Part shown: positions 1 to 64,000 of the stretch, one piece after another
How the letters are laid out: the number at the start of each line of letters is the position of its first letter
How positions within the stretch are numbered: position 1 is the first letter of the stretch
NCBI RefSeq assembly: GCF_013315695.1
Contig: NZ_CP054353.1
Reading direction: 5' to 3' (one strand)
DNA from: Escherichia coli
GTDB taxonomy: Bacteria > Pseudomonadota > Gammaproteobacteria > Enterobacterales > Enterobacteriaceae
DNA length: 64,000 nucleotides
Position numbers and translations under genes: made by a program
Notes under the pieces: model-generated
What the model saw: only the letters and a program-made list of their open reading frames with translations
Told to the model about the DNA's origin: nothing
The model's database searches: none

Positions 1-204
1 ATGATTGAATCAGGCGAGCAATATACGCATGCCAGTCTGGAAGCAGCAATTAAAGCGCGTTTTGGTGAACAGGCACGTTTTCACACCTGCTCGGCAGAAG
101 GGATGACTGCGGGAGAGTTGGTGGCGTTTCTGGCAGCAAAAGGCAAATTTATACCTTCAGAAGAAGGTTTTTCAACCGATCAGAGTAAGATTTGCCGTCA
201 CTGA
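1..204 (+). CDS. yecH: YecH-like small protein, 5' end cut by window edge
   Basis: Open frame from window start to TGA at 202-204; tail ...FIPSEEGFSTDQSKICRH; position next to ftnA matches K-12 synteny. Confidence 0.7.
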   Translation: MIESGEQYTHASLEAAIKARFGEQARFHTCSAEGMTAGELVAFLAAKGKFIPSEEGFSTDQSKICRH

Positions 205-241
205 TTTGAAACGGCGGCAGAAAACCTGCCGCCGGAGAGCA

Positions 242-739
242 TTAGTTTTGTGTGTCGAGGGTAGAGAGTTCTTTGTCGATAAAATACAGACCTTCGCCGC
301 TTTTGCCTGCAAGGCTTAATTTATCAATAATCGATTTGAACAGTTTCTCTTCTTCATGCTGCTCAGAAACATACCATTGCAGGAAATTAAATGTTGGGTA
401 GTCCTGATTGGTCATTGCAGCATGAGCCAGTTCGTTAATTTTCTGCGTGATTAATTGTTCGTGTTTATAGGTTTCCTGGAATAATTCATCAAGTGAGGAA
501 TATTCAGCAAACGGAGATTCAACGGTATTAATACGCGGTAAGTTGCCGGTATCAGTCAGGTAATCAAACAGACGCTGCATATGCGTCATCTCTTCCTGGG
601 CGTGACGGCGCAGGAACGCGGCAGCACCTTCGAAGGTATGATAGCTGCACCAGGCGCTCATTTGCTGATAAAGCAGTGAAGAGTACAGTTCCAGGTTCAT
701 CTGCTCATTAAGTTTTTCAATCATTTCTGGTTTCAGCAT
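242..739 (-). CDS. ftnA: ferritin FtnA
   Basis: 165-aa product [21 protein letters not shown]... recognised as E. coli ferritin; track ORF 242-754 extends 5 codons upstream of the likely ATG. Confidence 0.93.
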
Positions 740-910
740 GATAGTGCTCCACAAAGGTTATATTTGTTGCTGTAGCGTCACTATAATTTGTTATTTTATT
801 ATTTGCAAAAGGTAAAATATAAATATCATTTATTAAAAATACGAATGGGAATAAAACGCATTACCGCTATTTATTTAATCAGCGAAGATCCCCCTCGCTG
901 ATTAAAACGT

Positions 911-1234
911 TTAGAGAAAGACAGGGAAGGCGGAATGATGGCACTGATATGACAAAGTGAATTCCGTATTCAAACATAAGGAACCCGCAAAGAGGCTACA
1001 GTTGCCTACTGGCTGACCAAAGGGGATAGCGTGGGTATAGCCTGCCTGCTGGCATGCGCGATCGGCGATCCCGCGACTGACATAACGATCGGTACTGGCA
1101 TGCTGCAAAAAAGCCTGATCATAAACCAACCGAACAATACCTGTTGCCGCGTCAACTTCGCTCACATGGGCCTGGCGAGTAACCGTACATCCTGTCAGCG
1201 TTATTAAGGAAAGAGTCAGAATCAGAAGTCTCAT
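911..1234 (-). CDS. yecR: lipoprotein YecR
   Basis: 107 aa; N-terminal signal peptide with lipobox LTGC. Confidence 0.85.
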   Translation of the reverse strand: MRLLILTLSLITLTGCTVTRQAHVSEVDAATGIVRLVYDQAFLQHASTDRYVSRGIADRACQQAGYTHAIPFGQPVGNCSLFAGSLCLNTEFTLSYQCHHSAFPVFL

Positions 1235-1497
1235 GGTCCAGCCAGAAGAGTAAAAGAAAGCAGTATTTTACGCGTTACAGCGCTGCGACAATGGCCGGAA
1301 AAGACGCCTGGCAGGCGCTATTTCTTGCCATCTGTATGTGTTAGAAATTGGGGGGGCTGCTTTTTGATTATCATTTTTATAACATTAAAGGGGTATTTAT
1401 GTGATTTACATCACATAAAGATTGATTTTTGTGATGGTTGTCATATTATAAACGTAAAGACAATAACACCTGTATAACAAATGGTCGGAGTACCGCG

Positions 1498-1584
1498 ATG
1501 AAACTGCGCAAGATCCTGAAAAGTATGTTCAATAACTATTGCAAGACGTTCAAAGACGTACCGCCAGGCAATATGTTCCGATAA
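1498..1584 (+). CDS. azuC: 28-aa small protein AzuC
   Basis: ATG 1498 to TAA 1582-1584 encodes MKLRKILKSMFNNYCKTFKDVPPGNMFR; too short for the ORF track; followed directly by a terminator. Confidence 0.75.
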   Translation: MKLRKILKSMFNNYCKTFKDVPPGNMFR

Positions 1585-1585
1585 C

Positions 1586-1612
1586 AAAAAACCTGCTCCG
1601 GCAGGTTTTTTT
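1586..1612 (+). terminator. rho-independent terminator of azuC
   Basis: Stem acctgc / gcaggt (1591-1606) followed by T7 run. Confidence 0.7.
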
Positions 1613-1698
1613 GTGTTCTGATGACGGTGGATGTGACTATCGCTGAAGATGTGAAGCCGCTACTATAACGGCTTTCAAAATGCTATCAGGAGTTTACG

Positions 1699-1950
1699 AT
1701 GTCCCAGCCGCTGAATGCCGATCAGGAACTGGTTTCTGATGTGGTTGCTTGCCAGTTGGTTATCAAACAAATTCTGGATGTTCTCGATGTGATCGCGCCC
1801 GTTGAAGTTCGCGAAAAAATGTCCAGCCAGCTGAAGAATATCGACTTTACTAACCATCCCGCCGCCGCAGACCCGGTCACCATGCGGGCAATCCAAAAAG
1901 CCATCGCGTTGATTGAACTCAAGTTTACCCCACAGGGCGAATCCCATTAA
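1699..1950 (+). CDS. yecJ: YecJ, DUF2766 protein
   Basis: 83 aa [21 protein letters not shown]... Confidence 0.85.
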
Positions 1951-1984
1951 AAAACCGCTGCTTCAAAAAAATGAGGCAGCGGTT
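1948..1984 (-). terminator. rho-independent terminator of ftnB
   Basis: Hairpin aaccgctgcttca / tgaggcagcggtt (1953-1984); on the minus strand it is followed by a U-tract (A-run 1949-1954 on plus). Confidence 0.55.
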
Positions 1985-2027
1985 TCTCAAAAACTTCATC
2001 GGCGCAATGCATTAGCGCCGATGATGA

Positions 2028-2531
2028 TCAATGTAGCTGATGCGACACGACATTCAGAACATGTTGGTCGGTCTGCACAGGACACATACCAGCAAGTTTC
2101 GCACTGCGCACTTCATCAAGAATGGTTTGCAGTAACAGGCCATCATGCTGCTGTTCTTTTTCCAGATCGCGCAGGAAATTGACGGTTGAATCATCATTCA
2201 GTTCTTTCGCTTCATCGGCTAACTGCGCCAGCGTGCTTGAACGTTGCTCGTATTCTTCCATCGTTTTTTGGAACAGTTCTTCCAGAGAGTTCAGTTTTTC
2301 ACCGGGAACATCAATGGCTTTAACGATGGGGGTAGCGCCGACACTCTTCATAAAGTTAAACATGCGCATCATTTGGGTCACATTACTCTGTGCCTGGGCG
2401 CGAAGGAAAGTGGCGGTGCCGTTCAGACTCTGTTCAGAACACCAGTTACTCAGGTGAAGGTAGAGATTGGATGCGTAAAACTCGCGGTTCATTTGAGAGT
2501 TGAGTTTGAGAAGCATTCCAGCGGTTGCCAT
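2028..2531 (-). CDS. ftnB: ferritin-like protein FtnB
   Basis: 167 aa [30 protein letters not shown]... Confidence 0.9.
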
Positions 2532-3327
2532 ACCTAATATCCTTATATCCAGAAGTGGAGAGGTGCAAGATAAATCAAAACACCATAATTACTGTTTGCA
2601 GAATAATTCCTTTCTGCCGGTCCGAAATGTGATCGTGGAGTCAATTCTGACGATGATCTGAAATAAGAATAACGTCTGAACGGGTATAAGAAAATGCTTA
2701 AATCATCAAGTTTATATATTTTTACATTTCATTGATGAAATCAATGTAACTGTAATGAATTTTAATGATGGTGCTTTTTGTATCTTGTTGATATTAATCG
2801 ATGAATTTGAATTCATGATGAAGCAATGATTTTATAAAACGTTTTTTCATTTTTGCGATATAGCTCTCATTATACGTGTTCTGTTAATTAATGAGTACAG
2901 TGATAATTAATGGCGAAATGAATGACGCGCATTTTCCACATCTTTAAGTTGCGGTTATTACACCATTGCAAAAACTCAACGCCAGGTAATGAGGCCTATT
3001 GACTGGTTAAAAAGAAGACATCCCGCATGGGTACCAAAGACAACAAGGACTTCCAGGCTAATCTTATGGATTATTCTGCTGTGCACTCGATAATTTGTCT
3101 GACAAATTCGCTTTTCCTTATGTCTTTTCCCGCTAAATTTATGCACGTTCTCACTGTAATTCTGCGATGTGATATTGCTCTCCTATGGAGAATTAATTTC
3201 TCGCTAAAACTATGTCAACACAGTCACTTATCTTTTAGTTAAAAGGTAATGCTTTGTTTTCCGATTAATTTAACGAATGTCATTCGTTTTTGCCCTACAC
3301 AAAACGACACTAAAGCTGGAGAGAACC
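2532..3327 (+). promoter_or_regulatory. ftnB-araF intergenic region carrying the araFGH promoter (sites not resolved)
   Basis: About 800 bp AT-rich non-coding DNA upstream of araF; individual AraC/CRP sites not confidently located by eye. Confidence 0.35.
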
Positions 3328-4317
3328 ATGCACAAATTTACTAAAGCCCTGGCAGCCATTGGTCTAGCAGCCGTTATGTCACAATCCGCTATGGCGGAGA
3401 ACCTGAAGCTCGGTTTCCTGGTGAAGCAACCGGAAGAGCCGTGGTTCCAGACCGAATGGAAGTTTGCCGATAAAGCCGGGAAGGATTTAGGGTTTGAAGT
3501 TATTAAGATTGCCGTGCCGGATGGCGAAAAAACATTGAACGCTATCGACAGCCTGGCTGCCAGTGGCGCGAAAGGTTTCGTTATTTGTACTCCGGACCCG
3601 AAACTCGGCTCTGCCATCGTGGCGAAAGCGCGTGGCTACGATATGAAAGTCATTGCCGTGGATGACCAGTTTGTTAACGCCAAAGGTAAGCCAATGGATA
3701 CCGTTCCGCTGGTGATGATGGCTGCGACCAAAATTGGCGAACGTCAGGGCCAGGAACTGTATAAAGAGATGCAGAAACGTGGCTGGGATGTCAAAGAAAG
3801 CGCGGTGATGGCGATTACCTCCAACGAACTGGATACGGCTCGTCGCCGTACTACGGGGTCTATGGATGCGCTGAAAGCTGCAGGATTCCCGGAAAAACAA
3901 ATTTATCAGGTACCTACCAAATCTAACGACATCCCGGGGGCATTTGACGCTGCCAACTCAATGCTGGTTCAACATCCGGAAGTTAAACATTGGCTGATTG
4001 TCGGTATGAACGACAGCACCGTGCTGGGCGGCGTACGCGCGACGGAAGGTCAGGGCTTTAAAGCGAGCGATATCATCGGTATCGGTATTAACGGTGTGGA
4101 TGCGGTGAGTGAACTGTCTAAGGCACAGGCAACCGGCTTCTACGGTTCCCTGCTGCCAAGCCCGGACGTACATGGTTATAAGTCCAGCGAAATGCTTTAC
4201 AACTGGGTTGCAAAAGGTGTTGAACCGACCAAATTCACCGAAGTTACCGACGTGGTGCTGATCACGCGTGACAACTTTAAAGAAGAACTGGAGAAAAAAG
4301 GTTTAGGCGGTAAGTAA
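3328..4317 (+). CDS. araF: L-arabinose ABC transporter periplasmic binding protein
   Basis: 329 aa from ATG 3328, MHKFTKALAAIGLAAVMSQSAMA signal peptide; track ORF starts 17 codons upstream. Confidence 0.95.
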   Translation: MHKFTKALAAIGLAAVMSQSAMAENLKLGFLVKQPEEPWFQTEWKFADKAGKDLGFEVIKIAVPDGEKTLNAIDSLAASGAKGFVICTPDPKLGSAIVAKARGYDMKVIAVDDQFVNAKGKPMDTVPLVMMAATKIGERQGQELYKEMQKRGWDVKESAVMAITSNELDTARRRTTGSMDALKAAGFPEKQIYQVPTKSNDIPGAFDAANSMLVQHPEVKHWLIVGMNDSTVLGGVRATEGQGFKASDIIGIGINGVDAVSELSKAQATGFYGSLLPSPDVHGYKSSEMLYNWVAKGVEPTKFTEVTDVVLITRDNFKEELEKKGLGGK

Positions 4318-4386
4318 TTTGCCGGAAAAATTCCCCTCTGCATGATGCAGAGGGGGTGTGAACGACCAGTGATTCACGGAGACGTT

Positions 4387-5901
4387 ATGCAACAGTCTAC
4401 CCCGTATCTCTCATTTCGCGGCATCGGTAAAACGTTTCCCGGCGTTAAGGCGCTGACGGATATTAGTTTTGACTGCTATGCCGGTCAGGTTCATGCGTTG
4501 ATGGGTGAAAATGGCGCAGGAAAATCAACTCTCTTAAAAATCCTCAGCGGAAACTATGCGCCAACCACGGGTTCTGTAGTGATTAATGGGCAGGAAATGT
4601 CCTTTTCCGACACGACCGCAGCACTTAACGCGGGGGTGGCGATTATTTACCAGGAACTGCATCTCGTGCCGGAAATGACCGTCGCGGAAAACATCTATCT
4701 CGGCCAGCTGCCGCATAAAGGCGGCATTGTGAATCGTTCATTGCTGAATTATGAGGCAGGTTTACAAATTAAACATCTTGGTATGGATATTGACCCGGAC
4801 ACGCCGCTGAAATATCTCTCCATTGGTCAGTGGCAGATGGTTGAAATCGCCAAAGCGCTGGCGCGTAACGCCAAAATTATCGCCTTTGATGAGCCAACCA
4901 GCTCCCTCTCTGCCCGCGAAATCGACAATCTTTTCCGCGTTATTCGTGAACTGCGAAAAGAGGGGCGGGTGATCTTATACGTTTCTCACCGTATGGAAGA
5001 AATATTTGCCCTCAGCGATGCCATCACCGTCTTTAAAGATGGGCGTTATGTCAAAACCTTTACCGATATGCAGCAGGTTGACCACGACGCACTGGTGCAG
5101 GCGATGGTCGGGCGAGACATTGGCGATATCTACGGCTGGCAACCGCGTAGTTATGGCGAGGAGCGGCTGCGTCTTGATGCTGTGAAAGCACCAGGCGTGC
5201 GTACGCCAATAAGTCTGGCGGTTCGCAGTGGAGAAATTGTCGGTCTGTTTGGTCTGGTCGGGGCAGGGCGTAGCGAATTAATGAAAGGCATGTTTGGCGG
5301 GACGCAAATCACCGCCGGTCAGGTTTATATCGACCAACAGCCGATCGATATTCGTAAACCGAGCCACGCCATTGCCGCAGGCATGATGCTCTGCCCGGAA
5401 GATCGCAAAGCGGAAGGCATTATTCCCGTGCACTCCGTTCGCGACAATATCAACATCAGTGCCAGACGCAAACATGTGCTCGGCGGTTGTGTAATCAACA
5501 ACGGTTGGGAAGAAAACAATGCCGATCACCACATTCGTTCGCTCAACATCAAAACGCCGGGCGCTGAGCAACTGATCATGAATCTCTCAGGCGGAAATCA
5601 GCAAAAAGCTATTCTGGGCCGCTGGTTATCGGAAGAGATGAAGGTCATTTTGCTGGATGAACCTACGCGTGGCATTGATGTTGGTGCTAAGCATGAAATT
5701 TACAACGTGATTTATGCGCTGGCGGCGCAGGGTGTGGCGGTGCTGTTTGCCTCCAGCGACTTACCTGAAGTCCTCGGCGTTGCCGACCGGATTGTGGTGA
5801 TGCGGGAAGGCGAAATCGCCGGTGAATTGTTACACGAGCAGGCAGATGAGCGTCAGGCACTGAGCCTTGCGATGCCTAAAGTCAGCCAGGCAGTTGCCTG
5901 A
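4387..5901 (+). CDS. araG: L-arabinose ABC transporter ATP-binding protein
   Basis: 504 aa [17 protein letters not shown]...; two Walker A motifs ([17 protein letters not shown]). Confidence 0.95.
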
Positions 5902-5915
5902 GTAAGGAGAGTATG

Positions 5916-9268
<3,353 letters not shown>

Positions 9269-9274
9269 GTGCGG

Positions 9275-9703
9275 TTAATCTCCCGTAAGTGGAACTAACA
9301 GCACATCGACCTCACTTGAGGTAATCACTCTTTTCGCCGAGCAGGATGCTCGCGAAAAGAAACTGTGATTGTGATTACCGCAAATCACCAAATCGAAATG
9401 ATGTTTGCGACAAACTTCCAGAATATGTTCGCTTAACTCACCGTAGGCAATAAACGTCTTGTCAACGGGATACCCCGCATCCTGAATTAACTTATCAAGA
9501 AAGCTTTGCGTTTCTTCCTGCATCACATTGCGTAAATCTTCAAGCATCGGCGCAGCTAATTGATTGTACATTTCCGGGTCGGAAGCGAGAGTAATTAAAC
9601 TGATGTGTCCCTTTACTGGCCTGGCGATAGATACCGCTTTTGCCAGCAGTTGCTGACTTTCCGGTGTAACCGCAACGGCGACAAGAATATTGCTATAGCT
9701 CAT
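9275..9703 (-). CDS. uspC: universal stress protein C
   Basis: 142 aa MSYSNILVAVAVTPESQ... Confidence 0.9.
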   Translation of the reverse strand: MSYSNILVAVAVTPESQQLLAKAVSIARPVKGHISLITLASDPEMYNQLAAPMLEDLRNVMQEETQSFLDKLIQDAGYPVDKTFIAYGELSEHILEVCRKHHFDLVICGNHNHSFFSRASCSAKRVITSSEVDVLLVPLTGD

Positions 9704-10482
9704 AACCTGTTCCTTATTCTGTGAACTTCAGGTGACATTAAAGCTTTACTCCTAATGGAGAAACGACGCAATCCCAACTCAGTTAAACAGGTAAATATTA
9801 GTCTGGTCATTAGTAAATACAATTAATTAATTGCTCTTGGTTATCATATGATTTCAACTGTATTTATAAGAAAATAATGTACTGATTTCCCATATTGAAC
9901 AAGTGGTTAATATATGTAAAACATTTTATTAATATTAGGTTGATTGTTGCCTTTCTTTGTAGTTAATTAGTTTGTTGTGCGGTAAGTGTTTGTTTAAAAA
10001 TGGCTTATCTGGTATTGCATTAAAGCGATTATTTATAGCAGATGATTATTTACGGTGAGTTATTTTAACTGTGCGCAACATCCCATTTCGATTATTCCTG
10101 TTTCATTTTTGCTTGCCAGTGTAGCGAAAAATTTTTTAACAGATTGAAATACACCCAAAACAAAAGTATGACTTATACATTTATGTTAAGTAATTGAGCG
10201 TTTTGCGTGATCTGCATCACACATTATTGAAAATCGCAGCCCCCCTCCGTTGTATGTGCGTGTAGTGACGAGTACAGTTGCGTCGATTTAGGAAAAATCT
10301 TAGATAAGTGTAAAGACTCCCTTCTATTTGTAAGGACTTATTAAACCAAAAAGGTGGGTCTGCTTATTGCAGCTTATCGCAACTATTCTAATGCTAATTA
10401 TTTTTTACCGGGGCTTCCCGGCGACATCACGGGGTGCGGTGTGACCGCATAAAAATAAAGTTGGTTATTCTGGGTGGGAATA
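9704..10482 (+). promoter_or_regulatory. flhDC upstream regulatory region, about 780 bp, no IS element present
   Basis: Long AT-rich leader/promoter region upstream of flhD; no IS1/IS5-like ORFs or terminal repeats. Confidence 0.5.
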
Positions 10483-10833
10483 ATGCATACCTCCGAGTTG
10501 CTGAAACACATTTATGACATCAACTTGTCATATTTACTACTTGCACAGCGTCTGATTGTTCAGGACAAAGCGTCCGCTATGTTTCGTCTCGGCATAAATG
10601 AAGAAATGGCGACAACGTTAGCGGCACTGACTCTTCCGCAAATGGTTAAGCTGGCAGAAACCAATCAACTGGTTTGTCACTTCCGTTTTGACAGCCACCA
10701 GACGATTACTCAGTTGACGCAAGATTCCCGCGTTGACGATCTCCAGCAAATTCATACCGGCATCATGCTCTCAACACGCTTGCTGAATGATGTTAATCAG
10801 CCTGAAGAAGCGCTGCGCAAGAAAAGGGCCTGA
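10483..10833 (+). CDS. flhD: flagellar master regulator FlhD
   Basis: 116 aa from ATG 10483 ([24 protein letters not shown]...); track ORF starts at GTG 10474. Confidence 0.93.
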
Positions 10834-10835
10834 TC

Positions 10836-11414
10836 ATGAGTGAAAAAAGCATTGTTCAGGAAGCGCGGGATATTCAGCTGGCAATGGAATTGATCACCCT
10901 GGGCGCTCGTTTGCAGATGCTAGAAAGCGAAACACAGTTAAGTCGCGGACGTCTGATAAAACTCTATAAAGAACTGCGCGGAAGCCCACCGCCGAAAGGC
11001 ATGCTGCCATTCTCAACCGACTGGTTTATGACCTGGGAACAAAATGTTCATGCTTCGATGTTCTGTAATGCATGGCAGTTTTTACTGAAAACTGGCTTGT
11101 GTAATGGCGTTGATGCGGTGATCAAAGCCTACCGTTTATACCTTGAACAGTGCCCGCAAGCAGAAGAAGGACCGCTGCTGGCATTAACCCGTGCCTGGAC
11201 ATTGGTGCGGTTTGTTGAAAGTGGATTACTGCAACTTTCCAGCTGCAACTGCTGCGGCGGCAATTTTATTACCCACGCTCACCAGCCTGTTGGCAGCTTT
11301 GCCTGCAGCTTATGTCAGCCGCCATCCCGGGCAGTAAAAAGACGTAAACTTTCCCAGAATCCTGCCGATATTATCCCACAACTGCTGGATGAACAGAGAG
11401 TACAGGCTGTTTAA
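10836..11414 (+). CDS. flhC: flagellar master regulator FlhC
   Basis: 192 aa [27 protein letters not shown]...; zinc-binding Cys cluster near the C-terminus. Confidence 0.95.
11345..11371 (+). promoter_or_regulatory. sigma28 (FliA) promoter of the motAB-cheAW operon, inside the flhC 3' end
   Basis: TAAACTTT (11345-11352), 11-bp spacer, GCCGATAT (11364-11371); matches the TAAAGTTT-N11-GCCGATAA consensus. Confidence 0.7.
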
Positions 11415-11472
11415 CTGATACGGTGTGGCGAAACATTCCAGCAGCGGTAACGATGTACCGCTGCTTTTTTTT
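11379..11472 (+). ncRNA. motR: candidate MotR sRNA (motA 5' UTR-derived)
   Basis: About 94 nt between the sigma28 promoter and the intrinsic terminator at 11439-11472; coordinates approximate. Confidence 0.35.
11439..11472 (+). terminator. rho-independent terminator downstream of flhC
   Basis: Stem gcagcggta / taccgctgc followed by T8. Confidence 0.7.
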
Positions 11473-11540
11473 GCCCCTATCGCGTGTTAACGCCTGACGA
11501 CTGAACATCCTGTCATGGTCAACAGTGGAAGGATGATGTC

Positions 11541-11822
11541 GTGCTTATCTTATTAGGTTACCTGGTTGTTCTCGGTACAGTTTTCGGCGGTTATTTGATG
11601 ACCGGTGGAAGCCTTGGAGCACTCTATCAACCCGCTGAACTGGTGATTATTGCCGGTGCAGGGATTGGGTCGTTTATCGTCGGCAATAATGGCAAAGCGA
11701 TTAAAGGCACGCTGAAGGCGCTGCCGTTGCTGTTTCGTCGCTCCAAATACACCAAAGCAATGTATATGGATCTGCTGGCTCTGCTTTATCGGTTGATGGC
11801 GAAATCGCGGCAGATGGGGTAA
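11541..11822 (+). pseudogene. motA: motA 5' fragment (codons 1-93), interrupted by IS4
   Basis: GTG start, MLILLGYLVVLGTVFGGYLMTGG...AKSRQMG, then stop TAA formed by the first bases of IS4. Confidence 0.9.
11808..11819 (+). repeat. IS4 target-site duplication, left copy (cggcagatgggg)
   Basis: Identical 12-mer at 13246-13257 directly flanks the other IS4 end. Confidence 0.9.
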
Positions 11823-13245
11823 TGCCAGTCAGTTAAGCAACTGACTGGCTCTTTTTCGGGGCTGTGGGGTATTTCCAGGGCCTCTCCTTTACCACTCTCG
11901 GGAAGGCCCTTTCCCTTCTTGTCGGTAATTTCACAAGTTGTCCCATACTTGCAAGATCGCGCATCAGCTCCGGTATACGTCCCGGTGAAGCGCCCTGCAA
12001 TGTCATCAGCATTCTCATCACCATTCCGCATGATTCTGAGAAACTCAGTTGATTCGGCCAGTAACCTTTCAGATGTTCCGCCATTTTAATCATCTGATAT
12101 CTCACCAGATTATAAGCCAGTAAGACACCCCACAGCTCTTGCTCCACAAGCTCCGGTTTTTTACTTCTCAGCGTCAGCCTGCTCAGTTGCATCGTCTGTT
12201 TTATCTCCCTGTATCCCAGTTCGATTTCCCAGCGATGACTGTACAGATCCGCCATTTCTCCTCCGGGGAAGCGCATGGCGTCCGTCATCGACGTCAGCAG
12301 ATGGCAGACTTTTCCTTTGCGCGTCACGGTCAGCAGGCGGGCTGTCACTTCATTTCCCAGTCCCGGCCACTTTTTTCGTGCCTGCGGGCTGGTTTTCAGC
12401 TTCACCAGATGATCGCCTTTACCCAGTTTTCTGATCTCTTCATATTGCGCTCCCTTTCTGAGAGGTATCATCCAGTGGCGGTGTTCTCCCGCCAGGCTCC
12501 AGGCATTTAACAGTCCCAGTGAGTAATAACCTTTATCCATTAACGTCAGAGTGTTATCGCCGGTTTGTTCTATAAGTTGCTCAGCAAGCTCATTTTCGCT
12601 GTTCTTCATCGTGCCGAAGGCTGCAGCCGTCAGCAGATGGCTGGTCAGTTCCATCTGGCAGACCATTTTGACCTGCGGGTAGAGCGCCGGGTTCCCGGCA
12701 TGTGTCTGGCGGGGGAAGGCTGCATCGTTCTCTGGTGTATCCGGTGTGCGCCAGAACACACCATCGATGGCCAGCAGGGTCAGGCCGCACCAGTGCGGAT
12801 GCGGCGTGGCGTTATGCCAGAGCTGCGCTGTTTTCGTGAACACGCGGCGGACAGCCTCACTTCCCAGGCGCTGGCGGGCCTGAATAACGGCACTGGGGGC
12901 AACGAAGGGGCGATTGCCCGGCAGCATGATGTCCAGGCGATTCACAATCTGGTGAAGAGGTTCTTTACGCTCAAGCGCCATGCCAACAATACACCAGACC
13001 ATCATTTCGAGGGGAAGACGGCGCTTGCGTAGCGTTACAGTACCTGATTCGGCAAGGCAACGAGAGATGAGTTCGGGGTCGAGGTAATCCCCCAGAGAAG
13101 TCAGTGGGTTACGCAGAGAATCGTAACGGGATACCAGATCAAGAGCCTGTCCAATGTGCATAAAAAAATCCGGAAACAAGTGAGCGTTTCCGGATTCTTA
13201 CACAGCCACTGGATCGGTCAACTGATCCTTAACTGATCGGCATTA
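11820..13245 (-). mobile_element. insertion sequence IS4, complete, 1426 bp
   Basis: Imperfect terminal inverted repeats (left taatgccagtcagttaag, right-end reverse complement taatgccgatcagttaag, 16/18 match); one 442-aa transposase ORF; length equals the canonical IS4 size; flanked by 12-bp direct repeats. Confidence 0.92.
11833..13161 (-). CDS. insG: IS4 transposase InsG (DDE family)
   Basis: 442 aa from ATG 13161 ([48 protein letters not shown]...); track ORF starts at an upstream TTG (13179). Confidence 0.9.
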
Positions 13246-13257
13246 CGGCAGATGGGG
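13246..13257 (+). repeat. IS4 target-site duplication, right copy (cggcagatgggg)
   Basis: Identical to 11808-11819. Confidence 0.9.
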
Positions 13258-13862
13258 ATGTTTTCGCTGGAACGCGATATTGAAAATCCCCGTGAGAGTG
13301 AGATCTTCGCCAGCTACCCACGCATCCTTGCGGATAGCGTCATGCTTGAATTTATCGTCGATTATCTGCGCCTGATTATCAGTGGTCACATGAACACCTT
13401 CGAAATCGAAGCTCTGATGGATGAAGAGATTGAGACGCACGAAAGCGAGGCAGAAGTCCCGGCGAACAGTCTGGCGCTGGTCGGGGACTCACTTCCGGCG
13501 TTTGGTATTGTTGCGGCTGTAATGGGGGTCGTTCACGCGTTAGGTTCAGCCGATCGTCCTGCCGCCGAGCTGGGGGCGCTTATCGCTCATGCGATGGTGG
13601 GGACTTTCCTCGGTATTTTATTGGCTTACGGATTTATTTCCCCATTAGCGAGTGTTTTACGTCAGAAAAGCGCCGAAACCAGCAAAATGATGCAGTGCGT
13701 CAAAGTCACTCTGCTTTCAAATCTGAACGGTTACGCACCGCCTATCGCCGTTGAGTTTGGTCGCAAAACGCTCTATTCCAGCGAACGTCCGTCGTTTATT
13801 GAGCTGGAAGAGCATGTGCGTGCGGTGAAAAATCCGCAACAACAGACGACAACCGAGGAAGC

Positions 13863-13866
<4 letters not shown>
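13246..13866 (+). pseudogene. motA: motA 3' fragment (codons 90-295)
   Basis: In-frame continuation RQMGMFSLERDIENPRESEIF...QQQTTTEEA; stop overlaps the motB ATG. Confidence 0.9.
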
Positions 13867-16758
<2,892 letters not shown>

Positions 16759-16778
16759 ATGAGTAAAAAGGTAACAAT

Positions 16779-29577: not shown

Positions 29578-29885
29578 ATCCCTGAGCAGTATAAAAAACG
29601 AACGATTGCCGTGATCTGTTGAGCGGGTGACAGTGCGCATAGCGTTGTGCTAAAAATATTTTATATATTCACATTCATTATGTGATTTAAATTGCCAAAA
29701 CTGACAAATATATATTCTAAATAACAACTGGGTTATTCCTTAGCAATTAATGATTACATTGTAATAAATCATATTCTTTATCGATTATTTCAGGCAGTGT
29801 TGTGCCGAATTAAGCAAGTAGTCAATTCGTTGTGTATTTATTTATACAATGGTATCGGTGTCCTGGAATTTAATTAGAGGAATCT

Positions 29886-30986
29886 ATGCGAGGGAAAAAA
29901 CGCATTGGGTTATTGTTTTTGCTGATAGCGGTTGTGGTTGGTGGCGGCGGGTTATTGCTGGCGCAAAAAGCCTTACATAAAACGTCGGATACCGCATTTT
30001 GCCTTTCCTGCCACTCGATGAGTAAACCTTTTGAGGAATATCAGGGAACTGTCCACTTTTCAAACCAGAAAGGGATACGTGCGGAATGTGCCGATTGCCA
30101 TATTCCAAAGTCAGGGATGGATTATTTATTTGCTAAATTAAAAGCATCTAAAGATATTTATCATGAATTTGTTAGCGGCAAAATAGACAGTGATGATAAG
30201 TTCGAAGCTCATCGCCAGGAAATGGCCGAAACAGTATGGAAAGAATTAAAAGCAACTGACTCTGCAACCTGCCGTAGTTGCCATTCTTTTGATGCCATGG
30301 ATATTGCCTCGCAAAGTGAATCTGCGCAGAAAATGCATAATAAAGCGCAAAAGGACGGCGAAACCTGTATCGATTGCCATAAAGGCATTGCCCATTTTCC
30401 GCCAGAAATAAAAATGGATGACAACGCGGCGCATGAGCTGGAAAGTCAGGCCGCTACTTCAGTTACTAATGGCGCACATATTTATCCTTTCAAAACTTCT
30501 CGCATAGGCGAACTGGCTACCGTGACTCCTGGTACCGATCTTACCGTCGTTGATGCCAGTGGCAAACAGCCAATTGTTCGGTTGCAGGGTTATCAAATGC
30601 AGGGCAGTGAAAACACGCTCTACCTGGCGGCAGGCCAACGGCTGGCGCTCGCCACATTAAGTGAAGAAGGTATCAAGGCGCTAACGGTAAACGGGGAATG
30701 GCAGGCTGACGAATACGGCAATCAATGGCGTCAGGCGTCTTTGCAGGGGGCGCTTATCGATCCCGCATTAGCGGACCGTAAACCGCTATGGCAATACGCT
30801 GAAAAACTTGACGGTACCTATTGCGCTGGCTGCCATGCCCCTATTGCCGCCGACCATTACACCGTCAATACATGGCCGTCCATTGCCAAAGGAATGGGGG
30901 CGCGAACCAGCATGAGCGAAAACGAACTGGACATTTTGACGCGGTACTTCCAGTACAACGCCAAAGATATTACCGAGAAACAGTGA
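29886..30986 (+). CDS. torY: pentahaem c-type cytochrome TorY (NapC/NirT family)
   Basis: 366 aa [22 protein letters not shown]...; five CxxCH haem motifs (CLSCH, CADCH, CRSCH, CIDCH, CAGCH). Confidence 0.93.
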
Positions 30987-31010
30987 TCCTCGTTGATCAG
31001 GGAGGAAGTT

Positions 31011-33440
31011 ATGACATTAACAAGACGTGAATTTATTAAACATAGCGGTATTGCGGCAGGGACGCTGGTGGTGACATCGGCTGCACCGCTACCCGCATGG
31101 GCAGAAGAAAAGGGCGGCAAAATTCTCACCGCGGGCCGTTGGGGAGCGATGAACGTAGAAGTGAAGGACGGCAAGATTGTTTCTTCGACAGGCGCGCTGG
31201 CGAAAACCATACCGAACTCCTTACAGTCTACGGCGGCGGATCAGGTACACACCACGGCGCGTATTCAGCATCCGATGGTGAGAAAAAGCTATCTCGATAA
31301 TCCACTGCAACCGGTGAAAGGTCGTGGCGAAGATACCTATGTACAGGTGAGCTGGGAACAAGCATTAAAACTGATTCATGAACAACACGATCGCATTCGC
31401 AAAGCTAACGGACCATCGGCCATTTTTGCCGGATCTTATGGCTGGCGTTCTTCTGGCGTGTTGCATAAAGCGCAAACCTTACTGCAACGTTATATGAACC
31501 TGGCGGGCGGTTATTCCGGGCATAGCGGCGATTATTCAACCGGAGCGGCACAGGTGATCATGCCGCATGTGGTCGGTTCTGTAGAGGTGTATGAACAGCA
31601 GACCTCCTGGCCGCTGATTCTGGAAAACAGCCAGGTGGTGGTGCTGTGGGGGATGAACCCGCTGAACACGCTCAAAATTGCCTGGAGCAGTACCGATGAG
31701 CAAGGGCTGGAATACTTCCATCAGCTGAAAAAATCTGGCAAACCAGTGATTGCCATTGATCCTATCTGCTCCGAAACCATCGAATTCTTTGGCGATAATG
31801 CCACCTGGATCGCACCGAATATGGGTACCGACGTGGCACTGATGTTAGGGATTGCGCATACCCTGATGACACAAGGCAAACACGATAAAGTGTTCCTTGA
31901 AAAATACACTACCGGGTATCCGCAGTTTGAAGAGTATCTGACAGGTAAGAGCGATAATACGCCGAAGAGCGCGGCCTGGGCGGCGGAAATTACTGGCGTA
32001 CCGGAAGCGCAGATAGTCAAACTCGCTGAACTGATGGCGGCAAATCGCACAATGCTGATGGCAGGCTGGGGAATTCAGCGCCAGCAATATGGTGAACAGA
32101 AACACTGGATGCTGGTGACGCTGGCGGCGATGTTAGGGCAGATTGGTACACCGGGCGGCGGGTTTGGTTTCTCTTATCATTACTCCAACGGTGGCAACCC
32201 GACGCGTGTTGGCGGCGTGCTACCAGAAATGTCTGCGGCGATTGCCGGACAGGCCAGCGAGGCCGCTGATGATGGCGGAATGACGGCGATTCCTGTTGCC
32301 CGTATCGTCGATGCGCTGGAAAATCCTGGCGGCAAATATCAGCATAACGGTAAAGAACAAACGTATCCGAATATCAAAATGATCTGGTGGGCGGGTGGCG
32401 GTAACTTTACCCATCACCAGGATACTAATCGTCTGATTAAAGCATGGCAGAAACCGGAGATGATCGTCGTTTCTGAATGCTACTGGACCGCAGCAGCCAA
32501 ACACGCAGATATCGTATTACCGATCACCACATCGTTTGAGCGCAATGACCTGACGATGACCGGTGATTACAGCAACCAGCATATTGTGCCGATGAAGCAG
32601 GCTGTCGCTGCGCAATTTGAAGCGCGCAACGATTTTGACGTGTTTGCCGATCTTGCTGAATTACTCAAACCTGGCGGAAAAGAGATCTATACCGAAGGTA
32701 AAGATGAAATGGCGTGGCTGAAATTTTTCTATGATGTCGCTCAGAAAGGTGCCCGTGCGCAACGCGTGACTATGCCGATGTTTAATGCCTTCTGGCAGCA
32801 AAATAAACTGATCGAAATGCGCCGCAGCGAGAAGAACGAACAGTACATTCGTTATGGTGATTTCCGCGCCGATCCGGTGAAAAATGCGCTGGGTACACCA
32901 AGCGGCAAAATTGAGATTTACTCCAGAACGCTGGAAAAATTTGGCTATAAGGATTGCCCGGCACACCCAACCTGGCTTGCGCCTGATGAGTGGAAGGGTA
33001 CCGCCGACGAGAAGCAGTTGCAGCTTCTGACCGCACATCCGGCACACCGTTTACACAGTCAGCTTAACTATGCGGAACTACGTAAAAAATATGCGGTTGC
33101 CGATCGTGAACCAATCACTATTCACACCGAAGATGCTGCTCGCTTTGGTATTGCAAATGGCGATCTGGTGCGTGTCTGGAACAAGCGCGGTCAGATTCTG
33201 ACAGGCGCGGTGGTGACTGACGGGATCAAAAAAGGCGTGGTATGCGTACATGAAGGTGCATGGCCAGATCTGGAAAATGGCTTGTGTAAAAACGGTAGTG
33301 CGAACGTGTTAACGGCGGATATCTCCAGCTCGCAGCTGGCGAATGCCTGTGCCGGTAACTCTGCGCTGGTGTATATCGAAAAATATACGGGCAATGCGCT
33401 GAAGTTAACGGCGTTTGATCAGCCAGCTGTTCAGGCATAA
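31011..33440 (+). CDS. torZ: TMAO/S-oxide reductase catalytic subunit TorZ (molybdoenzyme)
   Basis: 809 aa from ATG 31011 ([31 protein letters not shown], twin-arginine signal); track ORF starts 6 codons upstream. Confidence 0.95.
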
Positions 33441-33491
33441 GACGTGAAAAGCGCCCGGAAACGGGCGCTGAGGTTATGCAAACGCAAAACT

Positions 33492-33590
33492 GCCTGATGC
33501 GCTATGCTTATCAGGCCTACATAGCCCCTGCAATATATTGAATTAGCAAGACTTTGTAGGCCGGATAAGGCGTTCACGCCGCATCCGGCA
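33492..33590 (+). repeat. BIME: two inverted REP elements
   Basis: gcctgatgcgctatgcttatcaggcctac (33492-33520) and gtaggccggataaggcgttcacgccgcatccggca (33556-33590). Confidence 0.75.
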
Positions 33591-33604
33591 GTATTACCAG
33601 ACCT

Positions 33605-35752
<2,148 letters not shown>

Positions 35753-35804
35753 ACAAACTCCCTTTAAAATGGCCGATGGCACCTGTCTATGATAGGTGGC
35801 AAAT

Positions 35805-36623
35805 TCAGAAAAGAGAAGATTGCTGTGGAATAGCCGGAACTGCTCCGATCTCTGGAAGCGTTTTACGTAAGTCTTCCCACAGGGTATGTACCAGTTCCGG
35901 GGCCTGGGCAATATCTGGCGTATGTAAAAAAAGATAAGGCGTAGTGGTCTGATGCCACTGCGCTAATTTTTGTAACCAGACCTGAAATAATTCCCGGTTT
36001 TGCGTCATATCATCACTACCGATAAAACGGATCAGTGGATTTTTCGCCGTCAGTACAGCATGTACCGGAACTTTAGGTTTTTTTCGTTGAGCGTCGCGAA
36101 TAGCTTCACTGTATGGACGTGCTGCATGAACCGGGCGGCTGTCTAAAATCACCCGATTAACGCCGCGCTGATGTAAACCGCGATTAAGCGTTTGTTCCTC
36201 TTCCCCTTTGGCGAAAAACTGTGGATGGCGGACTTCCACCCCATAATTAAATTCACCGGGAAGAGAATCGAGAAAATGCCAAAGCGCAGGCAGCTCCCGT
36301 GGGCCGAATGTGGCAGGCAGTTGCAGCCAGTATTGTCCAATGCGCGGAGCCAACGGTGACATGCGGGTCAAAAATTCAGTCACTAAATCATCGCAATGCC
36401 GTAATGCTGCCTGATGCGAAATGGTCGCCGGAAACTTAAAACAGAAGCGGAAGTCATCTGTGGTCTGCTCACGCCAGCGCAGGACAACCTCGGGTTTCGG
36501 CAGGGCATAAAGCGTGGTGTTACCCTCCACACAGTTAAAGTGGCGGGCATACTCTTCAAGGCTGGTGATCCCCAACCGCACCCATTTAGGATGCGACCAT
36601 TGTGGCAAACCGATGTAAATCAT
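35805..36623 (-). CDS. yecE: DUF72 protein YecE
   Basis: 272 aa [29 protein letters not shown]... Confidence 0.88.
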
Positions 36624-37186
36624 AACGCGTTGAGGATCTCTTCAACGCTACGCACACGGGCGATGCGCGGGTAGATATGATTAATGCTGTTATTGTGCTG
36701 CTCGGCGCTAGCGGCGCTACAGGCATCTTCGGCAATCACCAGATTAAAACCGAGTTCCCAGGCATTGCGGGCGGTGGATTCAACACCGATATTGGTCGAG
36801 ATCCCACATAACACTATTGTATCGATACCCCGGCGGCGTAATTGCAACTCCAGATCCGTACCGTAAAACGCACCCCATTGACGTTTGATGATTTCGATAT
36901 CGCTGTCGGTTGCACCTAATGCAGCAGGATGTTGCCACCAGTTTTCGGGCAACACTTTTGCGGGGGAGGGGGCATCAACCGGCTGTTTTAATGCTTCGGC
37001 GTAATCGGCAGACCAACCAACGCGCACCAGAAACACGGGCTGACCGTTCGCGCGAAATTTCGCCGCCAGCTTCCCTGCCCGATTAACCACCTCATCGGCA
37101 GTATGCGGACCACCGGCAAAAGGCAAGATGCCTTCTTGTAAATCAATCACCACCAGCGCGGTGGTTTTAGCATTAAGTTCAAGCAT
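36620..37186 (-). CDS. yecD: isochorismatase-family hydrolase YecD
   Basis: 188 aa from ATG 37186 ([23 protein letters not shown]...) with SD aggag 7 nt upstream; track ORF starts at an upstream TTG. Confidence 0.88.
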
Positions 37187-37495
37187 GATGACTCCTGACA
37201 AAACAAAATCGTGCCTCTCACCTTAATGCGATTAGCCGATGGCGGAACGACAAATTTTGTTAATTTTTATGAGTTCGGGCAACACCTTTATAGCAAACTG
37301 GCGTAGAGTCTGATTTCAGGCCCGATATAAAGTGGTAACGAGGCGTTCCAGCGCGGGCCAGGCTCTTACGGTGCGGCAGAATTTCCAGTATAATAGCCGC
37401 CTTTTTTCATTCAGTTGTGACATACAGCTAACGCTGCGACTTGGTCACCTGCGCAGCAGGGGGCATCCGCCGGCAGCTAAGTTAAGGGATATCTC

Positions 37496-39268
37496 ATGCG
37501 TACAGAATATTGTGGACAGCTCCGTTTGTCCCACGTGGGGCAGCAGGTGACTCTGTGTGGTTGGGTCAACCGTCGTCGTGATCTTGGTAGCCTGATCTTC
37601 ATCGATATGCGCGACCGCGAAGGTATCGTGCAGGTATTTTTCGATCCGGATCGTGCGGACGCGTTAAAGCTGGCCTCTGAACTGCGTAATGAGTTCTGCA
37701 TTCAGGTCACGGGCACCGTACGTGCGCGTGACGAAAAAAATATTAACCGCGATATGGCGACTGGCGAAATCGAAGTACTGGCGTCCTCGCTGACTATCAT
37801 CAATCGTGCAGATGTTCTGCCGCTTGACTCTAACCACGTCAACACCGAAGAAGCGCGTCTGAAATACCGCTACCTCGACCTGCGTCGCCCGGAAATGGCT
37901 CAGCGCCTGAAAACCCGCGCTAAAATCACCAGCCTGGTGCGCCGTTTTATGGATGACCACGGCTTCCTCGACATCGAAACTCCGATGCTGACCAAAGCCA
38001 CGCCGGAAGGCGCGCGTGACTACCTGGTGCCTTCTCGTGTGCACAAAGGTAAATTCTACGCGCTGCCGCAATCCCCGCAGTTGTTCAAACAGCTACTGAT
38101 GATGTCCGGCTTTGACCGCTACTATCAGATCGTTAAATGCTTCCGTGACGAAGACCTGCGTGCTGACCGTCAGCCTGAATTTACTCAGATCGATGTGGAA
38201 ACTTCTTTCATGACCGCGCCGCAAGTGCGTGAAGTGATGGAAGCGCTGGTGCGTCATCTGTGGCTGGAAGTGAAGGGCGTGGATCTGGGCGATTTCCCGG
38301 TAATGACCTTTGCAGAAGCAGAACGCCGTTATGGTTCTGATAAACCGGATCTGCGTAACCCGATGGAACTGACCGATGTTGCCGATCTGCTGAAATCTGT
38401 TGAGTTTGCAGTATTTGCAGGTCCGGCGAACGATCCGAAAGGCCGTGTTGCCGCTCTGCGTGTTCCGGGCGGCGCATCGTTGACCCGTAAGCAGATCGAC
38501 GAATACGGTAACTTCGTTAAAATCTACGGCGCGAAAGGTCTGGCTTACATCAAAGTTAACGAACGCGCGAAAGGTCTGGAAGGTATCAATAGCCCGGTAG
38601 CGAAGTTCCTTAATGCAGAAATCATCGAAGCCATCCTGGAGCGTACTGGCGCGCAAGATGGCGATATGATTTTCTTCGGTGCCGACAACAAGAAAATTGT
38701 TGCCGACGCGATGGGCGCACTGCGCCTGAAAGTGGGTAAAGACCTTGGTCTGACCGACGAAAGCAAATGGGCACCGCTGTGGGTTATCGACTTCCCGATG
38801 TTTGAAGACGACGGTGAAGGCGGCCTGACAGCAATGCACCATCCGTTCACCTCACCGAAAGACATGACGGCAGCAGAACTGAAAGCTGCACCGGAAAATG
38901 CGGTGGCTAACGCTTACGATATGGTCATCAATGGTTACGAAGTGGGCGGTGGTTCTGTGCGTATCCATAATGGTGATATGCAGCAGACGGTGTTTGGTAT
39001 TCTGGGTATCAACGAAGAGGAACAGCGCGAGAAATTCGGCTTCCTGCTCGACGCCCTGAAATACGGTACTCCGCCGCACGCAGGTCTGGCATTCGGTCTT
39101 GACCGTCTGACGATGCTGCTGACCGGCACCGACAATATCCGTGACGTTATCGCCTTCCCGAAAACCACGGCGGCAGCGTGTCTGATGACTGAAGCACCGA
39201 GCTTTGCTAACCCGACTGCACTGGCTGAGCTGAGCATTCAGGTTGTGAAGAAGGCTGAGAATAACTGA
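37496..39268 (+). CDS. aspS: aspartate--tRNA ligase
   Basis: 590 aa [43 protein letters not shown]... Confidence 0.97.
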
Positions 39269-39269
39269 T

Positions 39270-39713
39270 ATGGCTTATAAGCGTCCCGTTTCGATCTTAG
39301 TGGTCATCTACGCACAAGATACGAAACGGGTGCTGATGTTGCAGCGGCGTGACGATCCCGATTTCTGGCAGTCGGTAACCGGCAGCGTGGAAGAGGGTGA
39401 AACCGCGCCGCAAGCTGCCATGCGCGAAGTAAAGGAAGAGGTCACCATTGATGTTGTCGCTGAACAACTGACCTTAATTGACTGTCAGCGCACGGTAGAG
39501 TTTGAAATTTTTTCACATTTACGTCATCGCTATGCGCCGGGCGTGACGCGTAATACGGAATCATGGTTCTGTCTTGCGCTTCCGCACGAGCGCCAGATCG
39601 TTTTCACTGAACATCTGGCTTACAAGTGGCTTGATGCGTCTGCTGCGGCGGCGCTCACTAAGTCCTGGAGCAACCGGCAGGCGATTGAACAGTTTGTAAT
39701 TAACGCTGCCTGA
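39270..39713 (+). CDS. nudB: dihydroneopterin triphosphate diphosphatase (Nudix)
   Basis: 147 aa [58 protein letters not shown] (Nudix box); N-terminus looks shorter than I recall for K-12 NudB. Confidence 0.85.
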
Positions 39714-39741
39714 ACAGGCAGGGCTATCTGGAGATATTTTT

Positions 39742-40482
39742 ATGGCAGGTCATAGTAAATGGGCCAACACCAGACATCGTAAAGCTGCGCAGGATGCTAA
39801 GCGCGGTAAAATCTTCACTAAAATCATTCGTGAGCTGGTAACCGCGGCTAAGCTGGGCGGTGGTGATCCGGACGCTAACCCGCGTTTGCGTGCAGCAATT
39901 GATAAAGCACTGTCTAACAACATGACCCGTGACACTCTGAACCGCGCAATTGCACGAGGTGTGGGCGGTGATGATGATGCAAACATGGAAACCATCATCT
40001 ACGAAGGTTACGGTCCTGGCGGCACGGCAATCATGATTGAATGTCTGTCTGACAACCGCAACCGTACCGTTGCTGAAGTGCGTCATGCATTCAGCAAATG
40101 TGGCGGTAACCTCGGTACTGATGGTTCCGTAGCTTATTTGTTCAGCAAAAAAGGCGTGATCTCCTTCGAGAAAGGCGATGAAGACACCATCATGGAAGCA
40201 GCCCTGGAAGCCGGTGCTGAAGACGTTGTGACCTATGATGACGGCGCGATTGATGTCTACACTGCATGGGAAGAAATGGGCAAAGTACGCGACGCTCTGG
40301 AAGCGGCAGGTCTGAAAGCAGACAGCGCGGAAGTTTCCATGATCCCGTCCACCAAAGCTGATATGGATGCAGAAACCGCACCGAAACTGATGCGTCTGAT
40401 CGATATGCTGGAAGATTGCGACGACGTGCAGGAAGTTTACCATAACGGTGAAATCTCTGATGAGGTTGCAGCGACTCTCTGA
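39742..40482 (+). CDS. yebC: YebC/PmpR family transcriptional regulator
   Basis: 246 aa [32 protein letters not shown]... Confidence 0.95.
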
Positions 40483-40516
40483 TGAGGCCTGCTAAACAGC
40501 AAAACGGAGACGCGTG

Positions 40517-41038
40517 ATGGCTATTATTCTCGGCATTGACCCGGGTTCGCGCGTGACCGGCTATGGCGTCATCCGCCAGGTAGGCAGGCAACTGTCCTAC
40601 CTGGGTAGCGGATGCATACGCACCAAAGTGGATGATTTACCGTCTCGTCTGAAGCTCATCTATGCGGGCGTGACGGAAATCATCACCCAATTCCAGCCTG
40701 ATTATTTCGCCATTGAACAGGTCTTTATGGCGAAGAACGCTGACTCAGCCCTGAAACTGGGGCAGGCGCGCGGCGTGGCGATTGTGGCGGCGGTGAATCA
40801 GGAATTGCCGGTATTTGAATATGCGGCACGTCAGGTAAAGCAAACAGTGGTAGGTATTGGTAGTGCCGAAAAAAGCCAGGTGCAGCATATGGTCCGCACC
40901 TTGCTGAAACTGCCCGCTAATCCACAGGCGGATGCCGCCGATGCGCTGGCGATTGCCATCACCCACTGCCACGTTAGTCAGAATGCGATGCAAATGAGCG
41001 AATCGCGACTGAACCTGGCGAGAGGGCGACTGCGTTAA
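40517..41038 (+). CDS. ruvC: Holliday junction resolvase RuvC
   Basis: 173 aa from ATG 40517 ([21 protein letters not shown]...). Confidence 0.95.
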
Positions 41039-41039
41039 G

Positions 41040-41642
41040 TTATACCGCCTCGGTCAGTTCAGGCTGAGGCGTTTCAACTCCCACCGCGTGAATCAACACC
41101 AAACCCGGATGATGCCACAAACTGGCTGGCGTGACGGTTTTACGCTCCCACGGAATAGAACCTAAGAACCAGAATTTCCAGAAAGTGAGTTTTTCATTTG
41201 GATTGCTATTTAACAATTCTCCAAACGTCTCTATTTCACCCACCGGAATACATAGCGCCTCTTTATAAATATCAAAAACAAATTTTGAACAGAACTGGCG
41301 CGAAGATTCGTATTTAAAACCGGTGTGGTAAAGTTTGCGTAGCCGGGAAGGAACCTGTTCAACAATTCGTTGTTTTTGTTGTTCTGTTAGTCCGGCGTCT
41401 AATCGCTTTATAGCATAGCGTTGATTAGCAGAGCGTTTAATAAAACGGGATAGCGTAGTGATGGTTGAGAGGGGAACACGGCTTTCTGCAACCAGAAAGT
41501 CTTCACCGTTATGACCGATAATGATCCCGACGTGATTACTCCAGCAATTTGATGCAGCTGATATTTGACCAAATAAGGCAGCACTTATACATGTAAAGAC
41601 GATATCACCAATTTCATATTCAGCAGGATAATTAATATTCAC
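41040..41642 (-). CDS. yebB: DUF830 protein YebB
   Basis: 200 aa from GTG 41642 ([26 protein letters not shown]...); track ORF extends 24 codons further upstream. Confidence 0.8.
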
Positions 41643-41850
41643 GTTGTCATTCCATTGAAATAGATATGAATATACGTAATAGCATAAAAAATTTATTTTT
41701 TTCAGGGGTCGCAATGTGTATTTTTATTACACATTTCTTCGCTGAATATGTAATATTTAAATATTTGCTTCCAATATAATCTGTAGAATAAATTATACTG
41801 CGCCATTTTTCAGATCATCGAGACACCTCGCAAGTTTTCTTCATCCTTCG

Positions 41851-41866
41851 CTGGATATCTATCCAG
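41851..41866 (+). promoter_or_regulatory. LexA (SOS) box of ruvAB
   Basis: CTGGATATCTATCCAG, a CTG-N10-CAG palindrome 52 bp upstream of the ruvA GTG. Confidence 0.8.
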
Positions 41867-41917
41867 CATTTTTTTATCATACAGCATTATCTTTGATTCA
41901 TTACGCAGGAGCGTCAT

Positions 41918-42529
41918 GTGATAGGCAGACTCAGAGGCATCATCATTGAAAAACAACCCCCGCTGGTGTTAATTGAAGTGGGCGGCGTAGGCTATGAAGT
42001 GCATATGCCGATGACCTGTTTTTATGAACTCCCTGAAGCGGGTCAGGAAGCGATCGTTTTCACCCACTTTGTGGTGCGTGAAGACGCGCAACTGCTGTAC
42101 GGTTTTAACAATAAACAAGAGCGCACGTTGTTCAAAGAGTTGATCAAAACCAACGGCGTCGGCCCGAAGTTGGCGCTGGCGATCCTCTCCGGAATGTCAG
42201 CGCAGCAGTTCGTTAATGCCGTTGAGCGTGAAGAAGTGGGGGCACTGGTGAAACTGCCGGGTATTGGCAAAAAAACCGCCGAACGCTTGATTGTCGAAAT
42301 GAAAGACCGATTTAAAGGTTTGCATGGCGATCTCTTTACGCCAGCCGCCGACCTGGTACTCACGTCTCCTGCCAGCCCGGCGACCGACGATGCTGAACAG
42401 GAAGCGGTTGCTGCGCTGGTGGCACTGGGCTATAAACCACAAGAAGCAAGCCGCATGGTGAGCAAAATCGCTCGCCCTGACGCCAGCAGTGAAACATTAA
42501 TTCGCGAAGCCCTACGCGCCGCGTTATGA
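41918..42529 (+). CDS. ruvA: Holliday junction branch-migration protein RuvA
   Basis: 203 aa, GTG start, [28 protein letters not shown]... Confidence 0.96.
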
Positions 42530-42534
42530 GGTAA

Positions 42535-43548
<1,014 letters not shown>

Positions 43549-43589
43549 GTCGGATTGGTCGCTCGAGCCGCATCCGACACTGGCAGTGT

Positions 43590-43676
43590 GCCTGATGCGA
43601 CGCTGTTCGCGTCTTATCAGGCCTACCAGAGATAGCGAACCGTAGGTGGGATAAGGCGCTCGCGCCGCATCCGACA
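43590..43676 (+). repeat. BIME: two inverted REP elements
   Basis: gcctgatgcgacgctgttcgcgtcttatcaggcctac and gtaggtgggataaggcgctcgcgccgcatccgaca. Confidence 0.75.
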
Positions 43677-43694
43677 AATGTGTTCAGCGACAGA

Positions 43695-44480
43695 TTAGCT
43701 GGCCTGCTTTTTCATCATACTGATAATAAATAACAGTGCCGCACATAGCACTACCGACGGACCCGCCGGCGTATCGTAAAATGCGGAAAAGGTTAAACCG
43801 CCAGTTACTGCCACCATTCCCACCAAAACAGCGACACCGGCCATCTGTTCCGGCGTGCGGGCAAAGCGACGCGCTGTAGCAGCAGGAATAATCAGCAGTG
43901 AAGTAATAATCAACGCGCCGACAAATTTCATCGCTACACCAATCGTCAATGCCGTCACCAGCATCAACAACAATTTCACGCGCTGTAATTTCACACCATC
44001 AACAAACGCCAGATCCGGGCTAATCGTCATCGACAGCAAATTGCGCCATTGCCAGAACAAAATAGCCACCACGATGACCACGCCAATCGCAATAGAGATG
44101 AGATCTTCTGGCGTCACTGCCAGTAAATCACCGAACAGGTAAGCCATCAAATCAACACGAATGTTAGACATCAGACTAACGACCACCAGGCCCAGCGACA
44201 GGGCACTGTGCGCCATAATCCCTAATAACGTGTCGATCGCCAGCTGTGGACGCTTCTCCAGCCATACCAGACCGCCCGCCAGCAGCAGCGTAACGGCAAT
44301 CACCGCATAGAATGGATTCACGTCCAGCAACAAACCAAACGCGACGCCAAGTAATGAGGCATGAGCCAGCGTATCACCGAAATAAGACATACGACGCCAG
44401 ACTACAAACGAACCCAGCGGACCCGCGGCACAGGCGAGCATGATCCCGGCTAACCAACCGGGAAATAATAATTCAATCAT
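43695..44480 (-). CDS. znuB: zinc ABC transporter permease ZnuB
   Basis: 261 aa [36 protein letters not shown]... Confidence 0.95.
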
Positions 44481-45232
44481 GAGCGATCATTTCCCCGACG
44501 CAAAACAATTCGTCCCTGTAAATCGTGACGATGATTATGATGATGGCGATAGATACCCAGTTGTTCAGCACCACGAGGACCAAACATAGAAATAAACTCC
44601 GGATGCAGGGAAACAACTTCCGGTGTGCCGGAACAACAAATGTGGTGATTCAGGCAAAGCACTTCATCGGTTTTTGCCATTACCAGATGCAGATCGTGAG
44701 ATACCATTAAAACGCCACAATCCAGTTCGCGACGCAGTTGGTCAATAAGGTCATATAACGCCACCTGACCATTCACATCCACGCCCTGAGTGGGTTCATC
44801 CAGCACTAATAATTGCGGTCGATTTAACAATGCTCGCGCTAACAGTACACGCTGCGTTTCGCCACCCGAGAGCTTTTGCATCGGTGCGTTAATCAGGTGT
44901 CCGGCCTGGACACGTTTCAGTGCAGGCAAAATATCTTCTTTATGTGTGCCAGGTCGTAAGCGTAAAAAACGGTTTACGGTCAGTGGCAACGTGGTGTCGA
45001 GATACAGCTTCTGCGGTACATAGCCGATGCGTAGTTTTCCGTTGCGCTTGATAACCCCTTCATCGGGTGTTACCAGCCCGAGCACTACCCGTACCAGTGT
45101 CGACTTACCTGCGCCATTTGGCCCAAGTAAAGTCAAAATTTTTCCAGGTTTAAGTTCCAGCGACACATCAGAGAGGACGCGGCGTTGGCCAAAAGAAACC
45201 GAGACATTTTCCAGGGAAACCAGACTTGTCAT
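44477..45232 (-). CDS. znuC: zinc ABC transporter ATP-binding protein ZnuC
   Basis: 251 aa [45 protein letters not shown]...; His-rich C-terminus. Confidence 0.95.
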
Positions 45233-45258
45233 GTTAATTTTAGTCTTGCAGTAGTCAT

Positions 45259-45281
45259 GAAATGTTATAATATCACACTTC
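45259..45281 (+). promoter_or_regulatory. Zur box in the divergent znuCB / znuA promoter region
   Basis: GAAATGTTATAATATCACACTTC, an AT-rich palindrome matching the Zur operator, centred in the 78-bp intergenic. Confidence 0.75.
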
Positions 45282-45310
45282 TCATATTCATTACGATGAT
45301 TGGTCGCATT

Positions 45311-46243
45311 ATGTTACATAAAAAAACGCTTCTTTTCGCAGCATTATCCGCCGCTCTCTGGGGAGGTGCAACACAGGCCGCAGATGCCGCCGTTGTCGCT
45401 TCGCTTAAACCCGTTGGGTTCATCGCTTCTGCCATTGCTGATGGGGTAACAGAAACGGAGGTTTTACTACCTGACGGCGCTTCAGAGCATGATTATTCAC
45501 TGCGTCCATCAGATGTAAAACTCTTACAGAACGCGGACTTAGTCGTTTGGGTTGGCCCGGAGATGGAAGCGTTCATGCAAAAACCGGTAAGTAAATTACC
45601 TGAAGCCAAACAGGTAACGATTGCGCAGCTAGAGAATGTGAAACCGCTGCTGATGAAAAGTATTCACGGCGATGATGATGATCACGACCACGCGGAAAAA
45701 AGTGACGAAGATCACCATCACGGCGATTTCAACATGCATCTTTGGCTTTCCCCAGAGATAGCGCGGGCTACAGCGGTTGCAATCCATGGAAAATTAGTGG
45801 AACTTATGCCGCAAAGTCGAGCCAAACTTGACGCCAACCTGAAGGATTTTGAGGCACAATTAGCCTCAACCGAAACGCAGGTTGGTCACGAGCTCGCGCC
45901 GCTCAAGGGGAAAGGTTATTTCGTTTTTCACGATGCTTACGGCTACTTCGAAAAACAGTTCGGACTAACACCGCTTGGTCATTTTACCGTTAACCCTGAG
46001 ATTCAACCTGGCGCGCAGCGTTTACATGAAATAAGAACACAGTTGGTTGAGCAAAAAGCAACCTGCGTTTTTGCTGAGCCACAGTTCAGGCCAGCGGTCG
46101 TTGAGAGCGTCGCACGAGGGACATCCGTTCGTATGGGAACGTTGGATCCCCTGGGGACGAATATCAAACTGGGTAAAACAAGCTATTCAGAATTCCTGAA
46201 TCAATTAGCCAACCAGTATGCGAGCTGCCTGAAAGGAGATTAA
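45311..46243 (+). CDS. znuA: zinc ABC transporter periplasmic binding protein ZnuA
   Basis: 310 aa from ATG 45311 ([23 protein letters not shown] signal peptide; His/Asp-rich loop [19 protein letters not shown]); track ORF starts 42 codons upstream. Confidence 0.95.
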
Positions 46244-46258
46244 TGAGGAAGTGATTAC

Positions 46259-61787: not shown

Positions 61788-62444
61788 CTAGCGTAATGGA
61801 ATGATATCGCCTTGCCAACCCTGTGATGAACGCTGACCGACTAACAATAATGAACCACGATCGGCGCGAACGATGAGACGACCATGTTCATCCCATAGTG
61901 CACTGTTACCACGGGCATTTGCCATCAGCACAGCAATCGAGTACTGATGTGAAAAAAATTGTAAGCGACGGGCCGACGCCAGCAGGTCGGGTTCTCCCAG
62001 ACATTGCCCTGTCGTAAACAGTGAACAGGTCGGGTCCATATCCATACCTTCCGGTTGTTCATCGACCACCGTGATGGTTCTGGAACGACGGCCCAGACAT
62101 GCACCATGACTCTGATGGTAGATCCCAGGCGTTTTACGCCACGGTGCGAACACCGCAATTCCACGAATAAAGCGATCGTTATATTCAACGGGAAGGCCGG
62201 CAATGATGGTCATTCGCCAGGTCGTTGCGGCATAACAAAGCGGGTCTAATAGCGAGAGATCGGGTGGGGCAGGAAGGGCATGTCGCGAATAATCACACCC
62301 CAGTAAAGAAAGCGATGGAAAAACTAACAGCTGACATTGTTGCCTGGCGGCGGCCCTCACAAACTCCAGATGATGAGCTACCTGTTCGGTGAGTGAGGTT
62401 TTACGGGGCTCATATTGCGCTGCTGCAACTTTCCAGAACGACAT
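61788..62444 (-). CDS. yobB: carbon-nitrogen hydrolase family protein YobB
   Basis: 218 aa MSFWKVAAAQYEPRKTSLTEQVAHHLEFVRAAARQQCQLLVFP... Confidence 0.88.
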   Translation of the reverse strand: MSFWKVAAAQYEPRKTSLTEQVAHHLEFVRAAARQQCQLLVFPSLSLLGCDYSRHALPAPPDLSLLDPLCYAATTWRMTIIAGLPVEYNDRFIRGIAVFAPWRKTPGIYHQSHGACLGRRSRTITVVDEQPEGMDMDPTCSLFTTGQCLGEPDLLASARRLQFFSHQYSIAVLMANARGNSALWDEHGRLIVRADRGSLLLVGQRSSQGWQGDIIPLR

Positions 62445-62545
62445 AATGACTTCCTTTTCAAAATGACTGCAAATTATGGGTGCGGTTTAGAAAATACTCA
62501 TAATTTAGCAGGCGTTATGTAAGAAAGTGTAACTATGTATAAGTT

Positions 62546-62776
62546 TTATTTAAGTTTGGGCTCGTAAGGTAAACGTGACAGATTGACCGAAGCCAAACGG
62601 TGGGCGATAAGCCGCTCGCGAAACCAGCTGCGCAAATGTTCAGGCTGTTCACGTTCAACCGCTTCAGCGATCACCGGCATATTGTAGCGTTCTTTAAATG
62701 CCACCCCTGCCGCCGCCAAATCGACATTCACTTTATCCATTTCTGTTTGATCCAGTTTAGCCAGATTCTTCAGCAT
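62546..62776 (-). CDS. holE: DNA polymerase III theta subunit
   Basis: 76 aa from ATG 62776 ([39 protein letters not shown]...); track ORF extends 29 codons upstream. Confidence 0.9.
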
Positions 62777-62914
62777 TCTTAATCTCCTCATCATTCGCGG
62801 GCAAAAGTTACTAAGAGTGAGCCTGGATGGCAAGCCGGAATTGATGATCCTCGACTCAGACATTAGACAAGGTTATGCTCTGTAAAAAAGTTATTACAAA
62901 AAGGAATAGATAAT

Positions 62915-63289
62915 ATGGCTTCAACTGCACGCTCCCTTCGCTACGCGCTGGCAATCCTGACCACTTCGTTGGTGACACCTTCCGTCTGGGCACATGCGCA
63001 TTTAATGCATCAGTATCCTGCAGCAAATGCGCAACTGACAGCTGCCCCGCAGGCAATCACTTTAAACTTCTCGGAAGGCGTTGAAACAGGATTCAGTGGT
63101 GCAAAAATCACGGGGCCAAAAAACGAAAATATTAAAACATTACCGGCGAAGCGAAATGAGCAGGACCCAAAGCAACTGATTGTTCCACTGGCCGATTCGC
63201 TGAAACCCGGAACCTACACCGTTAACTGGCATGTTGTTTCGGTGGATGGGCATAAAACGAAAGGACATTACACCTTTAGCGTGAAATAA
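62915..63289 (+). CDS. yobA: CopC-family periplasmic copper-binding protein (YobA)
   Basis: 124 aa with signal peptide MASTARSLRYALAILTTSLVTPSVWAHAH... Confidence 0.9.
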   Translation: MASTARSLRYALAILTTSLVTPSVWAHAHLMHQYPAANAQLTAAPQAITLNFSEGVETGFSGAKITGPKNENIKTLPAKRNEQDPKQLIVPLADSLKPGTYTVNWHVVSVDGHKTKGHYTFSVK

Positions 63290-63292
63290 ATC

Positions 63293-64000
63293 ATGCTGGC
63301 GTTTACCTGGATCGCGCTGCGATTTATCCATTTCACCTCGCTGATGCTGGTCTTTGGCTTCGCAATGTACGGTGCCTGGCTGGCCCCCTTAACGATTCGT
63401 CGCTTGCTGACGAAGCGTTTTCTGCGTTTACAACAGCACGCTGCCGTCTGGAGTTTGATCAGTACCACGGCAATGCTCGCCGTTCAGGGCGGGTTGATGG
63501 GAACGGGATGGTCAGATGTATTTTCGCCAAACATTTGGCAGGCTGTTTTGCAAACGCAGTTTGGTGGCGTCTGGTTATGGCAAATTGTTCTCGCCCTCGT
63601 AACGTTGATCGTCGCCCTTATGCAACCGCGGAATATGCCACGTTTGCTGTTTATGCTCACTACCGCGCAATTTTTTCTGCTGGCGGGAGTCGGGCATGCG
63701 ACGCTGAATGAAGGGGTAACGGCGAAAATCCATCAGACTAATCACGCGATTCACCTGATCTGTGCGGCGGCGTGGTTTGGAGGATTACTTCCGGTGCTCT
63801 GGTGTATGCAACTCATCAAAGGCCGTTGGCGACACCAGGCTATTCAGGCGCTGATGCGTTTTTCCTGGTGCGGGCATTTTGCGGTGATCGGTGTACTGGC
63901 AAGCGGCGTGCTTAATGCATTGTTGATTACCGGATTTCCCCCCACGCTTACGACTTACTGGGGCCAACTCTTATTGCTCAAAGCCATCATGGTGATGATT
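63293..64000 (+). CDS. yebZ: CopD-family inner membrane protein (YebZ), 3' end cut by window edge
   Basis: ATG 63293, MLAFTWIALRFIHFTSLMLVFGFAMYGAWLAPLTIRR..., open to the window end; not in the ORF track because no stop is reached. Confidence 0.88.
   Translation, partial: MLAFTWIALRFIHFTSLMLVFGFAMYGAWLAPLTIRRLLTKRFLRLQQHAAVWSLISTTAMLAVQGGLMGTGWSDVFSPNIWQAVLQTQFGGVWLWQIVLALVTLIVALMQPRNMPRLLFMLTTAQFFLLAGVGHATLNEGVTAKIHQTNHAIHLICAAAWFGGLLPVLWCMQLIKGRWRHQAIQALMRFSWCGHFAVIGVLASGVLNALLITGFPPTLTTYWGQLLLLKAIMVMI

Follow-up and report, generated by a model that had tools for sequence, protein, structure and literature searches.

An uninterrupted uspC–flhD regulatory region in a non-K-12 Escherichia coli with disrupted flagellar genes downstream

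Insertions of IS1 and IS5 in the region upstream of flhD raise flhD expression and motility in E. coli (PMC5100188, PMC5493358), which poses the question of what an unoccupied region at this locus says about the strain that carries it. We addressed this question in a 64,000-nucleotide stretch of E. coli DNA from contig NZ_CP054353.1, referred to here as the window; all coordinates are window positions unless stated otherwise. A first-pass annotation of the window had described the region between uspC and flhD as free of IS elements, had set this against common laboratory K-12 stocks, and had proposed that a native master operon stands above broken structural genes, such that motility was lost downstream of the regulator rather than at it.

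The limits of the region could be placed exactly. On its left side, uspC (universal stress protein C; 9275–9703, minus strand) is a 142-aa open reading frame (ORF) divergent from flhD, preceded by otsA on the plus strand (7835–9268); its product is 97% identical to K-12 UspC, and the identical sequence in strain MSB1_4I is annotated as uspC. Between the uspC start codon (9703–9701, minus strand) and the flhD ATG at 10483 lies an intergenic regulatory region of 779 bp (9704–10482) with 35% G+C and no mobile-element sequence. Its G+C content falls to a minimum of 25.5% in an AT-rich part around 9800–9999. The longest ORF contained within the interval encodes 32 aa, and a 40-aa ORF at 9700–9822 extends 4 bases into uspC.

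Global alignment to the 1555-bp uspC–flhD interval of MG1655 yielded 736 matched positions, 43 substituted ones and one gap of 776 bp, which corresponds to IS1H (768 bp, annotated in MG1655) together with the 8-bp duplication CATTTATG. Once IS1H and the duplication are taken out, the MG1655 interval is also 779 bp long and aligns to the window interval without any indel, at 94.5% identity. As the alignment contains this one gap and no other indel, the MG1655 backbone outside the IS accounts for the window interval base by base. The inverted repeats of IS1 and IS5 had no match at up to 3 mismatches in the whole 64-kb window; direct repeats were sought in the interval and none found, and the inverted repeats detected there were solely pairs of 12–13 nt, at chance level. 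The explicit search for termini covered IS1 and IS5, and the exclusion of other mobile elements rests on colinearity.

The known insertion targets themselves are present and empty. The octamer CATTTATG, duplicated around IS1H in MG1655, occurs at 10178–10185 as a single, unoccupied copy. It adjoins TTAA (10186–10189), the published IS5 hot spot at −99 to −96 relative to the flhD start site (PMC5100188), which is likewise single at the site and unoccupied, such that neither the 8–9-bp target duplication expected for IS1 nor the 4-bp duplication expected for IS5 is seen. Taking an IS-activated flhDC allele to be one with IS1, IS5 or IS3 upstream of the flhD promoter, at approximately −96 to −476 from the start site, we found no such arrangement here. 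With exact coordinates, an indel-free alignment and no matches to termini, the description of a 779-bp interval without IS1 or IS5 ORFs or termini is borne out. The comparison with MG1655 that had been suggested as a check leaves IS1H and its 8-bp duplication as the sole gap, and the IS termini or transposase remnants in 9704–10482 that would have contradicted the description were looked for and not found, being excluded by the indel-free colinearity.

How unusual is this state? Of 5426 complete E. coli genomes, 5421 had a match to the interval, and 5271 of the 5426 contained it in one piece at a coverage of at least 80%. A 120-bp segment around the hot spot (10128–10247) was uninterrupted in 5270 of the 5398 genomes with a match to it. 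The MG1655-type IS1 junction was present in about 89 complete genomes; the 12 matches listed all come from genomes of about 4.6 Mb, 11 of them with the junction at the same coordinate as MG1655, and look like K-12 derivatives. Full length, uninterrupted and colinear with other E. coli, the window interval has the form of a wild-type region. The IS-free uspC–flhD region is confirmed and is the species default, at about 97% of sequenced E. coli, and at this base rate the absence of IS elements is no statistical anomaly. That K-12 insertions at this place raise flhDC expression agrees with IS1H in MG1655, with the approximately 89 genomes carrying the junction and with published work (PMC5100188, PMC5493358). 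The contrast drawn with K-12, in turn, has no diagnostic value, since the genome is not K-12 and about 97% of E. coli have no IS here.

The placement of the strain outside K-12 follows its closest matches. Across the interval, identity was 100% to MSB1_4I, 99.4% to LF82, SE15 and NRG 857C, and 94.5% to K-12. LF82, SE15 and NRG 857C belong to phylogroup B2 and, judged by closest matches, the window strain, which is not K-12, is of phylogroup-B2 type. An affiliation with Shigella or K-12 was considered and rejected, the best matches being of the LF82/SE15 type and K-12 identity in the interval being as low as given above. The wild-type flhDC regions of LF82 and SE15 share with the window the 779-bp length, the register, the position of the CRP site and the FlhD protein (WP_001295647.1). 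Five substitutions separate the window interval from LF82 (9828, 9933, 10206, 10318 and 10442); that at 10206 is a rare C at the first base of a CRP half-site, and another falls within a hairpin loop of the leader.

Divergence from K-12 is unevenly spread across the interval. The segment 9804–9903 has 19 substitutions in 100 bp, compared with 2–6 per 100 bp in the rest. This divergent patch falls within the part of the interval richest in A+T, towards uspC, and within it LF82 and the window differ at one position (9828). It could represent an old allele, recombination or weak constraint.

The closest relative, MSB1_4I, is a human rectal-swab isolate from Australia and is 99.99% identical to the window: 100% over 1–11819, and with 5 substitutions and one 1-bp indel over 13246–64000. 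The sole structural difference between the two is an IS4 element at 11820–13245. A literature search for MSB1_4I gave nothing relevant. AF3, a strain from the UK, is a further close relative. Differences from MSB1_4I were recorded at 21548, 25848, 49637, 51420 and 53284. At 21548 (cheY, synonymous, L81) and 25848 (flhE, A24V) it is the window strain that has the private change, AF3 and K-12 having the other base; the difference at 13304 (motA) is a change private to MSB1_4I. They are too few to test relaxed selection.

Colinear mapping of MG1655 position 1978395, the end of AsflhD, places the flhD start site at 10285, 198 nt 5′ of the ATG, and this placement puts the published IS5 hot spot exactly on TTAA at 10186–10189. 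A probable core promoter on the plus strand (10251–10278), assigned from its spacing to the start site, comprises a −35 element TTGTAT (10251–10256), a 16-bp spacer and a −10 element TACAGT (10273–10278). The segment 10222–10317, which spans the probable −35 and −10 elements and the start site and runs 33 nt into the leader, is identical to K-12. The known flhD promoter was missed by a consensus scan for promoters, which returned two weak minus-strand sites alone, fewer than in shuffled sequence, and is uninformative.

The 5′ untranslated leader of flhDC (10285–10482, plus strand, 198 nt) carries 7 substitutions relative to K-12 and 2 relative to LF82. It contains GGA motifs at 10291–10293 and 10334–10336, which are presumably linked to CsrA binding, and a small hairpin at 10437–10449 (GCGGT-GTG-ACCGC), in the loop of which the substitutions at 10442–10443 fall. 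Opposite the leader, the position equivalent to the antisense RNA AsflhD is 10285–10504 on the minus strand (MG1655 b4839); AsflhD is complementary to a 220-nt fragment of the flhD 5′-UTR (PMC9600491). The position equivalent to the small RNA MotR, made up of the flhC 3′ end and the motA leader, is 11378–11472 on the plus strand (MG1655 b4828), with 3 substitutions relative to K-12. An Rfam scan of 9000–14000 at E-values up to 1 gave no match, AsflhD and MotR included, and both are therefore placed by colinearity with the MG1655 annotation alone; for AsflhD, Rfam contains no model.

Both genes of the master operon are intact. The reading frames of flhD (10483–10833, plus strand) and flhC (10836–11414, plus strand) encode proteins of 116 and 192 aa, respectively, each 100% identical to its K-12 counterpart, and flhD has one synonymous difference from K-12. 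The definition of a wild-type class I region that we followed also names a promoter response to CRP, H-NS, OmpR, LrhA and RcsAB.

Downstream, motA is split at codon 93 by a 1426-bp IS4 element on the minus strand (11820–13245; ends TAATGCCAGTCAGTTAAG and TAATGCCGATCAGTTAAG). By tblastn with K-12 MotA, the 5′ fragment (11541–11819, plus strand) covers codons 1–93 at 100% identity and the 3′ fragment (13246–13866, plus strand) covers codons 90–295 at 99% identity. A 12-bp target duplication, CGGCAGATGGGG, is found at 11808–11819 and 13246–13257, and the transposase ORF (11833–13179) matches the IS4-family model NF033592 with 304 bits against a cut-off of 115. Length, ends, duplication and transposase family all agree with IS4, which we take to be an element of about 1426 bp with terminal inverted repeats, an 11–13-bp target duplication and a DDE transposase. 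The insertion is strain-specific: no complete E. coli genome among the 5426, MSB1_4I included, carries it. The element lies in the opposite orientation to motA and should also be polar on motB, cheA and cheW. In the relatives, IS1 is represented by at least 40 pieces and IS4 by about 18 copies, which marks the clone as IS-rich; since the median is one IS4-matching place per genome, IS4 appears to be actively expanding in it.

A second lesion lies in flhB (22559–23707, plus strand), where a TGG-to-TGA change at 23591–23593 creates a premature stop, W345*, at codon 345 of 382, with loss of the last 38 residues including the proline-rich tail. Among the 5426 genomes this allele was found solely in MSB1_4I and AF3, and flhB is a pseudogene (internal stop) in both. 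In Shewanella, deletion of the C-terminal proline-rich segment of FlhB cut flagellation by about 30% (PMC7771051). Because Salmonella FlhB truncated to residues 1–350 retains function, in the account of Inoue et al. 2019 given in PMC7771051, FlhB 1–344 may be weakened rather than null. The proposal that structural genes downstream of the regulator are broken thus holds for motA::IS4, and flhB W345* may be leaky.

Between tar and cheR, tap is reduced to a remnant (19134–19357, plus strand) that by tblastn retains the first ~45 and the last 38 codons of K-12 Tap, and the same pseudogene is present in MSB1_4I and AF3. A tap gene reduced in this way is frequent among extraintestinal B2 strains and does not count as a lesion of motility. 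The genes motB, cheA, cheW, tar, cheR, cheB, cheY, cheZ, flhA and flhE are full length in the window. Between flhE and argS, where yecT and yecV stand in MG1655, a gap of 52 bp remains (26171–26222), and both genes are absent, as they are from MSB1_4I.

The lineage has its largest flagellar lesion outside the window. MSB1_4I and AF3 are without fliE–fliQ and most of fliR, owing to an IS1-flanked deletion (MSB1_4I, L011 20659–21457; AF3, L012 11146–11944) situated about 21 kb beyond window position 1. The layout is the same in both relatives, with yedK followed by IS1, which takes the place of all genes from the neighbours of yedK to fliE–fliQ, and then by a 90-bp fliR 3′ remnant beside rcsA. 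These two genomes alone carry the IS1–fliR junction at 100% identity, at record positions 3047318–3047457 in MSB1_4I; fliZ, fliA, fliC, fliD, fliS and fliT are still annotated as intact in both. Four other genomes have an independent IS1 near the fliR 3′ end, which hints at a recurrent IS1 site there. Since loss of fliE–fliQ and most of fliR removes genes for the MS ring, the C ring and the export gate, the clone is very probably aflagellate. We infer that the window strain shares the fli deletion of its relatives and cannot swim, and that flhDC is still transcribed normally in it. Motility loss downstream of the regulator, as first proposed, is then right in direction; its largest cause in the lineage falls beyond the window, and the non-motility of the strain is itself something that we infer.

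One feature of the regulatory region bears on whether the promoter has been left untouched. Sequence comparison placed a putative cAMP-CRP site core, CGTGATCTGCATCACA, at 10206–10221, centred at −71.5 from 10285. We take this to be the flhDC CRP site, which Soutourina et al. 1999 reportedly placed at −71.5, an assignment with which the coordinates are internally consistent; a literature text search for the position of the flhDC CRP site gave nothing directly relevant. The core reads TGTGATCTGCATCACG in K-12 and TGTGATCTGCATCACA in LF82 and SE15, in which it is a perfect palindrome (TGTGA-N6-TCACA). At the level of sequence, the window thus combines a CRP-type site at −71.5 with a conserved core promoter and start site. 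The T-to-C change at 10206 turns the left half-site from TGTGA, as in the LF82 type, into CGTGA, and the resulting core, CGTGA-N6-TCACA, exactly mirrors that of K-12, TGTGA-N6-TCACG. An exact 50-mer with C at 10206 was found at full length in 3 of the 5426 genomes (MSB1_4I, AF3 and MS1679), and at most 5 records fall in the band of 99% or better identity. MS1679 is an unrelated strain (98.2% identity, full-length tap) in which flhDC, motAB, the che genes, tap and flhB are annotated as intact; flhA is partial in the compared stretch, with no pseudogene flag.

Such a change could lower promoter activity relative to the LF82-type site, and it might be argued that it weakens cAMP-CRP activation, such that flhDC output was reduced at its promoter, whether early in the loss of motility or through drift once motility was gone. 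The C allele in its 50-bp context is indeed rare (3, at most 5, of 5426 genomes), two of its three carriers belong to the clone with the fli deletion and flhB W345*, the core is perfectly palindromic in LF82 and SE15, and flhDC transcription reportedly depends on CRP. The window site, however, mirrors the functional K-12 site and, CRP being a symmetric dimer, its affinity should be close to that of K-12. CRP should thus bind it about as well as it binds the K-12 site, and less well than the LF82-type palindrome. The first base of TGTGA also counts less than the two G positions, and the unrelated MS1679 carries the same 50-mer together with an intact flagellar annotation. We therefore hold a promoter turned down in this way to be quite unlikely, and very unlikely the more specific proposal that the substitution is an adaptive down-tuning of the master promoter in a human-associated, IS-laden clone shedding its flagellar regulon stepwise with flhDC intact. 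The flhDC promoter is regarded as essentially native, as far as its sequence would indicate, with down-tuning a modest possibility. The earlier description of a native master operon accordingly stands for FlhD and FlhC, with their full identity to K-12, and for the matching core promoter, and is qualified by the rare T-to-C change in the CRP half-site.

Our preferred reading, in which we place high confidence, is that the interval is the ordinary uninterrupted class I flhDC regulatory region of a non-K-12 E. coli, and that flagellar decay has proceeded downstream of an intact regulator. The region consists of an AT-rich upstream stretch, in which K-12 stocks gain activating IS1 and IS5 insertions, followed by the CRP site, the core promoter and the leader, with AsflhD opposite. 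No mobile element would ever have become fixed between uspC and flhD, the IS1 and IS5 targets remaining single and intact. That an IS was once present and later excised has a negligible probability: the clone is IS-rich and the interval a known insertion hot spot, but there is no target duplication or other indel relative to either the MG1655 backbone or LF82, length and register are the same as in thousands of genomes, and precise excision is rare. Lacking a duplication scar, past excision was rejected.

On the preferred reading of decay below an intact regulator, an IS-rich clone that includes the window strain, MSB1_4I and AF3 would be losing its flagellar regulon downstream of flhDC. Loss of the fli genes would have disabled the system and, the clone being very probably aflagellate, motA::IS4 would be a later, additional insertion into an already disabled system. 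The flhD hot spot would remain unoccupied on the view that insertions at this place become enriched solely where motility is selected for, since an aflagellate clone cannot respond to such selection. Selection for non-flagellar regulatory roles might instead have kept flhDC in such a clone. In its favour, FlhD and FlhC are fully conserved, whereas damage has reached at least two further flagellar loci of the window and another one in the relatives. Yet the clone is very young, the window differing from its relatives by few substitutions per 10–60 kb, and at such an age genes should be intact with or without selection. The same is true of flhA, flhE and most che genes, which have remained intact too. 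We consider this explanation unlikely.

Set beside known systems, the window has the same backbone as MG1655, the same segment 10222–10317 and the same FlhD and FlhC, and differs from it in the absence of IS1H and in the 43 substitutions. IS5-bearing K-12 stocks (MC1000 and motile BW25113 derivatives) again share the backbone, with TTAA being unoccupied in the window. The nearest parallel to the decay itself is IS-mediated loss of flagellar genes in Shigella and E. coli B, likewise an IS-rich background, with IS4 in motA as the instance in the window and the IS1-flanked loss of fliE–fliQ and most of fliR as that in the relatives. E. coli B has an IS1-associated fli deletion. According to the summary in PMC5100188, Shigella carries IS1 in flhD or flhC. 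One or other of these genes harbours the IS in S. flexneri and S. dysenteriae, whereas the clone studied here retains both master regulator genes, and the promoter that drives them, in intact form.

Freedom from IS elements upstream of flhDC is the default in E. coli, and nothing in these results departs from known biology; as the flhDC regulatory region is among the best studied in E. coli, the finding itself matters little. Its value lies in the context, namely a very recent, strain-specific motA::IS4 insertion in a clone that already carried flhB W345*. Should this clone be studied, the rare CRP-site variant would offer a cheap target for a reporter assay. Taken as a whole, the locus illustrates, on a small scale and in a natural setting, how flagellar genes decay below a master regulator that is itself intact.

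Follow-up and report, generated by a model that had tools for sequence, protein, structure and literature searches.

The boundary between flhC and motA in this Escherichia coli locus places a promoter and a terminator characteristic of a small regulatory RNA just upstream of a motA coding sequence broken by IS4, which raises the question of what this element is and whether it can still be expressed. The window, by which we mean the whole stretch of 64,000 nucleotides that was analysed, provides all coordinates given below, and features lie on its plus strand unless another strand is named. We assign a probability of roughly 0.9 to the reading that the interval 11378-11472 is E. coli motR, an already known gene, in a lineage in which its promoter is probably nearly silent.

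Identity of the motR locus

FlhD and FlhC are encoded by window positions 10483-11414, and both proteins are 100% identical to those of E. coli K-12. The flhC coding sequence (10836-11414, 192 aa) is intact, and its final 70 nt hold a sigma-28 promoter together with the first 37 nt of MotR. The motR gene, 95 nt long and originating from the motA 5' UTR, occupies 11378-11472: its +1 at 11378 lies 37 nt before the end of the flhC stop codon (11414), and its 3' end falls in the flhC-motA intergenic region, on the strand of both genes. The relation to flhC is identical in MG1655, where RefSeq annotates the ncRNA motR as b4828 (1977208-1977302, minus strand, 95 nt), overlapping the last 37 nt of flhC. 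The window copy and b4828 have equal start and length and agree at 92 of 95 positions with no indels, the substitutions relative to MG1655 being A49U, C54A and C77U.

MotR was defined by Melamed et al. (2023, eLife 12:RP87151; PMC10578931) as an RNA deriving from the motA 5' UTR. Its sigma-28 promoter is situated within flhC and also drives motAB-cheAW; the Hfq-bound form measures ~95 nt, and longer bands correspond to readthrough past the MotR terminator (PMC10578931). Primer SM001, used for motR cloning in that study, begins ACAACTGCTGG, which corresponds to window 11378, and the published 'TGC at positions 6-8' is consistent with a +1 at the same base. The earlier note had proposed, from the letters of the window, that a MotR module is preserved in the motA leader. 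This is borne out by the agreement of the b4828 annotation, the 92/95 identity and primer SM001; the alignment with published MotR starts at 11378 with positions 6-8 in register, and the published coordinates map to this interval and not elsewhere. The predicted transcript of about 95 nt ending at 11472 was likewise placed correctly, since 11378-11472 spans 95 nt.

A scan of window 10000-14000 against Rfam 15 at E ≤ 1 gave zero matches. Rfam 15 holds no family for the motR region, so this null scan says nothing against the identification, which, there being no curated covariance model for motR, rests on the RefSeq annotation and PMC10578931. By its identity to K-12 MotR, the RNA encoded here would be a sigma-28-dependent, Hfq-binding sRNA. 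The locus carries little weight as a discovery, as the reference genome already lists motR, experiments characterised it in 2023, and 99% of complete E. coli genomes contain it.

Architecture of the promoter and terminator

The promoter consists of an upstream element, TAAACTTT, at 11345-11352 and a downstream element, GCCGATAT, at 11364-11371, each matching its consensus (TAAAGTTT and GCCGATAA, respectively) at 7 of 8 positions. Taken together, TAAACTTT-N11-GCCGATAT agrees with the sigma-28 consensus TAAAGTTT-N11-GCCGATAA at 14 of 16 positions, and the promoter ends 6 nt before +1. The location and type given in the earlier note for a 'consensus' promoter in the 3' end of flhC stand, and the word itself is to be softened to near-consensus. 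Across the 64-kb window, sigma-28 sites with at most two mismatches number two, namely the motR promoter and a perfect tar promoter at 17369; with at most three mismatches there are five, against 0.56 expected. Over the 60 nt upstream of the motR +1, the window departs from K-12 only at -60, positions -59 to -1 being identical.

The intrinsic terminator, common to the flhDC operon and MotR, extends over 11440-11472 and is recognised by its fold and by cross-species covariation. Its hairpin (11440-11465) comprises a stem of 10 bp (11440-11449 with 11456-11465), of which six are G-C pairs, and a 6-nt loop; the T run at 11465-11472 reads as eight U in the RNA. The centroid fold of MotR retains this hairpin. 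A strong terminator had been placed at 11439-11472, which is off by at most one base, the hairpin beginning at 11440. The accompanying distance of '94 nt' from promoter to terminator is correct as the interval from promoter start to hairpin start and is not the transcript length.

In this arrangement, RNA polymerase carrying sigma-28 (FliA) would start at 11378, with 37 nt of flhC still ahead. Most of the resulting transcripts would stop at the terminator ending at 11472, releasing the 95-nt Hfq-binding MotR, and those that pass it would become the motAB-cheAW mRNA; the same terminator would also close the flhDC operon. The MotR of K-12 base-pairs within the coding regions of several mRNAs, rpsJ and fliC among them, and it has been demonstrated in K-12 to raise S10 levels and so promote flagellar gene expression (PMC10578931).

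Conservation of the module

Of 5426 complete E. coli genomes, 5376 (99%) carry the 128-nt module, always at an identity of at least 95%, and in 1128 of them its identity to the window copy reaches 99% or more. The motR gene of the window, structurally intact, is a natural allele in common circulation. For comparison of the promoter, flhC loci were retrieved from 80 Enterobacterales species. The best sigma-28 match occupies one and the same position, 70 nt before the end of the flhC stop codon, in 80/80 species, and the upstream element across the Enterobacterales set reads TAAACTTT in 77 and TAAACTTA in 4.

Synonymous sites were analysed in the 72 species with an ungapped flhC; the 144 codons that combine conservation with degeneracy have an average codon entropy of 1.2 bits. 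Frozen synonymous sites occur in 15 of these 144 codons, and 13 of the 15 are within the last 26 codons of flhC. Such freezing at the flhC 3' end points to selection on the nucleotides and not on the protein. The frozen codons 167-172 span TAAACTTT and the A-rich stretch just 5' of it, codons 170-172 being frozen in 72/72 species. Codons 177-178 (GCC GAT, the downstream promoter element) are invariant in 72/72, and codons 182-187, which correspond to MotR nt 2-19, have frozen synonymous sites in 72/72. The A-rich stretch itself, at 11336-11344 (codons 167-169, GTAAAAAGA), has synonymous sites frozen across the 72 species immediately 5' of TAAACTTT; this pattern suggests an A-rich upstream promoter element.

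MotR was aligned in 61 sequences from Enterobacteriaceae and Erwiniaceae, comprising 60 distinct species sequences, and the promoter and terminator are conserved in position throughout both families. Across the 60 distinct sequences, 98.5% of cells in the terminator stem are paired, and three stem pairs show compensatory change, a covariation score reached by 0/500 shuffles. Invariance in this set is greatest in MotR nt 2-17 and, within the terminator, in the left arm and lower stem. Variation between species is seen in the middle of the molecule, which includes the published seed neighbourhood, and in the upper stem and the loop. Window 11379-11394 (MotR nt 2-17) is the most constrained part of MotR, being invariant in the 61 sequences, and it is not the published seed.

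In Pectobacterium, Brenneria and Serratia, the sigma-28 promoter is kept, and the hairpin is different or missing. Pectobacterium and Brenneria retain the 5' box and have an unrelated hairpin, CTATCACTG...CGGTGATAG, with a weak T tail, ~55-95 nt after the MotR +1; Serratia has still other hairpins downstream of the +1. On these comparisons, the MotR 3' module is taken to have been replaced during evolution.

Alleles beside the seed and predicted rpsJ pairing

The published seed neighbourhood, MotR nt 43-54, corresponds to 11420-11431; within it, 11423-11425 preserve the GUG triplet (nt 46-48) that the M1 mutation alters. The natural substitutions A49U (11426) and C54A (11431) flank this triplet; C77U is located in the terminator loop. 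The best predicted seed-region duplex of K-12 MotR is formed by nt 43-54 with rpsJ +141..+154, at -22.4 kcal/mol, and this predicted site agrees with the published MotR footprint on rpsJ at '~+150' (PMC10578931). For the window allele, the predicted energy at the same site is -15.1 kcal/mol, about 7 kcal/mol weaker. This loss has two sources: a U now stands against U146 (a second codon position in rpsJ), giving a U-U mismatch, and one terminal pair disappears. Purely as a prediction, then, the window allele (U49, A54) pairs less well with rpsJ than the K-12 allele does. In E. albertii, Citrobacter and Salmonella the consensus base is U49, with U also at the aligned position in Enterobacter, so that the A49 of K-12 is the derived base. 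The published MotR experiments all used the K-12 allele. Two points may be of interest to sRNA specialists: natural MotR alleles differ beside the seed in a manner that alters predicted rpsJ pairing, and the strongest constraint on MotR is at its 5' end and not at the published seed.

The IS4 insertion in motA

Downstream of the module, motA is split into a 5' fragment (11541-11819), which retains codons 1-93 and takes its stop codon from the IS4 end, and a 3' fragment (13246-13866), which sequence comparison assigns to codons 90-295. Between them is IS4 (11820-13245), 1426 bp in length, with 18-bp imperfect terminal inverted repeats whose arms are 89% complementary and a transposase ORF of 442 aa, counted from its ATG, on the minus strand. 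Its insertion duplicated 12 bp of the target, CGGCAGATGGGG, now found at 11808-11819 and 13246-13257. All features that define IS4 are found here (a length of 1426 bp, repeats of ~18 bp, a duplication of 11-13 bp and an IS4-family transposase), and the matching copies in complete E. coli genomes bear the annotation 'IS4-like element IS4 family transposase'.

IS4 sits 348 bp downstream of the MotR 3' end and leaves the module untouched, so the survival of motR is expected and needs no explanation. The earlier note had seen a contrast between the kept MotR and the destroyed motA; with the insertion at that distance and the module in 99% of genomes, the contrast is not remarkable.

The motA-IS4 junction was absent from all 5426 complete E. 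coli genomes searched. In a protein look-up, the exact 93-aa MotA fragment was found in 151 blocks of public assemblies, among them gut metagenomes and GCA_003651345.1, and the contigs that carry it break at the IS. The presence of the fragment in these 151 blocks indicates that motA::IS4 marks a circulating lineage, one that is under-represented among finished genomes.

Inside the IS4 end, on the motA strand, window 11824-11849 contains a perfect hairpin of 11 bp with TCTTTTT after it, and its stem of 11 pairs is the longest among the terminator-like sites of the region. Any readthrough from the MotR promoter would probably stop at this hairpin, and the insertion would then be polar on motB-cheA-cheW.

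Flagellar decay and the expression of MotR

The strain is more than a motor mutant, and the context in which motR has to be placed is that of a lineage losing its flagellar regulon stepwise. Within the window, the mot, che and flh genes are intact other than motA and flhB, and tap is a remnant. In flhB (22559-23707), a TGG codon at 23591-23593 has become TGA, producing the premature stop W345* in a protein with a full length of 382 aa. In E. coli MSB1_4I (NZ_LR898874.1), the annotation classes this gene as a pseudogene ('internal stop'). The tap remnant, at 19134-19357 between tar and cheR, consists of about the first 45 and the last 38 codons; uropathogenic E. coli of phylogroup B2 have been reported to lose tap.

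MSB1_4I is a clone-mate of the window strain. It is 100% identical to the window over 1-11819 and differs by three mismatches over 13246-43000; in the 41.6 kb compared, the only further difference is IS4 with its duplication. In the yedK-rcsA interval of MSB1_4I (NZ_LR898874.1 3046659-3047457), fliE-fliR are replaced by IS1 and a 90-bp fliR remnant. The segment fliE-fliQ is deleted, and with it the MS ring, the C ring and most of the export gate are gone; fliA, fliZ, fliC and fliDST are intact. As fliA, flgM and fliE-R lie outside the window, we infer the fliE-fliQ deletion in the window strain from this clone-mate. The lineage thus appears unable to build a hook-basal body.

In the established model, FlgM is not exported when the hook-basal body is missing, and sigma-28 promoters are repressed (PMC13432727). 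Because no basal body would be formed, FlgM would be retained and sigma-28 would be inactive, and the motR promoter in this strain is probably nearly silent. Here motR is most likely an intact, largely unexpressed and recently orphaned gene of a decaying regulon, and not a retained regulator. The steps of this decay comprise the tap remnant, the flhB nonsense mutation, the fliE-fliQ deletion (seen in the clone-mate) and then IS4 in motA. We infer that the insertion into motA was a late event and that the flagellar regulon was unbuildable beforehand.

The alternative that survives best, and which we nevertheless consider unlikely, is that MotR is still transcribed at a roughly normal level, the motA mutant being merely paralysed with sigma-28 active. 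Consistent with it, no damage is seen in flhD, flhC, the promoter, the MotR body or the terminator, fliA is intact in MSB1_4I, and Mot- mutants are known to be flagellate: a plain motA mutant builds flagella, which are paralysed, and exports FlgM. Even with FlgM retained in the cell, sigma-28 promoters have some basal activity. The FlhB W345* product might moreover be leaky. Aquifex FlhB is naturally 33 residues shorter than Salmonella FlhB, and C-terminal FlhB truncations have been isolated as fliK suppressors; FlhB ending at residue 344 may still be competent for export, and the flhB truncation by itself is not decisive for the loss of sigma-28 release. Against normal transcription stand the premature stop of flhB inside the window, the missing fliE-fliQ of MSB1_4I, identical to the window bar IS4 and three mismatches, and the FlgM checkpoint, which holds class 3 promoters off when there is no basal body (PMC13432727). 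On the same three grounds, the suggestion in the earlier note that MotR may still be made in this strain is doubtful.

A candidate anti-terminator in the 5' box

The strongly constrained 5' end of MotR allows a further reading, in which the element is primarily a cis-acting attenuator of motAB-cheAW and the sRNA and the mRNA are two outputs of one switch. We give this a low probability. MotR nt 5-12, CUGCUGGA, at 11382-11389, lie in the invariant 5' box (nt 2-17) and are the candidate anti-terminator strand. They are exactly complementary over 8 bp to nt 60-67, UCCAGCAG, at 11437-11444, with a duplex energy of -14.8 kcal/mol. As nt 60-67 belong to the left-arm side of the terminator, the helices 5-12/60-67 and 63-72/79-88 are mutually exclusive. 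An attenuator of this kind would operate through pairing of nt 5-12 with nt 60-67 once the left arm had been transcribed, which would block the hairpin and permit readthrough into motA; where pairing failed, the terminator would form and the 95-nt MotR would be released. The more specific proposal, that nt 5-12 act as an intrinsic anti-terminator setting the ratio of MotR to motAB-cheAW mRNA from the single sigma-28 promoter, is a model that we regard as tentative and rather improbable. If true, it would make one hairpin efficient for flhDC transcripts and leaky for sigma-28 transcripts.

Several observations point towards such a switch. The 5-12/60-67 helix is the minimum-energy fold of the nascent prefixes 1-67 to 1-82, for both the window and the K-12 alleles, and the complete RNA favours the terminator (-28.7 vs -25.5 kcal/mol, a gap of 3.2 kcal/mol). 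In the 60 distinct species sequences, the helix is 99.4% paired with zero variation in either strand, and the synonymous sites of flhC codons 182-187 are frozen. The strong terminator between motA and its only known promoter calls for a readthrough mechanism. MotR*, in which nt 6-8 are changed from UGC to GAG, was described as 'more abundant' and was identified by chance (PMC10578931). In silico, this mutation abolishes the 5-12/60-67 helix, which would favour termination, and an anti-terminator, if real, would explain the greater abundance of MotR*.

Other observations weaken the case. With neither strand ever varying, covariation of the helix is unscorable, and 4.9% of shuffles contain a perfect 7-mer complement. 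The CUGCUGG box is kept in 8/9 of the Pectobacterium, Brenneria and Serratia species compared, in which the hairpin is different and does not contain CCAGCAG, so the box must be conserved for another reason too. In PMC10578931, readthrough is attributed to S10-NusB, and a second, M1-independent pairing region of MotR on fliC, described in the same paper, could explain the 5' conservation.

Sequestration of the left arm in the nascent fold was considered as special support for the anti-terminator and was dropped, as 46% of shuffled upstream sequences do likewise. With this argument removed, the invariance of the strands and the coincidence with MotR* are what remain for it. Inspection by eye of the 5' box against the motA ribosome-binding region revealed no convincing complement, and a full-text literature search for a motA-leader anti-terminator returned nothing beyond the MotR paper.

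The weakest explanation, that the short RNA is a functionless by-product of the flhDC terminator and the motA promoter with no regulatory module at all, is very improbable: the terminator does lie directly 3' of the flhC stop codon, where it must end flhDC transcripts, and motAB-cheAW needs the promoter with or without an sRNA, but Hfq co-immunoprecipitation and RIL-seq chimeras have been published, a chromosomal motR-M1 seed mutant has fewer flagella and reduced motility (PMC10578931), and conservation in the MotR body extends to blocks that a terminator does not need, so that this explanation is largely refuted already by K-12 genetics.

Comparison with known systems

In conclusion, the preferred reading, a known motR with a probably nearly silent promoter, can be set beside three known systems. 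The IS4 element resembles the IS4 (insG) of E. coli K-12 in its 1426 bp, 18-bp repeats, 12-bp duplication and 442-aa transposase, and its end is ~97% identical to IS4 copies of complete E. coli genomes. The small-RNA gene matches K-12 MotR (b4828) in locus, 95-nt length, sigma-28 promoter sequence and terminator stem, and the GUG seed triplet at nt 46-48 is also intact. What differs from K-12 is the context, in which motA is broken by IS4 and the flagellar regulon is decaying. Like other 5' UTR-derived sRNAs that originate from premature intrinsic termination, motR uses one promoter for an sRNA and a full-length mRNA, and its terminator hairpin and U tail double as the Hfq-binding 3' module. 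Unlike them, it has a terminator that also ends the upstream operon, flhDC, and its promoter and first 37 nt are embedded inside a coding sequence.

Follow-up and report, generated by a model that had tools for sequence, protein, structure and literature searches.

A complete IS4 element interrupts motA of Escherichia coli at a position apparently struck by IS4 on several occasions

The motA locus

The 64-kb stretch of Escherichia coli DNA analysed here, referred to below as the window, carries an intact flhDC master operon followed by motA, motB, cheA and cheW, and this gene order is the same as in the annotated loci of E. coli strains MSB1_4I and SK1144. A complete copy of the insertion sequence IS4 (11820-13245, 1426 bp), the only copy in the window, interrupts motA, which opens the motA-motB-cheA-cheW operon; the transposase gene of the element is on the minus strand and antiparallel to motA. 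The features of the locus are as follows.

11541-11822, plus strand: motA 5' fragment, with a GTG start, codons 1-93 and a TAA consisting of the first three bases of IS4; 93-aa product
11808-11819: left copy of the target-site duplication, CGGCAGATGGGG, which occurs once in the MSB1_4I empty site
11820-11837: IRR, the IS4 end distal to the transposase start, TAATGCCAGTCAGTTAAG, matching the other end at 16 of 18 positions
11824-11849, plus strand: terminator-like hairpin in the IS4 end facing the motA promoter, an 11-bp stem followed by TCTTTTT (-19.9 kcal/mol, z = -2.9)
11833-13161, minus strand: IS4 transposase coding sequence, 442 aa plus stop (ATG at 13161, stop at 11833), the sole long open reading frame of the element
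13167-13196, minus strand: terminator-like hairpin with a U7 tract after it, adjoining the transposase ATG on its upstream side (-31.8 kcal/mol, z = -6.0)
13194-13221, minus strand: candidate transposase promoter, a sigma-70-like consensus match (TTGACC-16-AAGAAT with TG) inside the IS4 end
13228-13245: IRL, the IS4 end adjoining the transposase start, reverse complement TAATGCCGATCAGTTAAG
13246-13257: right copy of the target-site duplication, an exact 12-bp match to the left copy
13258-13866, plus strand: motA 3' fragment, codons 94-295 plus stop
13863-17282, plus strand: motB, cheA and cheW, with intact open reading frames, annotated in the syntenic MSB1_4I

Identity and anatomy of the IS4 element

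The original prediction identified the segment as IS4 from end to end, carrying a single IS4-type transposase of 442 aa on the minus strand, and considered its 1426-bp length and 12-bp duplication to be typical of that element; comparison with known copies bore out all of this. Over positions 1-1426 the element is 100% identical to copies annotated as "IS4-like element IS4 family transposase" in complete E. coli genomes, including those of strains NCTC86, CE10 and IAI39, and it aligns without gaps over 1426/1426 bp to the MG1655 feature "insertion sequence:IS4" with four mismatches (99.7% identity), two of the amino acids in its transposase differing from K-12 InsG. The K-12 copy (the insG element, 4,502,090-4,503,515 of NC_000913.3) has the same 1426-bp length, 18-bp ends, 442-aa transposase and 12-bp duplication, but it is located between yjgZ and nanX whereas the window copy interrupts motA.

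The transposase reading frame contains no frameshift, scores 304.5 bits on the NCBIfam model NF033592 transpos_IS4_1 (cut-off 115) and carries the Y-2-R-3-E-6-K motif of IS4-family DDE transposases at residues 307-321. The element begins with TAATGCC at its left edge and ends with GGCATTA at its right edge, and the 18-bp terminal inverted repeats pair at 16/18 positions. End positions 2-5 read AATG and positions 14-16 read TTA, which fits the signature -AATR--------WTW given for the ends of the IS4 subgroup, for which direct repeats of 10-13 bp are also listed (Table 1 of PMC2266710). The candidate transposase promoter is a consensus match only, two sigma-70-like matches having been found in the scanned region where 1.9 would be expected by chance.

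The insertion site and an empty-site relative

The direct repeats CGGCAGATGGGG that flank IS4 are exact and their identity ends at 12 bp on both sides. The 12-mer has just these two occurrences in the window, both strands having been searched, and the chance of a match to a specified 12-mer is 4^-12, or about 6e-8. Read in frame, the duplication corresponds to motA codons 90-93, Arg-Gln-Met-Gly (RQMG). Codon 93 (GGG) runs directly into the TAA provided by IS4, and the N-terminal product ends in ...AKSRQMG; the 279 bases of motA that precede the element are 100% identical to annotated motA of E. coli genomes. On the other side, an ATG at 13252, lying inside the right repeat, opens a reading frame for a 204-aa product, and the same product has been recorded on other contigs that start in IS4.

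When the element and one repeat were removed in silico, by joining 11541-11819 to 13258-13866, an uninterrupted motA of 295 codons (888 nt with the stop) was obtained, the TGA of which overlaps the motB ATG as ATGA. The restored MotA scores 383.5 bits on the TIGR03818 MotA1 model (cut-off 303.8) with residues 2-281 covered, while the two halves of the split protein match PF20560 MotA_N and PF01618 MotA_ExbB separately. The insertion site is thus as had been predicted, with a perfect 12-bp duplication, a frame that is read from GTG 11541 to a stop derived from IS4 after codon 93, its resumption after the right repeat as far as an overlap with the start of motB, and a continuous gene once the element and one repeat are taken out.

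A natural counterpart of the restored gene exists. E. coli strain MSB1_4I, which comes from a rectal swab in Australia and whose genome is complete, is a near-identical relative: it has one CGGCAGATGGGG, to which both flanks align, its motA annotation is that of an intact gene, and the restored motA junction equals this empty site base for base. To the left of IS4 the two sequences are identical at 11,819/11,819 bases and to the right they show four differences in 36,755 bases; judged by this sequence identity, the window strain belongs to the same E. coli clone as MSB1_4I. Because the flanks are nearly identical to those of the empty-site genome, we consider the insertion to be a very recent, strain-level event. 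The number of matching places in MSB1_4I was 25 with IS4 in the query and seven without it, which corresponds to about 18 IS4 copies; among the 5,426 complete RefSeq E. coli genomes, 2,686 gave IS4 matches, the median number of places in a matching genome being one. Given the intact reading frame and ends of the motA copy, the very recent date of its insertion relative to MSB1_4I and the approximately 18 copies in the clone, the element, which is complete, appears to be able to transpose.

Effects on MotA and on the downstream operon

MotA, as reportedly described by Zhou and Blair, consists of a pair of membrane helices at the N-terminus, a large loop in the cytoplasm and another two helices, which together with MotB make up the proton channel, and the loop residues Arg90 and Glu98 are said to contact FliG. 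IS4 breaks the protein past TM1-TM2, within the cytoplasmic loop and at a point between Arg90 and Glu98, as expected from the original prediction that the cut separates the N-terminal membrane segments from the rest of the protein. The 93-residue fragment retains TM1, TM2 and Arg90, lacks Glu98, the rest of the loop and TM3-TM4, and cannot form a stator. The further claim that a functional MotA cannot be made from this locus follows from the identity of the element and the split reading frame, both established above.

The consequences probably extend beyond motA. The terminator-like hairpin at 11824-11849 lies just inside the IS4 end that transcripts from the motA promoter would meet first, and a promoter consensus scan found no outward-facing match on the plus strand. 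In view of these hairpins and of the known operon structure, the insertion is probably polar on motB, cheA and cheW, and since hairpins are present at both ends of the element, either orientation should halt incoming transcription. The strain would then probably make little MotB, CheA and CheW, in addition to making no stator from the motA locus, and a non-motile or paralysed phenotype is expected. Automatic annotation of such a locus is expected to yield two "partial MotA" fragments.

The best account of the whole locus, which we hold to be almost certainly correct, is that an intact IS4 transposed into the motA gene of a strain from an E. coli clone with about 18 copies of the element. Transposition would have proceeded by cut-and-paste, with the transposase making cuts staggered by 12 bp at motA codons 90-93, and repair of the gaps would have left CGGCAGATGGGG duplicated on either side of IS4. 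Translation of motA stops at the TAA of the IS4 end, producing the 93-residue fragment and no stator, and the hairpin just inside that end would probably stop transcripts from the motA promoter and lower expression of motB, cheA and cheW. The choice of site is non-random, the motA position fitting the pseudo-palindromic target preference of IS4. No evidence contradicting this core reading was found.

Other lesions in the clone

Lesions other than motA::IS4 were surveyed within the window, which places the fli and flg regions outside the survey. The clone carries a nonsense mutation in flhB, W345* (TGG to TGA, 23591-23593), that is present both in the window and in MSB1_4I, where the PGAP annotation of flhB is that of a pseudogene containing an internal stop. 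FlhB thereby lacks 38 of its 382 residues, namely the C-terminal proline-rich tail. Moreover, of tap the window retains just a short remnant, located between tar and cheR, as in strains SK1144 and B1172. A 167-aa open reading frame at 2028-2531, entertained as a possible IS1, proved to be ftnB.

Since flhB W345* is also present, motA::IS4 need not be the sole motility lesion, and the insertion could have been a neutral passenger in a strain that had earlier suffered loss or impairment of flagellar function. The occurrence of W345* in the empty-site genome, and the tap remnant, are consistent with this. Nevertheless, removal of the FlhB tail has been described as lowering flagellation and loosening hook-length control and not as giving a null phenotype, and Salmonella FlhB proteins truncated to residues 1-355, 1-360 or 1-365 still assemble (PMC7771051), while the tap deletion is common to many strains that otherwise look intact. 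We therefore regard a passenger role as possible but rather unlikely, and motA::IS4 may be either the decisive motility lesion or a secondary one.

Target preference of IS4

Older work reportedly described IS4 as always inserting at one site in galT, and an AAA...TTT consensus, AAAN20TTT, is also reported to have been given for its targets. The classical insertions, in galT and in the pheST attenuator, likewise exhibit a strong pseudo-palindromic preference, duplications of 11-13 bp and polar mutations. The target pattern used here was derived from sites that we collected and not from that consensus. In 14 other IS4 copies surveyed the target duplications measured 11-13 bp, and a single mismatch was present in one of these duplications. 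The training set comprised 13 other IS4 sites from complete genomes and plasmids, with motA excluded, and included insertions in nimR, a sulfatase gene, php, hyfE, a DUF1175 gene and ygeA, between pdxK and crr and between ycaL and aroA, and upstream of adhE; the elements at these sites are 1425-1426 bp long and their duplications 11-13 bp.

The reconstructed targets share a common pseudo-palindrome, exemplified by ataAAAAAtggCGCCGATGGGCGccaTTTTTc. On pooling the half-sites, A was found at positions -6 and -5 in 24/26, while C occupied position 1 of the duplication in 22/26 and position 4 in 21/26. The pattern can be summarised as a run of A, a gap of about 3-4 bp, a duplication of 11-13 bp with a C-rich start and a G-rich end, a second gap of about 3-4 bp and a run of T. 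The A-run and T-run arms fit the arm specificity of the IS4 subgroup, which has been called "spectacular" (PMC2266710).

These sites were converted into a weight matrix, and scoring the restored window with it for duplication lengths of 11, 12 and 13 gave 187,560 candidates. The motA site, with its observed boundaries and length, ranked second among the 187,560 with a score of 19.5 (background mean -19.2, sd 7.9), a result that should be read in the light of a matrix trained on only 13 sites. An unplanned validation of the matrix was provided by the candidate ranked seventh, in the intergenic region between lpxM and pykA at about 48678 of the window: in E. coli B1172 this region is occupied by an IS4 flanked by exactly the predicted 13-bp duplication, CTCTCGCGAGGAG. 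For the IS4 site of strain FDAARGOS_1249, between yecR and azuC, no counterpart could be mapped in the window at four or fewer mismatches.

Recurrence at motA codons 90-93

A search of 5,426 complete RefSeq E. coli genomes for motA::IS4 in either orientation yielded none, and the possibility that copies in the opposite orientation were hidden among the complete genomes was discarded after a synthetic flipped allele, used as query, also found none. The allele is therefore rare, and any hot spot is one of recurrence and not of prevalence. Public contigs provided a different view. The exact 93-aa MotA product occurs on 84 public contigs, and the NCBI records among them are all from E. coli and are named partial MotA. 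A Shigella source of the window, considered because the allele is missing from the complete E. coli genomes, was rejected in view of these records and of the flank identity with MSB1_4I.

The allele is marked by four junction k-mers, AAATCGCGGCAGATGGGGTAATGCCAG or AAATCGCGGCAGATGGGGTAATGCCGA for the left and CTGACTGGCATTACGGCAGATGGGGATG or TGATCGGCATTACGGCAGATGGGGATG for the right. Nine left-junction contigs retrieved from ENA, NCBI and Logan cover flhDC and motA and pass into IS4 at one and the same base; six of the nine have the orientation of the window (TAATGCCAGTCAG...) and three the opposite one (TAATGCCGATCAG...). The same 93-aa product results in both orientations because both IS4 ends begin with TAATGCC. 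Right-junction contigs start in IS4 and continue into motA from codon 90 onward, again in both orientations and with the same 12-bp repeat, and left and right junctions were recovered from one sample in two cases, SRR12764073 (opposite orientation) and ERZ27307367 (same orientation). The nine left flanks are all distinct, differing pairwise by 21-168 SNPs over 6.28 kb. A G/A SNP located 9 bp from the repeat was found in both states with both orientations, giving four allele-by-orientation combinations and hence at least four events, which is a very conservative count.

Several apparent further cases were set aside. A 95-aa MotA product on 172 contigs, which resembled an IS4 insertion shifted by 6 bp, was in reality due to an S96* nonsense mutation (TCG to TAG), present on three haplotypes, or to the contig end. 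Two sequences in which motA appeared split into products of 107 aa and 204 aa without IS4 were artefacts of scaffolding across N gaps, and one candidate junction contig was uninformative, ending one base past the repeat with the wild-type base.

Comparison of these contigs gives good support to the conclusion that other E. coli lineages have been struck by IS4 at the same motA position in repeated, independent events, and the position would be recurrently struck because it fits the target preference of the element. A more far-reaching proposal is that codons 90-93 constitute a species-wide, sequence-directed IS4 hot spot offering lineages in which IS4 is active a recurrent and predictable route to non-motility, perhaps selected in the gut and perhaps reversible by precise excision between the repeats; taken as a whole this seems to us unlikely, and the biological significance of the recurrence beyond target preference is the unproven part. 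Still less probable is a hot spot maintained as a selected, possibly reversible switch to paralysed flagella that is favoured in the host, with precise excision restoring motility. The recurrence of independent insertions at one site is compatible with such a switch, as are other recurrent inactivations of motA such as S96*. Against it, the absence of the allele from the complete genomes indicates that it has not risen to high frequency, target preference suffices by itself to explain the recurrence, and no evidence of excision was seen; moreover, a mot mutant still makes flagella and would save little of the cost of flagellin and gain no escape from immune detection.

The identical junction and 12-bp repeat in all carriers might instead reflect one ancestral insertion, spread by descent or by homologous recombination, for which E. 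coli is known. The contig closest to the window differs from it by three SNPs in 6.4 kb, and these two sequences may indeed carry the same event. For the carriers as a group, however, a single origin is very improbable: one event cannot yield both orientations, both alleles of the SNP next to the repeat occur with each of them, the flanks diverge by up to 168 SNPs, those of the window are matched by an empty-site genome, and an independent target model selects the exact motA site. That the assembly has merely misplaced one copy of a repeat that is present some 18 times in the clone, assemblies being prone to err at repeats, can practically be dismissed, since a misplaced repeat would not produce a perfect 12-bp duplication at the site favoured by the target model, and contigs assembled independently from short reads of other samples enter IS4 at the identical base at either junction. 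Recurrent, independent insertion directed by target sequence is thus the reading that we retain.

Relation to known systems and significance

Inactivation of genes by insertion sequences, with target duplication and polarity, is textbook knowledge, and the present case is a routine gene knockout by a known element and is already known in kind. It reveals no new type of element or mechanism. In the flagellar regulon, IS1 and IS5 are found upstream of flhDC in E. coli, and insertion sequences and deletions occur in the flagellar operons of Shigella. The window resembles these instances of flagellar decay in that a mobile element in the flhDC-motAB-che region alters motility; it differs from them in that flhDC is intact and the stator gene is struck, and in that the event is at the level of the strain and does not define a lineage. 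Unlike in the Shigella cases, the element has struck an ordinary clone of E. coli.

No paper linking IS4 with motA in E. coli was found in the searchable literature, and the recurrent use of motA codons 90-93 by IS4 may not have been described so far, although the recurrence itself is the expected outcome of a known property of the element. What the locus offers is a fully resolved case of the strong target preference of IS4: a sister genome shows the empty site, unrelated lineages carry the insertion in both orientations, and the target model predicts real insertion sites. Such a model could help to predict which genes are at risk in clones rich in IS4, and the case could assist the interpretation of draft assemblies in which contigs break or motA is called as truncated.

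Additional lesions in the motility and chemotaxis genes

Two further genes of this region carry lesions in the window:

22559-23707, flhB, with a premature stop codon, W345* (TGG to TGA), at 23591-23593
about 19134-19285, remnant of tap, about 150 bp, between tar (ending at 19088) and cheR (starting at 19379)

The nonsense codon in flhB removes the C-terminal 38 residues, which constitute the proline-rich tail, and it is common to the window and the near-identical complete genome MSB1_4I, where flhB is classified as a pseudogene by PGAP; codon 345 is TGG in the E. coli strains SK1144 and B1172. The chemoreceptor gene tap has been deleted except for this remnant, which is also present in SK1144, MSB1_4I and B1172; the annotation of those three genomes lists it as a pseudogene, "Tar ligand binding domain", with a frameshift. 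Strain FDAARGOS_1249 carries an intact tap, and its cheZ is annotated with an internal stop.

Sequence variation at the motA target

A separate motA knockout, S96* (TCG to TAG), lies three codons past the IS4 site and was detected on three contigs (L037-L039, position 2768 onward), including the complete 4.99-Mb genome GCA_964040325.1, and nearby SNPs differ among the three. The corresponding 95-aa MotA product was found on 172 contigs. Several further contigs stop at most 8 bases beyond the IS4 target in motA.

The position 9 bp upstream of the motA duplication is G in the window (11799) and A in three contigs spanning the left junction of IS4 in motA (L002, L006 and L007). The A allele changes gcgAAAtcg to gcAAAAtcg and thereby lengthens the A-run of the target arm, and IS4 insertions at motA occur on both alleles.

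Other IS4 targets and the IS4 load of the clone

Targets predicted in the window with a weight matrix, and an IS4 copy located in FDAARGOS_1249, include the following:

Window 1593-1604, top-scoring predicted target, ranked first, just after azuC, ataacaaaaaacCTGCTCCGGCAGgtttttttgtgt
Window about 48678-48690, top-scoring predicted target between lpxM and pykA, occupied by IS4 in B1172
L047 (FDAARGOS_1249) 301-1726, IS4 copy between yecR and azuC, with a 13-bp duplication, CAGAAATAGGGGG

The predicted target at 1593 resembles a bidirectional terminator; a likeness to the palindromes of intergenic terminators is shared by many IS4 targets. The FDAARGOS_1249 copy is close to motA, on its upstream side at a distance of only about 10 kb.

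Genomes of the window's clone (MSB1_4I, OZ547117, MS 21-1, OZ546925 and OZ546911) carry about 12-18 IS4 copies, estimated as the matching places obtained with IS4 in the query minus those obtained without it, whereas the median for IS4-positive E. coli genomes is one matching place per genome. The clone therefore appears to have undergone a lineage-specific expansion of IS4.

Follow-up and report, generated by a model that had tools for sequence, protein, structure and literature searches.

In the 64,000-nucleotide stretch of Escherichia coli DNA analysed here (the window), the stator gene motA is interrupted by a copy of IS4. A preliminary description of this locus took the copy to be transposition-competent and recently inserted, based on its uninterrupted transposase ORF, its two terminal inverted repeats and its identical flanking duplications. 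The locus therefore raises the question of whether the insertion is indeed young and the element able to move, or whether this is an old allele that has been inherited. The answer that we favour, and hold with considerable confidence, is that an intact IS4 recently transposed into motA at codon 93/94 of a B2-like E. coli, at a site that is recurrently targeted.

Structure of the insertion

The gene order in the window is ftnB, araFGH, otsBA, uspC, flhDC, motA::IS4, motB, cheAW, tar, a tap remnant, cheRBYZ, flhBAE, argS and ptrB. The insertion and the gene that it splits are made up as follows:

11541–11819, plus strand: motA 5' fragment with GTG start, codons 1–93, giving a 93-aa product
11808–11819: left target-site duplication of 12 bp, CGGCAGATGGGG
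11820–13245, minus strand: IS4 element of 1426 bp
11820–11837: terminal inverted repeat at the end distal to the transposase start, TAATGCCAGTCAGTTAAG
13228–13245: terminal inverted repeat at the transposase-proximal end, CTTAACTGATCGGCATTA
13246–13257: right target-site duplication of 12 bp, CGGCAGATGGGG
13246–13866, plus strand: motA 3' fragment, codons 90–295 including the duplicated codons

IS4 breaks motA after codon 93 (codon 93/94), and a TAA supplied by the first three bases of the element (11820–11822) stops the 5' fragment at 93 aa. An ATG at 13252 opens a 204-aa ORF in the 3' fragment, which public assemblies annotate as a gene. Removal of IS4 and one repeat in silico restored an intact motA ORF of 888 bp.

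The element boundaries given in the preliminary description proved exact, with both terminal inverted repeats in place. When the right end is read as its reverse complement, the two ends (TAATGCCAGTCAGTTAAG and TAATGCCGATCAGTTAAG) form an 18-bp inverted repeat with 16 of 18 positions matching, and the termini show no difference from those of the IS4 of K-12. The two copies of CGGCAGATGGGG are identical, also as previously described; the chance of a 12-bp match at fixed boundaries is 4^-12 (about 6e-8). Over its whole length the window copy is separated from K-12 IS4 by 4 of 1426 nucleotides (99.72% nucleotide identity), and copies with 100% identity to it occur in many E. coli genomes, where they are annotated as 'IS4-like element'. 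It is the only IS4 copy within the 64-kb window. No signs of decay were found in it, whether frameshift, stop, clipped end, or lost or diverged duplication. Everything by which IS4 can be recognised from sequence is present (size, 18-bp ends, duplication length, transposase and target arms), and on these grounds the feature is an authentic, structurally complete IS4 of the IS4 family and IS4 subgroup, an element that is already known.

The transposase and the hairpin before its start

Two features of the element are the transposase gene and the structure that precedes it:

11833–13161, minus strand: IS4 transposase ORF of 442 aa (ATG at 13161, stop at 11833)
13169–13194, minus strand: strong hairpin followed by T7, directly upstream of the transposase ATG (fold −31.8 kcal/mol, z −6.0)

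The transposase ORF is full length and without interruption, in agreement with the earlier claim; a TTG further upstream, at 13179, is an alternative start that extends the product to 448 aa. The protein matched the Pfam families Nterm_IS4 (7.6e-33) and DDE_Tnp_1 (1.1e-31); with the NCBIfam model NF033592 'IS4 family transposase' it scored 304.5 bits (cut-off 115). Residues 307–321 match the Y(2)R(3)E(6)K signature exactly. Candidate DDE residues are D133, D209 and E314, both aspartates being placed by motif and spacing rather than by structure; the spacings of 76 and 105 fit the D(60-110)D(100-150)E rule. The IS4 family has been defined by the YREK signature together with this DDE spacing (De Palmenaer et al., 2008; PMC2266710). 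By comparison with InsG of K-12, the window transposase has two changes, A304G and L326R, which adjoin the YREK motif. The identical 442-aa protein is present on at least 1000 public contigs.

The hairpin at 13169–13194 looks like a terminator or leader that would face transcription entering the element from outside. A promoter-like sequence, TTGACC-16-AAGAAT with an upstream TG, was also observed in the transposase-proximal end (13194–13221), followed by the stable hairpin and U7. The promoter-like site and the hairpin before the ATG could together act as an attenuator or as a barrier to read-through.

Age of the insertion

The window without IS4 and one repeat (62,562 bp) aligned end-to-end with the genome of MSB1_4I with 5 SNPs and one 1-bp indel, and at the insertion site it aligned without a gap to the intact motA of that strain. 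Alignment with AF3 showed 13 mismatches and an IS1 in torY of AF3. Identity over 62.5 kb was thus 99.99% for MSB1_4I (a rectal swab isolate from Australia) and 99.98% for AF3 (a blood culture isolate from the UK), and both have an empty site and an intact, annotated motA. The five closest complete genomes (99.9–100% identical over 24.7 kb) align from the duplication onward and have motA annotated. Across 5,426 complete E. coli genomes, neither the left nor the right junction in the window orientation was found, nor was the left junction in the opposite orientation. The empty site in MSB1_4I and AF3, and the absence of the junction from the complete genomes, bear out the claim that IS4 was recently inserted here. 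The downstream genes motB, cheA, cheW, tar, cheR, cheB, cheY, cheZ, flhA and flhE are still full length, which fits a recent inactivation of motA.

The divergence of the window from its nearest empty-site relative is approximately 8e-5 per site. A commonly quoted clock for E. coli is 2–5e-7 substitutions per site per year. The two would then have shared a common ancestor roughly 80–200 years ago, a figure with wide error that depends on 5 SNPs and a quoted clock, and this sets a very rough upper bound of one to two centuries on the age of the insertion.

The reasons originally given for recency, an intact ORF and perfect repeats, were accurate as observations yet are weak evidence of age, since both are also seen in the resident IS4 of K-12, whose ORF is intact and whose 12-bp duplication is perfect. 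Judging from general substitution rates, 24 duplicated bases would be unable to resolve ages below about 10^5 years.

Two further differences between these genomes were observed. The only SNP in motA between the window and MSB1_4I lies 47 bp downstream of the insertion, at 13304 (T versus G); AF3 matches the window at this position and the change is therefore private to MSB1_4I. The IS1 in torY of AF3 is an IS1A (29102–29870 of L042), which is missing from the window and is a further sign of IS activity in the clone.

The same junction in other E. coli

The exact 93-aa truncated MotA is present on 84 contigs in a public protein collection. Carriers of the insertion were sought in contigs fetched for this product and for the 204-aa C-terminal fragment. 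The left junction, CGGCAGATGGGG joined to TAATGCC, was found in nine further contigs, and right junctions with the same duplication were found in others, so that carriers of both IS4 orientations are listed here:

Left junction, window orientation: L004, L005, L006, L007, L010, L011
Left junction, opposite orientation (other IS end): L008, L009, L012
Right junction, window orientation, same duplication: L015, L019, L021, L022
Right junction, opposite orientation, same duplication: L016, L017

L016 and L012 derive from one sample. Several of the carrier sequences, from metagenome or Logan contigs, break off within IS4, and for these the intactness of the element cannot be read. Contigs L013, L020 and L023 were excluded as carriers because they are cut at contig ends, as were L014 and L018, which are scaffolds with N gaps; none of the five contains an IS junction. 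Of these, L013 (Logan contig ERR5194660_3048) stops one base past the hotspot (…CAGATGGGGA) and contains no IS sequence, possibly because occupied and empty sites coexist in this sample, or perhaps only by chance. In the metagenome contig L007, from another background, flhC is broken into two ORFs, of 66 and 118 aa (9296–9874), which suggests either that the flagellar regulon carries a further lesion or that the assembly is at fault.

The allele in the window background is found in several independent samples (L004; L015, which is 100% identical over 10.7 kb; L019; L021; and L022), indicating that the carrier clone is circulating and is not a one-off. These samples also bear on the reading that motA::IS4 is an assembly artefact, in which a repeated IS4 was misplaced into motA. 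IS4 is multi-copy in this lineage and assemblers err at multi-copy repeats, but both junctions are present with a matching 12-bp duplication, and both were recovered independently in the same background, from L004, L015, L019 and L021. We consider the probability of an artefact to be negligible.

Comparison of 10-kb left flanks distinguished at least seven backgrounds besides that of the window, lying between 26 and about 260 SNPs apart (up to 2.6%). L005 (orientation A) and L009 (orientation B) are separated by 26 SNPs in 10 kb, with IS4 oppositely oriented. On the left of the junction, background-specific SNPs come as close as 19 bp, and on the right as close as 54 bp. For L009 and L008, both of the opposite orientation, there are complete genomes with a 100% identical 10.28-kb flank; as the junction is absent from the complete set these have empty sites, and the insertions in L008 and L009 must also be recent. 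The complete genome closest to L006 matches its flank at only 99.6%. Three other backgrounds were thus compared with complete genomes, and in two of them the nearest ones have empty sites.

Distribution over backgrounds as distant as these might be taken to mean that the junction is ancestral, the insertion being old and inherited through a deep clade; the identical 93-aa MotA and the junction in strains up to 2.6% diverged over 10 kb would agree with this. Such descent is difficult to reconcile with intact motA in the five nearest complete genomes, with a junction found in none of 5,426 complete genomes, with the occurrence of both IS4 orientations at the same base (as in L005 and L009, with their 26 SNPs in 10 kb), and with empty sites in the flank-identical (100%) complete relatives of L008 and L009. 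We regard deep ancestry as very improbable, and effectively already refuted by these comparisons. The presence of the junction in divergent backgrounds and in both orientations instead indicates target-site homoplasy. Judged by these junctions, motA codon 93/94 is a recurrent IS4 hotspot, at which strains may have the same junction without having inherited it from a common ancestor.

It had been proposed that the insertion be looked for in close relatives, and that the same motA::IS4 allele across a deep clade would speak against a young insertion. Close relatives lack the insertion. The deep-clade criterion would formally count the junction in distant strains against recency, and would have answered falsely. 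Given the strong site selectivity of IS4, an identical junction and duplication in two strains is no proof of common descent, and markers based on IS junctions can mislead.

Target-site preference of IS4

Fifteen other IS4 target sites were reconstructed, and seven of these, picked regardless of flank similarity, were used to derive a consensus. Duplications at the 15 sites are 11–13 bp long, and 12 bp at motA. The consensus (n=7) is symmetric, AAAAA-C-S-S-[11-13-bp duplication]-S-S-G-TTTT, and the motA site reads gAAAtcg[CGGCAGATGGGG]atgTTTT. An A-run lies about 3 bp to the left of the duplication and a G with a T-run about 3 bp to the right, the arms being approximately 18 bp apart. A striking specificity for target arms has been reported for the IS4 subgroup, as has a family rule that the duplication spans about one helical turn (PMC2266710). 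As the target is symmetric, the same position can be hit in both orientations.

When a matrix of the seven sites was applied to the window, the motA site ranked 38th of 187,590 position-by-length combinations (top 0.02%), with a score 3.7 SD above the mean and above that of the resident site in K-12. On this crude seven-site matrix approximately 15–20 other distinct sites in the window outscore motA, so that fit to the target may not be a sufficient explanation of the recurrence. Loss of motA that is tolerated or selected for, or features missed by so small a matrix, probably also contribute.

The sites at typA, degS-mdh, adhE and in NCTC86 (L036, L037, L033 and L032 respectively) are bidirectional intrinsic terminators, with an A-run, a GC hairpin and a T-run; at such terminator-type sites the duplication is the hairpin. 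The target choice of IS4 may thus track terminator-like DNA.

The match of motA to the target consensus also bears on whether a single motA::IS4 allele was spread between lineages by homologous recombination. E. coli does recombine, and contig ends alone cannot prove that each carrier in orientation A is independent. However, two orientations need at least two events, and the background-specific SNPs so close to either side of the junction leave almost no room for an imported flank; moreover, fit to the consensus itself predicts recurrence, in keeping with the arm specificity of the IS4 subgroup (PMC2266710). Spread of one allele by recombination is in our view an improbable explanation, and repeated transposition into the same site is preferred.

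A literature search found no report of IS4, or of an IS4 hotspot, in E. coli motA, and nothing relevant to IS4 proper was found in PMC12844343 or PMC10044804. The recurrence at motA may be a new observation, although one predictable from a known property of IS4. More tentatively, and as a possibility that we would not yet rate as probable, this could be an undescribed, species-wide hotspot at which IS4, in both orientations, repeatedly and independently generates Mot- E. coli in human-associated populations. Were this so, the absence of the insertion from those close relatives that could be checked would fit variants that are short-lived and either conditionally advantageous or mildly deleterious, and the hotspot would provide a contingency-like route to shutting off the motor with the flagellar genes kept. 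The recurrent hit in a stator gene is a small natural case of parallel motility loss in gut and bloodstream E. coli, with IS4 acting as a mutagen that is directed by sequence.

IS4 copy number and competence for transposition

IS4 copies per genome were counted with a query that joined 1 kb of IS4 to unique mot-che flank. The five closest genomes have about 18, 18, 12, 15 and 15 copies and Rb-50 has 7, by comparison with a single copy in LF82 and other typical B2 strains; the median for the species is likewise one. The raised counts in close relatives indicate that IS4 has multiplied in exactly this B2 sub-lineage, and the unequal counts among near-identical genomes point to ongoing turnover by gain or loss. 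The expansion, to approximately 12–18 copies versus one, marks a clone whose genome IS4 is currently reshaping.

Copies identical to that of the window in all 1426 bases were found at a minimum of six other sites, each with its own 11–13-bp duplication:

NCTC86 site
adhE terminator
ygeA
typA terminator
degS-mdh spacer (in the close relative MS 21-1)
aroA

The exact nucleotide variant also occurs in genomes with 15–32 copies (IAI39, CE10, N32 and RMDEC465). The expansion in the lineage and the identity of the window copy with IS4 at many other sites uphold the view that the element looks transposition-competent.

Intact sequence might nonetheless conceal an element that is functionally inert in this host, through repression or a silent defect, the motA copy being the last product of a past burst. 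IS4-family elements are typically under tight down-regulation, a strong hairpin precedes the transposase ATG, and the substitutions A304G and L326R relative to K-12 InsG adjoin the YREK motif. An inert element does not readily account for the exact variant at many distinct sites with fresh duplications, including in the 15–32-copy genomes, or for copy numbers that differ among very close relatives (18, 18, 12, 15 and 15), and we consider it unlikely. On this indirect evidence the IS4 variant is very probably transposition-competent, and we infer that the element is still active, as the preliminary description supposed.

The course of events would have been as follows. By analogy with IS10 and IS50, the DDE transposase would bind the 18-bp terminal inverted repeats, the ends would be joined to a target cut with a 12-bp stagger, and repair of the stagger would leave the duplication of CGGCAGATGGGG. 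The motA site would have been chosen for its fit to the IS4 target arms, and the insertion would have taken place after the split from MSB1_4I-like relatives, in a lineage with a dozen or more IS4 copies.

Predicted consequences for motility

Only 93 of the 295 residues of MotA remain; the missing C-terminal two thirds contains the MotA_ExbB channel domain (from the domain annotation of the C-terminal fragment). A further feature lies at the point where transcription from motA enters the element:

11824–11849, plus strand: perfect 11-bp-stem hairpin followed by TCTTTTTC (from a scan; fold −19.7 kcal/mol, z −2.7)

This hairpin is located just inside IS4 and, in the reading direction of motA, is trailed by UCUUUUUC; it resembles an intrinsic terminator in the motA sense. 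The insertion is consequently predicted to be polar, and probably is so, on motB-cheA-cheW. The phenotype predicted from these features is a flagellate cell that is paralysed and non-chemotactic. An Rfam scan of 9500–15000 gave no match.

Another lesion in the flagellar genes was observed in flhB, where W345* (TGG to TGA at 23591–23593, codon 345) removes the last 38 residues. This stop is common to the window, MSB1_4I, AF3 (annotated 'internal stop') and L015 but is not in L016. Its presence in MSB1_4I and AF3, which have an empty site, shows that it predates the IS4 insertion; the phenotypic effect of the hit in motA is uncertain because the flhB stop was already in the lineage.

Other observations were made in the surrounding DNA. 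Of the chemoreceptor gene tap only about 150 bp survive (approximately 19134–19285), between tar and cheR; in relatives the annotation treats this remnant as a pseudogene, a frameshifted and partial 'Tar ligand binding domain'. Two 59-nt repeats at 33532–33590 and 48737–48795 are 80% identical and contain GCCGGATAAGGCG...GCATCCGGCA; these look like REP-type extragenic palindromes.

Comparison with known systems

The founder of the IS4 family, the K-12 IS4 (insG; NC_000913.3 4502090–4503515), likewise has 1426 bp, a 12-bp duplication and a 442-aa transposase. It differs in setting, being a single copy in the yjgZ-nanX intergenic region, whereas the window IS4 lies in motA in a lineage with a dozen or more copies. 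The transposases of IS10 and IS50 (Tn10 and Tn5) share the DDE triad and YREK signature seen in the window IS4. These two are the biochemically characterised members of the family and are the model for the cut-and-paste mechanism proposed here; no biochemical characterisation of IS4 itself was found in the literature searched. In IS10 the duplication is 9 bp long and itself encloses a symmetric consensus. IS4 is unlike IS10 in this respect, with duplications of 11–13 bp and A-run/T-run arms outside the duplication.

Within typical B2 strains, the sole IS4 of CFT073 (gspK-glcA locus) is 99.86% identical to the window copy. It exemplifies a dead copy, with a 1-bp indel and annotation as a frameshifted pseudogene; the window copy has no such lesion. 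The idea that the single IS4 of typical B2 strains is an old, diverged relic with 96.5% identity was discarded: flanking sequence accounted for the mismatches, and the element itself in CFT073 is the 99.86% match, with one frameshift.

Motility is known to be altered by insertion sequences that hit the flagellar regulon, through IS1 and IS5 insertions upstream of flhDC in K-12 and through IS-mediated loss of flagellar genes in Shigella. IS-associated changes in the flhDC region have been described (PMC12844343). The events in K-12 and Shigella alter or delete the master regulator, whereas the IS4 of the window hits a stator gene at one precise base; motA::IS4 should therefore leave the flagellar assembly genes expressed.
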